Part shown: piece after piece, positions 1 through 64,000 of the stretch | Layout: each line of letters starts with the position of its first letter | Numbering within the stretch: the stretch's first letter is position 1 | Assembly: GCA_965205855.1 (NCBI GenBank) | Contig: OZ242184.1 | Coordinates: 1,248,001 to 1,312,000 of the forward strand | Direction of reading: 5' to 3' | Source: Thermodesulfobacteriota bacterium | Lineage (GTDB): Bacteria; Desulfobacterota_D; UBA1144; Nemesobacterales; Mycalebacteriaceae | Length of the DNA stretch: 64,000 nucleotides | Notes under the pieces: model-generated | The model's input: the letters and a program-made list of their open reading frames with translations, nothing else | Databases searched by the model: none | What the model was told of the DNA's origin: nothing | Program-made: the position numbers and the translations under genes

Positions 1-1055
1 GCCTCGCTTATTACAAATTCCGCCGTGTAGGAAACAAGTCTGAGAGCGTCGTGCGGGTTGTCGTGGCTTCCAAGCCCGTCAATCGCCGCCTTGAACGCCG
101 CCTCGCATTCGCCGCCGGTCATTGATTCACCCGTTGCGCCCCGCGCGGGATAAAAAAGCATCGCGGAAATCCTGCGAAGCGCCGCCGCCTGCGGGTCGCT
201 TTCTCCCTTTCCCGTCCAGTCAACAAGACGCGCTAAGGGCGCGTCCGGCTTCACATTAGGTGGCGGGGACGGGGTCAGGTCTCGCAACCTTTCGCGCGCT
301 CCGGTTATATGCGGGTTTTTCGCCGCGTATTTCACAAGTGTCGGAACGCTGAAACGCACCTCTTTTTTTATCTCCTCCGCCCGCAGGCGCGCCTCGGCGT
401 ATTCGGAAGACAGCAGCCGTGAAAGGCAGTCTTCAACCGCGCGTGCGTTCGCGGTCATTCCAAGGTTGGTCATTGCGGCAAGGTTAAGCGCGTATCTCGC
501 GTCCTCAAAGGCGAGTTTTTCAAGTGCGGACTCAGCGCCGCGCGGGTTTTCGCTTTTAAGAAAATCAAACAGGACAAGGTTGAGTTTTTCGTATACCTCA
601 TACTGCCTCGCGCAGGCGGAGAGAAATTCGCGTGAAAGCGCCTTGTTTCCGGTGATTTCCGGCGGGACGACAAAATCGTCCTTCCGGGGTTTCTGGTATC
701 TCTGCGAGTATTCGGTGAAGGAAAGATGCTCCCCGCCCGTTTCAAGAAGAGACGAAAAAAGGCGCGATACCCTTTCAACGCCGATATGAATGGAGGCGTG
801 TTCCGCGACTGACGCATGTCCGTAGTTCAAAACCCATTTTTCGTGAAATTTTGCCGCCCGTTCCCGTCCGAGCTCCTGCTCCGCGAGAACCTTTCCTATG
901 TTCTCCCTGAAACTTTTGGGGCTTCTGCTGACATACGCGAAAATTACCGCCACAACCTCTTCGGGCAGTCCCGAAACGGTGTATATGTCTCCGCGCGGGT
1001 TTGATATGTATTTCGCGATTTCGCCGCCGGAGGATTTGTTTTCATCTTTGGGCAT
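1..1055 (-). CDS. thyX: FAD-dependent thymidylate synthase, long/tandem-domain type (3' end outside window)
   Basis: Not in the ORF track because it runs off the window. Manual translation from ATG 1055: MPKDENKSSGGEIAKYISNPRGDIYTVSGLPEEVVAVIFAYVSRS...WVLNYGHASVAEHA...SFTEYSQRY...AFEDARYALNLAAMTNLGMTANARA, matching ThyX motifs. Confidence 0.88.
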   Translation of the reverse strand, partial: MPKDENKSSGGEIAKYISNPRGDIYTVSGLPEEVVAVIFAYVSRSPKSFRENIGKVLAEQELGRERAAKFHEKWVLNYGHASVAEHASIHIGVERVSRLFSSLLETGGEHLSFTEYSQRYQKPRKDDFVVPPEITGNKALSREFLSACARQYEVYEKLNLVLFDFLKSENPRGAESALEKLAFEDARYALNLAAMTNLGMTANARAVEDCLSRLLSSEYAEARLRAEEIKKEVRFSVPTLVKYAAKNPHITGARERLRDLTPSPPPNVKPDAPLARLVDWTGKGESDPQAAALRRISAMLFYPARGATGESMTGGECEAAFKAAIDGLGSHDNPHDALRLVSYTAEFVISE

Positions 1056-1069
1056 GGAGACTGGAAATC

Positions 1070-1834
1070 CTACACAATTTTGCGTTTTTTTATATCCTCA
1101 ATCAAAAGCCCCGTAACAATCCCCGGACTGCCGGAAAGAACCGCTTCAACATAACCGTCCGAGGGGCTTTCCGAGGCGCTTATTATCGCGGTTTTCGCCC
1201 CCTGCTGCCGCGCCTGAACCGGAAAGGACGCGATTGGCTCAATATCAAGTGAAGCGCCTGCGCAGACAAGAAGGTCGCATCCGTTAATTTTCATCCAGCC
1301 CTCCCGTATCTCCCAGTGCGGAAGCGGCTGTCCCGGAAAAGACAGCGGCGGTTTTATCAACCCCGTCCGGCAAACCGCGCATGAGGGGATTTCCTTTCCG
1401 CTTCGGGACATTTCGGTAAGAACATCCATCATTCTGTAACTCTTTCCGCAACCGAGGCACTGCGCCCAGTGAATTGAGGCGTAAAGCTCAAGAACATTGT
1501 CGCTGCCCGCCTTGACGTGCATTCCGTCAACCGCCTGAGTGATTATAAAATCAACCCCGCACAGAAGGGACAACTCGTGGATATTTTTGTGCGAGTCTCC
1601 CGGCTCCGCGGCGGCGATTTTCGGATATATTTCGTTTATCTTTCGCCAGTATTGCCGCCTGACCTCTTCATTTTCCCTGAAATCATCTATGTGCGGGTTA
1701 AAATCCAACTCGCCCGCATCGGGAATGCCGCACTCAAGGGTGAGCTCAGACCCCGTGAGAAAAACCGTCCGCTGCGACTCTTCAATCCATCCGGCAAGCG
1801 CGGCAAGCGCGTCTGTTTCTGTGTCCGGGTTCAT
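1070..1834 (-). CDS. Sir2/CobB sirtuin-fold protein with degenerate catalytic and NAD-binding motifs
   Basis: Sirtuin motif order (GIPD, ITQxVDGMH, CxxC...CxxC Zn site, DLLVCAGASL) is kept but key residues are substituted. Start taken at ATG 1834; the track starts at 1870. Confidence 0.75.
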   Translation of the reverse strand: MNPDTETDALAALAGWIEESQRTVFLTGSELTLECGIPDAGELDFNPHIDDFRENEEVRRQYWRKINEIYPKIAAAEPGDSHKNIHELSLLCGVDFIITQAVDGMHVKAGSDNVLELYASIHWAQCLGCGKSYRMMDVLTEMSRSGKEIPSCAVCRTGLIKPPLSFPGQPLPHWEIREGWMKINGCDLLVCAGASLDIEPIASFPVQARQQGAKTAIISASESPSDGYVEAVLSGSPGIVTGLLIEDIKKRKIV

Positions 1835-1898
1835 GGCAGAGATTGTAAGTCCGCCGGGGTTGAGTGTCAAACCACCGACTTGCGGTTAGAATGGAGTT

Positions 1899-2249
1899 GT
1901 GAAAGCGGTCCCGAAGGAGATAAAAAAGTTCGGAGATTCCGCGCTTCTTGTGGAATGGAGCGACGGACACGACAGCATATATTCATTTGAAGACTTGCGG
2001 CTTGCTTGCCCGTGCGCGACCTGCCGGCGGCTCAGAAGCAAAAGCAGAACGGGAAAGCTGCCGGTCAAAACCGGAGCGGCGGGAGTCGCTATACAGCCCG
2101 AAACAATGGACAAGGTTGGTCTCTACGCGCTGCAGTTCAAATGGAATGACGGACACGACACGGGAATTTACACTTTTGAATTCCTTCGCAAACAATGCCC
2201 GTGCGAGCAATGCGCGGCGGCGGCAGACGCGGTCAGTCAATCTCCGTAA
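1899..2249 (+). CDS. DUF971 / gamma-butyrobetaine hydroxylase N-terminal-like metal-binding protein
   Basis: WSDGH...LRLACPCATC and VGLYALQFKWNDGHDTGIYTFEFLR motifs. Confidence 0.85.
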   Translation: MKAVPKEIKKFGDSALLVEWSDGHDSIYSFEDLRLACPCATCRRLRSKSRTGKLPVKTGAAGVAIQPETMDKVGLYALQFKWNDGHDTGIYTFEFLRKQCPCEQCAAAADAVSQSP

Positions 2250-3396
2250 TACCGGCGCGTGCTCCACCCTTGAGAAACTTTATTGTAACCTCATCTCCTT
2301 TTTTGAGACGGCGGGAATCGGCAACCGTTTTGCCCAAACCGTCACGGACGATTGAATAACCGCGTCCGAGAACTGCGAGCGGGCTCAGAGAATCCAGCAA
2401 TGCGGCGGCGGCGGAAATCTCAAGCCCCGCAGACTCCGCCCTGCTTTTCATATTGCGCAAAAGCGCGTCCGAAAGCGCGTCCGTCTCCATCGCAAGAAAC
2501 GACAACGCGGACTCAAGCCCCGCGCAAAGACGCGCGTGCGCATCGTCAAGCGCGGAGACAATCTCGCTTTTTACGGGAACCGCCATTTCAGCCGCCGCAC
2601 TCGGAGTCGCCGCCCGTGCGTCCGCGGCGAGGTCGGAGGCAGTTGTGTCCGTCTCATGCCCCACGGCGGAGATGACCGGAACATCGCATGAGGCGACCGC
2701 CCGCGCGACAACTTCGGTGTTGAACGCCGCAAGGTCTTCGTTTGAGCCGCCGCCTCTTGCGACTATGACAACATCGGTGTTTTCACCGCGCAGACGTTCA
2801 AGGGCGCGTGCAATCTCCGCGGGAGCAGCGTCTCCCTGAACGGGCGAGGGCGATACCGTTATTTCGGCGTTCGGAAACCTGCGCCCTATTACGGTCTTTA
2901 TATCCGCGAGCGCCGCGCCGCCGGGAGAGGTTACAACCCCTATCCTGCGCGCGGGAAACGGCAGCGGCCTCTTTCTTTCGGGAGAAAAAAGCCCCTCGGC
3001 TTCAAGTTTCTCAAGCAACCGCCGCAGCGCGAGCGCCTCCGCGCCCACCCCTTTCGGCTCAATACTGCGCACATTGAGGTTGACTGTGCCGCGTCTTTCG
3101 TAGAAATCTGTTTCGCACCGACACAGTGCCTTCATTCCGTTTTCGGGAACAAAGCCGATTTGAGCCGTAGCGGACTTCCAGCACACGGCGCGTATCTCGC
3201 TTCTCTCGTCCCTGAGAGAAAAATACCAGTGCCCGCTCGCTCCGTGCGCGGTAAAATCCGTTATTTCGCCCTCAACCCAGATGAAGCCGCCCGTGCCATT
3301 TCTCACGGCGGCGGCGATTGCAACGTTGATTTCGCTCACGCCGTATATCTTTTCGCCGATAATGTCCCGAAAGGACGGCAGAGAGTCCCGTGTCAA
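2233..3396 (-). CDS. xseA: exodeoxyribonuclease VII large subunit
   Basis: WVEGEI, SGHWYFSLRD, IGVVTSPGGAALADI, ARGGGSNEDL, SAVGHETD, ATPSAAAE, LSPLAVLGRGYSI. Confidence 0.95.
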   Translation of the reverse strand: MTRDSLPSFRDIIGEKIYGVSEINVAIAAAVRNGTGGFIWVEGEITDFTAHGASGHWYFSLRDERSEIRAVCWKSATAQIGFVPENGMKALCRCETDFYERRGTVNLNVRSIEPKGVGAEALALRRLLEKLEAEGLFSPERKRPLPFPARRIGVVTSPGGAALADIKTVIGRRFPNAEITVSPSPVQGDAAPAEIARALERLRGENTDVVIVARGGGSNEDLAAFNTEVVARAVASCDVPVISAVGHETDTTASDLAADARAATPSAAAEMAVPVKSEIVSALDDAHARLCAGLESALSFLAMETDALSDALLRNMKSRAESAGLEISAAAALLDSLSPLAVLGRGYSIVRDGLGKTVADSRRLKKGDEVTIKFLKGGARAGITEID

Positions 3397-3779
3397 TATT
3401 GGTTGCCCTGTTGCCGCGCAAAACGCATATTCGCCCCTTCTGTGTCCGCGTCCTTGATGTTCGCGCCTATCAGATGCCCACCCTCAAGATTCGCGCCTCT
3501 CATGTTCGCGCCGGAAAGCTCCGCGCCCTCAAGATTCGCGCCGTAGAGATTTGTGCCTTCAAAATCCGAGCCGCTGAAAACGCACCCCTTACAGAAGGCG
3601 AGTTTCATATTCGCGCCGGAAAAATTCGCGCCGGAAAAGTCAAGCCCCGATATATCCGCCCATGAAAGGTCGGGAACCGTATCGGGATTTTCCGTCCGCC
3701 AGCGGTTCCAACGCGCCGCGCCTTTTTTCAAAATCTCCATGTGCTCGGAATTTGCCATGTCAAAGCTCGACATCCTCAA
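3393..3779 (-). CDS. pentapeptide repeat protein
   Basis: N-terminal WNRWR...PDLS followed by A(N/D)(L/F/M)xG pentapeptide repeats. Start uncertain. Confidence 0.9.
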   Translation of the reverse strand: MRMSSFDMANSEHMEILKKGAARWNRWRTENPDTVPDLSWADISGLDFSGANFSGANMKLAFCKGCVFSGSDFEGTNLYGANLEGAELSGANMRGANLEGGHLIGANIKDADTEGANMRFARQQGNQY

Positions 3780-3812
3780 AGATTTGACGAAACGGACAGG
3801 TACCTGCCTTCT

Positions 3813-4418
3813 TCATTTCTCCCGCGCGGAAACCTTCTCCATAACATCGCCCTGCCGTATCATATTGACCGTTTCCATGCCCTCAACAACCTTGCCGAAT
3901 ACCGTATGACGCCCGTTCAAGTGCGGCTGCGGGGAATGGGTTATAAAAAACTGGCTTCCGTTTGTGTCGGGACCGGAGTTCGCCATTGATATCATTCCCG
4001 CGGCGTGGACAAGCGGATTGCCCGCCGTTTCGTCCTCAAACCTGTATCCGGGTCCTCCCGAACCCGTTCCGGACGGGTCACCGCCCTGAATCACAAAATC
4101 CGGTATTACGCGGTGGAACGTAACGCCGTCATAAAAGCCCTCGTTTGAAAGAAACACGAAGTTATTAACCGTTTTCGGCGCATACTCCGGATACAGCTCA
4201 AGAGTCAAATCCCCCTTGTTTGTTTTTATCTCCACAACATAGACACCGGAAGCCTCTACCTTCATCTCCGGCGGGCTGTCCCACTGTTTTGTTTTGTTGC
4301 TCATAGTCTTTTCTCCTCCCGTCTCAGATTTTGATTCCTCTATTCCGTGTGAATTCGCGTCCGCGCCGCCAAAAAGCGTCAGTCCCAGCGCGAGGGCGCA
4401 CAAGGCAAGCATCTTCAT
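3813..4418 (-). CDS. cyclophilin-type peptidyl-prolyl cis-trans isomerase with signal peptide
   Basis: [56 protein letters not shown]. Confidence 0.95.
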
Positions 4419-5380
4419 GATTGCGGAAAAACCTCAGTCAATTCAATCCCCGCGCGCGCGTAAAACTCCGCCGCTCCGCCGTTTGGAAGCCGGTCTGTGA
4501 GTATGCGGATGACGCGCCCTCCGAGTTCGGATTTGGCATTTGCGCCCGAAAGGGACGAGGCGGCTTCCTCAAGACGCCGCGAATCAAGGAGAACTACTGT
4601 CGGCATAATCTCAAGAATATCATCAAGAAAATCCTTTCCGCTATCCGCAGCAGCAGCGCGGGCGGGAACACAAAGGGCAAGAAACTTTGCCGCGCGCGAA
4701 AAGATGTCCGCTCCGGGCAGAAAATGGAAGGTTTGAGACTCTTCGTTGAGACATGCCGCGTTTGAGCGCACCGCCTCCGAGACCGCCTCCATAAAGCCGC
4801 TTTGAGACAGAGACTTTGTCGCGCCGTCTGAGGACGGAAACTCAACTGCCACAGCTTGCGGATCAGTCGAACCGAATATCTCATCAAGGAAGTCTGTCAA
4901 TTTTTTGCTTTTCATAAAACCGAATTTGAGCACGGCGCGGAAATCCGTCAGCAGTCCGCGGCCGTTTGCGCAATCGCGAAAAACCGGCTCGCCGCAGCTC
5001 TGAGAGAAAAGAACGGTTTTTTCCGCTCCGTGCTCCGACAGTTTTCGCGCGCTTTCACGGCTCAGTGCGAAAGCCACCTTCGGAGGGCGGCCTTCGGAGG
5101 GCGGGCATGAAGAGGCGACTCCGCCGAGCATAAGAACGGCGGTTTCGGCGACAAGTCCCTCATGCGTTCCTCCGGATTCAAAAAACGCGCGGTCTCCCGC
5201 GCGGAAGCCGCCGTCTGTGAGAAAAGCGGCAATGCTTTTGACCTCGCTCTGAAAATCCTTCCAGGTTATCTGCTTCCAGCTCCAGCCGTCCTTTTTCTGA
5301 AGCAACAGACGGTCTCCGTATCTGGAAACACTGTCTTTCATCAGACCCGCGACCGTGTTGGAAAATACCGAGTAAAGCAT
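4415..5380 (-). CDS. truncated/degenerate AMP-binding (long-chain acyl-CoA synthetase-like) protein
   Basis: N-terminus resembles FadD (WKQITWKDF...IAAFL...GFRAGDR) but there is no intact TSGTTGxPKG loop and it is only 321 aa. Confidence 0.6.
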
Positions 5381-5422
5381 TGAGACTCCGGCAAAGCGGA
5401 AACACTGTCACCGCTTTGGCGG

Positions 5423-5428
5423 TATAAT
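5423..5428 (+). promoter_or_regulatory. putative sigma70 -10 box for cca
   Basis: Perfect TATAAT about 45 nt upstream of the cca ATG; no clear -35. Confidence 0.4.
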
Positions 5429-5473
5429 ACACAAATTCTCTTTAAAAATAAAAACTAAAGGGCAAAACCTGAA

Positions 5474-6823
5474 ATGACAATCCAAAAAAGACATCTTTCA
5501 AAACCGCTTTTTCTCAAGGCGCAATCGGTAGCGCGCGTGCTGAAAGACGCGGGACACTCCGCTTTTCTGGTCGGCGGATGCGTAAGAAACATGCTCTGCG
5601 GACGCGAAGCGGGAGATTTTGACCTGACCACAAGCGCGACCCCGCAAGAGGTGAAAAAAATCTTCCCGCGCACGGTCGCCGTGGGGGAAAATTTCGGCGT
5701 GATGATTGTTCTCGAAGGTGACGACAGTTTTGAGGTCGCCACATTCAGGAAGGATTTTGACTACCCCGACGGCAGACATCCGCAAAGGGTGGAATACGGA
5801 ACGGACGAAAAGGAGGATGTAAAAAGAAGGGATTTTACGATAAACGGGCTGCTGCTTGACCCCGAAAGCAAAAAGGTTTTTGACTATGTGGACGGCATTG
5901 CGGACATAAAAAAGAAGGTTGTGAGAACCATCGGAGACAGCGGGCTCCGTTTTGCGGAAGACAAACTCAGAATGCTGCGCGCGGCGCGGTTTGCGGCGGA
6001 CATGGGATTTGAGATTGAGAAACAGACGTTTGAAACAATCAAGAACCGGGCGGACTCAATAACCGAAGTGAGCGCGGAGAGAATACGCGAGGAGATTGTG
6101 AAAATTCTCACGCGCTCAAACCCGGGACGCGGGCTTGAGCTTCTCGCGCAAACCGGTCTTCTCGCGCGCATACTGCCCGAAGTGCAGAAAATGGCGGGAG
6201 TGGAACAACCGCCGGAGTTTCATCCCGAAGGGGACGTGTTTGTCCACACCTGCCTTGTTCTGGACAAACTTGAGGAAAACACACCGGACAGGTCGGGCGA
6301 ACTCGCGGTTGCGGCATTGCTTCACGATGTCGGCAAGCCGCCGACTTTTGAGAGAAGCGACAGAATCCGTTTCAACGGACACGACAGAGTCGGCGCGGCG
6401 ATGGCAAAAACCATCTGCCATAATTTGCGATTTTCCAACAAGTCGGCTGAAAGGATAAGCGAGCTTGTGCTCCACCATTTGAAATTCAAGGATGTGTTCA
6501 ATATGCGGGAAAGTACCTTGAAGCGATTTCTCGGTATGCCGTATTTTGACGAGCATCTCGCCCTTCACTTTGCGGACTGTCAGGCAAGCCACGGGTTGAC
6601 TGACGCGTATGAGTTCGCAAAGGCGAAATTTGAGGAATTCGGAAAAGAGGAAATCAAACCCGCGCTGCTTGTTAACGGAAAAGACCTAATCAAAATGGGA
6701 TTTAAGCCGGGGCCGCTTTTTACGGAAATACTGTCCGAAGTGGAAGAGGAGCAGTTGGAAAACCGGTTGAAAAGCAAAGAGGATGCGGTTGAGTTTGTGA
6801 AAGGAAAATGGAACGGCGGTTAG
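5474..6823 (+). CDS. cca: CCA tRNA nucleotidyltransferase with HD domain
   Basis: LVGGCVRNML..DFDLTT, RRDFTING, EDKLRMLRAARF, VSAERIREE, HPEGDVFVH, LLHDVGKP. Confidence 0.92.
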   Translation: MTIQKRHLSKPLFLKAQSVARVLKDAGHSAFLVGGCVRNMLCGREAGDFDLTTSATPQEVKKIFPRTVAVGENFGVMIVLEGDDSFEVATFRKDFDYPDGRHPQRVEYGTDEKEDVKRRDFTINGLLLDPESKKVFDYVDGIADIKKKVVRTIGDSGLRFAEDKLRMLRAARFAADMGFEIEKQTFETIKNRADSITEVSAERIREEIVKILTRSNPGRGLELLAQTGLLARILPEVQKMAGVEQPPEFHPEGDVFVHTCLVLDKLEENTPDRSGELAVAALLHDVGKPPTFERSDRIRFNGHDRVGAAMAKTICHNLRFSNKSAERISELVLHHLKFKDVFNMRESTLKRFLGMPYFDEHLALHFADCQASHGLTDAYEFAKAKFEEFGKEEIKPALLVNGKDLIKMGFKPGPLFTEILSEVEEEQLENRLKSKEDAVEFVKGKWNGG

Positions 6824-7524
6824 GACTGGTTTTCAAAAACAACCTTTCTGAAAGTGAGCGAAACCCTGTGGCTTCTTTTATAGACTTCGTCTTTCCATTT
6901 GTCCGACTTTCTCGCGGGAATGCTGTGAAACCACCACCATCTTGAGTCGCCTTTCATTGAAACTACGCTACACGGCTCAAGCCAGACCGGAATGGGCTTA
7001 AACTCTTTTGCCGGTTTTTTTACATCAAGGCGGTCTCCGGTTTTTTCGGCTTTTATGAACTCCATAACACAACCCGAACCCAGACTCATTGTGATAATTG
7101 TGTCGCCGAAACACGGCTCACAGTCAACATGGCGGGCAATGCCCTGCCCCGGTTCGTATTCGTTGACAATCACCTGATCGGGAATATCCGCAATCAAACC
7201 GTCTTTGTGGAGTTTTTTGGCAATTTTCGCAAGCGGAGCGGGCAAATCCCCAAGTTGCATATCGGAACGAACCTTTCTCGCTTTGTAGTCGTATCTCCAG
7301 CCGTAATGCTGAACACGGCGTTCGAGGTCGGTTATCCACGATTGGCTGTCTATCCAGTTTAGAAAGTCCGCTTCTTCGGCTTTTGTGATGTAATCAAGTT
7401 TGTATTCAAGACCGGGGATTTTGTTTGTAATTTGCCGGATTTCGTCGGCGGTAACGGCGGGTTGCAAACTCTCGTAATCAAGAGCGGTTTCGGAGAGGGA
7501 AAGTTGTGCTTGTTCCGTGTTCAT
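6820..7524 (-). CDS. AlkB-family 2OG-Fe(II) dioxygenase
   Basis: RRVQHYGWRYDY, VNEYEPGQGIARHVD (HxD), H...RVSLTFR. Confidence 0.9.
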   Translation of the reverse strand: MNTEQAQLSLSETALDYESLQPAVTADEIRQITNKIPGLEYKLDYITKAEEADFLNWIDSQSWITDLERRVQHYGWRYDYKARKVRSDMQLGDLPAPLAKIAKKLHKDGLIADIPDQVIVNEYEPGQGIARHVDCEPCFGDTIITMSLGSGCVMEFIKAEKTGDRLDVKKPAKEFKPIPVWLEPCSVVSMKGDSRWWWFHSIPARKSDKWKDEVYKRSHRVSLTFRKVVFENQS

Positions 7525-7537
7525 CTATACCTGTCTC

Positions 7538-8300
7538 TTAAAGCATTATCACATCTGTAATTATATCACAATAGACTGGGTTTTCTCTTCCGTAACCAAC
7601 ACACTTGGGCATATCAGGAATGGAGTTAAACCCTTCCATAAGTTCTTTCAGTTTTTCCCAGTTGGAGTGAAAATAGTTATCATCGGGGTTTTGATAAACG
7701 GCGTAAATATCTGAGCATGGGAATGCTGAAACAGTCTGTTTCACAGCTTCATAAATCTGGGAAATATCACCTTTGAAAGTTGTGGGCGAAAGAAGAAAGC
7801 AAAAATTCAATATGACAACCGTACTGTTCAGAAAATCGGGAGTTTCTTTAATAACAGCTGGTAATTCCTCAAATTTCTCGCAAAAACGTCTGCTCCTGTC
7901 TGGTATTCCACACAAGCCAATAGATTCGTCCGCTTTTTTGAGCATTTCAGGCGCTATGTCTATTCCGATATAGTGAAAATCACCTTGCTCAAGGTCACTA
8001 AAAGCAACCCCCGATGTTCCGGGGCCGCAACCGAAATCTATCAGAATGGCTCCGGCAAAGCTTTCGTGCTTCTCAAATAAAACTTGAAAAACTTCGCGAG
8101 AGCTTGAGTAATGCATCTCAAAATAACATCCAAGGTAAGTCAGAACTCTTTGTTGACCCTGTCCGGTTCGCGGAAATCCGCCGAGCCATGCTTCAAAGTA
8201 TCTCGATAGAAAATGTTTATACCATTTTCCTTTGGCAGAACATTATTTCAATCTTGCCACAATTGTTTACTTACAATTTCGTAGTTTTTTACTTGAGCCC
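7538..8300 (-). pseudogene. class I SAM-dependent methyltransferase, 5' end apparently disrupted
   Basis: 7538-8116 has LIDFGCGPGT and YIGIDIAPEM. Upstream coding-like sequence lies in another frame with an in-frame TGA at 8248-8250. 5' boundary approximate. Confidence 0.5.
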
Positions 8301-8329
8301 TCCCGTAGATTTGAAAAGACAAACCCATC

Positions 8330-8359
8330 GGAACCGGACGCCAAGTCCGGCTCCTTTTT
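8330..8359. terminator. hairpin downstream of atpE (possible bidirectional terminator)
   Basis: GGAACCGGAC-GCCAA-GTCCGGCTCC followed by TTTTT on +; fully paired (one G-U) on the minus-strand atp transcript. Confidence 0.55.
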
Positions 8360-8391
8360 CGGATCGATTTGAGATTTATGCCACTACCGGA

Positions 8392-8715
8392 TCAGATTTT
8401 GCCCTGAAGCAGAAACGCTATCAGAAGCGCGTAAATGACGAGCGACTCAATCAGAGCAAGACCGATAATCATCGGGGTCTGTATCTTTGACGCCGCTCCG
8501 GGGTTTCTTGCGATTCCCTCAAGAGCCGCCGCAGTTGCGTGACCCTGACCGAGGCCGGCAATCGCCGCAGCGATGCCGATTCCAAGACCCGCCCCGAGTC
8601 CTATGCCAAGTTTGGCAAGGTCTCCGGTTTCACCCGAAGCCGCGAGAGCGTCCGGAGCGAAAGAGAAAACCCCGGCGATAAGAACCGCCGCTAACGTAAA
8701 AATAAACTTTTTCAT
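8392..8715 (-). CDS. atpE: F0F1 ATP synthase subunit c
   Basis: [30 protein letters not shown]; AAGGAGG RBS before ATG 8715. Confidence 0.96.
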
Positions 8716-8767
8716 CTTACTTCCTCCTTTTGTAAGGTTTTTTGTTTTGTAAATCTCCAAAATCAAA

Positions 8768-9454
8768 TCAGTGATGCGACTCCGCAAGGGATATATAAAT
8801 TGCGGAAAGCACGGTAAATATAAACGCCTGAAGAAAACTGACAAATATGCCCAGCGCGATAAAAACTGCGGGGATTATAAAATGAGTGAGGTTTGTGAAA
8901 ACGCCCAGGACCATGTGGTCTCCCGTGATGTTCATAAAGAGACGCAGAGAAAGCGAAACCGGACGCACTATGTGGCTCACTATTTCAATAAGCAACATAA
9001 GGGGGGCAAGAAAAACGACGGGCCCCAGAAACTGCCTCACATAGCCACCTCCGTGAGCACGGAATCCGTAGTAGTTATACATTATGAAAATCAAAATTCC
9101 GAAAGCGAGAGTGGTATTCAAAACCCCTGTCGGCGGCAGAAAACCAGGAACTATTCCAAGCAAGTTGCAGAAAAGTATGAAGAAGAACGAACCGGCAAGC
9201 AAAGGGAAGTAATGTTTGGCTTTTTCGCGCGAGCCGAGAATGTTTGTGAGCATAGTAAGCAGAAAATCTATGCCTATAAGCTCCACAAAGTTTCTGAAAG
9301 AAGCGCGCTCCGAAGGCAAATCGGATGTGTCCGTGGCAAGACTCCGTTTGAAGAAAATCCCCGCGACAACAAGAAAGACGACAACCACACAAAGCCCTAT
9401 TATGTGGTCAATATCACCAAAGCCCAATAATGTGAACCAACTAAAATGTCCCAC
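8768..9454 (-). CDS. atpB: F0F1 ATP synthase subunit a
   Basis: [47 protein letters not shown]. Confidence 0.96.
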
Positions 9455-9812
9455 TTTGCGAAATAAGACCAGCCGTTATGATTCCCACGACGCCGGCGGT
9501 CAGCCCGGTAATAAAACCTAAAATATCCAATCTTGCAAACACAATCAAAAAAACCGCAATTGCCGCAAGCACGGCTATCTTCATAAAAAACAGAACCGCT
9601 ACCCTTGCCCCCGAAATTTTGCCGCTCCCTTCCGGTTTTGTGAACACTGACACTATAAGCCGCAAAACGGCGACATCGGCCGCAAATAGTAAACCCGCGC
9701 ACGCGGCGGCAAACCCGAAACCGGCGCCGAAAGCAAACCAGCCAAAACCTGCGGCAACACATGAAAACACAAAAGCCAAAACCTCCGGCGCGCGTATGCT
9801 CAATCCCTTCAT
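9441..9812 (-). CDS. atpI: ATP synthase accessory protein I (4 TM)
   Basis: Hydrophobic 123 aa directly upstream of atpB. Confidence 0.7.
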   Translation of the reverse strand: MKGLSIRAPEVLAFVFSCVAAGFGWFAFGAGFGFAAACAGLLFAADVAVLRLIVSVFTKPEGSGKISGARVAVLFFMKIAVLAAIAVFLIVFARLDILGFITGLTAGVVGIITAGLISQSGTF

Positions 9813-9825
9813 TATATCTCTTCCC

Positions 9826-10023
9826 TCATTGCGAAAACTTTTTCAACGTTTGGAAAAGCAGAATAAACCCGCCCGCCGCTCCGAGTGCAAGCCCCGCGAC
9901 AGTCATATAGGGAGTTTCGCCGCCGAACCTACGGTCAAGAAAATCCCCCGCGAAAAGCCCCGCAGCGACCGAAGACGCCATCTCAATTCCCAGAACCGCG
10001 AAAATCATCCATCTGTTTTTCAT
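9826..10023 (-). CDS. AtpZ/AtpI family protein
   Basis: LGIEMA...GDFLDRRF..TP...GLALGAAGGF pattern; first gene of the atp unit. Confidence 0.8.
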   Translation of the reverse strand: MKNRWMIFAVLGIEMASSVAAGLFAGDFLDRRFGGETPYMTVAGLALGAAGGFILLFQTLKKFSQ

Positions 10024-11345
10024 TCGCCGTCTCTCATGACGGACTGCAAAGCGAAGCCAAAAGCCGCGACCGTCTTCTCTATGTCTTTCTCCGTGTGGGC
10101 TTTTGACACAAAAGCCGCTTCAAACTGCGAAGGCGGGAAAAGCACGCCCTTTGAGCGTAGCGCGGAGTGAAAAACACCGAAGGCGCGGGTGTCTGAACCA
10201 AGCGCGCAATCGTAGTCCGTAACCGGGTCGGGCGAGAAAAAAATCGTAAGCATCGAGCCGACCGAATTGACAGTAACAGGCGCGCCCGCGCGCCGCGCCG
10301 CCTCCCTTGCTCCCTCGGCGAGACGCGCTGCCATGCGCTCAATTCCGCGGACTCCGACGGCTCCGCCGATACCCTTTATGGTCGCAATCCCCGCCGCGAC
10401 GGCAATCGGGTTGCCCGAAAGCGTTCCCGCCTGATAGACAGGGCCAAGAGGGGAAAGCATATCCATAATCTCTGTGCGCGCTCCAAACGCACCGACCGGA
10501 AGCCCGCCGCCGATAATTTTGCCAAGACAGGTTATGTCGGGAGTTACGCCAAAAACCCCTTGCGCTCCGCAACCGTCTTTGCCGTAAAGCCGGAAACCCG
10601 TTATCACCTCGTCAAATATCAACAACGCACCGTGCTTATGCGACACCTTCTTCAAAGTTTGTAGAAACGCGCGCGCCGGAGGCACAACCCCCATGTTCGC
10701 GGCGACCGGCTCCACAACTATCGCAGCGATACCGCTGCTGTGGCGCTTGAAAATCCTTTCTACCGAATCGGTGTCGTTGTATCGGGCGACAAGCGTTTTG
10801 GACGCAAAAGACTTCGGCACCCCCGCGCTTCCCGGATTGCCGAAAGTGGTCGCGCCGGAACCGGCTTTGACAAGCAGATGGTCGGCATGACCGTGATAGC
10901 AACCCTCAAATTTTACAATCAGATCGCGTCCCGTAAACGCTCTGGCAAGACGCACGGCACTCATGAGGGCTTCGGTTCCGGAGTTTGTCATTCTCACCTT
11001 TTCAATTGACTTGAAAGATTTTCTCACAATCCGCGCAATCTCAATCTCCGCCTCGCACGAAACGCCGTAACTTGTTCCCGTCTTTGCCGCGGCGGACACC
11101 GCCCTGACAACAGACGGGTGGGCGTGCCCCAGAATCAGGGGGCCCCATGACGACATATAGTCGGTATAGCGGTTGCCATCCGCGTCATACACATACGCTC
11201 CTTTCGCCTTTGATATGAAAAGAGAAGAGCCACCAACCGCTCCGAAAGAGCGCACGGGGCTGTTCACTCCGCCCACAAGGAGTTTTCGCGCCGAAGAGAA
11301 AAGCGCAGACGATTTGGAGTTGCGAGGTTCGGTTTTTTTTACCAA
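10020..11345 (-). CDS. hemL: glutamate-1-semialdehyde 2,1-aminomutase
   Basis: GGVNSPVRSF, SWGPLILGH, NSGTEA, FEGCYHGH, LIFDEVITGFR, GKIIGGGLPVGA, YQAGTLSGNP. Start taken at TTG 11345. Confidence 0.96.
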   Translation of the reverse strand: MVKKTEPRNSKSSALFSSARKLLVGGVNSPVRSFGAVGGSSLFISKAKGAYVYDADGNRYTDYMSSWGPLILGHAHPSVVRAVSAAAKTGTSYGVSCEAEIEIARIVRKSFKSIEKVRMTNSGTEALMSAVRLARAFTGRDLIVKFEGCYHGHADHLLVKAGSGATTFGNPGSAGVPKSFASKTLVARYNDTDSVERIFKRHSSGIAAIVVEPVAANMGVVPPARAFLQTLKKVSHKHGALLIFDEVITGFRLYGKDGCGAQGVFGVTPDITCLGKIIGGGLPVGAFGARTEIMDMLSPLGPVYQAGTLSGNPIAVAAGIATIKGIGGAVGVRGIERMAARLAEGAREAARRAGAPVTVNSVGSMLTIFFSPDPVTDYDCALGSDTRAFGVFHSALRSKGVLFPPSQFEAAFVSKAHTEKDIEKTVAAFGFALQSVMRDGE

Positions 11346-11461
11346 TTTACGACCCAGCGGCGCAGAAGGCGCCGGACGTTTGCCGCTTGCATAGTATAAG
11401 AGCGCACGGAGTTTTTCAATTATTCGCTCCGGCGGTTTATAATGAAGAGAGATTTTCGCAG

Positions 11462-12679
11462 ATGAGCAAAAAAAACTCCGCACAGCCCCGGTATATCCTC
11501 ATAGGAATATCCTGCGAAAACGGAATGTTCTCTCTTCCGGCCGATTCGGAGAGTGCGGTGCGCGAAAGCCGGGTTTTTTCGGGCGGAAAAAGGCATTTTG
11601 AAAAAATCCGGCGGTTCCTCCCTGCGGACGCGCAGTGGATTGAGATTGGCGGAGACATTGAAGAAACTCTGCGCCTTTACGATGAGCGTCTGAAAAACGC
11701 AAACGCTAAAATTGTAATCTTCGCGTCTGGCGACCCTCTTTTCTACGGAATCGGCTCCACACTCAAACGTCTGCGCCCCGATTGCGGACTTGAGATTTTC
11801 CCCGCTCCAAACAGCGTTCAAACCCTTTGCCGCAAAACCGTCATACCGTATGAAAACATGGTCACGGCATCGGTTCACGGAAGGGACTGGCACGAACTTG
11901 ACCGCGCTCTCATAGCGGGAGAAAAACTGATAGGACTCCTCACCGATATGGCAAATTCCCCCTCGGCGGCGGCGCGCCGGATGATTGAATACGGCTTTGA
12001 AAGCTACAGGTGCATAACCGGAGAAAATCTTGGTGAAAAAGATGAAAGAACGGGCGTTTTCTCCGTGCGAGAGATGGAGGAGACGGAATTCAAACAGCCG
12101 TGCGTTGTGATACTTGAGAGAACGGAGAAAACCGGACGGCAGACAGCGGACGGGGATTTTGAAACTCTTGAAGGCAAGCCCGGAATGATATCCAAACTTC
12201 CGGCGCGCGCGTGTGCGATTTCACGACTTTGTCTGCGCGGGGCGGAGCATTTCTGGGACATCGGTTTCTGTACGGGCGCAGTCTCGGTGGAGGCGAGGCG
12301 CGGGTTTGCTGCGCTGCGTGTTACGGCATTTGAAAAAAACCGCGCTTGTGAAAAACTGATTGAAGCGAACTCAAAAAAATTCTCCGCGCCGGGAATAAAA
12401 GTTGTAATGGGGAATTTTTTTGAATCGGAGCCGGAGAAACTCCCGCCGCCGGATGCCGTTTTCATAGGCGGACACGGGGGACGACTTGCGGAAATGATGA
12501 AAATTGTCGGAAAAATCATCCCCGCGGGAGGAAGAACGGCTATCAACAGCGTTACGGAAAAAAGCGGAAAAATTTTCCGCGACAGCGCGGACTCTTTCGG
12601 TTTTCAAATGGAAGAATCAACCCGCCTGCCATCGGGAACCGAAAAAGGCATTGAGATATTGAGCGCGGTGAAAAAATGA
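11462..12679 (+). CDS. cbiET: precorrin-6Y C5,15-methyltransferase (CbiE-CbiT fusion)
   Basis: ASGDPLFYGIG, SVHGR, WDIGFCTGAVSVE, PDAVFIGGHGG. Start taken at ATG 11462. Confidence 0.9.
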   Translation: MSKKNSAQPRYILIGISCENGMFSLPADSESAVRESRVFSGGKRHFEKIRRFLPADAQWIEIGGDIEETLRLYDERLKNANAKIVIFASGDPLFYGIGSTLKRLRPDCGLEIFPAPNSVQTLCRKTVIPYENMVTASVHGRDWHELDRALIAGEKLIGLLTDMANSPSAAARRMIEYGFESYRCITGENLGEKDERTGVFSVREMEETEFKQPCVVILERTEKTGRQTADGDFETLEGKPGMISKLPARACAISRLCLRGAEHFWDIGFCTGAVSVEARRGFAALRVTAFEKNRACEKLIEANSKKFSAPGIKVVMGNFFESEPEKLPPPDAVFIGGHGGRLAEMMKIVGKIIPAGGRTAINSVTEKSGKIFRDSADSFGFQMEESTRLPSGTEKGIEILSAVKK

Positions 12680-14238
12680 AAAGAACCGCTATAGTGGCAG
12701 TGTCCGAAACCGGAATAAAAATAGCCCGTGAGATTAAGAAGAAAACGGGCGGAGAGAAAAATACCACCGATATTGTGTCAACAAAAAAAGGCGCAGGCCT
12801 CAAAACGGTTAAATCGGTTTCCGGTTTTACCGCGAAACGGTTTGACGATTACAACGCTTTTATTTTCATCGGCGCACTCGGAATTTGCGTTCGTTGCGTC
12901 GCCCCAAACATAAAAAATAAAAAAACGGATCCGGCTGTCATAAATGTTTCCGAAGACAAACTTTTCTCCCAATCGGTTTTATCGGGACATGAGGGTGGAG
13001 CCAATGAGTTGGCGGAAAAAACCGCCAGAATTATCGGAGCCAGTCCGGTTATTACCACGGCGACTGAAACCCGTCCGAAATCGCTTTGTATCGGTCTGGG
13101 AAGCCAGCGGGGAATAGAATCCTCGGATTTCATAAAATCGTTTGAAAAAGAGATGAAAAAGCGCGGATTTTCGCCGCTTGATATAGGGGCGATAGCGTCG
13201 GCAAAAATAAAAAAATCGGAACCCGCTTTTGCCGCGCTCGCAGTGAAACTGGGTGTTCCCTTTTATTCTCTGGATGAAAAACGGCTGGCAAAAATTCCCA
13301 AGCCCAACCCGTCTGTGATTGTTATGAAAAAAACCGGAACCGACGGCGTTTGCGAACCGGCCGCGCTTGCGGTTACGGGGGCGAAAAAACTCTTGCTTGA
13401 AAAAACAAAAATAACCCTGCCTTCGGGGAAAAAATACACCTTCGCGGTTGCGGAGAACTCCGGCGCGGACGGGCTTGTGGCGATAGTCGGAGCCGGACCG
13501 GGAGACCCGCGTCTTATCACGGTTGAGGGGCGAGATTTAATACGGCGGGCGGATTTAATTCTTTACGCCGGAAGCCTTGTTCCCGAAAATCTGACCGCTG
13601 GGACAAAAACCGGAGCCGTGGTAAAAAACTCCGCCGTTATGACTCTTGAGACGCAGACAAAACTTATGGAAAAGTTTTATAAAAAAGGCACGTTAATCGT
13701 CCGCCTTCATTCGGGCGACCCGTCAATATACGGGGCGACCGCGGAACAGATGGAAATTCTTGAGAAAAAAGGGATGAAATATGTAATTGTGCCTGGGGTT
13801 TCCTCTTTTCAGGCGGCGGCGGCGAAACTCGGAACGGAATTGACCGCGCCGGAGATTTCGCAGTCAATAATTCTCACAAGAGGCGAGGGAAAAACTCCTA
13901 TGCCGGAGCGGGAAAAACTTTCAGAGATGGCAAAACACCGCGCCGCGATGTGCATTTTTCTGAGCGTGAAAATGGCACGCAAAGTTCAAAAGCAGTTGCT
14001 TGAACACTACGCGCCCGAAACTCCTATCGCGGTTCTTTTCCGCGTAACATGGGAGGATGAAAAGATATGGCGCGGAGAATTGAAAAACCTTGCCGATATT
14101 GTGAGGGAAAACAAACTCACGCGGACGGTTCTTATTCTGGTAGGAGACGCGCTCAAATCCCGTGGAACGCGATCGCATCTTTATCATCCGGAGTGGAGGC
14201 ATCTTTTCCGGGCGAAAAGGGAAACGGAAATGGTTTAA
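12676..14238 (+). CDS. cobM: CbiG - precorrin-4 C11-methyltransferase (CbiF/CobM) fusion
   Basis: N-half is CbiG (FIGALGICVR, DPAVI, LSGHEGGAN, VITTAT, GVCEPAAL); C-half is CobM (VGAGPGDPRLIT, YAGSLV, RLHSGDPSIYG, PGVSSFQAAAA). Confidence 0.92.
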   Translation: MKRTAIVAVSETGIKIAREIKKKTGGEKNTTDIVSTKKGAGLKTVKSVSGFTAKRFDDYNAFIFIGALGICVRCVAPNIKNKKTDPAVINVSEDKLFSQSVLSGHEGGANELAEKTARIIGASPVITTATETRPKSLCIGLGSQRGIESSDFIKSFEKEMKKRGFSPLDIGAIASAKIKKSEPAFAALAVKLGVPFYSLDEKRLAKIPKPNPSVIVMKKTGTDGVCEPAALAVTGAKKLLLEKTKITLPSGKKYTFAVAENSGADGLVAIVGAGPGDPRLITVEGRDLIRRADLILYAGSLVPENLTAGTKTGAVVKNSAVMTLETQTKLMEKFYKKGTLIVRLHSGDPSIYGATAEQMEILEKKGMKYVIVPGVSSFQAAAAKLGTELTAPEISQSIILTRGEGKTPMPEREKLSEMAKHRAAMCIFLSVKMARKVQKQLLEHYAPETPIAVLFRVTWEDEKIWRGELKNLADIVRENKLTRTVLILVGDALKSRGTRSHLYHPEWRHLFRAKRETEMV

Positions 14239-14305
14239 AGTTAAAAGAGGCTCTGAATATGGAAAAATATTTTGCAATTCAGATTGTTTATACGGACGGT
14301 GAAAA

Positions 14306-15088
14306 TTGAAAAACTCCGCGCCAACCATCCTCATATTCGGCGGGACAACCGAAGGGAAAAAAGCCGCCAACGCTCTGGACTCCGAAAAATTGCGTTATTT
14401 TTACTCCACAAAAACCCGCACCGGTTTTCAGCCATCCGCTTTTTGCGACTATATTCACGGTACGTTGGACGACAAGTCTCTGCCAGAGTTTATAAAAAAG
14501 AATAAAATAAAACTGATTGTAAATGCCGCGCACCCTTTTGCCCAACACTTGCACAAAACCGTCTCCGATGTTTGCGGGAAAATGAAAATCCCCGTCATAC
14601 TTTATGAAAGAGAATACCCCGAAAGAATCAGCCATTCGCTTGTCACGTATTGCAGAGACTACAAAGACGCCGTGAAAAAATTAAACAATGAAAAAGGCAT
14701 TTGCCTTATACTTAGCGGAGTACAAACACTTTCGGACTTGAAGCCACTGTGGGAAAGCCGGAAAGATTGCTACGCCCGCATACTACCGCGCGAAACCTCG
14801 GTCGCTCTTGCGGTTAAACAGGGATTTCAAAAAGACCGTCTCATAAGGGAAATGCCGACATCGGACTTAAAAAAAGAAAAAACACTTTTTGACAAACTCA
14901 AAATAAAATCAATTATAACAAAAGAAAGCGGAAACAGCGGAAGTCAGAAAACAAAAATAAAAGCCGCAATTGAAACGGGCGCAAAAACGGTTGTGATTAA
15001 ACGCCCGAAAATTCCGCGGTTTTCCTGCGCGGTTTTTTCGGAAAAAGAGTTGATTAAAAAAACAAGGGAATTCCGCCATGTGCCTTGA
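14306..15088 (+). CDS. cobK: precorrin-6A/cobalt-precorrin-6A reductase
   Basis: ILIFGGTTEG, NAAHPFA, ARILP, ITKESG..G, VVIKRP. Confidence 0.9.
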   Translation: MKNSAPTILIFGGTTEGKKAANALDSEKLRYFYSTKTRTGFQPSAFCDYIHGTLDDKSLPEFIKKNKIKLIVNAAHPFAQHLHKTVSDVCGKMKIPVILYEREYPERISHSLVTYCRDYKDAVKKLNNEKGICLILSGVQTLSDLKPLWESRKDCYARILPRETSVALAVKQGFQKDRLIREMPTSDLKKEKTLFDKLKIKSIITKESGNSGSQKTKIKAAIETGAKTVVIKRPKIPRFSCAVFSEKELIKKTREFRHVP

Positions 15089-16181
15089 ACCTCCTCCGAA
15101 AAACAGAAAAGCAATGAAAACCGGACACACAACCGGCGCATGTGCGGCGGCGTGCTCAAAAGCGGCCGTTTTAAGTCTGTTGAGACAGAAAAAAATACAA
15201 AAAGTGGAAATTACACTTCCGGGAGGAAAAACGGCGAATTTTGAAATCAACGATTGCGAATATGACAAGAGCAGCGCGACCGCAACAACAATTAAAAACG
15301 CGGGAGATGACCCCGATGTTACGCACGGAGCAGTAATCGGCAGCAAGGTTTCAATAAATCAAACCGGAAAAATAAGGTTTCTGCGCGGAAAAGGAGTAGG
15401 AGAAATAACACTTCCGGGACTGGGAATAAAAGTCGGCGAACCCGCCATAAATGCAGTTCCGAGAAAAATGATGAGCGCCGCAGTGGGAGATTTGCTGGAA
15501 AAAAGCGGACAGGGAAATCCGGGCGCGGACATAACGGTTTTTGTGCCGGAAGGAGAAAAACTTTCGAAAAAAACCCTCAATTCCCGTCTTGGAATCAGAG
15601 GCGGAATATCAATAATAGGCACAACGGGAATTGTGCGCCCGTTTTCAAGCGCGTCATACGTGGCAAGCATATATCAGGCGTTGAAAATAGCGTCCGAAAA
15701 CGGATGCGAGCGCATTGTGGCGTCATCGGGGGGAAGAAGCGAAAATTTTCTGAAAAAGGAGTTTCCCCGTCTTCCGGGCTACGCTTTTATTCAATACGGA
15801 AACTGGGTCGGCAAACTGCTGGACGCGGCGGAGAAAAACCGCGCGCAAGACCTGACCCTTGCGACAATGATAGGCAAAGCGGTTAAACTTGCCACCGGAG
15901 ACATGAACACTCACAGCGGAAAAACCGCCTGGGACAGGGAAGCCATCGTAAAGATAGCGATTAAAGCGGGCGCGGAAAAAGACTCGGCGGCGCTCATAAA
16001 AAATCTGAACGCCGCTGGGCGGATTGTGGAAATTTTCCCGATTCGCGCGGGCGAACAGTTCCATCTGGAATTGCTCAAACAATGCTTCAAACACTGCTCC
16101 GAAAAATTCAGCGGCTCCCTTACGCTCGCGCTTGTCGGAATTGACGGGGAAATAGTGTGGTATCCTGAACGCGATGTCTGA
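15078..16181 (+). CDS. cbiD: cobalt-precorrin-5B C1-methyltransferase
   Basis: TGHTTGACAAA, KNAGDDPDVTHG, GEPAINAVPR, TLNSRLGIRGGISIIGTTGIVRPFS. Start may be ATG 15114. Confidence 0.95.
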   Translation: MCLEPPPKNRKAMKTGHTTGACAAACSKAAVLSLLRQKKIQKVEITLPGGKTANFEINDCEYDKSSATATTIKNAGDDPDVTHGAVIGSKVSINQTGKIRFLRGKGVGEITLPGLGIKVGEPAINAVPRKMMSAAVGDLLEKSGQGNPGADITVFVPEGEKLSKKTLNSRLGIRGGISIIGTTGIVRPFSSASYVASIYQALKIASENGCERIVASSGGRSENFLKKEFPRLPGYAFIQYGNWVGKLLDAAEKNRAQDLTLATMIGKAVKLATGDMNTHSGKTAWDREAIVKIAIKAGAEKDSAALIKNLNAAGRIVEIFPIRAGEQFHLELLKQCFKHCSEKFSGSLTLALVGIDGEIVWYPERDV

Positions 16182-17100
16182 AACACCGGCAAAGCATTTC
16201 CCTTTTACGGCGATATGCGGTCAGGACGACCTCAAACTCGCCCTTATTCTCTGTGCCGTTGACGCGCAAATCGGAGGGGTTCTTGTCCGCGGAGAAAAGG
16301 GAACGGGGAAAACCACCGCCGTTCGCGCCATCGGAGATTTGCTTTCGCGTGGCGGACACGATTTTCCGGTTGTAAATCTGCCCATAGGGGCGACAGAGGA
16401 CAGGGTCCTCGGAGCGGTTGACCTTGAAAAACTTATAAATGAGAAAAAACAGTCCGTCCGCACCGGACTTCTTGAACAATCAGACGGCGGATTTCTCTAT
16501 ATTGACGAGATTAATCTGCTTGACGATTACCTGACCGATATTCTTCTTGACGCCGCGGCGACGGGGGAATACATGCTTGAGAGAGATGGAATATCAAGGC
16601 GTATACAGTCCCGCTTCCGCCTTGTGGGAACAATGAACAGGGAAGAAGGCGAACTCAGACCCCAGCTTCTGGACAGATTCGGTCTGTGCGTTGAAGTGAA
16701 ATCGCCCGAAGACCCAAGCACGCGGCAGACAGTCGCGCGGCGGAGAATGGAGTTTGACTCCTCCCCCGAAGCGTTCTCAGCGCGCTTTGAAGAGGAGCAG
16801 GCAAAACTGCGCCTACGCGTAAGCGATGCGGCGGAAAATCTCAACCGTGTGGAAGTCAGTGACAGTATTTTTGAAAAATCGTCCGATATTGCAATCACCG
16901 CCGAAGCCGAGGGAATGAGAGCGGACATACTTATTGTTAAATCGGCGCGCGCCCTTGCATCGCTTGAAGGCAGAAACGAAATTACTGAGGCGGATGTGGA
17001 AAAAGTCGCGCCTTTTGTTCTAAGGCACCGCCGGCGCGGCACGGACGCGGATGAGAAAAAAAAAACTCCGGAACTCCCAACCCTGAAAACGGCGACTTGA
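16174..17100 (+). CDS. Mg/Co chelatase AAA+ ATPase (ChlI-like; 0-frame product of a chlD-like gene)
   Basis: FPFTAICGQ, GEKGTGKTT, LPIGATEDRVLG, LYIDEINLL, MNREEGELRPQLLDRFG, VLRHRRR. Confidence 0.9.
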   Translation: MSETPAKHFPFTAICGQDDLKLALILCAVDAQIGGVLVRGEKGTGKTTAVRAIGDLLSRGGHDFPVVNLPIGATEDRVLGAVDLEKLINEKKQSVRTGLLEQSDGGFLYIDEINLLDDYLTDILLDAAATGEYMLERDGISRRIQSRFRLVGTMNREEGELRPQLLDRFGLCVEVKSPEDPSTRQTVARRRMEFDSSPEAFSARFEEEQAKLRLRVSDAAENLNRVEVSDSIFEKSSDIAITAEAEGMRADILIVKSARALASLEGRNEITEADVEKVAPFVLRHRRRGTDADEKKKTPELPTLKTAT

Positions 17101-17918
17101 AAGACGCCCCGGCAAAGCCGGAAAAAGACGCTTTTGACTCGCTCGCCGACTGCGGGTGGTCTCCCAGAAACGAAAAGGTTTTCTCTCCCGAAGGGGAATT
17201 TGACCCCGTGGAGATTGAACGGGACACCCTCGCGGCGCGGCGCGGAAACTTTGACGCCGAAGAGTCCACGGGAACGGCGAAAAAGCCGGGGAACGGGCGG
17301 AAAATTGATATCTACAACACCGCACGCCGTTATGTGATGCGCGGGGAATTTTCCACGCAATGGGAAAAAGACAAACGGCACGGAAACCTTGCGGTTATTT
17401 TTCTCGTTGATTCCAGTGGCTCAATGTCTGTGGGAAAACAGATATCGCACGCGAAAAAAATCATCGGTGAAACGGTGAGAAAAAACAGGGGGAAAACCAT
17501 AGAGTTTACGGGAGTCGCGATTTTGGATGACGGGGCGGCGGTTTTTTCGCCTCCGGGACGGGACACGGAAAAACTTATTTCCCGGCTCGCGGGACTGAAA
17601 ACCGGAGGCAGAACAAACATGAGCGCGGGCATAGAGATTGCGGATAAAATCGTGCGCAAAAACAAGAACGGAAAGCGCGCGGCTGCGGTTCATATATTCA
17701 CCGACGGCAGAATCAACTTCTGTGAAAGCGGCGGCGATCCGTTTGAAGACAGCGTAATAAGGCTCAGGCGTCTTACCGGAAAACATGTGAGCGCGACCGT
17801 TGTGGACACAGAAGCCGGGTTTGTCAGAATAGGCGCAGCGAAAAAATTTGCCGAAAGAACGGGCGCGTCTTATATACGGCCGGCGGTTGCCGCGACGGCG
17901 GTTTGGGATGTATTATAA
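17055..17918 (+). CDS. VWA-domain C-terminal half of chlD-like chelatase subunit (-1 frame)
   Basis: IFLVDSSGSM (MIDAS), TGGRT, IFTDGR, VVDTE. The frame is open from the A10 run at 17056-17065; the track starts it at TTG 17097. Confidence 0.82.
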   Translation, partial: EKKNSGTPNPENGDLKDAPAKPEKDAFDSLADCGWSPRNEKVFSPEGEFDPVEIERDTLAARRGNFDAEESTGTAKKPGNGRKIDIYNTARRYVMRGEFSTQWEKDKRHGNLAVIFLVDSSGSMSVGKQISHAKKIIGETVRKNRGKTIEFTGVAILDDGAAVFSPPGRDTEKLISRLAGLKTGGRTNMSAGIEIADKIVRKNKNGKRAAAVHIFTDGRINFCESGGDPFEDSVIRLRRLTGKHVSATVVDTEAGFVRIGAAKKFAERTGASYIRPAVAATAVWDVL

Positions 17919-17941
17919 AGTCGTCTGTGAGGAAACCGACT

Positions 17942-18514
17942 TTGAAGATATACACAAAAAAAGGCGATACGGGTAAGACGGCGCTTTTCGGCGGGCGTCG
18001 CGTCGACAAGGACGATGTGCGGGTTGATTGCTACGGAACTCTGGACGAGGCAAATTCCACAATCGGGCTTTTGCGCTCAAAACTGAGTGAGAACCACGAG
18101 TGGCAAAAGGGCCTGCACAAAATACAGAAGGACATGATGGATATGATGTCTCATCTTGCCCGTCCGTCTGATTCGCACAAGGAAAACACAAACCCGATGC
18201 CTACTGACGGCGCGGAATTCTGCGAAAAATGGGTGGACGAACTTGAGGAGAAAATGTCGTCTCCGTCGGACTATTTTCTGCTTCCGGGGGGAAACGAGAT
18301 ATCCGCGCTCTGCCATGTTGTGAGAACGCAAGTCAGAAGGGGCGAGCGTAAACTCGTCTCGCTTATGAAAGAGGACAAAATAAACCCCGCGATTGCGGCT
18401 TACATAAACCGCCTTTCGGATCTTTTCTTTACGCTTGCGAGAGCGGAAATGGACAGCAAGGGAGTGGCGGAAGAAAAATGGCGGCTGTTTCTTTACAAGA
18501 AAAAAAGGAAATGA
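17942..18514 (+). CDS. ATP:cob(I)alamin adenosyltransferase (PduO-type)
   Basis: KIYTKKGDTGKT, YGTLDEANS, FLLPGG, HVVRTQVRRGER, YINRLSDLFF. Start taken at TTG 17942. Confidence 0.93.
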   Translation: MKIYTKKGDTGKTALFGGRRVDKDDVRVDCYGTLDEANSTIGLLRSKLSENHEWQKGLHKIQKDMMDMMSHLARPSDSHKENTNPMPTDGAEFCEKWVDELEEKMSSPSDYFLLPGGNEISALCHVVRTQVRRGERKLVSLMKEDKINPAIAAYINRLSDLFFTLARAEMDSKGVAEEKWRLFLYKKKRK

Positions 18515-18524
18515 AAACCGCGCG

Positions 18525-20726
18525 TCAGACCTTTTTAAGAAAAGAAGCCATAATCCTTTTTCTTCCCACAGCGGGAAAGAAAACCGTTACTGCCGCCTTT
18601 ACGCCGTTGCCGTCAATCTTCAAAACCTTTCCGCGTCCGAATTGTTCATTGTGGACATAGACCCCGGCGGAAAATCCGTGACTTTCCGCGCAAGTGTCCG
18701 GAGTGGAAAGAGGAACCGCTTCGGGCTCTGTGGACGGAAAAACCGCAAACGGTTCGTCCCCGTGCGGATAGCACTCAAACATTTCCGGGACAAAATCCTC
18801 GTATTCTTTCAACTCATCGGGAATTTCGTCAAAAAATCGGGACAAACACGCGGGTTCTTTTTTCCCGTATGTGTTTTTTTGAACCGGATAACACAGAAAA
18901 AGCCGCTTTTTCGCCCGCGTCATCCCCACATAGCAAAGACGTCTTTCTTCCTCAATATCTTCGATTATTCCGCTTTTTGAGAGCGGAATAACATCTTCAT
19001 TCATACCAACTATGAATACGACCGGAAACTCAAGACCCTTGGACGCGTGAAGCGTCATAAGTTTCACCACACCTTCGCCGGCTTCGGTGTCCGTGTCACT
19101 TGCAAGGGCTATCTGTTCCACAAATCCCCGGAAATCAGAACCCACGACGCGGTCAAACTCATGGGCGGAATTGAGAAACTCGTCAATGTTTTCCTTTCTG
19201 TCTCCGCCTTTGTCCAGCAACTCCCGGTAACCGCTTTTTTCAATAACCTGATTCGCCGTTTCAAAGGCCCCTTTACCTTCGACAAACTCCGCGATGCCGT
19301 CCATCATACGCGCGAATTTTCCCACAGAAGTCGCCGCCCGTTTGGAAAGAAACCCGCCCTTCTCGGCGCCTCGGGCAGCTTCCATAATTGACAATCCGCC
19401 CGCGGCGGCAAACTCTGAAAGTTTCGTGACTGTCGCCTTGCCTATACCGCGCGGTGGTATGTTGATTACCCTCATCGCGGCGCTGTCATCGGAGGGATTC
19501 ATAAGAAGACGCAGATAAGAAACCACATCCTTGATCTCCGCCCTTGCGTAGAAACTGAGCGCGCCAACCAGAACGCACGAAAGTCCGTCTTCTTTGGCAA
19601 ACCTTTCTTCAATAAGCCGGGATTTGCTGTTTGTGCGGTAGAGAATGGCGAAATCACCGGGCGAAAAATCACCGTTTTCAACGAGCGGTTTAATTTTTGA
19701 AACAACAAAATCCGCCTCATCAAACTCATTGCGCGCCTCGTATATTGCTATTTTTTCACCCTCATCCCCATCCGTCCACATATCCTTTTTTACGCCGAGT
19801 TGGTTGTTAGTGATAAGAGCATTTGACGCCTTCAGTATAGTAGAAGTTGAGCGGTAATTTTTGCTGAGTTTAATCTCTTTCGCTCCCGGAAAATCTTCCG
19901 AAAAACCGAGAATGTTTTTCACATCCGCCCCGCGCCATCCGTATATTGACTGACTGTCATCGCCAACTGCGCAAACATCGGCGTTGTCCTCTCCGAGCAT
20001 TTTCACAATTTGATACTGAATGCGGTTTGTGTCCTGATATTCGTCAACCAGAATGTGCTTGAACCTTTTTCTGTACTTTTCCAGAGTTTCGCGGTCTTTG
20101 TTAAAAAGGCGGACAACAAACATAAGCAAATCGTTGAAATCAAGCGCGTTGGCTTTTTTCATCGCAGAGTCGCAGGCGGCAATTATCTCCATTTTTTCCG
20201 CAACATCTCTTTCGCCTTGGCGGAAATCCCGCGCAGACGGAGGAAAAACGCCGTCTCTTTTGAACCGTTCAATAATGCTTCTTATCAATTTGGGAGGAAT
20301 TCTCTCCTCTCTTATGTTCATTTCAAAAAGACATCTTTTAATCAGGTTTTTCTGATCGCCCGTGTCGTAAATAACAAAATTGCCTTTATATCCGAGCCCG
20401 AGATTTTCTATGTCGGCGCGCAGTATGCGTGCGCAGACGGAATGAAAGGTGCCAAGCCATATCCCCGCGATACTGTCGGGCAGAAGCGCCTCAACCCTTT
20501 CCCGTATCTCACGCGCCGCCCTGTTTGTGAATGTAACGGCGAGAATTTCCGATGGGCGGACTTGTTTCTCTTTTATGAGAAACGCTATACGGGTTGTAAG
20601 GACACGGGTTTTACCCGAACCTGCGCCCGCGAAAACAAGGAGGTGTCCGCCTGTGTGGGAAACCGCCTCGGACTGTTCGGGGTTGAGTCCTGCGGCGTTT
20701 TGAGTGGACTGTTCGTCTGTCTTCAT
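18525..20726 (-). CDS. pcrA: UvrD/PcrA ATP-dependent DNA helicase
   Basis: AGAGSGKT, VDEYQDTN, VGDDSQSIYGWRG, NYRS, LMTLHASKGLEF, EERRLCYVGMTRA, C-terminal Tudor-like domain. Confidence 0.95.
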   Translation of the reverse strand: MKTDEQSTQNAAGLNPEQSEAVSHTGGHLLVFAGAGSGKTRVLTTRIAFLIKEKQVRPSEILAVTFTNRAAREIRERVEALLPDSIAGIWLGTFHSVCARILRADIENLGLGYKGNFVIYDTGDQKNLIKRCLFEMNIREERIPPKLIRSIIERFKRDGVFPPSARDFRQGERDVAEKMEIIAACDSAMKKANALDFNDLLMFVVRLFNKDRETLEKYRKRFKHILVDEYQDTNRIQYQIVKMLGEDNADVCAVGDDSQSIYGWRGADVKNILGFSEDFPGAKEIKLSKNYRSTSTILKASNALITNNQLGVKKDMWTDGDEGEKIAIYEARNEFDEADFVVSKIKPLVENGDFSPGDFAILYRTNSKSRLIEERFAKEDGLSCVLVGALSFYARAEIKDVVSYLRLLMNPSDDSAAMRVINIPPRGIGKATVTKLSEFAAAGGLSIMEAARGAEKGGFLSKRAATSVGKFARMMDGIAEFVEGKGAFETANQVIEKSGYRELLDKGGDRKENIDEFLNSAHEFDRVVGSDFRGFVEQIALASDTDTEAGEGVVKLMTLHASKGLEFPVVFIVGMNEDVIPLSKSGIIEDIEEERRLCYVGMTRAKKRLFLCYPVQKNTYGKKEPACLSRFFDEIPDELKEYEDFVPEMFECYPHGDEPFAVFPSTEPEAVPLSTPDTCAESHGFSAGVYVHNEQFGRGKVLKIDGNGVKAAVTVFFPAVGRKRIMASFLKKV

Positions 20727-20738
20727 TTTGCAGGTGTT

Positions 20739-21491
20739 TCAGTCTTTTTGTTTGTCCGCCGCGCTTTCAGAAGAGCGGGAAAAGTGTATTCCGCACTCTT
20801 TGTCGGAACCGGATTCCCACCACCATCTTCCGGCTCTCGGATCTTCCCCCGGAGCGACCGCGCGCGTGCAGGGAGCGCAGCCGATTGACGGATATCCCAT
20901 GTCGTGCAGTTTGTTATACGGAACGCCGTTTGACCTCACATAGTCCCAGACCTCCTGTTCGGTCCAGTTGACTATCGGGTTGATTTTCAAAATTCCCCCA
21001 TTAACAAGGTCTTTCTCAAATTTGCGTGCCAGAGCCCGCTGTTCGGTCTGATTGCTACGCAGAGAAGTTATCCACCCGTCAACTCCGCGCAGGTATTTGC
21101 GGAGCGGGTTAACCTTCCTCACCCCGCAACACATACGCCTGTTTTCCACGCCCCGGTAGAAAAAGTTTATACCATGCTTAGAGACCATGTCGCCGACCTC
21201 AAGCGCATCGGGAAAAACAACCTCAATGCGCGCGCCGTATTTTTCCCTCACCTGCTCCATCACTTCGAAGGTCTCGGAATTCAGCCGTCCGGTGTCAAGG
21301 GTGAAGATACGCGCGTCCGGTTTCACTTTCATAAGGATGTCTATCAAGACCGTCCCCTGTGCCTGAAAACTCGTGGCGAGCGCGACTTTGGGGTGAAGTT
21401 TTTCAATAGTCCAAGCCAGAACATCCGCGGGATTTTTATCCGCGAACCGCCTGTTCAATTCATCAATTTGCGCCGCTGTAAATTCCATCAT
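20739..21491 (-). CDS. cysH: APS/PAPS reductase (Fe-S, APS-reductase type)
   Basis: LDTGRL, CC..RKV.PL, GYPSIGCAPCT, RAGRWWWE, ECGIH. The CC plus CxxC cluster ligands indicate an APS reductase. Confidence 0.93.
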   Translation of the reverse strand: MMEFTAAQIDELNRRFADKNPADVLAWTIEKLHPKVALATSFQAQGTVLIDILMKVKPDARIFTLDTGRLNSETFEVMEQVREKYGARIEVVFPDALEVGDMVSKHGINFFYRGVENRRMCCGVRKVNPLRKYLRGVDGWITSLRSNQTEQRALARKFEKDLVNGGILKINPIVNWTEQEVWDYVRSNGVPYNKLHDMGYPSIGCAPCTRAVAPGEDPRAGRWWWESGSDKECGIHFSRSSESAADKQKD

Positions 21492-21495
21492 TTCC

Positions 21496-22473
21496 TTATT
21501 GTAGCACAAACAGCATTGCGGCGAAGTATCCGATTGCCACCGTGAAAAACGGCACCGCGAGCCAGAAAAACGCTATTTTGAGCACATGCCGGTTTTTCGC
21601 CGTTGTGCCAAATCCGTGCTGCGCGCAGGAAAAGCCTATAATTCCCGCAGTTACGATTTCGGTTATTGAAACGGGAATCCCCGCAAGAGACGCAACGATG
21701 ATTATCAGCGCGGCGGTCGCCTCAACGGTTATCGCCCTTATCAGGCATATCTCCGTTATTTCCTTCCCCACGGTTTCAAGAACCCTTCCGCCAAGCACAA
21801 GCGCCCCGACGGCCATTGCCACGCCCGCAAGAAGCGCGCCCGTCGAGGATTGTACAATTCCCAGTCCGACAATCGGGCCCACGGCGTTTGCGGAGTTGTT
21901 CGCGCCCGCGGCAAAAGCAAGAAAAATACCTGAAACCGTTATGCAAAGTTTCAGCACACTGCTGACGCCTTTCTCGGAAAAATTGTCGGCAAGATAGTTG
22001 AGGATTTTGTAATACAAAAACTTGCCCACAAGAAAACCTATAAGCCATGACAAGACCGGCGCAGCAACCCACCAGACAACTATTTCATAAAAACGGGCAT
22101 AGTTGAGAGCCCCGAAGAAAATACCCATGCCCACGATTGAACATACAATGGCATGAGTTGTGGCAACCGGAATTTTTGATATGTTCGCCCACGAAACAAA
22201 AACAAGCGCGATAACAAGCACTATGACCGTGAGAACGGCGTCGTTTGAGATTGTTTCGTGCGGAACCAGACCCTTACCTATTGTTTCCACAACCGGAGCG
22301 CCGGCGAGAATCGCGCCGAGAATCGCAAAAACCGCGATAATCCAAACCGCCTGCCTCTTTGTTCTCGCTCCCGCCCCGTAGGAAGACGCCATCGCGGCGG
22401 CGGAGTTGTTCGCGCCGATATTCACGGCGAGAAATCCTGACAAAACAACGGCGGATATCAAAATCAGTTCCAT
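21496..22473 (-). CDS. PiT-family anion permease, likely sulfate permease (CysP-like)
   Basis: Two PiT signatures (IGANNSAAAM, AGANNSANAVG); 4 nt upstream of cysH, as with B. subtilis CysP in its cysH operon. Confidence 0.8.
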   Translation of the reverse strand: MELILISAVVLSGFLAVNIGANNSAAAMASSYGAGARTKRQAVWIIAVFAILGAILAGAPVVETIGKGLVPHETISNDAVLTVIVLVIALVFVSWANISKIPVATTHAIVCSIVGMGIFFGALNYARFYEIVVWWVAAPVLSWLIGFLVGKFLYYKILNYLADNFSEKGVSSVLKLCITVSGIFLAFAAGANNSANAVGPIVGLGIVQSSTGALLAGVAMAVGALVLGGRVLETVGKEITEICLIRAITVEATAALIIIVASLAGIPVSITEIVTAGIIGFSCAQHGFGTTAKNRHVLKIAFFWLAVPFFTVAIGYFAAMLFVLQ

Positions 22474-22541
22474 ATCAAAACTCTCTCAAACAAACTGCAA
22501 AGAAAACTCCGGCGCGTTTTCCCCTGTGGTAAGGAAACGCG

Positions 22542-22590
22542 AAAAAAACGCATGTTTTCAATGCCCTGTAAAAAACAGGGGAAAACTGCG
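22542..22590 (-). terminator. intrinsic terminator-like hairpin in the leader of the permease-cysH operon (putative attenuator)
   Basis: RNA CGCA-GUUUUC-CCCUGU-(U5)-ACAGGG-cauu-GAAAAC-a-UGCG-U7: 16-bp bulged stem plus U7 tail, starting 5 nt after the leader ORF stop. Confidence 0.7.
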
Positions 22591-22595
22591 CTCAA

Positions 22596-22682
22596 TCACA
22601 TACAACAGGAACAGCACACGCAACCGCAGGAACAGCGGTGGGTGCAAAAAGAGACAAAACAGTTGTAAAACGCATCTGACAT
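22596..22682 (-). CDS. Cys-rich leader peptide (putative attenuation peptide), 28 aa
   Basis: Manual translation MSDAFYNCFVSFCTHRCSCGCVCCSCCM*, 9 Cys; same strand and upstream of the sulfate-assimilation genes; below the ORF-track size cutoff. Confidence 0.75.
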   Translation of the reverse strand: MSDAFYNCFVSFCTHRCSCGCVCCSCCM

Positions 22683-22712
22683 TGTTTGCAACTCATCCGA
22701 TTTCAGGAGAAA

Positions 22713-22741
22713 GTAATATGTGGAAAAAAGGGGAAAGTCAA
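22713..22741 (-). promoter_or_regulatory. putative sigma70 promoter for leader-permease-cysH
   Basis: TTGACT-17 nt-TATTAC, 30 nt upstream of the leader ATG. Confidence 0.5.
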
Positions 22742-22762
22742 TCATCACAGGCTGAAAAGCGT

Positions 22763-23305
22763 TCACTCAACCAGATCTTTCACATCAAATATACTGAAAA
22801 ACTCAATCCCTTCATCGGAGAAAATTTTGCTTGATTCGGCGCGACTGACAACCGCCATAACCTTTGAAACCTCCACGCCCGCGGCTCTCACCGCTTCAAT
22901 CGCACCCATAACCGAGCCGCCCGTGGTAACAACATCTTCAACCATCACGACGCGGTCTCCTTTCTCCAAATTACCCTCAATCAGTTTCTGCGTCCCGTGG
23001 TTTTTTTCCGCTTTGCGAACTATAAAACCCCGGACATCGGTTCTTTCGCATAATGACAGTATCGCTCCGACTATCGGGTCGGCTCCGAGCGTGGGGCCTC
23101 CAATGGCGTTTGCGTCTTTATCCTTTGAAAACTCGGCAAGAAAAATCGTGGCAATCAGCCGCGCGCCTTCGGGGTGAAGCGTGGTTTTTCTGGCGTCTAT
23201 GTAAAGACTGCTTTTTTTACCCGAAGCAAGGGTGTAATCACCAAAGACAACGGACTGCTCAAGCAGTATGCGACGCAAATCGTCCCTTTCGTTTTTCAAA
23301 TTCAT
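22763..23305 (-). CDS. pyrE: orotate phosphoribosyltransferase
   Basis: YTLASGKKSSLYID, IGGPTLGADP, VRKAEKNHGT, MVEDVVTTGGS. Confidence 0.95.
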   Translation of the reverse strand: MNLKNERDDLRRILLEQSVVFGDYTLASGKKSSLYIDARKTTLHPEGARLIATIFLAEFSKDKDANAIGGPTLGADPIVGAILSLCERTDVRGFIVRKAEKNHGTQKLIEGNLEKGDRVVMVEDVVTTGGSVMGAIEAVRAAGVEVSKVMAVVSRAESSKIFSDEGIEFFSIFDVKDLVE

Positions 23306-23310
23306 AAAAC

Positions 23311-23378
23311 CGGATTGAAATTACACCGCTACGCCTCGTTATTCAATCCGTTACGTTCAATCCGCCTCGCTCAATCTG
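23311..23378. repeat. three direct and one inverted copy of TTCAATCCG-like 9-mer
   Basis: TTCAATCCG at 23342 and 23356, CTCAATCTG at 23370 (14-nt period); inverted CGGATTGAA at 23311-23319. Confidence 0.7.
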
Positions 23379-23397
23379 TTATTGTTTTTCTTCGGAA

Positions 23398-24795
23398 ATG
23401 ACAAACACAAACGCGACAACCGCTCTCGGAGCGGCGGCAACCGTGATGCTCTGGGCTATCACCGCACTTTCGGACAGGTTCGGGAGTTTTCCTCAGGGAC
23501 TTGCGGAAATGCCCGTAATTGAAACAGTCGCCCTTCTTTGCGCCTCGGCGGTTTTCTATCTTGGCGCCGTGCGTTTTGCCGGACGGGAAAGCGGTGCGTT
23601 GCCGTTCGCGCTTGTTTTTGGAATCGGGATTTTGATGAGAGCGGCGGGGCTCTTTGCAAGCCCGGTTCTTGAAGATGATTACTTCAGATACCTATGGGAC
23701 GGCGCGGTCGCGGCAAAGGGAATAAATCCATATCTGTTCTCTCCCTCGGAAGCCGTTACGGGAGAGGCTGGAGACGCTCTTGAAGTGCTCGCGGCGCAGT
23801 CTGGCGAGGTCGTGTGGCGCGTAAACCATCCTTATCTGAAAACAATCTACCCTCCTGCAACGCAGGCTTTTTTTGCCTTATCAAATGTTATCTCGGAGTG
23901 GAGCGTGGGAGTCTGGCGGCTTGTCCTGCTCACGGCGGATGTGGCGACTTTTTTCATTTTACGAGCAATGGGCGGAAATAAAACCAATCCCGTAATCTAC
24001 TGGTGGAATCCGCTTGTCGTCTTTGCCTTTTTTTTCTCATGTCATTTTGACGCGTTGGTGTTCCCGTTTGTTCTCGGCGCGCTCGCGGCGACGAGGAAAA
24101 ATCGCGGGAATCTCGCCGTTTTACTGCTTTCCGTCTCAGTCTCGGTAAAGTTGTGGACGGCGGCGCTGATTGCGCCGCTTGTCCGCGGCGCCGGTGGAGG
24201 CGCGAAAAAAACCCTCGCGCTGATAGCGCTTTTTGCCGCCTCCGCAACAGCGATGCTTTCTCCCCTTCTTTTTTACGGATTGGGTGAAAACTCCGGTCTT
24301 GCCGCTTACGCGGAAAGCTGGGAAAATAACAGCTCGTTTTTCAGACTCAATCTGCTCGCTTCGCGAAACATGGCGGAGTTGGCCGGGTTCCACCCCGGAT
24401 ACGGACAGATAGCGGCAAGGATTTCCACCGCCGTTATAATCACGCTCGGTGCCGCTTACGGTTTTTTCTCAAACAGATGGAAAAGCGATGACACCGCTGG
24501 AAGGTTTCTTTTTGTTTCCGCCCTTGTGTTCCTCGTTCTGCCAACCCAGTTCCCGTGGTACTACTGCTGGATTGTCCCGTTTCTCGCTTTGAGAAAAGAC
24601 GGGGCAAAATGGTCCCTGCTCGTCCTCACCGCTCTTCTTCCGCTCTACTACACAAAGTACCGGATTGAACAGCCGGAAAACGGCGGGCTGTTTGACGGCC
24701 TTATTGTGTGGATTGAATTCGTTCCGGTGTGGATAATGTTGTTTTTTGAACAAATACGAAGCAAAACGGCGGTGAGATTGAAAGATGAGGTTTGA
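23398..24795 (+). CDS. GT-C fold polytopic membrane glycosyltransferase (GT87-like)
   Basis: EDDYFRYLWDG...GINPY...P, TIYPP, YWWNPL, PWY motifs; many TM helices. Confidence 0.7.
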   Translation: MTNTNATTALGAAATVMLWAITALSDRFGSFPQGLAEMPVIETVALLCASAVFYLGAVRFAGRESGALPFALVFGIGILMRAAGLFASPVLEDDYFRYLWDGAVAAKGINPYLFSPSEAVTGEAGDALEVLAAQSGEVVWRVNHPYLKTIYPPATQAFFALSNVISEWSVGVWRLVLLTADVATFFILRAMGGNKTNPVIYWWNPLVVFAFFFSCHFDALVFPFVLGALAATRKNRGNLAVLLLSVSVSVKLWTAALIAPLVRGAGGGAKKTLALIALFAASATAMLSPLLFYGLGENSGLAAYAESWENNSSFFRLNLLASRNMAELAGFHPGYGQIAARISTAVIITLGAAYGFFSNRWKSDDTAGRFLFVSALVFLVLPTQFPWYYCWIVPFLALRKDGAKWSLLVLTALLPLYYTKYRIEQPENGGLFDGLIVWIEFVPVWIMLFFEQIRSKTAVRLKDEV

Positions 24796-25726
24796 AAAAG
24801 AAATCGCCGCCGCGCTTCCGGCGATCGCGCAAACATGCCTATTGTGCCTGTCCGCGCGACGCAAAGGGTTTGCGGATGCGGAAAAAAAGAAAGACAAAAC
24901 ACCCGTAACTGCAGCGGACTACGCGGCGCAGTTCATACTGACAAAAACCTTGAGAAAAACATTTCCGCGCGACGAGATTGTGGCGGAGGAGTCCCCCGAC
25001 CTTCCCGGCGGAACGGGCGGCGGCATGCTTGCGAAAATTCTGCAACTGCTCCCCGGAGAGAACGGCGGAGATATTCTGGAAACTCTGGGGTGCGGAGCGG
25101 GAAACGCGCACGCCAAAAGATTCTGGACGATTGACCCGATTGACGGAACGGCCGGATTTATAAGGGGCGCGCAGTTTGCGGTCGCGGTCGCTCTGGTTGA
25201 AGAGGGCGAGGTCTCACTCGGATTTCTCGGCTGCCCCGGACTCGGATTTATAATGCATGCCGCGCGCGACCTGGGGCTTTACAAAACCGGTGTTGACGGC
25301 TCCGGAGGAAAAAGGATTTTCCCACAAAAGCCACGCGAGGAGAAAATAGTCCTATGCGAAACAGCGGCCGGAACACCGGACGCATACGGCGTTTCGGGAA
25401 AGATCATACGCGGAGCGGCATCATTGACGGGAAAACGGACAGAGGCAATCACAATGGACGGCCAGTGTAAATATGCTCTTGTCGCGGAGCGGTCGGCGGA
25501 TGTTTTCCTGCGCGTTCCCAACTCCGGAGGGCGGAGGGAGAATATCTGGGACCATGCGGCGGGAGCCGTGATCGCGGGCGAATCGGGAGCAGAGGTCTCT
25601 GATTTTGACGGAGCCGTGCTTGATTTTTCCACAGGCGCGCAACTTGCACGCAACAGGGGAATAGTCGCCGCGGCGCGGGAGATTCACGGTGACATTATAA
25701 ACTCAATACAAAAAGCGGAAATTTGA
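24785..25726 (+). CDS. 3'(2'),5'-bisphosphate nucleotidase, HAL2-like (inositol monophosphatase family)
   Basis: DKTPVTAADY, AEE, WTIDPIDGT.GF.RG.QFAV, LGCP, Q.KY, ENIWDHAAG. Confidence 0.85.
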   Translation: MRFEKEIAAALPAIAQTCLLCLSARRKGFADAEKKKDKTPVTAADYAAQFILTKTLRKTFPRDEIVAEESPDLPGGTGGGMLAKILQLLPGENGGDILETLGCGAGNAHAKRFWTIDPIDGTAGFIRGAQFAVAVALVEEGEVSLGFLGCPGLGFIMHAARDLGLYKTGVDGSGGKRIFPQKPREEKIVLCETAAGTPDAYGVSGKIIRGAASLTGKRTEAITMDGQCKYALVAERSADVFLRVPNSGGRRENIWDHAAGAVIAGESGAEVSDFDGAVLDFSTGAQLARNRGIVAAAREIHGDIINSIQKAEI

Positions 25727-25798
25727 AAAAAAATTCTCCGCCCGCCACCGCGCCGTGTTATTATTTGAACCTACTTAATAATTCCGGAGAGAAAACCA

Positions 25799-27127
25799 AT
25801 GGCCACAAAAAAAACAATCAAAAAACTTTCCAAACGCTACGAGGACGCACTCAAATATCCGCTGTTTGATTCCATATTCAACCGCCGTTCACGAAGGTTC
25901 GGGCTTGGGATGGAGCTACCGCAAACAAGCACACTCGGTTTTAAATCCGCATACAAACCCGTGCCGCTTGAAGAAATGGAAGAGGCCCTTCTCGTATGGT
26001 CGGGCACGGGGTTGACCGGTCTGTGCCTTGCCGACCTGCCACCCGAAAATGGAATTGACCTCTTGTGTCAGTGGACGGGAAGAACATGGCCATCCGCATG
26101 CAACAACCACGGAACCGAACTGTTTTTCACAAACGACAAAGGGCTTTACCATGTTGATGTCAAGCATATGCTTCCCGAACCGGGAGAACTTGATATGTTT
26201 TTCAAGATGGGAAAACAGAAGCGCATAGACCGGCTTCTGGAACTCTACAGAAAAAGTCTTGTCAAACTTGAGAATAAAAGAGCCGACCTGCCGGACAAAA
26301 TGCCGGGACTGTTTGACTTCAACCAGTGGAACACAAACAAACCCGGAACCTCGGTCTTTATACCGGTAACTGATGTTACCGAAGAGTATCTGAACCTTCT
26401 GCTCCTCTACTGTAGCAACAGTTACGGATTTTCCATCACGGACGACCTGACGGGAAAACCCGCCGGTCTCAAAAAATGGATAAAAAAAGGAAGAATCAAG
26501 GAAGAGGTAAAACTCTCGCTATTTGACCTTGAAGTCAGAATTCTCACGGGGCTTAACGTGGAGCAGGCGTTTGTGTGCCAGAACATGAGCCTCTCCCTTC
26601 AGGCACTCGGCCTTGCCGGGTGGACATTTACCGGGCTTGTGCCTCGCTTCGCGATGGGAGGAGTACCCGACCTGTTCAAGGGGCTCGGTTTCAGATTCAT
26701 TCAACCGAAAAGAGGCTCCATAAACCCGCCCAACACCGTCCCGGTCGGAAGAGACGGAGTTTTTGAAGGATACTGCCCGCCATATTACAAAAACATGGAC
26801 GCCGCGATTGACGCGTTTCTGGAGCACAAGGAAGCGGCGTGGCAAAGCAACAAACCGTTCCCGTACACCGAGCCGGACAAACACCTTATGCAGGCACCCA
26901 GACCCACGGAAACGACAATCCAGATTGTGCGCGATGTCGCAAACTACATATATGACAGATACGGGCGTTTTCCCGCGTTTGTTGACCCGATGTATATGCG
27001 GCTTGTATTTCAGGCGATGCACATAGACCCTGAGTTTTACGATATGTATTATCCGAAAGGGGCATACACCGATGTTCATATGCAAGCATTTAAGAGCACC
27101 CGTTCGCAGAGAGTGAAGAAACGGTGA
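25799..27127 (+). CDS. uncharacterised protein, probable nitroreductase-like FMN-binding fold
   Basis: RRSRRF near the N-terminus, GRTWPSA, and QNMSLSLQALGLAGW resemble nitroreductase/SagB elements; GGAG RBS. Confidence 0.5.
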   Translation: MATKKTIKKLSKRYEDALKYPLFDSIFNRRSRRFGLGMELPQTSTLGFKSAYKPVPLEEMEEALLVWSGTGLTGLCLADLPPENGIDLLCQWTGRTWPSACNNHGTELFFTNDKGLYHVDVKHMLPEPGELDMFFKMGKQKRIDRLLELYRKSLVKLENKRADLPDKMPGLFDFNQWNTNKPGTSVFIPVTDVTEEYLNLLLLYCSNSYGFSITDDLTGKPAGLKKWIKKGRIKEEVKLSLFDLEVRILTGLNVEQAFVCQNMSLSLQALGLAGWTFTGLVPRFAMGGVPDLFKGLGFRFIQPKRGSINPPNTVPVGRDGVFEGYCPPYYKNMDAAIDAFLEHKEAAWQSNKPFPYTEPDKHLMQAPRPTETTIQIVRDVANYIYDRYGRFPAFVDPMYMRLVFQAMHIDPEFYDMYYPKGAYTDVHMQAFKSTRSQRVKKR

Positions 27128-27806
27128 CTCTGGAAGAGTTTATAGAGAGGTTTAGATCTCTCAAATCAGAAGGATGGGTTCGGTCAGAAAGAAAAGGTCC
27201 AACCGGAGTGGGTCACACTTTGGAGAGATTGATCGGATTGAGCGAGAACAACATAGCGTTGCCGGACATTGATGGAAAAGTTGAATTAAAAGCCCATAGA
27301 GTGAACTCAGAATCAATGATTACGCTCTTTACATTTAACAGAGGAGTCTGGAAAATCCACCCCTTGATGCTATACAAAACTACGGAACAAGAGATGAAAA
27401 TGGACGACTGGGACTTTATTTTACAATGTCTCAAACACCCAACAGCTCAGGACTGTTCCTTAATTTTGATAATGAAGCAGTCTGGATTATGCATACTTCT
27501 GGTGAAATTATAGCTAAATGGGATTTTACAGATATTGCGGAACGATTCAGTGAGAAAACTCCAGCTCTTTTATTGGTTAGTGCATTTAGCGAACAACGTG
27601 GTGACACAGAATTTTTCCAATACGACCGCGCCCAACTGCTGACTAACACTTCTGTAGATACTGTTGCAAACCAGATTAAATCTGGCAATATTCTTATTGA
27701 TCTCAGACTGCACGACACAGAAATTATGGCAAGAAATCACGGCACGGGATTTAGAGTCTATAAAAAAAATCTGCATTTACTGTTTAGCAAAGTGGAAGAC
27801 TTGTAA
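27124..27806 (+). pseudogene. MvaI/BcnI-family restriction endonuclease, frameshifted
   Basis: GPTGVGHTLE...ENN..PD...ELKA and IDLRLH...RNHGTGFR. Split by a 1-nt deficit at the C4 run 27360-27363; the joined frame reads KIHP-LDAIQNYGTRDENGRLGLYFTMS. Confidence 0.8.
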
Positions 27807-29149
27807 TGATTCAAGCAGAAGAACAACTGTCTCTATATCTCGATGATTTTTATAATAGAGATTACGATACTAATGACTGGACTTTTAGCAAAGCACAAAC
27901 CCGTCAACTGACACACTGCTTTCACGACTATCCTGCTCGAATGATACCGCAGGTTGCTAGCAAACTTCTTAAAATGTTCGGAGGCAAGTCAAAAGTTCTT
28001 TTTGATCCTTACTGCGGAACAGGAACTTCACTAGTTGAAGGAGTAGTTTACGGAATGCAAACAATTGGAACTGATTTAAACCCATTGGCAAGACTTATCG
28101 CAAAAGCCAAAACCTCATCTTTTAAAACAGAATTTCTTTTAGAAGAAATTCAGCAGTTTCATAACTGGACCTATGAATATCAAGAGAAAACTGAAAAACC
28201 TGAACTTCCCGATGTAAAAAACATGGAATTCTGGTTTAAGCCAAATGTCTCCAGAAAACTGAAACATATAAAAGACTTTATCAACCTAATAGAGGACACA
28301 AAAAATCGACTGTTTTTTCAAGTGGCTTTTAGTGAAACTGTCAGAGAAAGTTCCAATACTAGAAATAGCGAATTCAAACTTTATAGATATAACTCGGAAA
28401 CCCTAACAAAGTTTGACCCGAACGTTTTCAGCATAATGACTTCAAAGCTTTACCGCAACATTGAAGGTGCAAGAGAATTCTCCGCAAAACTACAAAAATA
28501 TAGGAACAAACATTCTGCCAACATTTACGGATTCAACACTTGCGTTGGAATACCTGAAGACATAGGAGCAAATAAAAACGTTGATATTGTTGTTACATCC
28601 CCTCCTTATGGTGATTCTTCAACTACGGTTGCTTACGGACAATATTCGCGTCTTTCCGCCGCATGGCTTGAGTTAGAAGAACCTACACGAGTTGACAAAA
28701 AACTGATGGGTGGCAGCAAGGAGCAAAAAATAAGAACCTTTCCGTCAAAACAGCTAAACAAAGCAATTATACAGATTTCAAATATTGATGAAAAAAGAGC
28801 TCTCTCTGTATCTTCTTTTTATAATGACTTGCAAAACTCCATAGAGAATATCTGTAAAATTATCAAAATCAGCGGATATGCCTGTTATGTAGTCGGCAAT
28901 AGGAAAGTAAAAGGTGTTACTCTACCAACGGATAATGCAGTCAGGTCATTTTTTGAAAACATGGGATTTGAACATATAAACACTTTTACCCGCAATATAC
29001 CAAACAAAAGAATGCCGTTAAAAAATAGCCCGACAAATATTAAGGGAATCATGGATAATACCATGACAAAAGAATTCGTTATAGTGATGCAAAAAAATGA
29101 AAATAGTCATTATCGGAAACGGAATAACAGGGATTTCAGCAGCAATTAG
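27806..29149 (+). CDS. site-specific DNA methyltransferase (N4-cytosine type, M.MvaI-like)
   Basis: THCFHDYPARMIPQV, motif I FDPYCGTGT before motif IV TSPPY, YVVGNR, RNIPNKRMP; adjacent to the MvaI/BcnI nuclease; AT-rich. Confidence 0.88.
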   Translation: MIQAEEQLSLYLDDFYNRDYDTNDWTFSKAQTRQLTHCFHDYPARMIPQVASKLLKMFGGKSKVLFDPYCGTGTSLVEGVVYGMQTIGTDLNPLARLIAKAKTSSFKTEFLLEEIQQFHNWTYEYQEKTEKPELPDVKNMEFWFKPNVSRKLKHIKDFINLIEDTKNRLFFQVAFSETVRESSNTRNSEFKLYRYNSETLTKFDPNVFSIMTSKLYRNIEGAREFSAKLQKYRNKHSANIYGFNTCVGIPEDIGANKNVDIVVTSPPYGDSSTTVAYGQYSRLSAAWLELEEPTRVDKKLMGGSKEQKIRTFPSKQLNKAIIQISNIDEKRALSVSSFYNDLQNSIENICKIIKISGYACYVVGNRKVKGVTLPTDNAVRSFFENMGFEHINTFTRNIPNKRMPLKNSPTNIKGIMDNTMTKEFVIVMQKNENSHYRKRNNRDFSSN

Positions 29150-30362
29150 AATCCGGCAACTCAAACCCGATTGGCAAATTGTTGTTATTTCCGGTGAATC
29201 AGACCACCACTATTCACGCCCCGCGCTGATGTATATCTATATGGGGCATATGAGTTACAAGGACACAAAACCTTATGAAGATCGGTTCTGGAAGGAAAAC
29301 CGCATTGAACTTGCGCGCGGATGGGTAACGGAGATTGATTCTGCAAACAGCCGCCTGCTACTCCATGGGAAAGCCCCGATAAACTACGACAAACTTCTGC
29401 TCGCCACGGGCAGCAAACCCAATAAATTCGGCTGGCCCGGACAGGACCTCAAAGGCGTTCAAGGGCTTTATGATTTAATGGACCTCAGGGAGCTTTACGA
29501 AAATTCCCCCGGGCTGAAACACGCCGTTATCACAGGCGGCGGGCTCATAGGGGTTGAGCTTGCGGAAATGCTTCACTCCCGTGGCGTTCATGTAACATTT
29601 CTTGTGCGTGAGAAATCTTACTGGAACCGTGTGCTTCCTCCCGAAGAGTCTGCAATGGTCAACAGAGTAATAGAAAAAGAGGGAATAGATTTGCGGCTTG
29701 AAACCGAGCTTGAAGAAATTACCGGATGCGGCGGACGGGCAAACGGAGTCGTTACAAAAGACGGAAGCAGAATAGATTGCGGTCTTGTGGGACTGACCGC
29801 CGGAGTAAGCCCCAATAAAACACTCGCCGACAATGCGGGAATCAAAACCGGCAGGGGGATACTTGTTGACCGGAGCTTTATGACGAACAAGGAAAACATT
29901 TTCTCCGCGGGAGACTGCGCGGAAATTATCACCGGAGAGGAGAGAAACCTTCTCCAGCAGGTGTGGTATACCGGAAAGGCGCAGGGCAAAGCGGCCGGAG
30001 AGGCAATGTGTGGAATCGAAACGCGTTACAAACCGGCGACATGGTTCAACTCAGCGAAATTTCTTGACCTTGAATACCAGACATACGGACAGGTGCATAT
30101 GAATGTTGAGGGAGAGGAAAACCTCTACTGGGAAAGACCGGACGGACTTGCCTCGTTGAGAATAGTCCACAATGCAGATGAAGTGATAGGGATAAACGTT
30201 ATGGGTTTGCGCTACCGGCACAAGGTGTGTGAAAAATGGATTGAGGAGAAGCGCCCTCTTGGCTATGTTCTGGACAACTTGAGCGAGGCGAATTTTGACC
30301 CGGAATTTCACAAAGTTTATGAAAGAGAAATCGCTGGGATTTTCAGGGAACAGACGGGATGA
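29097..30362 (+). CDS. NAD(P)/FAD-dependent oxidoreductase (pyridine nucleotide-disulfide family)
   Basis: IIGNGITG, YDKLLLATGS, GGGLIGVELAE, IFSAGDCAE. Confidence 0.88.
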   Translation: MKIVIIGNGITGISAAIRIRQLKPDWQIVVISGESDHHYSRPALMYIYMGHMSYKDTKPYEDRFWKENRIELARGWVTEIDSANSRLLLHGKAPINYDKLLLATGSKPNKFGWPGQDLKGVQGLYDLMDLRELYENSPGLKHAVITGGGLIGVELAEMLHSRGVHVTFLVREKSYWNRVLPPEESAMVNRVIEKEGIDLRLETELEEITGCGGRANGVVTKDGSRIDCGLVGLTAGVSPNKTLADNAGIKTGRGILVDRSFMTNKENIFSAGDCAEIITGEERNLLQQVWYTGKAQGKAAGEAMCGIETRYKPATWFNSAKFLDLEYQTYGQVHMNVEGEENLYWERPDGLASLRIVHNADEVIGINVMGLRYRHKVCEKWIEEKRPLGYVLDNLSEANFDPEFHKVYEREIAGIFREQTG

Positions 30363-31849
30363 TTGACGCGAAAGCACTTTCCTACGACTACAACGAGGAA
30401 GCGCTCGGCTTTGAAAAGCCGGAAACAGCAGCGGATTCGGATTCCACGGCACTTTCAACCGGCGAAAAACTGTGCCTTACCGCCGTTGGCACGGGTGTTA
30501 TCGCTTTTGTTGTTCAGATTTTCGGCGGGTTGTTTGCCGGCTCATGGGCGGGAGTTTTCCTCGCGTTTGCGCTTCCCTGTGCGGGAGCCGCCGGATATTT
30601 CATACTTTCATACAAGGACATAACTCCCGGAATCAAAAACAACGGCGCGTATTTCAACAGTTTGACTTCGCGCGGAACGCTCGCATGGGTGGCGGGCATA
30701 GTTATGACGGGTTTCTACATACTCCTTTACTGGTTTCCCGCATCTCTTGAGGGCGCGGTAAGAATGGTTGACCCGCTTGCCGTTGCGCTGTCTGGCGGCA
30801 AGGCGAATCACTGGTTTCTCTACGGGTTTTTATACACCCTTGCCATTCTCACATTCGGAATAAGAATGCTGATGCGCTACAGGCACAACCTCTACCAGCA
30901 GATACGCACGGTGTCGGTGATGTTTTTCCAACTTGGATTCGCTTTTATAATTCCGCATTTGTTAAAACTTTTTCACCAGCCGGAATTTTACTTCAGTTAT
31001 TTCTGGCCGTTGAAGTACGACTATCTTTTCCCCGGCACGGTTTCATACATTACCCAAAGCCCCGGAGGGCTCGGCGTGTTTTTCATCTTCTGGGGAGCGG
31101 TGATGACCTTTGTCGCGACCCCGCTTCTGACATACAAATTCGGCAAACGCTGGTATTGCTCATGGGTTTGCGGTTGCGGCGGGCTTGCCGAAACGATGGG
31201 AGATCCGTGGCGGCAGATGTCGGACAAATCGCAAAAGGCGTGGAAGATTGAAAGGTGGATGGTTCATTCCGTCCTTGTTTTCGTAATTGTTACGACTTCG
31301 CTTCTATGGGTGAACTCCGCAACCGGCGGAAGTGTATTCGGCGAACTTTCCGGCAAGTTTTCAAAATGGTATGGCTTTTTAATCGGAGCGGTTTTCTCTG
31401 GCGTTGTGGGTGTAGGTTTCTACCCGATTATGGGAACAAGGGTATGGTGCAGATTCGGCTGCCCCATGGCGGCGATTCTCGGAATTTTTCAGAGGTTTTT
31501 CTCAAAATTCAGAATTACCACAAACGGCGGGCAATGTATGTCGTGCGGAAACTGCTCAACCTACTGCGAGATGGGAATAGATGTGCGTTCATATGCTCAG
31601 AGAGGTGAAAACATTATCCGCGCCTCATGCGTCGGTTGCGGAATATGTGCTGCGGTCTGCCCAAGGGGAGTACTAAAACTTGAAAACGGCGCGACCTTTG
31701 CCGACAGATACACAGGAGCGGGAAACCCGTTCGGCGCGTTGCTTGAAGCGGTGAAAAGAGACAACATAAGTGGGATTGTGGAGATGCCGACAAAAGCGAG
31801 CGCGGTGAAGTTTGTCAGAGGGATGAGGGATGCGAGGGTGAGGGGTTGA
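30359..31849 (+). CDS. polytopic membrane 4Fe-4S binding protein (NapH/MauN-like)
   Basis: GKRWYCSWVCGCGG and WCRFGCP, plus CMSCGNCSTYC and CVGCGICAAVCP ferredoxin motifs. Confidence 0.85.
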   Translation: MIDAKALSYDYNEEALGFEKPETAADSDSTALSTGEKLCLTAVGTGVIAFVVQIFGGLFAGSWAGVFLAFALPCAGAAGYFILSYKDITPGIKNNGAYFNSLTSRGTLAWVAGIVMTGFYILLYWFPASLEGAVRMVDPLAVALSGGKANHWFLYGFLYTLAILTFGIRMLMRYRHNLYQQIRTVSVMFFQLGFAFIIPHLLKLFHQPEFYFSYFWPLKYDYLFPGTVSYITQSPGGLGVFFIFWGAVMTFVATPLLTYKFGKRWYCSWVCGCGGLAETMGDPWRQMSDKSQKAWKIERWMVHSVLVFVIVTTSLLWVNSATGGSVFGELSGKFSKWYGFLIGAVFSGVVGVGFYPIMGTRVWCRFGCPMAAILGIFQRFFSKFRITTNGGQCMSCGNCSTYCEMGIDVRSYAQRGENIIRASCVGCGICAAVCPRGVLKLENGATFADRYTGAGNPFGALLEAVKRDNISGIVEMPTKASAVKFVRGMRDARVRG

Positions 31850-32082
31850 AAGAAAGAAAACTGACAGACAAGGAAATTAGGAGACAAGATTTTGTCGACA
31901 ATCAAATATTTGATTTAATAAATAACCTTTTACCGCAAGGGGAAAGTATGGAATGGGACATTGAAATAATAGCGAATATCAGAGACAGCATATGTCAAGA
32001 ACTTGTCAGAAAAGGTTTGATAACCGAAAGTGAATTCTACCCGTATTTAGAATCCCCGCCATTTGAAAAATATGAAGATTAA
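31846..32082 (+). CDS. hypothetical protein, 78 aa
   Basis: AT-rich ORF overlapping both neighbours; plausible protein composition. Confidence 0.6.
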   Translation: MKERKLTDKEIRRQDFVDNQIFDLINNLLPQGESMEWDIEIIANIRDSICQELVRKGLITESEFYPYLESPPFEKYED

Positions 32083-33095
32083 GATCAGAGAATCCCAAAT
32101 TGAAGACGCACTAGTCAGCATAAGTTCTTTAACCAGTAATTTACTCAACCTCAAAGATGAACCGAGATTGATAGTCAGACAATGGCCCATACCCTCAGGC
32201 AGGCTGGACTTGCTTTACACCTACCAAAATAAACTGCTCTTGATTGAGTTAAAAGTAGTCAGGTTTCAAAGCAAATTCCTCAAGCAAATTCTTAACTACA
32301 AGTCTGACCTTGTAAATTATCAACAAAAAGGAAAATTGATAAAGGGCGATATTGCCTCTTATCTGTTATGCACCGAAACCACAAAATCCGAACAATCTCT
32401 TGCAAGAGAAAAAGGGATTTTTTTGACAGAATATGACCCAAAATATGTCTTGAATATTTTCCATGAAAACTTCAAACCCATTGTCTTTTTCACAGAAACC
32501 AAACCGATTGACATAGGGATTTGGAATATCCACTTAATTCACAATCTCCTTTATCTCCTAGAGGGAACAACTTCCATAAAAAAGTTGAAACAAGCAGTGG
32601 ATAATTCCGAAAAAACTTTGCACAACAAAATCAGATTCGCTTCCAAACTAAAATTAATTGACTGGTTGCCAAACTGCGACAAAGTTTCTCTTACAGAATT
32701 AGGCGAAAAATATGTGGAAAACAAAAATAAAGAATTTCCAGACAGAACAAGCGCAAATACTGCGGGAGTTTGTTATGAAAAATCCTTATAAATCATCTGT
32801 AGTTCTGGGAATAGCATCTATCGTTGAATCGGTCTTTGTTCTCTCCAAAAATAGTTATCCGGTTCCAATAAAGAATCTGACAGAGTATTTCCCTCAATAC
32901 TCCGGCAAATACTTTGACTGGAAAACCTCAAAAGCAAAATTCAGTGGCACAAGAATGTATTCCAACTACGCCGTAGACCTGGGGTTGTTGGCAAAGACTC
33001 AAGATACTATTTACCTAACACCAGCAGGATTCCGTTTTACAATACAGATGCAAATGCACAAAAACCTAAAAATGGTTGAGGCAATAAGTTTGTAA
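32072..33095 (+). pseudogene. NucS/DUF91-like PD-(D/E)xK endonuclease with C-terminal extension, frameshifted
   Basis: ESQIED...RQWPIPSGRLDLL...LIELK...Q..Y motif. Frame switches near 32740 (FPDR / EQAQILREF); two overlapping ORFs 32072-32791 and 32712-33095. Confidence 0.65.
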
Positions 33096-33128
33096 ATGTA
33101 CGCCATTTGACACAGAGATACCTCTTTT

Positions 33129-35552
33129 ATGAAAACCGTTGAAATAATCCTCCCCGGTCTGATTTCAGACAGTTTCCATTACTCCGTTCCAAAACACCTG
33201 AAAGACAGCGTGGAAGTCGGCAAACGGGCGACCGTTCCGCTCGGCAAACGGCAAACTATCGGTTTTATCATCGGATCTTCCCCTCCGCCGGAAGGCATAA
33301 CTTTGCGCGATATCATTGATGTGGTTGACGACGAGCCGCTTTTTGACACTAAACGTTTGGAGTTTTTCAAATGGATTGCGGACTACTACATCTGCCCGCT
33401 CGGTGCGGTTATAAGAGCGGCGCACCCGTCCGGACTCGGAAGCATGAGACTTAAAAGGAAGGTTGTTTTAACCGAACCCGGAAAAACGGCTCTTGAAAAA
33501 GGCAAGGTCTCAGGAATCGACGAAACGATACTTCGCGCCCTTGCCGCAGGTGGAGCATCCGGCGGTGAAATCACTTTTGAGAAACTGTTTGAAATCGCAG
33601 AAAACAGCGGCTTCGGAAAAGTTTATTACCTTGAGCGCAAAGGGCTTGTGAAAATTCAATACGATTTCAAACGCGGAGCGAAAATCCTCTATGAAAAAAT
33701 CTATTCCGCTCCCACGGGCTCAAGCGCAAGAAGCGAGGTTTCCAAAACACCCGCAAAACGCTCCATTCTGGATTTCCTTGAGGAACACGGAAAGGTTTCC
33801 GCATCCGGTATAAAAGAGATATTCGGAAACTCCGCCGCCGGACATCTGAAATGGCTTGAAGAAAAGGGAATTGCGGAAATGGAGAAAAGGGAAATAGTGC
33901 GGGACCCGTTCGCGGCGATAAAACCGGACGGCAAACCCGCGCCGAAAATGACCTTTGAACAGGAAAAAGCGGTGTCCGAAATAAAAAAAGGGATGGAAAG
34001 CAAACAGTTTTCCCCCTTCCTTCTTCACGGAATTACCGGAAGCGGAAAAACCGAAGTGTATCTCAGAACTATTGAAGAAGTGATAAAAAACGGCGATCAG
34101 GCGCTTGCGATGGTGCCGGAAATATCACTGACCCCACAGTTGGTTCAGCGGTTCAGAAACAGGTTCGGAGACGCGGTTACCGTTATGCACAGCCTTCTCA
34201 GCGAGGGAGAACGGTTTGACTCATGGCGGAGAATTAAAAGCGGTGCCGCGAAAATAGTGATCGGCGCGCGGTCGTCAATCTTCGCCCCGTTTTCAAACCT
34301 CGGACTGATAGTCGTGGACGAAGAGCATGAAAGAAGTTACAAACAGGAAGAAAAACAGCCCTGCTACAACGCACGCGACCTCGCGGTGGTGCTCGGACGC
34401 ATGGTCGGGTGTCCGGTAATTCTCGGCTCCGCCACTCCCTCGCTTGAAACTTACCGGAACGCGACCACGGGAAAATTCCGCTACCTTTCAATGCCGCTCA
34501 GAATAGAGGGCAGCACACTTCCGCAAGTTACACTTGTTAAACAGGAAAAAACGGTTTTTTCCGGCGCCCTGAAAACCGCCTTGATTGAAAACCACAAAAA
34601 CGGCGGACAGACAATACTGTTTCTGAACAGAAGGGGATTCTCCACCGTTCTCATTTGCGAGGGATGCGACGAACTCCTCTCCTGCCCCAATTGCAGCATA
34701 TCGCTTACCTATCACAAAAAGGAAAACTCCATCAAATGCCACTATTGCGGAATCAAGGAAAAATTTGAGAACCACTGCCCGCAATGCGGCGGAAAATTCA
34801 AACAGATGGGCATGGGAACGCAAATGGTTGAAAACGAGGCGGCGAAAATCCTTCCCGGAGCAACGGTGACGAGAATGGACAGCGACGCTTCGGGTGGGAA
34901 AACCGATTTGATAAACCTTTACGGAAAACTTGAAAAAGGGGAAATCGACGTGCTTGCCGGAACACAGATGGTCGCAAAAGGGCACGACCTACCGGGTGTA
35001 ACGCTTGTGGGTGTAATATCAGCGGATATGTCTCTGGGGATGCCGGATTTTCGTAGCGGAGAGATAACATTTCAGACCCTTACGCAGGTCGCGGGGCGCG
35101 CCGGAAGAGGAAGTTCTCCCGGAAGGGTTTTCATACAAACCTCAAACCCGACGCATCCGAGCATAAGATACGCGGTGGACCAGGATGCGATAGCGTTTCT
35201 TGAAAGCGAGCTTGAAATCAGGCAAATCACCGGATGGCCCCCGTTTTCAAGGGTTGCCGCGCTGAGATTTTCGGGAACAGCGGAAAAAAATGTCAAAACT
35301 GTCGCGGAAAAAATACACGCAAGCGCGATTGAGTCCGCCGGAAGGCTGAAATCTGGCCGTGTGGAGATTGTGGGACATTCCGAATGCCCGATATACAGAA
35401 TAAAAAACCGCTTCAGACGGCATATAATTATGCGTGCGGAGAGCTCATCACTTCTGGGCGCGTTTTCAAAAGCTTTAAAAGAGGAGGCAGAGAGAATAAT
35501 GCCGCCGAAAACCCGTGTTATGGCGGATATTGATCCGATGAGTTTTCTTTAA
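33129..35552 (+). CDS. priA: primosomal protein N'
   Basis: GITGSGKTEVY, PEISLTPQ, VDEEHE, four CxxC, GTQMVAKGHD, QVAGRAGR. Confidence 0.97.
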   Translation: MKTVEIILPGLISDSFHYSVPKHLKDSVEVGKRATVPLGKRQTIGFIIGSSPPPEGITLRDIIDVVDDEPLFDTKRLEFFKWIADYYICPLGAVIRAAHPSGLGSMRLKRKVVLTEPGKTALEKGKVSGIDETILRALAAGGASGGEITFEKLFEIAENSGFGKVYYLERKGLVKIQYDFKRGAKILYEKIYSAPTGSSARSEVSKTPAKRSILDFLEEHGKVSASGIKEIFGNSAAGHLKWLEEKGIAEMEKREIVRDPFAAIKPDGKPAPKMTFEQEKAVSEIKKGMESKQFSPFLLHGITGSGKTEVYLRTIEEVIKNGDQALAMVPEISLTPQLVQRFRNRFGDAVTVMHSLLSEGERFDSWRRIKSGAAKIVIGARSSIFAPFSNLGLIVVDEEHERSYKQEEKQPCYNARDLAVVLGRMVGCPVILGSATPSLETYRNATTGKFRYLSMPLRIEGSTLPQVTLVKQEKTVFSGALKTALIENHKNGGQTILFLNRRGFSTVLICEGCDELLSCPNCSISLTYHKKENSIKCHYCGIKEKFENHCPQCGGKFKQMGMGTQMVENEAAKILPGATVTRMDSDASGGKTDLINLYGKLEKGEIDVLAGTQMVAKGHDLPGVTLVGVISADMSLGMPDFRSGEITFQTLTQVAGRAGRGSSPGRVFIQTSNPTHPSIRYAVDQDAIAFLESELEIRQITGWPPFSRVAALRFSGTAEKNVKTVAEKIHASAIESAGRLKSGRVEIVGHSECPIYRIKNRFRRHIIMRAESSSLLGAFSKALKEEAERIMPPKTRVMADIDPMSFL

Positions 35553-35572
35553 TTTCACGGAGAGAAAAGTTT

Positions 35573-38383
35573 ATGCCAAAGGAAAACTGGAAAATAGAAA
35601 TTGCGCCCGACTTGGAATTTGCCAAGCTAACGGTTGAGAGGTTTGAAACCGGGCACCGCAAACTGAAAATTAACGAAAAACGCATACTGCACACGCTTTC
35701 GTCTCACAGCCACTTTCTTGCAAGAGCCGCGCTGAGGGACCCCGAAGTTGTCTCTTTTCCGCTCACAAACAAGATAAAAACAAGAGCCGCAACTGAAAAA
35801 CAGCTTATTTCCCTCGGTCACCGCGTTAAAAATACGGACAAGTTTTTTAAAGAATTGAGACTTTTCAAATACCGGCGACTTGCGCAAATCATATATGAGG
35901 ACATAAACGGCGGGAGTTTCATTAAAACAATGGCGGCGCTGTCAGACCTTGCCGGAGCGGTTGTTGAAGCATCCCTTGTTAAACTTTCAAACGATATGGG
36001 AATAAATGACGCGGGAAGGTTCTGCGTTCTCGCAATGGGAAAACTCTCCGGAATGCAGCTCAACCTCAGTTCGGACATAGACCTTATCTACATATATGAA
36101 GACAAGGGAGACGCACGGCCGTTTGTAGATCTCGCCCAGAGGCTTACGACGGAAATAGGCGCGAACACAGAAAACGGATTTCTCTACAGAGTGGACCTCG
36201 GGTTGCGCCCCGCGGGAATGAAGGGCCCAATCGCCATACACATTGAAGGCGCCCTCGAACACTACTTCCGCATGGGTGAGACATGGGAGAAAATAGCCCT
36301 TATGAAGGCGAGTCCCGTCGCGGGAGACAAAAAACTCGGTAATGAACTGCTCACAAAACTTGACCCGTTCATCTACGGGGCGAACATGGATTACGGCTTG
36401 ATTGAAGACATGGGGGAGATGAAAAGAAGACTGGCGCGAATCAGAAAACAACTTGACCTGAAGCTGGGAGCCGGTGGCATAAGGGAGATTGAGTTTTTCA
36501 CTCAGACGCTTCAAATCCTCAACGGAGCAAACGCAAAACTGCGCGATGCCAATACGTTGTCTGCGCTGAAAAAACTTTTGCAGAGAAAAACCATATCCCG
36601 CGAAACCGAGAACATACTGGCAAACAACTACATATTCCTGAGAAAGGTTGAGCACAACGTGCAGCTTGACGAGGAAACGCAAACGCACTCCATTCCGAAC
36701 TCGCCCGCAAAAATCACCAAACTCGCCAAAATGACGGGTTTTTCCGATGCCGGAGAGTTTGAAAAAACCCTTCGGGAAACAATGGAGGAAACCTCAAACA
36801 TCTGCGGAGAGCTGTTCAAAGATGAGAGCGACCGCGACAGTAAAGAGAAAACATCACTTGAGGAGTGGGAAAAAGAAGAGGCGATAATTACCGAATTTTT
36901 CACAACCGGCGATGCGAGCCGTGAAGAAGCACTTCAAAGCCTTGTTTCACTGGGCTTCAGATTTCCCGAAGATTCTCTTGAGATACTCTCCGACCTTGAA
37001 CGCCCCACTCTGGCGGAGGAAGCGGAATCCGATTCCCGTTCCCGAGGTCTGGTGAAAAAACTCCTACGGGTTCTGTTTGAGCAAGTACACGCAGGCGTAT
37101 GTTCGGATTTGACCCTGATAAATCTCAAACATCTCATGACTTATCAGGAATGGAGGATGTCCACATATCCGCTCATTTCCGCCGCGCCAGAAATGCTGAA
37201 AATCTTTCTGAAAATCATAAGCAGCAACAGTTCCGTAAGCTCATGTCTGGTTCGTTATCCCTACTACATAAGTTCGGTCGCGCTCAAAACCCGCGGCTGG
37301 CTGAGAGAGAAAAAAGAGATAGTGCAGTCTCTGGAAGAAATCATGAGACAGCAGGGTTCTTATGAGGAAAGTCTGGAAACCATGTGCCACTTTAAATACA
37401 CCGAAATGCTTAAACTATGCGTGGCACAGTTTGAGAATCAGACCGATTTTATACATACGGGGAAATACCTTTCCCTGCTTGCCGCCACGGTCCTTGAAGT
37501 CGCTCTGAGCCTGTCAAAAAAACTTGCCGGAAAACACAGCACGGGGGCGACCGTGACAAAATCCTGCGTTTTGGGAATGGGAAAACTCGGAGGATGCGAA
37601 CTCAGCTACTCTTCCGACCTGGACATTATATTCTTGCATGACGGCGACAAAACGGAGCAGTACACCCATCTGGCACAGAGGCTTCTTGGACTTCTGTCAT
37701 TTTCCGACAGCTGCGGACGCCTGTATGAAACGGATACCGACCTCAGACCTTCGGGGAAATCCGGCACGCTTGTAACATCCCTTGACGCATTCAAAAAATA
37801 CCATGAAGCCCGCGGCGGAGCGCGCCTGTGGGAAAGACAGGCGCTTATAAAAGCTACTCCCTGCGCGGGCGGAAACAATTTCGGCAAAAAAGTTATGGAA
37901 ACGGTTGAAAAATACGCTTACACAATGCCGCTTGAACCCGGCTTTCACCGTGAAATAGCTCACTTACGCCAACGAATGGAAAAGGAACTGGCCCGTGAAG
38001 ACGACAAGGTTTTCAACTTTAAAACCGGCAAGGGCGGAATGGTGGACGTGGAATTTCTTGTTCAGGCCTTACAGTTAAAGCACGGTGCGAAACATACCGG
38101 TGTCAGGAAACCCAACACAATTGAAGCGCTTGACAGCCTTACTGCTTTGAAAATTTTAGGAAAAAGGGAAAGTAAAACTCTGAGAGACGGCTATATTTTC
38201 CTCGGAACTCTATCAAATCTTCAGGGGATTTTTAAAAACAGACATGGAAACAGTCTGAGACTGTATGATTTTGAAAGACTTTCACACGAATTTGAGGCGT
38301 TTTCCACCGCGAAAAAACTGCGCGCCGAATATATTTCGACAACACAAGCGATAAGAAAAATATACAAAGGTTTTTTCAATTGA
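35573..38383 (+). CDS. glnE: glutamine synthetase adenylyltransferase/adenylyl-removing enzyme
   Basis: Two NT domains: MGKLSG..LNLSSDIDL...RVDLGLRP and MGKLGG.ELSYSSDLD...DLRPSG; KLGAGGIREIEF. Confidence 0.93.
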   Translation: MPKENWKIEIAPDLEFAKLTVERFETGHRKLKINEKRILHTLSSHSHFLARAALRDPEVVSFPLTNKIKTRAATEKQLISLGHRVKNTDKFFKELRLFKYRRLAQIIYEDINGGSFIKTMAALSDLAGAVVEASLVKLSNDMGINDAGRFCVLAMGKLSGMQLNLSSDIDLIYIYEDKGDARPFVDLAQRLTTEIGANTENGFLYRVDLGLRPAGMKGPIAIHIEGALEHYFRMGETWEKIALMKASPVAGDKKLGNELLTKLDPFIYGANMDYGLIEDMGEMKRRLARIRKQLDLKLGAGGIREIEFFTQTLQILNGANAKLRDANTLSALKKLLQRKTISRETENILANNYIFLRKVEHNVQLDEETQTHSIPNSPAKITKLAKMTGFSDAGEFEKTLRETMEETSNICGELFKDESDRDSKEKTSLEEWEKEEAIITEFFTTGDASREEALQSLVSLGFRFPEDSLEILSDLERPTLAEEAESDSRSRGLVKKLLRVLFEQVHAGVCSDLTLINLKHLMTYQEWRMSTYPLISAAPEMLKIFLKIISSNSSVSSCLVRYPYYISSVALKTRGWLREKKEIVQSLEEIMRQQGSYEESLETMCHFKYTEMLKLCVAQFENQTDFIHTGKYLSLLAATVLEVALSLSKKLAGKHSTGATVTKSCVLGMGKLGGCELSYSSDLDIIFLHDGDKTEQYTHLAQRLLGLLSFSDSCGRLYETDTDLRPSGKSGTLVTSLDAFKKYHEARGGARLWERQALIKATPCAGGNNFGKKVMETVEKYAYTMPLEPGFHREIAHLRQRMEKELAREDDKVFNFKTGKGGMVDVEFLVQALQLKHGAKHTGVRKPNTIEALDSLTALKILGKRESKTLRDGYIFLGTLSNLQGIFKNRHGNSLRLYDFERLSHEFEAFSTAKKLRAEYISTTQAIRKIYKGFFN

Positions 38384-39795
38384 ATAAGACCAACAGCTCC
38401 GACGAAACAAAAAGATGCATTCTCATGCTCGCAGACGGCGCGCGGGGGGATATTTTTGAGCACCTGATGAGTAAGGGAAAACTGGAAAACATCTCGCGTC
38501 ACATAGTTGAGCCGGGAAGTTTCATACGCGCGTCATCAGTTTTCCCCTCAACCACCGGACCCGCCTACACCCCTTATCTGCTTGGAACTTTCCCCGGAAA
38601 ATGCGGACTGCCGGGAATCCGGTGGCTTGACAAAAAACTGTGGGACAAGCCGTTCACATTCAATCGCATAAGAAGTTATGTCAGTTACGAAGCCAAGTTT
38701 CTCAATACCGATCTAAAGCACGGTCAGCCGACTCTTTTTGAGCTTATTCCCTCAAGTGTCAGCATTTTCAATGAAATGAACAGAGGGCTACCTCCCGAAT
38801 TCAACCTGACCAGACTGTCTTCCGCGTTCCATAAACTGAAAAGCCACTTTCTTGATAATGGAAAATCAATCGACAGAATCGCCGCGGATAAACTGCTCGG
38901 CTGCTTTGACGGAAGAGCGGAGGAGTTTCCTCTTTTTTGCTTTGCGGTCTTTATGGAAATAGATTCTCTTTCCCACAAACTTCACCCTTTTCACCGCAAG
39001 GTTGTGGATGCTTATCTGAAAATTGATGTCATTGTCGGCGAAATTGTCGAAAAACTCAAAAACAAGGGGATTTTTGAACAGACCCTTTTGGCAATTGTAA
39101 GTGACCACGGACTGACCGCCACACACACTCATCTGGACCTCACAAGAATCCTTGAGAAAAAGGGGTTCAAAATTCTTCAATATCCGAACATATTCCGCAA
39201 CTTCTTCGGCGCGGATTGCTCCGTTATGGTTTCGGGCAATTCAATGGCGCACATATATTTCAGGGACGCGGCGGCGAAGGTCAAAAAAAATATAGGACAG
39301 TGCCTCGCTTCCAGAAAAGAGATAGACATAGTTATGAGGCCGGAAGAAAACGGCTGGATTGCAATCTCAAGCCACAGGGGAAAAGGACGGGTCAGAATGG
39401 AAAAGAACACGATATTTTACGAAACAAGCGGCGGCGACCCTTTCGGGTTTCAACCCATGAACAGAGAGATGACAAAAGACGCGCAGTTGGAACTAACCTT
39501 TGAAACGCAATATCCGGATGCTCTGTTGCAGGTATGTCAGATTTTTGAGTCTTCCCGTTCCGGAGACATAGTTGTAAGCGCAAATACGGGTTTTGATTTG
39601 CGAGCGCGGTTTGAGTTTCCCGAACACAGAGCATCTCACGGGGCAATAAACAAAGACCATATCTCCGTTCCCGTCATGCTCAACACGAAGATCCAAAACC
39701 GGCCATCGCGAACGGTGGATATCTATCCGACCATTCTTGAACACATGGGAATGGAAACACCGAAAGACACCGACGGCTCAAGCCTTCTCGTTTAA
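38380..39795 (+). CDS. alkaline phosphatase family (type I phosphodiesterase/nucleotide pyrophosphatase)
   Basis: LADGAR, FPSTTGP, D..SH, VSDHG, SHG, DIYPTIL. Confidence 0.85.
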   Translation: MNKTNSSDETKRCILMLADGARGDIFEHLMSKGKLENISRHIVEPGSFIRASSVFPSTTGPAYTPYLLGTFPGKCGLPGIRWLDKKLWDKPFTFNRIRSYVSYEAKFLNTDLKHGQPTLFELIPSSVSIFNEMNRGLPPEFNLTRLSSAFHKLKSHFLDNGKSIDRIAADKLLGCFDGRAEEFPLFCFAVFMEIDSLSHKLHPFHRKVVDAYLKIDVIVGEIVEKLKNKGIFEQTLLAIVSDHGLTATHTHLDLTRILEKKGFKILQYPNIFRNFFGADCSVMVSGNSMAHIYFRDAAAKVKKNIGQCLASRKEIDIVMRPEENGWIAISSHRGKGRVRMEKNTIFYETSGGDPFGFQPMNREMTKDAQLELTFETQYPDALLQVCQIFESSRSGDIVVSANTGFDLRARFEFPEHRASHGAINKDHISVPVMLNTKIQNRPSRTVDIYPTILEHMGMETPKDTDGSSLLV

Positions 39796-39829
39796 GGGAA
39801 ACCCGTCTTTTGCCGGAGCCGGGGAAATC

Positions 39830-40330
39830 CTACCGCGGAACGGCGGCCTCAATCTCTTTTTCAACTTTCTCTTCGGGCTTTGAAGTCGTAACTGCTATCT
39901 CGCTTGAAATAAGAGAGAACGCATTTTCCATTATCTGTTTTTCTCCGAAAGAGAGGTCTTTTTTCTTGCTTATTCTGAAGATGTCGCGGAACACTTCGGC
40001 AACCTCAAAAATGTCGCCGTTTTTTATTTTTTCCGAATACTCTTTGTGACGTTTGTTCCATGCCTGTTTTTTTGCCCTTGAAAAAGTCGGGGATTTCATG
40101 CCGAGCGTCTCAAAAACCTTGGAAACCCGCCTTTTGGAGATAATTTTCCTCATGCCAACCCCCGATGTGTTTCCCACGGGAACCATAACGGTAATGTCGT
40201 TTTTACGGGTTTTGAGAATGTAGAAATTGGTTTTTTTTCCGGCTATTTCTTTTTTCTCCACAGACTCTATTTTCGCAACTCCGTAGACGGGGTAAACGAC
40301 GTTGTCGCCTGTTTTGAACTGAACGGCCAT
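39830..40330 (-). CDS. carD: CarD-family transcriptional regulator
   Basis: FKTGDNVVYP.YGVA.I, VMVPV, WNKRHKEYSEKI..GDIFEVAEV.RD, LSFGEK. Start taken at ATG 40330. Confidence 0.9.
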   Translation of the reverse strand: MAVQFKTGDNVVYPVYGVAKIESVEKKEIAGKKTNFYILKTRKNDITVMVPVGNTSGVGMRKIISKRRVSKVFETLGMKSPTFSRAKKQAWNKRHKEYSEKIKNGDIFEVAEVFRDIFRISKKKDLSFGEKQIMENAFSLISSEIAVTTSKPEEKVEKEIEAAVPR

Positions 40331-40407
40331 GTAAGCGGGGGAAAACTCCGTACGCAATATTAACAGCACAAGACCACGCGGTCAAATTCTGAAGTTTGAT
40401 AAGGCTG

Positions 40408-40416
40408 TGATACAAT
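40408..40416 (+). promoter_or_regulatory. putative extended -10 promoter for nuoF
   Basis: TGnTACAAT about 40 nt upstream of the ATG. Confidence 0.35.
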
Positions 40417-40457
40417 TTAGCTCCGGCGGCTGAAAGCCGCGCAAACACACAAACACA

Positions 40458-41744
40458 ATGCCCGAAACAAAAATCATAAGAAACTATACCAACAGAGGGA
40501 ACGACTCCCGTTCCATCGAATCATATATTAAATCGGGCGGCTATGAGGCGCTGAAAAAATCCCTCGCCATGAGCCCCGGGGAGATTATTGAAACCGTTAA
40601 ACATTCCGGCCTTCGCGGAAGGGGTGGAGCCGGTTTTCCAACGGGAGTGAAGTGGAGTTTTATTCCAAAGGAAAGCGGAAACCCCATCTATTTGTGCTGC
40701 AATGCCGACGAGAGCGAACCCGGCAGTTTCAAGGACAGAGAGATTATTGAGTGCGACCCTCATCAGATAATTGAAGGAATGGCAATCGCGGCGCGCGCCG
40801 TGGGTGCATCAAAGATGTATATATACATCAGAGGCGAGATGCCTTACGGAGCACGAATAATTGAAGACGCGCTTAAAGAGGCGTATGCGGGCGGATATCT
40901 CGGAGAGAACGTAATGGGTTCGGACCTCTGCGTGGATGCCGTTCTTTTCAGGGGCGCGGGGGCATATATCTGCGGTGAGGAAACCGGAATGCTTGAATCA
41001 ATAGAGGGAAAAAACGGAGAGCCGAGACCCAAGCCTCCTTTCCCGGCGCAGTCAGGCCTTTTCAACTGTCCGACCGTTATCAACAACGTGGAAACTCTTG
41101 CGTGCGTTCCCCATATAATCAAAAGAGGAGCGGAGTGGTTTTCATCAATCGGCGTTCCAAAAAACACCGGCACAAAAATTTTCGGGCTCAGCGGATGCGT
41201 GAACCGTCCCGGTCTGTATGAGCTTCCGCTCGGCATATCATTGCGTGAATTGATATATGAATACGGTGGCGGAATTCCCGAAGGCAGACAAATCAAGGCC
41301 GTGTCTCCGGGAGGGTCTTCTTCCGGCATGCTTACGGCGGACGAGATAGACACCGCGATGGACTTTGACACATTAAACCGGCTCGGGTCAATGCTCGGAA
41401 CTGCGGGCGTAACGGTTATGGACGAAACGGTTTCAATGGTTAGCGCGGCGCGAAATCTCGCGCATTTCTATAGGGACGAATCCTGCGGTCAATGCGTTCA
41501 ATGCCGCGAGGGAACATGGTGGCTTGAACAGATGCTCGCAAATATAGAGAAAGGGAAAGGCTCGGTTGAATATCTTGATACAATCCTTGATATCTGCTCG
41601 CAGATGAGCGGCAAGACCATCTGCGCGCTCGCGGACGGTTGCGCAATGCCGGTTGAATCCACGGTGCGAAAGTTCCGGGAAGAGTTTGAGCAGGCAATCG
41701 CAAACGGCGGAGTCAAGTCCAAAAAACTGGGAACATGGAATTAG
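40458..41744 (+). CDS. nuoF: NADH-quinone oxidoreductase subunit F
   Basis: SGLRGRGGAGFPTG.KW, NADESEPG, GAGAYICGEET, ESCGQC..CREG, TICAL. Confidence 0.95.
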   Translation: MPETKIIRNYTNRGNDSRSIESYIKSGGYEALKKSLAMSPGEIIETVKHSGLRGRGGAGFPTGVKWSFIPKESGNPIYLCCNADESEPGSFKDREIIECDPHQIIEGMAIAARAVGASKMYIYIRGEMPYGARIIEDALKEAYAGGYLGENVMGSDLCVDAVLFRGAGAYICGEETGMLESIEGKNGEPRPKPPFPAQSGLFNCPTVINNVETLACVPHIIKRGAEWFSSIGVPKNTGTKIFGLSGCVNRPGLYELPLGISLRELIYEYGGGIPEGRQIKAVSPGGSSSGMLTADEIDTAMDFDTLNRLGSMLGTAGVTVMDETVSMVSAARNLAHFYRDESCGQCVQCREGTWWLEQMLANIEKGKGSVEYLDTILDICSQMSGKTICALADGCAMPVESTVRKFREEFEQAIANGGVKSKKLGTWN

Positions 41745-41750
41745 CGTTAT

Positions 41751-41824
41751 TGGCTGGGGCGGGAGGATTCGAACCTCCACTGCCGGAGTCAAAGTCCGGT
41801 GTCCTGCCCTTAGACGACGCCCCA
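41751..41824 (-). tRNA. tRNA-Gln (UUG)
   Basis: TGGGGCG...CCGGA-CT-TTG-AC-TCCGG...GGTTCGAATCC...CGCCCCAGCCA cloverleaf with encoded CCA; follows ispE as is common. Confidence 0.96.
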
Positions 41825-41858
41825 ATTTCCACCTAAGCTATACAATACGGAAAGCGAC

Positions 41859-42743
41859 TTAAAGGTTCGGAGAAAACCGCTCTCCGGTTTTCTCCCGCCA
41901 TCCCTCAATTCCGCACGCGAGAAAACACTCAAAACCGCCGGCCCTTTTTATTCGCTCAAACACGGGCGCGGCTTCCTTTTCATCCTGAAACACGGAAACA
42001 AAAGCGGAGCCCGAACCGGTCATCAAAAATGGAACGCCGTAACCGGCTTCTATCAGAGAGTAAAAACGCGCGAGTTCGGGGTAGAGCGAAAACGCAGCCG
42101 GCTGAAGGTCGTTTATCATCTCAACCGGAGGGTTCACATGCCAGAATTTTTCCGCGCTGCCGCGCGGCGGTATGTGCAACCCCAGCTCATCCCACCTGCG
42201 GTAAACTTCCTCCGTGCGGGACTCAAAACCGGGAAAACAGATCAGATAAACAAAAGAAGGGAAATTTTTCAACGGCTCCACGGTCGCGCCTGTTCCCGAA
42301 ATTCTGCAGGCACCGCACCTGAGAAAAAGCGGGACATCCGACCCGACTTTGTTTCCAATTTCACACAGGGTTTCATATCGCAGAACGTCGAAGATCCGGT
42401 TAAGACCCGCGAGAACGGCAGCGGCATTGCCGCTGCCACCGCCGAGACCGGCTCCCGAAGGGATGTTTTTTTTGAGAAATATCTCCACCCCGCATTCAAG
42501 ACCGGCCTCTTTGACAAACAGCTGCGCGGCAATAAAAGCGGTGTTCTCTCCGGCAGGAACCGGACACGGGCCGTCTATAATTAAGGAAACGCCGCCTTTG
42601 GGCAAGACCCTTATACGCACTTCGTCAAATATGCTCACGGGCTGAACGGTTGACTCTATATTGTGAAACCCGTTGTCTCGCAAATCAAGAACGCGAAGGT
42701 TGAGATTCACCTTTGCCGGAGACAGTACCGTGAACTCGCTCAT
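41859..42743 (-). CDS. ispE: 4-diphosphocytidyl-2-C-methyl-D-erythritol kinase
   Basis: SPAKVNL.L, KNIPSGAGLGGGSGNAA, GSDVP, NDLQ, MTGSGS. Confidence 0.95.
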   Translation of the reverse strand: MSEFTVLSPAKVNLNLRVLDLRDNGFHNIESTVQPVSIFDEVRIRVLPKGGVSLIIDGPCPVPAGENTAFIAAQLFVKEAGLECGVEIFLKKNIPSGAGLGGGSGNAAAVLAGLNRIFDVLRYETLCEIGNKVGSDVPLFLRCGACRISGTGATVEPLKNFPSFVYLICFPGFESRTEEVYRRWDELGLHIPPRGSAEKFWHVNPPVEMINDLQPAAFSLYPELARFYSLIEAGYGVPFLMTGSGSAFVSVFQDEKEAAPVFERIKRAGGFECFLACGIEGWREKTGERFSPNL

Positions 42744-42782
42744 ATGCCGTGTTATTATGTTTTGAGCGCGTGGGCAAGTCCA

Positions 42783-43163
42783 ATGTTTTTTAAACTACTT
42801 CTGTTTTTTATCTCGGTGCCTCTTATCGAGCTGGCAATTCTTATCAAGCTTATCGGCGTGCTGGAAACGATTTGGATAGTTATCGCGACCGGTGTGCTTG
42901 GCGCTTATCTTGTGCGGCGGCAGGGAATGTCGGTTCTAATGTCAATACAGGGCGATTTGAGCAACAACAGGATACCTTCCGAATCTCTTATGGACGGGGT
43001 TATGATAATTGTCAGTGCGGTGTTGCTGCTTACTCCGGGACTGCTGACCGACTTCGCGGGATTTCTCCTCCTTATTCCCCGGATGCGGAGCACGGTTAAA
43101 ACATTGATTCGGAAACGCATTGAGAAAAAATTGGACATAATCGACATCAGTCCCGAGACGTAA
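42783..43163 (+). CDS. fxsA: FxsA family membrane protein
   Basis: VPLIELAILI, LLLTPGLLTD..G..LLIP. Start taken at ATG 42783. Confidence 0.88.
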   Translation: MFFKLLLFFISVPLIELAILIKLIGVLETIWIVIATGVLGAYLVRRQGMSVLMSIQGDLSNNRIPSESLMDGVMIIVSAVLLLTPGLLTDFAGFLLLIPRMRSTVKTLIRKRIEKKLDIIDISPET

Positions 43164-43170
43164 GGAAGAC

Positions 43171-44565
43171 CTAAAACTCATCCTCGTCAAAACCTAGAGC
43201 CGCGTTGATTATCGCGGCCGCAACGCCGCTGCCTCCCTTTCTTCCTCTTATTACAACAAAAGGCACATCATCGCCCGCCGCCGCCTCAAGACGGGTTTTG
43301 GACTGCTCAACATTGACAAAACCAACCGGCGCGCCTATGACTCCGAGCGGATTAAAACGCTTTTGCTCCGTATTTAACCGCGAAAGCGTGTCCGCAATCT
43401 CAATCAAAGCGGTCGGGGCGTTTCCAACCGCGAAGAGAGCGGTCGGATGCTTTTGTATCGCGACTCTCATCGCCGCCTGACTTCTTGTAATTCCCTCTTG
43501 TGAGGCAATTTTCAGAGACTCAGGAGTGTCAAGATAGCAAAAGACCTTCGTGCCCTTCCTCTCCGCCAGCCTTTTTGAAACTCCGGCGAGGACCATTTTC
43601 ACATCGGTTACGATTTCACCGCCTGCGAGACCGAGGTTCCACTTTTCAATCGCCTCGTCCGAGCAGTGAAAAAGCGTCTCGTACTCAAAGTCCGCGGTTG
43701 TATGAACGCATCTTTTTATCGCCCTCAACGCTCCTTCCCCCGATGAGTTGGGAGACTTGAGAAACCTCTCCACGGTTTTAAAACTCTTCTTATAGATATC
43801 ATGTGCGGGATCGCTTGTGCCTAAGACATCATTCCGCTCGCTCCGGGGAGTTATCATTCTACCTCCGGCGCTGAATGTTGAAGAATTTCCTATTATCAAA
43901 ACCGTGAACATATTAACCTCTTCGGGACTTAACAGCTCAAGAGTCGTAACGTGCACTCTCTCTTCTTCCCTTGAGACATGGCGGACAACGCCAACTGGTG
44001 TCTGGGGGCCTCTAGCGGAAAGGAATATCTCAATGAGCCGCGGCAGTTGCCAGTATCTTTTCGTGCTTCGGGGGTTATGCACCACGGTAACAAAATCTCC
44101 GTTCGCGGCGGAAGCGATGCGTTTTTCTATCTTCCGCCACGGGGTCAGAAGGTCCGACAGAGAAATTGAACAGAAGTCGTGCCCGAGCGGAGCGCCCAGC
44201 TTTGCGGATGCCGCGACAAAAGCGCTCACGCCCGGAATCACGGAAACCTCCACCGGGCTTTTTCCGCGTTGTGCGGCAAGAAGAACAACGGACGCCATAC
44301 CGTAAATTCCACTGTCTCCGGAACTTATAACCGCGACATTACCGCCCTCTTTCGCAATCTCAAGAGCAATCTCCGCCCTTTCCGTCTCCTCTGAAAGTTC
44401 CCTCTTAATCCGCCTGCAACCGGGGGAAAGCAGATGCTCCACAAATCTGAAATAGTAACCGTAGCCAACCACCACCTCGGCGCGTCCGAGAGCTTGCATG
44501 GCAAGAGAAGTCAGATGCCCCTGCGCTCCCGGCCCTATCCCCACAACTGTTACGCTACCCGGCAC
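43171..44565 (-). CDS. cobJ: precorrin-3B C17-methyltransferase - precorrin-8X methylmutase fusion (CobJ/CbiH-CobH/CbiC)
   Basis: N-half VGIGPG, SSGDSGIYGMA, GAPLGHDF..ISLSDLLTPW; C-half RCVHTTADF, GNAPTAL, PVGFVNV, GRKGGS.VAAA. Confidence 0.92.
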   Translation of the reverse strand: MPGSVTVVGIGPGAQGHLTSLAMQALGRAEVVVGYGYYFRFVEHLLSPGCRRIKRELSEETERAEIALEIAKEGGNVAVISSGDSGIYGMASVVLLAAQRGKSPVEVSVIPGVSAFVAASAKLGAPLGHDFCSISLSDLLTPWRKIEKRIASAANGDFVTVVHNPRSTKRYWQLPRLIEIFLSARGPQTPVGVVRHVSREEERVHVTTLELLSPEEVNMFTVLIIGNSSTFSAGGRMITPRSERNDVLGTSDPAHDIYKKSFKTVERFLKSPNSSGEGALRAIKRCVHTTADFEYETLFHCSDEAIEKWNLGLAGGEIVTDVKMVLAGVSKRLAERKGTKVFCYLDTPESLKIASQEGITRSQAAMRVAIQKHPTALFAVGNAPTALIEIADTLSRLNTEQKRFNPLGVIGAPVGFVNVEQSKTRLEAAAGDDVPFVVIRGRKGGSGVAAAIINAALGFDEDEF

Positions 44566-45277
44566 AGTTGATCCTCTTTGAGATTATCAGCAGGGAAAAA
44601 TACCTAATTTTCGAATCTTCAATTTCGGCAGCGCAACCCGTTATAAAATGCTCCTCTCCTCCAATGTCCCGGCAAAAAAGAAACTCAAGCCCTTTCTCAC
44701 GGATGAGCCTCGCAAGCACCGCGGCACGGGTCGGTTTGAGAACTACTACGGTTTCAAACCGCTCAAGTGCAAGTTCCATATCCCGCTCCGGAGAACCGCC
44801 CGGAATCACGGCTATTTTGTCATTATCAAGACCAAGACAAACGGCCGCTGCTGCAGCCGCTGCGGACGGAGAGGAAACACCGGGAATCAGTTCAAAATTC
44901 CCCTCGAAAACATCATCGCATAAAATACGAAACGTTGTGCTGTAAAGAGAAAGACACCCTTCGCATACAACCGCCACATCAAAGCCGTTGCACAGGTCTT
45001 TAAGGAACATTTCTCTCACGCGCCGGTAGGAATCTTCCGCCGCATTCCTGTTTTCCATGCTCACTTCAAAGGGCTTTGCCGTGCTCTCAAGGCCGTAGTG
45101 GCACAGAATGGACAAACAGCGGCTTGCCCCCGAACCGAGCGAGGAAACTGGATAGTAAATTCTGTCCGATTCTTTCAACGCCTCAACAGCCCTGACGGTT
45201 ATCAGGTCCGGCGCGCCGGGACCAAGCGAAACTCCGCGAAGCCGTCCCGTTGGCCTCCGGTCATTTGTCCTGCTCAT
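44555..45277 (-). CDS. cobI: precorrin-2/cobalt-factor II C20-methyltransferase
   Basis: GVSLGPGAPDLITVRA, EG..SLYST, IPGVSS, YFSLLI. Confidence 0.85.
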   Translation of the reverse strand: MSRTNDRRPTGRLRGVSLGPGAPDLITVRAVEALKESDRIYYPVSSLGSGASRCLSILCHYGLESTAKPFEVSMENRNAAEDSYRRVREMFLKDLCNGFDVAVVCEGCLSLYSTTFRILCDDVFEGNFELIPGVSSPSAAAAAAAVCLGLDNDKIAVIPGGSPERDMELALERFETVVVLKPTRAAVLARLIREKGLEFLFCRDIGGEEHFITGCAAEIEDSKIRYFSLLIISKRINCAG

Positions 45278-46193
45278 TCAAACTGCCTTCGGAGGGAAGC
45301 ACTCCCCTGACGTGGAAGTGGTGTCCGACCTGTTCTTTGCCCGCATCACCCTCAAAGCCGATTATCTGCGTTCTGTATTTGCACAGTTGGCAATTCATAT
45401 TGGCACTCCCCGCCTCAACTTCCCCAACCCTCTCGTCAAGGATATCAAGTATCAAACCGTGAGAGCCAAAAGGTTCGGTGAACACAATCTCTTTTTTAGA
45501 AACCGCACGGTGCTTTTCAATCTGAGAGTGGATTTTTTTCAAAAGCACTCCCGTGAAAAGAAACACTGGAACGGCGACTACTCTTGAATAGGGAAGACAC
45601 TCAAGAAGTTTGAGAGTCTCCTCAAGGTTGGGCTTTGTAACCCCTATATAAGCGGTGTGCGAAAAACCGAAACCCATTCCCTCTTCAAGCATCCTCGCCA
45701 TTTTTGCGACATCGGAATTCCCGTCCGGATCGGAGGTCCCTCTGCCTACAAGTAACAGGCAGGTATTTTCCCTTGGAGCGGGAGGCAGGCTTCGTTCGCA
45801 CTTTTCTATGAGCAGACGGCACAGTTGAAGCAGCTGCGGAGAAACGCCGAGAAAACTTCCGAACCGTATGCTAAGGTCTTTATAAGCTGCCTGTATAGAG
45901 TTCATCTCAAAGGGCATATCATTTTTGGCATGTCCGCCGGCAAAAAGAATGGCGGGAAGAGAGATAATGTCACTGACCCCCTTTTCCCTCATCACTCTTA
46001 CCGCGGAATCGAAAGTCGGGTGGGCAAACTCGAGAAACCCGTAGTCCACTACCATATCGGGATGACGCCGCCTCATTGCCAGAACCAGATTTTTAAAACC
46101 CTCCACCCCTTCGGGATCACGGCTTCCGTGCCCGCAAATTAGAATGCCTTTCCCAGCGGCGGACGGCGATGATATTTCACTTTGAGAATTCAA
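45261..46193 (-). CDS. cbiX: sirohydrochlorin cobaltochelatase, long form
   Basis: GHGSRD, FLEFAHP, GGHAKND, GRGTSDPDGN, C-terminal MNCQLCKYR and HHFH tail. Confidence 0.92.
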   Translation of the reverse strand: MNSQSEISSPSAAGKGILICGHGSRDPEGVEGFKNLVLAMRRRHPDMVVDYGFLEFAHPTFDSAVRVMREKGVSDIISLPAILFAGGHAKNDMPFEMNSIQAAYKDLSIRFGSFLGVSPQLLQLCRLLIEKCERSLPPAPRENTCLLLVGRGTSDPDGNSDVAKMARMLEEGMGFGFSHTAYIGVTKPNLEETLKLLECLPYSRVVAVPVFLFTGVLLKKIHSQIEKHRAVSKKEIVFTEPFGSHGLILDILDERVGEVEAGSANMNCQLCKYRTQIIGFEGDAGKEQVGHHFHVRGVLPSEGSLNEQDK

Positions 46194-46250
46194 TTATTTC
46201 CCGCGCAGACACAAACTCCCGCAAGCTGAGAGAATACTTGATTGAGAGTT

Positions 46251-47231
46251 TCAATTCCAAAATCCGCTCCAAATTACCGTCTTGACCGAGACAGCAAGTG
46301 CCACAGACACAACCATAACCGCATCGTTTACGGCTTTCGCGGTTTTATAGTCTGCTTGCGTAAGAACTCTGGGATTTCTCCCTATAAAGGGCTTACGCGA
46401 CTCCTTCCCACCATACGAAGCCGTTCCGCCGAAACGACAGTCCAGGATTCCCGCAAGTGCGGCTTGCATCAGACCCGCATTCGGGCTCGGATGATTTGCG
46501 CCGAACTCAAATATAAAAACAAAAGAGCGGATGCTAAAAGCGCAAACCGCCATAAAAAAGGCAGTGATGCGCGCGGGAATGAAATTTGCCACATCGTCAA
46601 TTTTTGCCGCCGCCATGCCGAATTTCCGGTAGCGCGTATTTTTGTATCCTATCATTGAGTCCAAAGTGTTGACGGCTTTGTAAGCCATCATTGCCGGAAC
46701 CCCACCAAGAAGAAAATAGAAAATCGGAGCTACAACGCCGTCAGACAGATTCTCGGACATGGTTTCAAGAGCGGCGGTTTTTATCCGCTCCGGACAAAGC
46801 TGCACGGTGTCTCGTCCGACAATCCTTGAAAGCCTCAAGCGCGCAAGCGGAATGTCACCGCTTTCAACAGCGGAGAACACAGCGCCGCTCTCCGATGTCA
46901 GACCCGTGCCTGCAAGACCGAAAAAAACAAACAGAGAGGCAAAAAAAACATACGCGACCGGGCCCGCGGAAACGGCGGCATCACGAAAATACACAAATAT
47001 CAGAAAAACCCCGGCAATTGTAACGACGGCGAGAATTGCGCCTTTAAGGTATAAGGCGGCTCCCCGGTTCAGAAATTTCTCACCGGCCGAAATAAAAACA
47101 CCGAAAAAACGGACAGGATTCGGAGGCAACCGCGGGTCTGCAAAAAGAAAATCGGCCACACAGGCGATTATCAAACAGAGGGCGGCAAGCGGAACCGGAC
47201 CGGAGGATAAATCAAGTGTCAAAAAGCCCAT
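46251..47231 (-). CDS. cbiB: adenosylcobinamide-phosphate synthase
   Basis: IVGRDT, ENLSDGVVAP.FY, YKAVNTLDSMIGYK, DDVANFIPAR, HPSPNAG. Confidence 0.95.
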   Translation of the reverse strand: MGFLTLDLSSGPVPLAALCLIIACVADFLFADPRLPPNPVRFFGVFISAGEKFLNRGAALYLKGAILAVVTIAGVFLIFVYFRDAAVSAGPVAYVFFASLFVFFGLAGTGLTSESGAVFSAVESGDIPLARLRLSRIVGRDTVQLCPERIKTAALETMSENLSDGVVAPIFYFLLGGVPAMMAYKAVNTLDSMIGYKNTRYRKFGMAAAKIDDVANFIPARITAFFMAVCAFSIRSFVFIFEFGANHPSPNAGLMQAALAGILDCRFGGTASYGGKESRKPFIGRNPRVLTQADYKTAKAVNDAVMVVSVALAVSVKTVIWSGFWN

Positions 47232-47240
47232 TGTCGGGTC

Positions 47241-47318
47241 TGGTAGCCCCTACGGGATTTGAACCCGTGTTTCTACCTTGAGAGGGTAGCGTCCTTGGCC
47301 AGGCTAGACGAAGGGGCC
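47241..47318 (-). tRNA. tRNA-Glu (CUC)
   Basis: GGCCCCTTCGTCTAG...CTACC-CT-CTC-AA-GGTAG...GGTTCAAATCC...AGGGGCTACCA with encoded CCA. Confidence 0.96.
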
Positions 47319-47376
47319 GTAAACAGAAAGTCTATTTTATACGGGAATGGGGCAATTTTGAAAACCTCGAGGAGAC

Positions 47377-48534
47377 TTATTTGGACTTTTTATTCCAGAA
47401 AGTGCTTATGACCTTACGCGTGTAGGCGGGTTTGTCGAAAGGATCGTCTCTGTCTTCCTTAGCCTCGGCGGTGGTGGCATTGATATTATTACCGAAACCT
47501 CCGTCATCCGAACCTTGTACCGTTGCGACTGCGACAAGCGGCGGCGCTTTCACGGAGGGAACAACTGAATCATCTCTGATTCCGGTGGCAACTATCGTAA
47601 CCTTGACCTCCTTGCCGATATCACTGTCTAGAACAAGACCGACTATAAGGTTCAATTTCTCGTTCGCTTTCTGCATTACGTAGTCGCACACTTTTTTTAA
47701 CTCGTCAATACCGAAATCGGACGGGGCGGTTACGTGAAGCAAAACCCCTTTCGCACCTTCAATTGAGAGTGAGCCCAGAAGCGGACTTTCAACCGCTATC
47801 TCGGCGGCTTTCACCGCTCTGTCTGCGCCCTCGGCGATACCGGTTCCCATTATCGCCTTGGAGCCTTCTTGTCTCATTATGCTTCTGACATCGGCAAAAT
47901 CCATGTTTATGTGACCGGGAGTGTTGATAATATCCGTTATTCCGCTAACGGCACGGTAAAGCACATCAGTGGCGCAGTCAAAACCTTTCTTTAGGGAAAC
48001 GGAATTTTCATCGCTGTGGAGTTTGTCATTTGGAATCACTATCAGAGTGTCAACTTCTCTTTCAAGTTTTTTCAGCCCTTCCATCGCCAGTTGATTTCTC
48101 GTCTCGCCTTCGAAACTGAACGGGATGGTAACTATCGCCACTGTCAAAGCCCCGACTTCCTTTGACACTTTGGAAACCACGGGCGACGCCCCTGTTCCGG
48201 TTCCACCTCCCAGACTCGCGGCGATAAAAACCATATCCGCGCCGTCAAGAGCTTCGGCTATTCTCGCTTTGTCCTCGGTTGCGGCTTCCTCTCCCACGGT
48301 GGGGTCTCCTCCCGCGCCGAGACCTTGAGTGGAGCGATTGCCCACTTGCAGTTTCACATACGCTTTCGATGTTTTCAAATTTTGCGAATCGGTGTTGACG
48401 GCAATAAAGTCAACCCACTTCAGCCCTTTTTCAATCATTGAGTCAAGCGCATTGCAACCGCCGCCGCCGACGCCGACAATTTTGATTTTGGCTTTTAAAT
48501 GTGAGTCAGGAGGAACTATGGTAAAGCTCACCAC
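47377..48534 (-). CDS. ftsZ: cell division protein FtsZ
   Basis: GVGGGGCNA, NTD, GGGTGTG, PFSFEG, INMDFADV. Confidence 0.98.
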   Translation of the reverse strand: MVSFTIVPPDSHLKAKIKIVGVGGGGCNALDSMIEKGLKWVDFIAVNTDSQNLKTSKAYVKLQVGNRSTQGLGAGGDPTVGEEAATEDKARIAEALDGADMVFIAASLGGGTGTGASPVVSKVSKEVGALTVAIVTIPFSFEGETRNQLAMEGLKKLEREVDTLIVIPNDKLHSDENSVSLKKGFDCATDVLYRAVSGITDIINTPGHINMDFADVRSIMRQEGSKAIMGTGIAEGADRAVKAAEIAVESPLLGSLSIEGAKGVLLHVTAPSDFGIDELKKVCDYVMQKANEKLNLIVGLVLDSDIGKEVKVTIVATGIRDDSVVPSVKAPPLVAVATVQGSDDGGFGNNINATTAEAKEDRDDPFDKPAYTRKVISTFWNKKSK

Positions 48535-48565
48535 AATCCGCCTCCGTGCCGTAAAGAATCTTCAA

Positions 48566-49798
48566 TTAGAAATATCCCGCGAACCATTGCTCCATCCAAT
48601 CTCGTATTCTCTGAAATGTTCTTTCTCCTCTGACTCTTATTTTATCAGACTTTCCCGAATATTTCACTCCGTAATGTATAAGACCGACTACTGTGGAATA
48701 TGCGGGGTTGAAGACCGCATCGCTACTACTTGCGATTCCAAAGGGAGATCCCAGTCTTGACTTCATGCCAAAAATTTCCTCCGCCATATCAACCGACCCC
48801 TTCATTATAAAGCTTCCGCCAGTAAGAATAATTTTTGCTATGGTGCTGTCCAAACTTACCGAATCGGGAATTTCGTTTTTCACGAGCGTAAGTATCTCCG
48901 CCATTCTTGATTCTACAACCTCGGAAACCTCCAACTGAGAAACAAACTGTGTCGTGTTGTCTGCGGTATGGACCTCTATATCCCTTGAATCGGAAGCCAT
49001 ATTCACAAGGGCGACTCCGTAATCCTCCTTGATTCTGCGCGACTCAAAATCGGTAACTGTGCTAAAACGGTGTGACAGGTCTCTGTCAATATGGTCTCCG
49101 CCAAGCGTTATGTTCTGAGTATATTCAAGGTACCCTTTTTTGAAAACCGCTATGTCGGTTGTCCCACCACCGCAGTCCACAAGCACCGCTCCCAAATCCT
49201 TTTCCGTCTCGGTCAAGACCGCCTCACCCGAAGCTATTTGTTCAAGAACAATGCCGTTGACATCTATCCCCGCCTCGCGCACGCACCTGATAAGGTTGTT
49301 TGTGTCCGCAACCTGCCCGGTAACTATGTGAACATAGGTCTCAATTTTACTGCCGTGCATTCCAAGAGGATTTTTGACCGCATCCTGGCCGTCTATTGAG
49401 TAGTTTCCCTGAACCACGTGAATAAGCTCCCTGTCCGCCGTCACGTTCCTAGCAGTAGCGGATTCCGTAAGACGGCTGATATCCCTGTCCGTAACCTTCC
49501 CTTCGGCGATTCTAACAACTCCATGGGCATTCTGGCTTTTGATATGACCACCCGCTATGCCCACAAAAGCCGACCTTATTTCCTTGCCCGACATCGTCTC
49601 CGCCTTCTCAACGGCGGACGCTATACAATCGGTGGTCTCTTCCATGTCAACCACTATTCCCCTGCGCAAGCCCATTGAGGGATGCGTTCCGATACCAAGT
49701 ATGTTAATCTCGCTGTCTTTAACCTGCGCGACAATGGCACATGTCTTGGTTGTGCCAAGATCAAGCCCGATAAATATTTCCGCTTCCTCTCTGCCCAA
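48566..49798 (-). CDS. ftsA: cell division protein FtsA
   Basis: GLDLGTTK, VDCGGGTTD, LTGG; position before ftsZ. Confidence 0.96.
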   Translation of the reverse strand: MGREEAEIFIGLDLGTTKTCAIVAQVKDSEINILGIGTHPSMGLRRGIVVDMEETTDCIASAVEKAETMSGKEIRSAFVGIAGGHIKSQNAHGVVRIAEGKVTDRDISRLTESATARNVTADRELIHVVQGNYSIDGQDAVKNPLGMHGSKIETYVHIVTGQVADTNNLIRCVREAGIDVNGIVLEQIASGEAVLTETEKDLGAVLVDCGGGTTDIAVFKKGYLEYTQNITLGGDHIDRDLSHRFSTVTDFESRRIKEDYGVALVNMASDSRDIEVHTADNTTQFVSQLEVSEVVESRMAEILTLVKNEIPDSVSLDSTIAKIILTGGSFIMKGSVDMAEEIFGMKSRLGSPFGIASSSDAVFNPAYSTVVGLIHYGVKYSGKSDKIRVRGERTFQRIRDWMEQWFAGYF

Positions 49799-49800
49799 AA

Positions 49801-50469
49801 TTAATTCTCTTTCAAACCGATTATGCCCACGCCTTGCCGGCGAAGGTTAATATACTTTGCCTTAAAGCCCAATGCATAAAGACTGTGATTGATTTTTTCA
49901 AGTTTTCTCCATTGCCCCTTTAAATCTTTGCCGTCAAGGTCCATTCTTGCCCCCTTGCGTGTAAATATCTCAAAAGAGTCGTGGGAAACAACAACCTCCG
50001 ATATGTCTTTCCAGCTCAGAGTTGAGGCGGCGGATAACGACAAATCAAGCGCGAGCAAACCATCTGCGATAAGTTCGGTGGGAGCCCTCAAAATCGGAAA
50101 ATCCATTCCATATGAGGCAACCGGCGCGGGACCCAGAACGCCCCCCGAAGAATCAACATAAAAAAGATTTCCGCCCTGCGAGACAAAAAGACAGAAAGGT
50201 TTTTTCTCCTTCACTTTGATTACAATTCCGCCCTTGAAATCCCTGTGAACGGAAACATCATCTATCCAGCGGTCTTCCCTGAGCACTCCCGCGACTCCGG
50301 GAAGGAGCCAGGTTTTTCCGCCCGCGGCGGGTATCCCAATTCTTTTCAAGACACTGATTTTGGAAACCGCAAGCGCTCCGTCAATTGAAACCGTGTCTAT
50401 AAAAAACGCCGCGCGCGCGGCAAAAAACGCGGCGGCAAAAAACACGACGGCAAAAACGGGCATCACCAT
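49801..50469 (-). CDS. ftsQ: cell division protein FtsQ/DivIB
   Basis: TM segment, POTRA-like WIDDVSVHRDF...IKVKE, C-terminal YINLR; between murB and ftsA. Start uncertain. Confidence 0.75.
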   Translation of the reverse strand: MVMPVFAVVFFAAAFFAARAAFFIDTVSIDGALAVSKISVLKRIGIPAAGGKTWLLPGVAGVLREDRWIDDVSVHRDFKGGIVIKVKEKKPFCLFVSQGGNLFYVDSSGGVLGPAPVASYGMDFPILRAPTELIADGLLALDLSLSAASTLSWKDISEVVVSHDSFEIFTRKGARMDLDGKDLKGQWRKLEKINHSLYALGFKAKYINLRRQGVGIIGLKEN

Positions 50470-50504
50470 CTTGTGCTTAAAAACGCTTTTTTTCTTTTTT
50501 CCGG

Positions 50505-51392
50505 TCAGATTATCCGAACCTCTGTTTCCAAATTTATTCCCCTCTCTTCAAGCGCTCTGTCGCGTGCGATTTGTATGAGTTTCAGAACATCGGACGCTTT
50601 CGCGCCGCCTTTGTTGACTATAAAATTCGCGTGAATGCCGGAAAACTCCGCGGCGCCCACGGAAAACATTTTCATCCCTATTTCCTCAAGAAGCCGCCCT
50701 GCCTTTATTTGCGGGAGATTTTTGAAAATTGAGCCGGTATTCGCCCTGTTTACGGGTTGAGTTTTTTTTCTGCACTCAAGACTGCTCTTTATTACGGCAC
50801 GGCTTTGCGCCGGGTCTCCGCGCGTAAGGCGCAACCACGCCCTCAGCAATACCGAACCGGAAGGAAGCCCGCCCTTTCTGTAACCCCATTCCATTTCTCC
50901 GGAAGAGATTTCGCGTTCCTCGCCGTCTTGCCATACCGAAACCCGCTCAACAACCCCGGCAATCTCTCCGCCGTTTGCACCGGAGTTCATAAAAACCGCG
51001 CCGCCGACTGTTCCGGGAATTCCGGCGGCAAATTCAAGGCCGGAAAGTCCGCTTTCGGAAGTTCTGTTCATCACAGCCGCCAGCGAGGCACCGCAGTTCG
51101 CAACAACCGTGCAGCCTGCGCCTATTTCAAAGTTTTTAAGACGCCCCGTGCTCACTACCGCGCTGTCTATCCCCTCATCCCTAACTATGGTGTTCGAGCC
51201 CGCGCCGAGAACGGTGAAAGGCATTGACTCGCGAGACAGTATTTCAAGAGCACCGCAAAGCGCCCCCGGGGTTTTCGGATAGACAACAAGGCGCGCATCG
51301 CCGCCGACTCTCATCGCGGTATAGGAAGACATCGGGAAACCCGGTTCGGTCTCGCATCCGGCCCTGATTAACGATTTAACCAGATTTGTCAT
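50505..51392 (-). CDS. murB: UDP-N-acetylenolpyruvoylglucosamine reductase
   Basis: RVGG, LGAGSN, GIPGTVGGAVFMN, GSIFKN, HANF, LETEV. Confidence 0.95.
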   Translation of the reverse strand: MTNLVKSLIRAGCETEPGFPMSSYTAMRVGGDARLVVYPKTPGALCGALEILSRESMPFTVLGAGSNTIVRDEGIDSAVVSTGRLKNFEIGAGCTVVANCGASLAAVMNRTSESGLSGLEFAAGIPGTVGGAVFMNSGANGGEIAGVVERVSVWQDGEEREISSGEMEWGYRKGGLPSGSVLLRAWLRLTRGDPAQSRAVIKSSLECRKKTQPVNRANTGSIFKNLPQIKAGRLLEEIGMKMFSVGAAEFSGIHANFIVNKGGAKASDVLKLIQIARDRALEERGINLETEVRII

Positions 51393-52759
51393 CTCAATTC
51401 CTTCGCAAGCGCATCGCCGCAACGCCAGACATTTCCCGCTCCGAGGGTAAGAAGAACGTCACCTTCACTCAAATCCGCCTTGAGCCTCATGAGCAAACCC
51501 TTTTCGCACGGGCTGTAAACCGCACCCGAGCCTCCGGCGGCTTTCACACTTCTTACCACTTCCTCGGAAGTGACGCCTTTTATCGGTTTCTCTCCGGCGG
51601 GAAACACATCCAGAACATACAACCTTGGAACCTTGCTCAGTACATTCACAAAACTGTCAAAAAGAAGATGCGTCCGCGTGAATCTATGCGGCTGGAATAC
51701 TACAACGGGCTTGGATGAAAACGCTTCCGTAACCGAATCCACTGTAACCCGTATCTCTTCGGGATGGTGTCCGTAATCGTCAATTATCTTTATTCCTCTC
51801 ACCTCGTCCCTCAACTGCATGCGCCTCTCTATGCCACCGAAACTTTCAAGCCCGTTTTTTACTGAGTCAAAACACATACCCATTTCCATGCCCAGAGCCA
51901 CGGCGGCAAGCGAGTTGACAGCGTTATGGACGCCAGGAACCGCAAGCGCGGCTTCGCCGAGTTTCTTTCCCTTAAAGAAGACCTCAAACCTTGTGTTAAA
52001 GCCCCGCATCTCAATTTTACCGAGCCTGAAATCCGCGTCCACGCCTCTGCCGTAAGTTACAAACCTTTTAGAAACACGCTTTGTCATTTCCCGAATATAA
52101 CCGCAGTCAGAGCACAGCACCGAAAGCCCGTAGAAAGGCGTTTTCTCAATAAATTCAAAAAAACCGTCGCGTAGATTCTCCACCGTTCCATGGTAATCCA
52201 AATGCTCGCAATCAACATTTGAGAGAACTGAAATCGCAGGTGAAAGCCTGTTGAAGGAGCCGTCGCTTTCATCCGCCTCAACAAGCATGATGTCTCCGCC
52301 GCCGAACCACCCGCTGCCAAGAGTGGCGACTTTTCCCCCGACCACAACAGTCGGATCAAAACCGCCCTCGGCAAGAACGGACGCTATCATTGATGTTATC
52401 GTGGTTTTCCCGTGGCTTCCCATTACGGCAATACCGAATTTCATTCTCATAAGTTCGGCGAGCATTTCAGCCCTTTGTATGACCGGAATACCCTGTTTTT
52501 TTGCCCCGGCAAGCTCCGGGTTTGAGTCCCGTATTGCCGAAGAGACAACTACGACATCCGAGCCGTTGACGTTATCGGTCAGATGTTCGCGGCGTATTTT
52601 TGCTCCCGCCTTTTCAAGCGCGGTAATAGCCTCCGAAGAACCGGTGTCCGAACCTGAGACTTCGTATCCGATTCTGAGCAGAACTTCGGCGAGTCCGCTC
52701 ATGCCCGAACCCGCAATTCCAATCATATGTATCTTTTTGAATTTCCCTGACATTTTCAC
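51389..52759 (-). CDS. murC: UDP-N-acetylmuramate-L-alanine ligase
   Basis: GIAGSGMSG, GSHGKTT, EADESDGSF, DDYGHHP, FQPHR. Confidence 0.97.
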   Translation of the reverse strand: MKMSGKFKKIHMIGIAGSGMSGLAEVLLRIGYEVSGSDTGSSEAITALEKAGAKIRREHLTDNVNGSDVVVVSSAIRDSNPELAGAKKQGIPVIQRAEMLAELMRMKFGIAVMGSHGKTTITSMIASVLAEGGFDPTVVVGGKVATLGSGWFGGGDIMLVEADESDGSFNRLSPAISVLSNVDCEHLDYHGTVENLRDGFFEFIEKTPFYGLSVLCSDCGYIREMTKRVSKRFVTYGRGVDADFRLGKIEMRGFNTRFEVFFKGKKLGEAALAVPGVHNAVNSLAAVALGMEMGMCFDSVKNGLESFGGIERRMQLRDEVRGIKIIDDYGHHPEEIRVTVDSVTEAFSSKPVVVFQPHRFTRTHLLFDSFVNVLSKVPRLYVLDVFPAGEKPIKGVTSEEVVRSVKAAGGSGAVYSPCEKGLLMRLKADLSEGDVLLTLGAGNVWRCGDALAKELR

Positions 52760-53862
52760 TTCCCGGCAAGTATTTCTATCTCGTCCACAATGTTTTTTGC
52801 CGCATCCGGCGCCGCGATTGCCGATACCGCTTTTGACATCGCCTCAAGCATATTCCAGTTAAGCAGTCTTTGCAGGGTTTCGGCAACCGCTTTTTCAGAC
52901 AGGACATCCTCTTCTATCACAAACGCCGCACCCGCTCTTTCCATCATCTTGGCGTTCGCGCGCTGATGGTCCCGGGCGGCAAACGGATATGGAACAAGAA
53001 TGGAAGGCTTGGAAAAAAGCGCTATCTCGGAAATCGCTCCGGCTCCGGCCCTTGATATTACCAAATCCGATTCAACATAAAAGTCCGCCACCACCGGGTC
53101 GAAGTCAAAAACTCGCGCACTCACACCCGCGGACCTGTAAGTCCTTTCAATATCACAAACGGCTCCCAAACCCGTCTGGTGGATTACGCTTATGTTTTTC
53201 CGTGTCAGCTTTTTGAAGGAGGCTATGGCGCCCGGAACCACGCGGTTCAGTGAGCTCGCGCCGCGGCTTCCACCAATAACAAAAATCACGCAGCCGTCCG
53301 GTTGCGGAGACCGTCCCGCGGTCCGACGGCGGAGCGCCGCGGCGGCAATTTCACGCCGGACGGGATTTCCCGAAATCCTGACCTTTTCAGGCGCGAAGCC
53401 GGAGGGGAAAACCCCGCCGGGCGGCGGAAAAGAGAGAAACACCCTTTGCGCAACCCTGCCGAGCATTCCGTTTGCGAGTCCGGGGACGCTGTTCTGTTCG
53501 CAAACGGCAACGGGAATTCCCATGACCCATGCCGCCGCAATTGCCGGAAAAGACGCATACCCACCCATGCCCACGGCCACATCGGGAGAGAAACCGCGTA
53601 AGAGAAACATTGACTTCACAATACCGAGAGCGGAGGCAAAAACACCTGAAACCGCGCCGGAAATGCCCGTGCCAGCAACGCCCGCACCGCGTGCCGCCTC
53701 AAACCTGTAGCCCGCTTGCGGCACAAGGCGGCTCTCCAAACCACTTGAAGTCCCCACGAAAAGAATCTCGCTTGAGCTGTCTCTTTTTTTTATTTCATCG
53801 GCGACCGCCAGAGCCGGAAACAGATGCCCACCCGTTCCGCCTCCCGATATTACAACTCTCAT
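52756..53862 (-). CDS. murG: undecaprenyl-PP-MurNAc-pentapeptide GlcNAc transferase
   Basis: GGGTGGH, GGY, EQN, GNPVR, GGSRGA, SRAGA, HQRANA. Confidence 0.97.
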   Translation of the reverse strand: MRVVISGGGTGGHLFPALAVADEIKKRDSSSEILFVGTSSGLESRLVPQAGYRFEAARGAGVAGTGISGAVSGVFASALGIVKSMFLLRGFSPDVAVGMGGYASFPAIAAAWVMGIPVAVCEQNSVPGLANGMLGRVAQRVFLSFPPPGGVFPSGFAPEKVRISGNPVRREIAAAALRRRTAGRSPQPDGCVIFVIGGSRGASSLNRVVPGAIASFKKLTRKNISVIHQTGLGAVCDIERTYRSAGVSARVFDFDPVVADFYVESDLVISRAGAGAISEIALFSKPSILVPYPFAARDHQRANAKMMERAGAAFVIEEDVLSEKAVAETLQRLLNWNMLEAMSKAVSAIAAPDAAKNIVDEIEILAGK

Positions 53863-54980
53863 TGCCGCGATGCCCTGGCCCTTGATACGCTGAGAATAAC
53901 CCCGACCGCTCCAAGGCTTACGACAAGAGATGTTCCCCCGTAACTCAAAAACGGCAAAGTCAAACCCTTGGTGGGCAAAATGGACAAGGCAACTGCCATG
54001 TTAATCAACGCCTGAAAAACTATAAGCAATGTGTAACTTATAACCAGATGGAAACCGAAAGCGTCCGGGGCAGTAACTGCTATTTTCACACTTCTGAACA
54101 GAAAGACGAGAAACGCCGCAATCACAAACATGATTCCGGCAAAACCGAATTCCTCGCCGATTATGGAAAGTATGAAATCCGTATGGGCCTGAGGCAGAAA
54201 GAACAGTTTCTGACTACTTGCACCGAGCCCCTGTCCGAACAGGCCGCCGAGACTGAACGCCACCATTGACTGAACCGCCTGATAGCCCGAATCAAAGTAG
54301 TTTCCCCACGGGTCGAGAAACGAGAGGAGTCTTGTTTTTCTGTAAGGTTCAATCCACACGGCAAAAACGGCGAAACAGAACGCTATCCCGACAAGCAGCG
54401 ACATATGGAGAATTTTTGCACCGCCGAGAAAAAGCATAATTCCGGTAACGGAGAGAACTATGAACGCCGTGCCAAAGTCGGGTTCTACAAAAATCAGTCC
54501 CACATAGAGTCCGGCGAGGATCAAATGCGGGGCGATACCGTGCAGAAAACTCGATATTAAATGGCTTTTACGGGCGAGAGAATCCGACATGTAAAGAAAG
54601 AATATAAATTTGGCAAACTCCGAGGGCTGAAAGGCAAAGCCGCCGAGTGAAATCCATCTCCGCGCGCCGAAAACCTCCCTGCCCACGCCTTCAAACAGAA
54701 CCGCCGCGAGAAAAACCAGCCCCGCGAAATACGCGGGCATGGCGATTTTCCTCAGTTTTGTGTAGTCCATCATTGCGGCAACGGTCATGGCCACAAACCC
54801 CAGACTCAAATAGAACATCTGCAGTTTGAAAAACCTCCATGAGTCGCCGTATTTCTCAAAGGCGTAAGCCGAGCTTGTGCTGTACACCATCAGCGCTCCG
54901 GCAAGGGAAAAAGCAACGACCACAAACATCAAAGTGTAGTCAAAACCCAGGGGCGCGCGGCTATTTGAAGTTTTTAACAA
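53859..54980 (-). CDS. ftsW: SEDS peptidoglycan glycosyltransferase FtsW
   Basis: GARRWI, QPSEFAK, EPDFGT, LPQAHTDF, PTKGLTLPFLSYGGTS. Start taken at TTG 54980. Confidence 0.95.
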   Translation of the reverse strand: MLKTSNSRAPLGFDYTLMFVVVAFSLAGALMVYSTSSAYAFEKYGDSWRFFKLQMFYLSLGFVAMTVAAMMDYTKLRKIAMPAYFAGLVFLAAVLFEGVGREVFGARRWISLGGFAFQPSEFAKFIFFLYMSDSLARKSHLISSFLHGIAPHLILAGLYVGLIFVEPDFGTAFIVLSVTGIMLFLGGAKILHMSLLVGIAFCFAVFAVWIEPYRKTRLLSFLDPWGNYFDSGYQAVQSMVAFSLGGLFGQGLGASSQKLFFLPQAHTDFILSIIGEEFGFAGIMFVIAAFLVFLFRSVKIAVTAPDAFGFHLVISYTLLIVFQALINMAVALSILPTKGLTLPFLSYGGTSLVVSLGAVGVILSVSRARASRQ

Positions 54981-56301
54981 TCTTTTTAAACTCCCTGCCC
55001 CTTTCCTCAAAAGAGGAAAACATATCAAAACTTGAACACGCGGGCGAAAAAACTATTGAGCCTCCGGGCCTCGATTCTGCCACGGCGCGTTCAACCGCCC
55101 TTTCAAGTGAGTCGGTAACAACGGTTTTGACCAGTCCGCCGAGCTCGTACATCATGGAATCACCAGACTCGCCGAAAAGCACAAGAGAGCTGACCTTGCG
55201 TTCAATCGGACGACGCAGAGCCGAGTAGCCGGTTTTTTTATCCTTCCCTCCGGATATTAAAACCACGGGAGCCCGAAGCCCCTCAAGAGCGCTCACGGTC
55301 GCGGCGGGATTGGTCGCCTTTGAATCGTTGTAAACGCGCGCACCGGAGATTTCACACACAAACTCCATCCTGTGAGGAGGAGGGGAAAATTCATTTGCCG
55401 CATCGGCCGTTTCTTTCGGGTCACAACCAAGGATGGAGGCAATCGCAATCGCCGCCATCGCGTTTTCAATGTTATGTTTTCCATGAATTTTTGCACGGGA
55501 AAGGTCGTACGTCTCCCCCATAAATGAGATATTCGTGCCATCTGTGGTTACATAACCGGCACGCGGCTCCGCGCGGGAAGAGTCAAAAACAACCGTTCTG
55601 GCACGAACGGAATCAATCACCGGGCGCATTTGGGCATTTGAGCCGTTGACAACAGCCCAGTCGTCTGAAGTCTGGGCTGCGAATATTTTCTTTTTGGAAG
55701 CGATGTAGTCTTCATAGTCCGAGTGAACATCAAGATGGTTTGGCGAAAGGTTGAGCATAACGGCGACAAGGGGCTTGAAAGTGTCTGTGGTTTTAAGTTG
55801 GAAACTGCTCATTTCAAGAAGCGCCACATCGTAATTGTTTTCCTTCCCGACCGCGTTGACAAACGGGTCGCCGATATTTCCGCCAATAAAAGGCCGCCTG
55901 TTGCACCGCTTCAGAATATGGCCGACAAGACCGGTCGTTGTCGTCTTGCCGTTTGAGCCGGTAATAGCGACAACGGGAAGGCGGCTCAACCTGAAAGAGA
56001 ACTCCGCCTCTCCCATAACTTCAACCCCCGCCGCGATCGCCGCGCGGACCGGCTCAATATCGGGCGAAACTCCGGGGCTTAATATCAGAGAGCCGGTTTT
56101 CACAAAACTGTCTTTGAGATGCCCGCCCGCTTCAATGCCCACACCAAGACTCTCAAGTTCCCCCGCGGCCGGAATCTCGCGCCGGGGTCTGGTGTCGGTC
56201 GCCGTAACCGCCGCGCCGTTGAGGGCGAGAAAGCGGCTCACGGCAATTCCGGTCTTTCCAATCCCGGCAACAAGAAACTTCCCGCCTTTTATTTTCATCA
56301 C
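54961..56301 (-). CDS. murD: UDP-N-acetylmuramoyl-L-alanine-D-glutamate ligase
   Basis: SPGV, ITGSNGKTTT, EMSSFQL, NDSKATN, SPACSSFDMF. Confidence 0.97.
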   Translation of the reverse strand: MMKIKGGKFLVAGIGKTGIAVSRFLALNGAAVTATDTRPRREIPAAGELESLGVGIEAGGHLKDSFVKTGSLILSPGVSPDIEPVRAAIAAGVEVMGEAEFSFRLSRLPVVAITGSNGKTTTTGLVGHILKRCNRRPFIGGNIGDPFVNAVGKENNYDVALLEMSSFQLKTTDTFKPLVAVMLNLSPNHLDVHSDYEDYIASKKKIFAAQTSDDWAVVNGSNAQMRPVIDSVRARTVVFDSSRAEPRAGYVTTDGTNISFMGETYDLSRAKIHGKHNIENAMAAIAIASILGCDPKETADAANEFSPPPHRMEFVCEISGARVYNDSKATNPAATVSALEGLRAPVVLISGGKDKKTGYSALRRPIERKVSSLVLFGESGDSMMYELGGLVKTVVTDSLERAVERAVAESRPGGSIVFSPACSSFDMFSSFEERGREFKKIVKNFK

Positions 56302-56308
56302 TGGCGGA

Positions 56309-57424
56309 CTACCTTGCTTTCAATGTCGCAAGCGCGAGAAACGCGAGCACAAATGAGATTATCCAGAAACGGATGACTATCTGCGATTCGTGCCATCCCG
56401 TCTTTTCAAAATGGTGGTGAAGAGGAGCCATCTTGAAAAACCTTTTTCCTTTTAAGCGGAAAAACACAACCTGTATAAGCACCGAAACAGTCTCGGCGAC
56501 AAATATACCTCCGATAACAACAAGCAAAATCTCCTGCTTTGTTACAAGCGCGGCAAGCCCTATTGACGCACCGAGAGAAAGCGAGCCGGTATCTCCCATG
56601 AAAACGCGCGCAGGATAGGCATTGTGCCAGAGAAATCCGAGGCATGCGCCGCCAAGTGCCGCGAGAAAGACGGCAAATTCTCCAGCGTTGGGAACATACG
56701 GAATATGAAGGTAGTTCGCAAGATTCAAGTTTCCAGCGACAAAAGCGAGAATATAATAAGTTCCGACCGTAATGATAATGGACCCTATCGCAAGACCATC
56801 AAGGCCGTCTGTGAGATTGACGGCGTTTGAAGTTCCTATCGTAACAAAAAGGGCGAGAACAAAATACAGCCATCCGAATTCAAAAACCGCGGTCTTCAAA
56901 AATGGAAAGGCAACCGAAGTGAACGAATACTTTTCGGAGCCCTCCGCAGAATTTATAAAAACTGAGAACCCCCCCTCCTGAACACGAATCAAGATGAAAA
57001 CAAGAATCACCGCCGCGACGCACTGAACAAAAAACTTGAGACCGATCCTCATTCCCCCGAAACCGGAAAGTTTCATCCGGTCGTCAACAAATCCTATCAA
57101 ACCGAATACGGCGGTGAATACAACCGAGAAAATCACAATCGGTTCGGAAAGATTCCCCCACAAAAGCGTAGACAGCGTAACCGCGAGAACTATGAAAATC
57201 CCACCCATTGTCGGAGTGCCGGATTTAATTTTGTGTCGAGCCGGGCCGTCGGAGCGTATCTTCTCTCTTATCCTGCCGCGGTCAAGGAATGCTATCGCCC
57301 TTCCGCCGAGAAACACGCTTATGAAAAAAGCAAAAACCCCGGCGCCGAAGGAGCGGAAAGTTACATAGCTGAATATGTTCAGTAACGACAAATCGTCTTT
57401 CAGAAAATGAAGAAGGTGGAGCAT
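56309..57424 (-). CDS. mraY: phospho-N-acetylmuramoyl-pentapeptide transferase
   Basis: GTPTMGG, GFVDD, SNAVNLTDGLDGL, FMGDTGS, MAPLHHHFE. Confidence 0.98.
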   Translation of the reverse strand: MLHLLHFLKDDLSLLNIFSYVTFRSFGAGVFAFFISVFLGGRAIAFLDRGRIREKIRSDGPARHKIKSGTPTMGGIFIVLAVTLSTLLWGNLSEPIVIFSVVFTAVFGLIGFVDDRMKLSGFGGMRIGLKFFVQCVAAVILVFILIRVQEGGFSVFINSAEGSEKYSFTSVAFPFLKTAVFEFGWLYFVLALFVTIGTSNAVNLTDGLDGLAIGSIIITVGTYYILAFVAGNLNLANYLHIPYVPNAGEFAVFLAALGGACLGFLWHNAYPARVFMGDTGSLSLGASIGLAALVTKQEILLVVIGGIFVAETVSVLIQVVFFRLKGKRFFKMAPLHHHFEKTGWHESQIVIRFWIISFVLAFLALATLKAR

Positions 57425-57433
57425 TTCAGTTTT

Positions 57434-58813
57434 TTAACGCGTTTGCGGAACGCTAATCCTCCGTATGATTTTCTCCATCTTCATGCCGCGCGAGCCTTTT
57501 ACAAGAACAAAATCACCGGGCTTGGCAACACTTTTGATTATATCCGCCGCCTCGTTATGTGAAACGGTTTTTTCAACACGAATTTTCGAGCCCGCCGCCG
57601 CACACACATCCCCAGCCCGCTCGCCGAATCCGATAAGAAAGTCAACTCCGCAAGCGGCGGCTTTCTCTCCAACCGCACGATGATACATACCGCTCATGTC
57701 ACCCAGTTCAAGCATGTCTCCTAGAACCGCTATCGCGCTTGAGGTCGTTTTCCGCACGTTTCTGAAATGGCAGAGGTCCTCAAGGGCCGCGGAGACCGAA
57801 TCGGGATTTGCGTTGTAACAGTCGTTTATGAGAGTAACTCCTCCCATAATCTCAGCGACCTCCATTCTCATCTCCGCAGGCTGGAAGTTCCGTATTCCGG
57901 ACGCTATTTCATCACCGGAAAGCCCGAAAGAAAGAGAGATAGCCGCAGCACACAGAAAGTTCATAACATTGTGCCTACCGACTGCGGGAGCTGTTACCGG
58001 AAAATCACTTCCGCCGATTCTCATTGTAAAACTCAGCGAACGCTCGGTGCCGTTTATGCCGAACGCGAAAACCTCCGCCTCCGGCAAGACGGTTGAAAAT
58101 CCGGTTTTACCGCAGTCAAGCGAGTCGGATATTTTACGGGCGAGCCGGTCGTCCAGATTAACAGCGAAGTGGCTCTCTTTTCCAAATGAGCGGAAAAGAA
58201 GCGACTTTTCCTCCGAGATTTTTTCTCCGCTTCCGAACCTGCCGATGTGAGCCGTGCCTATGTTGGTAACCGCTCCGATGTCTGGAGCGGCGATGGATGC
58301 AAGCCCTTCCATCTCCCCGGGAGAGTTGATTCCGACCTCGGCCACACAAACTTCGTGTTCGGGGCGGATATCAAGCAGTGTGAGAGGAAGCCCCAGATGG
58401 TTGTTGAAGCTTTTTCTGTTTACGACCGCGCGGCGGCCGGAAGATTCAAAAATGGCCGCAAGTGCCTGCTTGGTTGTGGTCTTGCCGCTTGAACCGGTTA
58501 CGCAGATAACTTTGAGATTTTTGAATTTTTTTCTCCAATTCCGCGCCGTGTCCGCGAGAGCGCGTGTAGTCGAGGAAACGCAAATCAAAGGCACCCCGGG
58601 AAGAGCATATCCGCTTTCAACGACTGCCGCGGCCGCTCCGGCCTTAAAAGCCGCACGGACATAGTCGTGCCCGTCTTTTTCCCCTTTGATTGCGAAAAAA
58701 AGGTCGCCACTCTTAAGAAGCCTTGAGTCAATTGAAACACCCGAGTATGCGTTCGGGGGATTTCCCACCGTTTTCGCACAGATGGTTTTCAAAACAAATT
58801 TGTGCTCTATCAA
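57434..58813 (-). CDS. murF: UDP-MurNAc-tripeptide-D-Ala-D-Ala ligase
   Basis: DSR, VTGSSGKTTTK, FNNHLGLP, NDCYNANP, GDMLELG, VKGSRGM. GGAGG RBS before TTG 58813. Confidence 0.96.
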   Translation of the reverse strand: MIEHKFVLKTICAKTVGNPPNAYSGVSIDSRLLKSGDLFFAIKGEKDGHDYVRAAFKAGAAAAVVESGYALPGVPLICVSSTTRALADTARNWRKKFKNLKVICVTGSSGKTTTKQALAAIFESSGRRAVVNRKSFNNHLGLPLTLLDIRPEHEVCVAEVGINSPGEMEGLASIAAPDIGAVTNIGTAHIGRFGSGEKISEEKSLLFRSFGKESHFAVNLDDRLARKISDSLDCGKTGFSTVLPEAEVFAFGINGTERSLSFTMRIGGSDFPVTAPAVGRHNVMNFLCAAAISLSFGLSGDEIASGIRNFQPAEMRMEVAEIMGGVTLINDCYNANPDSVSAALEDLCHFRNVRKTTSSAIAVLGDMLELGDMSGMYHRAVGEKAAACGVDFLIGFGERAGDVCAAAGSKIRVEKTVSHNEAADIIKSVAKPGDFVLVKGSRGMKMEKIIRRISVPQTR

Positions 58814-60300
58814 GCGGCGTCCTCCCTCTGTTTGAGAAACTCCGCCGCGCACTGTCTGTCATCAAAAGGCAGATTTTCACCCGCGACGCTTTGATATCTT
58901 TCATGTCCCTTGCCCGCTACGAGAACAAAATCTCCGGGGCTTGCAGACAAAACCGCGTGCCTTATTGCGTCCCTTCTGTCGGTGATTTTCAGCGCGCCAC
59001 ATCCGCCGGAAGACATGCCCGCCTCAATGTCATCAAGGATGCTTGCGGGGTCTTCGCCTCTCGGATTATCCGAGGTAAGAATGGCAATATCCGCCTTAAG
59101 GCTCGCCACGCGACCCATTTCCGCGCGTTTGCCCCTGTCCCTACCGCCGCCACATCCGAACACGACAAACATCCTCCCCCGGCACATAGGGCGAAATGCG
59201 CTGATAACCTTTTCAAGCGCGTCCGGGGTATGCGCGTAGTCAACAAATACATCAATCGTCGCGTCTTTGCATCCGACCCTTTCCATTCTTCCCGGCACCG
59301 ATAGCGGAGATGAAAGCGCGGCGGCGACCTTGTCCGGTGGAGAACCGAGGCAAAGCGCGGCGGCAGCGGCGGCAAGTATGTTTGAAAGGTTGTACTGACC
59401 TATCAGGTTGGAACTGATATCCAGTTTTTCCCACGGCGTGCGCAAAACGGCTCTGATTCCGTTTCTGTGAAATGAAAATTTCTCCGCGAAAATTTCCGCG
59501 GACGGATTTGCAACGGAGCAGGAAAAAACCTCTCCCGGCGAGAACGAAGCGATTTCAACCCCGAAAGGGTCGTCAATGTTGACAATCGCAAACTTGTTTT
59601 TTTTCGCGCTTCTCTCCAGCAACTCAGTAAAAAGCTTCTTCTTTGTCTCCGCATACCGCCTGATGTCTCCGTGGTAATCCAGATGGTCGCGGGTAAGATT
59701 TGTGAAAACCGCCGCATCAAATTCGCACGCGACAACCCTCTTTTCGTTTATCGCGTGCGATGAAACTTCCATACTCACTTTTTCCGCGCCTTCGGCAAGC
59801 ATAAGAGAAAATATCCTTTCAAGCTCCGCCGCTTCGGGCGTGGTCATTGACGCTTCCTCCCGCATGGAACCGCATCTTGTCTCCACCGTCCCTATGACTC
59901 CCGCCGTATGTCCGCACCGCTCCCACACGGAGCTCAACAAATGGCAGACGGTTGTTTTCCCGTTCGTGCCGGTTACTCCCACAATTTCAAAACCGTGGGA
60001 CGGATGACCGTATAAAACGCGCGCCGCCAGAGCAAATGCCTCTCTTGAGTCTTTCACAAGCGCGCCGCAAACCCGTAAACCGGACAGATACCTTTCCGTA
60101 ATAACGGCGACCGCTCCCCTTGAAATCGCTTCGGACACATAGTCGTGACCGTCCGAGGTCGCGCCTTTTACGGCGACAAAAACATAACCGGGCAAAACCT
60201 CGGACGATCGGAAACTGATTCCGGTTACGGGAACCGGCTCTCCAGAGTAAATTACTCCGCCAACCGCGGCGGCAATCTCTTTAAAGCTCAGAGGCTTCAT
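58810..60300 (-). CDS. murE: UDP-MurNAc-Ala-Glu - meso-diaminopimelate ligase
   Basis: GTNGKTT, MEVSSH, TNLTRDHLDYH, DYAHTPD, DNPR (mDAP-type), GKGHE. Confidence 0.97.
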   Translation of the reverse strand: MKPLSFKEIAAAVGGVIYSGEPVPVTGISFRSSEVLPGYVFVAVKGATSDGHDYVSEAISRGAVAVITERYLSGLRVCGALVKDSREAFALAARVLYGHPSHGFEIVGVTGTNGKTTVCHLLSSVWERCGHTAGVIGTVETRCGSMREEASMTTPEAAELERIFSLMLAEGAEKVSMEVSSHAINEKRVVACEFDAAVFTNLTRDHLDYHGDIRRYAETKKKLFTELLERSAKKNKFAIVNIDDPFGVEIASFSPGEVFSCSVANPSAEIFAEKFSFHRNGIRAVLRTPWEKLDISSNLIGQYNLSNILAAAAAALCLGSPPDKVAAALSSPLSVPGRMERVGCKDATIDVFVDYAHTPDALEKVISAFRPMCRGRMFVVFGCGGGRDRGKRAEMGRVASLKADIAILTSDNPRGEDPASILDDIEAGMSSGGCGALKITDRRDAIRHAVLSASPGDFVLVAGKGHERYQSVAGENLPFDDRQCAAEFLKQREDAA

Positions 60301-62213
60301 ATGGAATCCCTTGTAAAAGACACCGAGCATCTCTGCCCTTTTTTAACAAGAACGCCGGATTCCGGACTGTGACCGGTTGCAAACCCGTGTCCGCTGATTT
60401 TTAAATCAACCCCGGTTTTCGTAGCCCATATCGAAACATCCCGGACGCTTTTGCCACGCAAGTCCGGCATTGGAAAGGATTTTTCCGGAAGTGTTCCGTT
60501 CAAAACCATATCAACTTCAAGCATTCCGAGAGTTCTTTCCGCAATCGCTCCGAAAATCGGCGCGGCGGACAGCCCGCCAGATTTCCTTCTCTTCGGCCGG
60601 TTCAGAACAACCACAAGCGCCATGCGCGGATTTTCAACCGGAGCAAAGCCAAGAAAAGATGTCACGTAGGTGTTTGGAAGGTAGCCCTTCCCATTCGAGT
60701 CCGCTATTTGCGCTGTTCCAGTTTTTCCGGCGGTTGTGTATCCCTTCACTGCGGCGCGCCGCGCCGTTCCCCTCTCAACTGTCTGCTCCAGTATGTCGCT
60801 TATACGGCGCGCCACATCGTATGAAACAACTCTTCCCCGCACTTTCGGATTTTTTTTGAGAAGCAAGTTTCCGGACACATCAACCACCCTGTCAACAATA
60901 TAGGGGTCCATCAAATAGCCGCCGTTGGCTATTGCGGAAATTGCGGACGCCATCTGAAGGGCGTTCACCGAAATGCCCTGCCCGAAAGATATGGTCGCAA
61001 GCCCCAGCCTGCCCCAGTTTTTTGGACGCGGAACTATCCCCCTGTGCTCTCCGGGGATAAGGCTTCCGCTTCGGGAACCCAGACCGAAGTTCCTCAAATA
61101 CTTGTGGTAAAGACTCGCGCCCATAATCTCCGCTATTTTTGAAGAGCAGATATTGCTTGAAAAAACAACCGTATCGGTAACCGTAAGTTTGCCATGCGGA
61201 GAGGAATCCCGCACGACAAAGCTTCCGATTTCTCTTTTGCCGTTTTCACAGTCAAAAACGGTGTCTTCGCTCACAAGACCCTTCTCCAGCGCACCGGCGA
61301 CAAGAAAGGGTTTGATTATGGAACCCGGCTCAAAGGACTGCCAGACCGTCAGGTTTCTTTTCTCAATCTCCGAATATTTACGAAAATTGTTCGGGTCAAA
61401 AAACGGATACGACGCCATGGCAAGTATGCGTCCCGTGTGCGGGTCCATAAGCACCGCGCTACCGCTTTGCGCGCCGGATATCTCAACGCCTTTTTTAAGT
61501 TCGTCTTCAACGACATACTGAACGTTTGAATCAACGGTGAGAAAAATATCCGCGCCACCGGTCTCATCCCTGACATTGGGCGTATGGTAAAGCATTGAGC
61601 CGCCCTTGCCGTCTTTTTTGATTTTTATCCTGATATTGCTGCCGGTCATATACTTGTTAAGGGAATACTCAAGCCCCTCTATTCCACGCAAATCGGTGTC
61701 GGCAAATCCCACAACCGGCCCGAGAAGATAACCTTGCGGATACACTCTTTTCTGCTCCCTGATAAATGAAAGCCCCTTCAAGTTCGCCTCACGCAGTTTT
61801 TCAAAATCACCCGAAGACATCTTTCGTTTGAGCCAGACAAAAGACCTTTGTTTTCTGATGGCGCGGGAGAGAATAAAATCGTAATCCAGCCCGGAAATTT
61901 CCGCAACGGAGCGCGAAAAACTCTCGGGGTCTTCAATTTCACCGGGCGTAAGGTAAGAAGAATAAGACTGTTGGCTTGACGCTATAAGAGAACCGTTTGA
62001 GTCAAAAATCCCCCCGCGTTTCGATTTCAGGTTCAAATATCCCGTTTGCTGTCTGGACGCCTGCTTGAAAGCTTTTTCGGTGTCCAGAAATTGAAGGTCA
62101 AACGCTCTGTAGGCAACCACAAGAAAAAACAGGCAGAAAGCGGAGACGCAGACAATCAGTCTGCGTTTTGAAAAAACCGGATTCGCGCGGGTTCGGCGGG
62201 GTGGCGCGTTCAT
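60297..62213 (-). CDS. ftsI: penicillin-binding protein FtsI/PBP3 with PASTA domain
   Basis: RGGIFD, EPGSIIK (SxxK), SSN, GKTGTAQ. Confidence 0.93.
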   Translation of the reverse strand: MNAPPRRTRANPVFSKRRLIVCVSAFCLFFLVVAYRAFDLQFLDTEKAFKQASRQQTGYLNLKSKRGGIFDSNGSLIASSQQSYSSYLTPGEIEDPESFSRSVAEISGLDYDFILSRAIRKQRSFVWLKRKMSSGDFEKLREANLKGLSFIREQKRVYPQGYLLGPVVGFADTDLRGIEGLEYSLNKYMTGSNIRIKIKKDGKGGSMLYHTPNVRDETGGADIFLTVDSNVQYVVEDELKKGVEISGAQSGSAVLMDPHTGRILAMASYPFFDPNNFRKYSEIEKRNLTVWQSFEPGSIIKPFLVAGALEKGLVSEDTVFDCENGKREIGSFVVRDSSPHGKLTVTDTVVFSSNICSSKIAEIMGASLYHKYLRNFGLGSRSGSLIPGEHRGIVPRPKNWGRLGLATISFGQGISVNALQMASAISAIANGGYLMDPYIVDRVVDVSGNLLLKKNPKVRGRVVSYDVARRISDILEQTVERGTARRAAVKGYTTAGKTGTAQIADSNGKGYLPNTYVTSFLGFAPVENPRMALVVVLNRPKRRKSGGLSAAPIFGAIAERTLGMLEVDMVLNGTLPEKSFPMPDLRGKSVRDVSIWATKTGVDLKISGHGFATGHSPESGVLVKKGQRCSVSFTRDSI

Positions 62214-62548
62214 TGCCGCTCCTTGTTGTCCGAAGCGGGCGGCTCATAGATAAAGTCCGAATGGCGCGGCTCCCTGAAGCCCTTTTTTTTTGCAAGCGCG
62301 CTGAGACGGCGTCTTGAAAAAAGATCGTTGTAGCGCAGCTCCGCCGCCGCGACTTCTTCAACAAGTTCTTTCTCCCTGCGTACATTCTCAAGTGTCTCAT
62401 AAGCAAGGGACAGTTTTTCAATCCTGAAACGCAGGTATCCGACAAGCACTGCCACAACGACGCAGGTGGCGGCAAACACGCCGAAAAAAAAGGAGGCTTT
62501 TCTGAACAAAAGCCACCGCCGTCTTGATTTTGCCTTGCTCTGTTCCAC
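62210..62548 (-). CDS. ftsL: cell division protein FtsL-like
   Basis: Basic N-terminus, one TM, coiled coil; between rsmH and ftsI. Confidence 0.7.
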   Translation of the reverse strand: MEQSKAKSRRRWLLFRKASFFFGVFAATCVVVAVLVGYLRFRIEKLSLAYETLENVRREKELVEEVAAAELRYNDLFSRRRLSALAKKKGFREPRHSDFIYEPPASDNKERQ

Positions 62549-62560
62549 AGTTCCTTTCCG

Positions 62561-63517
62561 CTACACTTTTTCCGCGACTCTCATTTTTGCGCTTCGCGCG
62601 CGGGGGTTTGTGTCAATCTCCTCGCAAGACGGGGACACGGGTTTTCGCGTGAGCACCCTGACGCTTCTTTTTTTGCCGCATCCGCACTGCGCGAGCCCCG
62701 GAGGGCAGATGCACTCCAAACTCATAAATCTGAACGCGTGCTTCACAACTCTGTCTTCAAGGGAATGGAAGGAAATTACCACTATTCTCGCCCCCTTGCT
62801 AAGAAGAGGAACGGCTTTTTCAAGAAAGGTTTCAAGGTTGGAAATTTCGTTGTTCACTTTTATTCTGAGCGCCTGAAATGTTCTGGTCGCCGGGTGCGTG
62901 GAAGGCGGATGAAATTTTACGGGAATTGAGTTTGAAACTATAAGGGCGAGTTCACGGGAGGTTAAAACGGGAGATTTTTCACGGCTTTTTACAATCGCCG
63001 AGGCAATTTTTCCCGCAAATTTTTCCTCTCCGTATTTTTTTATAATTTCCCTTATTTCCCCAGCGCTCATCGTGTTTACAATATCCGAGGCGGTAAGGTC
63101 AAGAGCGGTGTCCATTCTCATATCAAGCGGCTCGTCCGCCTTGAAACTGAAACCGCGTCCGCTTTGTGAAATCTGACGGCTTGATATTCCAAGGTCCGCG
63201 ATGATACCGTCCACCTTGCCCACATTCGCGGCTCCGGCCGCCTTGTCTATTTCCGCAAAATTGGCGTTCATAACCGAGGCTCTGCCACCGAATCTCTCAA
63301 GACGCAGAGAAGCGAGTTTCGCCGAGTCCGAGTCGGAGTCAATGGCGACAAGTCTCGCGCCTTCAAACTCAAGAATCGCGCTTGAATGCCCGCCCATTCC
63401 GACCGTGGCATCAAAATATATTCCGCCGCCGCACGGATTGAGGTATGAAACCGATTCCTCAAGCATTACCGGACTGTGAAAAAATTCGTCTGTAAGAGAG
63501 GTTGAGGCGGTTTTCAT
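62561..63517 (-). CDS. rsmH: 16S rRNA m4C1402 methyltransferase
   Basis: HSPVML.E, DATVGMGGHS, DLGISS, LDMRM, FQALRI.VN, SFHSLEDR, NPRARSAK. Confidence 0.97.
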   Translation of the reverse strand: MKTASTSLTDEFFHSPVMLEESVSYLNPCGGGIYFDATVGMGGHSSAILEFEGARLVAIDSDSDSAKLASLRLERFGGRASVMNANFAEIDKAAGAANVGKVDGIIADLGISSRQISQSGRGFSFKADEPLDMRMDTALDLTASDIVNTMSAGEIREIIKKYGEEKFAGKIASAIVKSREKSPVLTSRELALIVSNSIPVKFHPPSTHPATRTFQALRIKVNNEISNLETFLEKAVPLLSKGARIVVISFHSLEDRVVKHAFRFMSLECICPPGLAQCGCGKKRSVRVLTRKPVSPSCEEIDTNPRARSAKMRVAEKV

Positions 63518-63609
63518 CTGCTTGTTCCGTTAGTATAATGCGTGCTGTCGGCACAAGGCAATAATTTTGTTATGCTTGTGCTTCCGCAGGTTGCGGGGAA
63601 GAGAAAACC

Positions 63610-63825
63610 TTGAGTGTTTTCAGTCTGAAACTGAAAAATCAAAGCGATAATGTTCTTGTTCAGTCAATTCTGGGCGGATACTCGCACATCTTTTGGGTCA
63701 GAACCGAAAATCCGAAAGACCCGGTTGTCAAGGTTTTTACCACGCGGGATTTTGAGAAAGAAACGCTCTCCATTCTGAAAAGTCTCAAACAAGAGGTTGA
63801 TTTTGAATTTATCAACCCCGACTGA
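63610..63825 (+). CDS. small protein, DUF4911-like
   Basis: 71 aa with ILGGY...VRT.NP pattern; divergent from rsmH; TATAAT at 63534-63539. Confidence 0.55.
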
Positions 63826-64000
63826 CCCGGCAAAAAACGCTCTCGGCAACTGGGGAACAGTCGGAGGGTTGACTTTCGCAAGCAGGATAGCCGGCTACGC
63901 GAGAGACCTCACGGTTGCGTATTTTCTGGGCGCGGGCTATCAGAGCGACGCTTTTTATGTCGCCTTCCGCATTCCCAACCTGCTCAGAAGACTTTTCGCC
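63803..64000 (+). CDS. murJ: lipid II flippase MurJ (5' part; runs out of window)
   Basis: Not in the ORF track. Manual translation from TTG 63803 includes [40 protein letters not shown], the MurJ/MviN N-terminal signature. Confidence 0.92.

What the first reader, a model, noticed from the sequence alone, without database searches (positions are those of the whole stretch)
22500..22741. Candidate cysteine-sensing leader-peptide attenuator controlling a sulfate permease-APS reductase operon
Seen: the gap between pyrE and the PiT/cysH operon holds, on the operon strand and in order, TTGACT-17-TATTAC, a 28-codon ORF MSDAFYNCFVSFCTHRCSCGCVCCSCCM (9 Cys, 7 of them in residues 17-27), and 5 nt after its stop a 16-bp bulged hairpin with a U7 tail. 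The leader's Cys/Ser codons (UUCCUGU, CUGCG) are complementary to the terminator arms (ACAGGG, CGCAG), so a competing fold is possible. Established: amino-acid leader attenuation works by ribosome stalling on cognate codons; poly-Cys leaders upstream of cys genes are described in Actinobacteria, including mycobacteria; B. subtilis CysP is a PiT-family sulfate permease in the cysH operon. Inference: Cys-tRNA shortage stalls the ribosome and allows read-through. I know of no report of this in this apparent lineage or with this terminator-type layout, but could not search.
Basis: partly seen in the sequence, partly recalled or inferred. Interest (0 to 1): 0.9.

Follow-up and report, generated by a model that had tools for sequence, protein, structure and literature searches.

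The report
Cysteine-codon leader before sulfate-uptake operon
A short, cysteine-rich upstream reading frame followed by two conserved RNA hairpins sits in front of a sulfate-permease/APS-reductase operon in one genus of small-genome bacteria, and most likely lets the ribosome report cysteine supply to the operon, a known kind of switch seen here in a new lineage and layout.

Summary
On the minus strand lie a TTGACT-17-TATTAC promoter-like site, a 28-codon ORF (22682-22596, 9 Cys), a 48-nt bulged hairpin starting 5 nt after the UGA with a U7 tail, a second hairpin, a U-rich tract, then PiT(CysP-like)-cysH. The whole unit is present once in 6 of 6 genomes of the genus. It was not found in 95 other genomes of the order with a covariance model, nor upstream of PiT in 65 other loci of the class. 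Start (ATG x5, GTG x1), stop and frame (3- and 6-nt indels) are kept. Cys is 5-9 of 26-28 codons, against 1.2% in long ORFs. Both hairpins keep pairing through compensatory changes. No Rfam match.

Best reading: a ribosome-dependent, Cys-tRNA-sensing leader attenuator (0.55). The switch itself is unresolved. In equilibrium folds only a ribosome at Met28 or the stop codon melts hairpin 1. I therefore favour direct occlusion by a ribosome held on the last, invariant Cys codons, and I cannot exclude the opposite polarity. It is a new variant of a known kind, comparable to mycobacterial poly-Cys sORFs and the Rhodobacterales cysS uORF.

The parts
22736..22741 (-). -35-like hexamer TTGACT
   Evidence: Read. 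It is invariant in 6 of 6 genus members.
22713..22718 (-). -10-like hexamer TATTAC, 17 nt after the -35
   Evidence: Read. At the same spacing (16-17 nt) the relatives have TACCCT, TAGCAT, TATTCT, TATCCT and TATTTT. TA is kept in 6 of 6 and the final T in 5 of 6. It was not listed by the scanner.
22692..22698 (-). Weak Shine-Dalgarno-like purine stretch GGAUGAG, 9 nt before the sORF start
   Evidence: Read. Comparable GAG/GGU-containing stretches lie at the same place in the relatives. The inference rests on this alone.
22596..22682 (-). Leader sORF, 28 codons plus UGA: MSDAFYNCFVSFCTHRCSCGCVCCSCCM
   Evidence: Orthologous sORFs of 26-28 codons occur in 6 of 6 genus genomes. The start is ATG in 5 and GTG in 1, indels are 3 or 6 nt, and Cys counts are 9, 7, 5, 7, 6 and 5. 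Only M1, S2, S11, C24, S25, C27 and M28 are invariant.
22596..22613 (-). Nucleotide-invariant end of the sORF, UGU UCC UGY UGU AUG UGA (codons 24-28 plus stop), which holds the last three Cys codons (24, 26, 27)
   Evidence: It is invariant except codon 26 (UGU, UGC or CGC), and this includes synonymous sites. Codon 26's third base covaries with codon 7 (helix H2).
22546..22593 (-). Hairpin 1 (segments 1:2): conserved lower stem, variable apical stem
   Evidence: It is predicted in 6 of 6 species. In the lower helix 93% of cells are paired. The apical helix has a different sequence in each species, with 3 of 5 pairs changed on both sides.
22542..22548 (-). U7 tract after hairpin 1 (terminator-like tail)
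   Evidence: Read. A comparable U-run follows in G001 and G003 only. It is weak in G004 and G002 and absent in G005.
22513..22541 (-). Hairpin 2 (segments 3:4)
   Evidence: It is predicted in 6 of 6 species at -11.8 to -17.3 kcal/mol. 3 of 6 pairs change on both sides.
22498..22506 (-). Conserved U-rich tract UUUU[G/C]U[U/C]UG, 0-9 nt after hairpin 2
   Evidence: It directly follows the stem (2 nt or less) in G001, G004 and G005. It is also complementary to CAAACA just before the sORF start (helix H1).
22481..22487 (-). PiT ribosome-binding site GAGAGAG
   Evidence: Read. Purine-rich equivalents occur in the relatives.
21496..22473 (-). PiT-family permease (CysP-like), first gene controlled
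   Evidence: Pfam PHO4, 2.9e-52. The best NCBIfam model is sulfate permease CysP at 228.5 bits, below its 400-bit cut-off.
20739..21509 (-). cysH, thioredoxin-dependent APS-reductase type
   Evidence: TIGR02055 scores 254.7 bits against a cut-off of 235.3, and NF002537 scores 268.5. The CC...CxxC and ECGIH motifs are visible in the translation. Synteny with PiT was seen in 29 of the 30 other loci examined (30 of 31 loci counting the window's own second locus).

Best explanation
The region is a genus-specific, ribosome-dependent leader (attenuator) of the cysP(PiT)-cysH operon that reads the supply of charged tRNA-Cys.

Proposed sequence of events:
1. Transcription starts at the conserved TTGACT promoter, and the 26-28-codon Cys-rich sORF is translated.
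2. By default the RNA behind the polymerase folds into hairpin 1 and hairpin 2. At least one of them is directly followed by a U-run in 5 of 6 species, so most transcripts end before PiT.
3. The only place where a ribosome can interfere is the foot of hairpin 1. That foot begins 5-6 nt after the UGA and 11-12 nt after the last Cys codon.
4. When Cys-tRNA is short, the lead ribosome is held on the last Cys codons (C24, C26, C27; C24 and C27 are the only invariant Cys, and C26 is kept in 5 of 6 species). It then sits against the foot of hairpin 1 while the polymerase is at the U-tract, and the basal pairs cannot close.
5. The polymerase reads on. The freed 3' arm (segment 2) can pair with segment 3, so hairpin 2 is also skipped.
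6. When Cys-tRNA is ample, the ribosome finishes and leaves (or never catches up), both hairpins fold, and transcription stops.

Status of the steps. Shown here: the anatomy, its conservation, and covariation in the hairpins. Inferred: translation of the sORF, termination at the hairpins, the direction of the response, and the occlusion step.
For: Anatomy and conservation:
- The promoter-like site, sORF, hairpin 1, hairpin 2, U-rich tract and PiT lie in the same order in 6 of 6 genomes of the genus.
- Each genome has a single copy, found with covariance model R1 at E from 3.6e-31 to 2.9e-27.

Coding signature of the sORF:
- The start is ATG in 5 genomes and GTG in 1, at the homologous position.
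- UGA is conserved, and the indels within the ORF are 3 and 6 nt.
- Synonymous UGU/UGC and GGU/GGC changes occur.

Cys enrichment:
- Cys counts are 5-9 of 26-28 codons against 1.7-1.9 expected from composition. P runs from 4.6e-5 to 2.8e-2 per species.
- Long ORFs of the genome have 1.2% Cys, and there is a single tRNA-Cys gene.
- Individual Cys positions drift, often as UGC to CGC, while the count stays high. This fits regulatory codons better than a folded peptide.

Hairpins:
- Hairpin 1 gives -26.9 kcal/mol with z = -5.93.
- On the six-sequence alignment, 92.2% of cells are paired, against 41-60% when partners are slid.
- 11 pairs change on both sides, against 3-9 when slid.
- 0-1 of 500 shuffles reach the observed values.

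Alternative register:
- The alternative register (2:3, 1:4) is nearly isoenergetic in part of the genus. The 2:3 fold gives -16.7, -16.0 and -16.6 kcal/mol in G001, G003 and G004.
- The MFE of G003 adopts that register.

Geometry and context:
- In E. coli, moving a stop codon from 28 to 5 bp before terminator tR2 cut termination from about 90% to under 10%. The authors estimate that 10-15 nt of free RNA between the A site and the hairpin are needed for full folding (PMC4824070, abstract and section 10 read). Here the distance is 5-6 nt from the stop and 11-12 nt from the last Cys codon.
- No conserved promoter-like site lies between the hairpins and PiT.
- The controlled genes are a CysP-like permease and an APS-type CysH.

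Precedent:
- Poly-Cys sORFs control Cys genes in mycobacteria (bioRxiv 10.1101/834739, abstract and Discussion read).
- A Cys-codon uORF with a terminator is predicted before cysS in Rhodobacterales (PMC8632094, passages).
Against: - In equilibrium folds with a 28-nt ribosome mask (five species; G002 was not yet fetched), hairpins 1 and 2 still form with the A site on every Cys codon tested, including the last. Only Met28 or the stop codon melts the foot of hairpin 1.
- No classical antiterminator is conserved. 2:3 is weak in G000, G005 and G002 (-5.5, -8.7, -5.2 kcal/mol). A 5'UTR:segment-1 pairing is no better than shuffled controls: the fraction of shuffles at least as stable is 0.32, 0.38, 0.33, 0.79, 0.04 and 0.52.
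- The U-run is not at the same hairpin in all species, and G002 has no canonical one.
- Early Cys codons (8, 13, 17), present in most species, would under the occlusion model hold the ribosome too far upstream.
- A lagging ribosome favours termination, so the simplest kinetic reading gives the opposite polarity.
- Part of the nucleotide invariance, and some UGY codons, may reflect RNA pairing inside the sORF (helices H2 and H3) rather than codon function.
- z-scores of the hairpin region are modest in 4 of 6 species (-1.29 to -2.39).
- Only six related sequences exist, and the structure was derived from the same alignment on which it was counted.
- There are no expression data.
Confidence: 0.55

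Rival explanations
1. Translation-completion-dependent read-through, with opposite or Cys-independent polarity. The hairpins terminate by default, and only a ribosome that reaches the UGA, 5-6 nt from hairpin 1, melts its foot and lets the polymerase pass. Expression therefore needs fast, complete translation of the Cys-rich sORF, and falls when Cys-tRNA is short or when the polymerase outruns the ribosome. This resembles pyrBI/pyrE-type coupling control.
For: - Masked folds show that only an A site at Met28 or the stop codon disrupts hairpin 1.
- The E. coli tR2 experiment shows that a stop codon 5 bp upstream nearly abolishes termination (PMC4824070).
- The leader is very U-rich, 38-41% U in the sORF, as in UTP-sensitive attenuators. 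That last comparison is recalled, not tested.
Against: - Positive feedback of cysteine on sulfate assimilation is physiologically odd. Known Cys regulons are induced by limitation (10.1101/834739).
- Cys enrichment would have no obvious purpose if any codons would do.
Confidence: 0.15
2. A structured leader RNA (riboswitch-like, or a protein- or sRNA-binding site) whose helices happen to run through an open frame. Under this reading the Cys codons are a by-product of U/G-rich paired strands, and the peptide and ribosome stalling are irrelevant.
For: - Helices inside the sORF show compensatory changes. H2 pairs codons 6-7 with codons 26-27 (G-C in 3 species, A-U in 2). H3 pairs codons 13-14 with 21-22, and 3 of its 5 pairs change on both sides.
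- Synonymous sites of codons 24, 25 and 27 are invariant.
- Variable sites by codon position are 14/12/17, so there is no third-position excess.
- The +1 frame is also open in all six species, because the sequence is A-poor.
Against: - A conserved start codon (with an ATG-to-GVG type change, here ATG to GTG), a conserved UGA and only in-frame indels occur within the ORF. Downstream indels have arbitrary lengths.
- Cys counts exceed the composition expectation in all six species, and exceed the other two frames (0-3 Cys).
- The sORF folds are not more stable than shuffles, with z from -0.68 to -1.75.
- No Rfam family matches at E up to 10.
Confidence: 0.1
3. An arrest peptide acting at the stop codon, in the manner of TnaC or SpeFL. 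The 26-28-aa nascent chain, still inside the exit tunnel, stalls termination at UGA in response to a sulfur-status metabolite. The parked ribosome opens hairpin 1 and the alternative register (2:3) prevents termination.
For: - Only a ribosome at the stop opens hairpin 1 in the masked folds.
- The last five codons, the UGA and the spacer are invariant, and N-terminal residues (M-S-x-x-F/L, S11) are also kept.
- The peptide length fits the exit tunnel. That point is recalled knowledge.
Against: - There is no similarity to a known arrest peptide, and this was not searched.
- The middle of the peptide is poorly conserved and has indels.
- Cys enrichment is explained more simply by codon sensing.
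Confidence: 0.08
4. An independent gene for a small Cys-rich peptide (metal-binding, redox, or an accessory subunit of the permease) with its own terminator. PiT-cysH would then be expressed by leaky read-through without cysteine sensing.
For: - The small ORF is conserved, with an SD-like stretch, and a strong hairpin plus U7 follows right after the stop in G000.
- Some small proteins accompany transporters. That point is recalled.
Against: - Only 2 Cys positions (24, 27) are invariant. The other Cys positions are each lost in at least one species, there are indels, and there is no excess of third-position changes.
- The U-tail after hairpin 1 is missing in 3 of 6 species.
- No separate conserved promoter exists for PiT.
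Confidence: 0.07

Closest known systems
Mycobacterial polycysteine leaderless sORF attenuators (Canestrari et al. 2020; bioRxiv 10.1101/834739, abstract and Discussion read)
   Same: A short upstream ORF rich in Cys codons sits in front of cysteine- or sulfur-metabolism genes. Ribosome pausing on Cys codons is proposed, and there shown, to relieve repression when cysteine is limiting.
   Different: - The mycobacterial sORF is leaderless. Here a roughly 13-23-nt 5'UTR with an SD-like stretch is predicted.
- There the Cys tract base-pairs with the downstream SD (translational control). Here no conserved pairing with the PiT RBS was found.
- Here two terminator-like hairpins follow the ORF.
- The phylum differs and there is no sequence homology.
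uORFC-8-2 motif upstream of cysS in Rhodobacterales (Brewer et al. 2021, PMC8632094, passages read)
   Same: It is a predicted ribosome-mediated attenuator with a uORF carrying tandem Cys codons, two stems and a 3' U-run typical of an intrinsic terminator.
   Different: - It controls the tRNA synthetase gene, not sulfate assimilation.
- Only two Cys codons are present, and they lie inside the first stem. Here 5-9 Cys codons end 11-12 nt before the first stem.
- It is alphaproteobacterial and not homologous. No Rfam hit was obtained, and whether that motif is in Rfam 15 was not checked.
Classical trp/his/ilvB leader-peptide transcription attenuators (textbook; Mtb ilvB1 model in PMC13236596, passages read)
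   Same: All have a leader ORF with cognate codons, an intrinsic terminator before the structural genes, and a decision made by the position of the lead ribosome. Alternately complementary segments (1:2, 3:4 against 2:3) are also present.
   Different: - In the classical design the stalled ribosome leaves an antiterminator free, and the ribosome at the stop codon masks it. Here the stop codon precedes the first hairpin.
- No conserved antiterminator was found.
- The ribosome at the stop would mask the first arm of the terminator-like hairpin itself.
Candidate Cys leader peptides of Actinobacteria (Seliverstov et al. 2005, PMC1262725, passages read)
   Same: These are short ORFs with runs of Cys codons near the stop codon, upstream of cys/cbs operons.
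   Different: Those have no conserved terminator hairpins, and Rho-dependent termination was proposed for them. Here conserved hairpins with U-runs follow the ORF.

Membership tests
Classical leader-peptide transcription attenuator (trp/his type) | Short translated ORF in the 5' leader of a biosynthetic operon | tested here: met
   The evidence is comparative only. The start (ATG x5, GTG x1), the stop and in-frame indels are conserved in 6 of 6 species, and an SD-like stretch is present. Translation itself is not shown.
Classical leader-peptide transcription attenuator (trp/his type) | Cluster of codons for the amino acid made by the pathway | tested here: met
   Cys is 5-9 of 26-28 codons and is concentrated in the 3' half. 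Long ORFs have 1.2% Cys.
Classical leader-peptide transcription attenuator (trp/his type) | Intrinsic terminator (hairpin plus U-run) between the leader ORF and the first gene | tested here: inconclusive
   The hairpins are conserved in 6 of 6 species. A U-run within 2 nt of a stem is present after hairpin 1 in G000, G001 and G003, and after hairpin 2 in G001, G004 and G005. G002 has no canonical one. Termination was not measured.
Classical leader-peptide transcription attenuator (trp/his type) | Mutually exclusive antiterminator whose formation depends on where the ribosome stalls | tested here: not met
   - 2:3 is competitive in 3 of 6 species only.
- Masked folds keep both hairpins for every Cys-codon stall.
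- 5'UTR:segment 1 pairing is not better than shuffles.
Classical leader-peptide transcription attenuator (trp/his type) | Read-through rises when the cognate charged tRNA is scarce | not testable with these tools
   No RNA data are available. An experiment is needed.
Mycobacterial polycysteine LL-sORF translational attenuator | Leaderless sORF (transcript begins at the start codon) | tested here: not met
   The conserved -35/-10-like site places the transcript start about 13-23 nt before the start codon. The TSS is predicted, not mapped.
Mycobacterial polycysteine LL-sORF translational attenuator | Two or more consecutive Cys codons | tested here: met
   CC pairs are present in 6 of 6 peptides.
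Mycobacterial polycysteine LL-sORF translational attenuator | Base pairing of the Cys-tract RNA with the downstream gene's SD region | tested here: not met
   No conserved helix joins the sORF 3' end to the PiT RBS. The unpaired probability of the RBS does not change with ribosome position.
uORFC-8-2 (cysS uORF, Rhodobacterales) | Located upstream of cysS; two tandem Cys codons inside the first stem; terminal U-run | tested here: not met
   The downstream gene is PiT/cysH. The Cys codons end before the first large stem. The taxon differs. Only the general layout is alike.
Rfam families (any) | Match to a curated covariance model | tested here: not met
   No match at E up to 10 in window 21000-24000.

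The most novel reading that the evidence does not exclude
The leader does not read Cys codons by starvation stalling at all. Instead it works through a ribosome parked at the UGA stop. The conserved 26-28-residue Cys-rich nascent chain would act as a TnaC/SpeFL-like arrest peptide that senses a sulfur-status metabolite. The parked ribosome melts the foot of hairpin 1, flips the chain of alternately complementary segments (1:2, 3:4 to 2:3) and opens the operon. This would be the first arrest-peptide sensor for sulfur assimilation.
Probability: 0.08. Interest if true: 0.8.

Novelty: new variant of a known kind. Interest (0 to 1): 0.5.

Why it matters
Cysteine-sensing leader peptides have been shown experimentally only in mycobacteria, where they act on translation. 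Elsewhere they are only predicted.

This unit would be an independently evolved example in Thermodesulfobacteriota, in front of sulfate uptake and APS reduction. Its layout differs from the textbook design:
- The regulatory codons abut the stop codon.
- The stop codon abuts the first of two hairpins.
- No classical antiterminator is present.

If it responds to cysteine, it would be a compact natural test case for how close a stalled ribosome must be to block an intrinsic terminator. It would also show how quickly a genus can invent such a switch, because relatives with the same pyrE-PiT-cysH synteny lack it. If instead the polarity turns out to be inverse, that would be the more surprising result.

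Tried and rejected
- Rfam: no match at E up to 10 in 21000-24000.
The apical arm of hairpin 1 differs in each species, and CUGCG:CGCRG is only 5 bp.
- A long-range antiterminator between the 5'UTR (GAAAAC-like) and segment 1 was rejected. Cognate duplexes are -5.6 to -11.4 kcal/mol and no better than shuffled UTRs in 5 of 6 species.
- Translational control through PiT RBS accessibility: no change with ribosome position in the masked folds. Those folds were also dominated by a 5'-end pairing that may include untranscribed bases.
- Selenocysteine or read-through of the UGA, and hungry-codon frameshifting into hairpin 1, were rejected. The downstream frames are not conserved (stops after 9-43 codons, loop indels not multiples of 3), and the second in-frame-shifted TGA is in a different frame in G000 than in the others (read).
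- No conserved candidate for a second promoter between the hairpins and PiT.
- Other amino-acid leaders in the genome: the sORF screen gave no convincing second leader. No Cys-rich sORF lies upstream of the two cysK-like genes or of sir.
- More members:
  - Exact-pattern scans of genome contigs (4 hits) and metagenome contigs (6 hits) returned only 3 true loci, all identical to genomes already held. The rest were chance matches.
  - The pattern misses G002, which has 1 mismatch.
  - R1 found nothing in 95 other genomes of the order, with strict filters.
  - The PiT-upstream survey found no comparable sORF in 25 + 20 + 20 loci outside the genus. The TGTTGCTGC runs in the sister order lie out of frame inside an upstream cysN-like gene.
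- Expression: no RNA holder listed. Laying four runs gave only identical short contigs and no information.
- I did not search the peptide against protein databases or fold it.
- Supplementary files were not opened. The alignments of PMC8632094 and Table S2 of the mycobacterial paper might list Cys-uORFs in other lineages.
- Literature searches that found no report for this lineage or for cysP-cysH are. The library covers open-access papers only.
Full report
**What is there**

All features lie on the minus strand of the window, between the end of pyrE (TGA 22765-22763; TIGR00336) and the start of a PiT-family gene (ATG 22473). The gap holds, in order:
- TTGACT (22741-22736), 17 nt, TATTAC (22718-22713).
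- A purine stretch, GGAUGAG.
- An ORF from ATG 22682 to UGA 22598-22596, encoding MSDAFYNCFVSFCTHRCSCGCVCCSCCM.
- Five bases, then a long interrupted hairpin (about 22593-22546).
- U7 (22548-22542).
- A second hairpin (22541-22513).
- CCGGAG, then UUUUCUUUG (22506-22498).
- The PiT ribosome-binding site GAGAGAG.

Hairpin 1 folds at -26.9 kcal/mol (z = -5.93, 0 of 200 shuffles as good). It missed the second hairpin and the second U-rich tract.

**The genes behind it**

- The first gene is a PHO4/PiT transporter (Pfam 2.9e-52). Its best NCBIfam model is the CysP sulfate permease (228.5 bits, below the 400-bit cut-off).
- The second gene is a thioredoxin-dependent APS-reductase-type CysH. TIGR02055 scores 254.7 against a cut-off of 235.3. 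The CC...CxxC and ECGIH motifs are visible in the translation.
- PiT-cysH synteny was seen in 29 of the 30 other loci examined across the order (30 of 31 loci hit when the window's own second locus is counted).

**Lineage and distribution**

- The genome is a single 1.40-Mb contig.
- Loci identical to two congeners carry the public title 'MAG: Thermodesulfobacteriota bacterium'.
- All six species-level genomes of the genus carry the unit. Five were found by looking upstream of PiT. The sixth (G002) was found after fetching the contig end.
- A covariance model of the sORF end plus both hairpins (R1) finds exactly one copy in each of the 6 genomes. It finds none in the 95 other genomes of the order (strict filters).
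- No comparable Cys-rich sORF lies within 500-600 nt upstream of PiT in 65 loci from other families of the class.
- In one sister family, pyrE-PiT are about 105 nt apart with no leader. The leader is therefore a genus-level gain, or a loss elsewhere.
- Exact-pattern scans of the two large collections added no new member.

**Is the ORF a real leader ORF?**

The six peptides are:
- MSDAFYNCFVSFCTHRCSCGCVCCSCCM
- MSDAFNSCFFSFCARRHSRGCACCSCCM (GTG start)
- MSDALYSFFISFRAARFCGCARCSCCM
- MSDTFNNCFVSFCAPVCGCVRCSCCM
- MSRNFDICSVSFGARLCGCAPCSCCM
- MSCTFNSSCVSSHAPAFFRVGACCSRCM

Points in favour:
- Start, stop and frame are kept.
- Indels inside the ORF are 3 or 6 nt. Downstream they are of arbitrary length.
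- Cys is 5-9 of 26-28 codons, against 1.7-1.9 expected from the ORF's own composition and 0-3 in the other two frames. Long ORFs of the genome have 1.2% Cys.
- Only Cys24 and Cys27 are invariant. The other Cys positions come and go, often as UGC to CGC.
- There is no third-position excess of changes (14/12/17). This argues against a folded, functional peptide and fits codons that matter by number and place.

Caveats:
- The sequence is A-poor, so the +1 frame is open too.
- Helices inside the ORF show compensatory changes (H2: codons 6-7 with 26-27; H3: codons 13-14 with 21-22). These sORF folds are not more stable than shuffles (z from -0.68 to -1.75).

**The hairpins**

- RNAfold predicts hairpin 1 and hairpin 2 in all six species.
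- The foot of hairpin 1 (CGCRGUUUUC / GRARRAYAKGCG) is conserved in sequence. Its apical stem has a different sequence in each species yet always pairs.
- On the six-sequence alignment of the whole leader:
  - 92.2% of cells pair, against 41-60% with slid partners.
  - 11 pairs change on both sides, against 3-9 when slid.
  - 0-1 of 500 shuffles reach the observed values.
- These counts come from only six related sequences, and the structure was derived from the same alignment.
- A U-run directly follows hairpin 1 in G000, G001 and G003. It follows hairpin 2 (within 2 nt) in G001, G004 and G005. G002 has no canonical one.
- The second U-rich tract is nearly invariant. It is also complementary to CAAACA just before the sORF start (H1, 92% paired, no double changes).

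**How it may work**

The segments alternate between pyrimidine-rich (1, 3, U-tract 2) and purine-rich (2, 4, RBS). Two registers are therefore possible: 1:2 + 3:4, or 2:3 (+1:4).
- The second register is nearly isoenergetic in G001, G003 and G004 (-16 to -17 kcal/mol), and is the MFE in G003.
- It is weak in G000, G005 and G002.

I looked for the usual logic, in which a stall leaves an antiterminator free, and did not find it:
- With a 28-nt ribosome mask, both hairpins form for every Cys-codon stall (five species; G002 was fetched later). Only an A site at Met28 or the stop melts the foot of hairpin 1.
- A 5'UTR:segment 1 helix is not better than chance.

What is conserved is geometry:
- The stem begins 5-6 nt after the UGA and 11-12 nt after the last Cys codon.
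- The last five codons, the stop and the spacer are nucleotide-invariant except codon 26.

Published E. coli work shows that a stop codon 5 bp before a terminator lowers termination from about 90% to under 10%. It estimates that 10-15 nt of free RNA between the A site and the hairpin are needed (PMC4824070).

I therefore commit to direct occlusion. A ribosome waiting for Cys-tRNA on codons 24-27 stands against the foot of hairpin 1 while the polymerase is at the U-tract. The basal pairs cannot close, and segment 2 is then free to take segment 3, so hairpin 2 is skipped as well.

The confidence splits in two. That the unit is a Cys-responsive, ribosome-dependent attenuator I put at 0.55. For the occlusion step specifically I would give about 0.3.

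The main weakness is kinetic. A slowed ribosome normally favours termination. The same anatomy would therefore also give read-through only when translation is completed, which is the opposite polarity (rival, 0.15). Sequence alone cannot decide between the two.

**Comparison with what is known**

- Cys-codon leader ORFs are described in Actinobacteria without terminators (PMC1262725, passages).
- In mycobacteria they are shown to act on translation through pairing of the Cys tract with the downstream SD (10.1101/834739, abstract and Discussion).
- They are predicted before cysS in Rhodobacterales, with a terminator (PMC8632094, passages).
- My searches of the open-access library found no report for Thermodesulfobacteriota/Deltaproteobacteria, or for a cysP-cysH operon. 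Subscription papers and supplements were not visible.
- The unit is not homologous to any of these. It fails the defining antiterminator test of the classical family, and the leaderless and SD-pairing tests of the mycobacterial class.
- I file it as a new variant of a known kind: it works like them but is not a member of either family.

**Verdict**

Interest is moderate (0.5). This is a clean, conserved, independently evolved Cys leader with an unusual terminator-abutting layout and an unresolved polarity. It is directly testable with reporters and cell-free assays.

Noticed in passing
whole genome G000; relatives G001-G025: No ATP sulfurylase was found. Pfam PF01747 gave 0 matches in G000 and 0 of 5 congeners, and none in families f2, f3, f4 and f8. 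CysD-type PAPS_reduct gave only cysH plus one weak hit. Yet PiT-cysH and a 596-aa NIR_SIR sulfite reductase (C1:1162956-1164131) are present. Families f5-f7 have Sat next to PiT. How APS is made in this genus is unclear.
   Followed up: partly
window 24785-25726 (+) and 23398-24795 (+): A HAL2/CysQ-like 3'(2'),5'-bisphosphate nucleotidase (TIGR01330, 190 bits, below cut-off) lies divergently upstream of pyrE. It is preceded by a 465-aa ORF with no Pfam family.
   Followed up: no
G000:C1:894722-895600, 386570-387448, 1116056-1116253: There are two cysK-like genes (329.6 and 276 bits, both below the 350.95 cut-off). No serine acetyltransferase is above cut-off; the best is 30.6 bits inside a 471-aa ORF. 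Cysteine synthesis may therefore use another acceptor. No Cys-rich sORF lies upstream of these genes or of sir.
   Followed up: partly
window 22596-22682 (-): The sORF RNA carries helices with compensatory changes. Codons 6-7 pair with codons 26-27, so the synonymous third base of Cys26 covaries with an Asn/Ser codon. Codons 13-14 pair with codons 21-22. Coding and RNA pairing are thus superimposed.
   Followed up: partly
L083-L089 (sister order, genomes of about 1 Mb): In the other order of the class, PiT follows directly (TAATG overlap) a gene ending ...NNTVAAGII, which looks like the C-terminus of CysN. That assignment is recalled from memory and was not tested. The TGTTGCTGC runs there are out of frame inside that gene.
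   Followed up: no
L056 and L066, about 169 nt upstream of PiT: Two genomes of another genus share a 24-codon sORF (MCNKSIQR...) with 3 Cys upstream of PiT. This may simply reflect close relatedness.
   Followed up: no
G000:C1:264024-264077 (+): A Val/Phe-rich 17-codon intergenic sORF (MFAVFVRTVVGANPFVF) is followed by the most stable downstream fold of the screen (-27.8 kcal/mol). It is a possible second leader and was not examined.
   Followed up: no
window 18525-20726 (-): A PcrA/UvrD helicase gene starts 12 nt after cysH on the same strand, so it may be co-transcribed with the sulfur genes.
   Followed up: no
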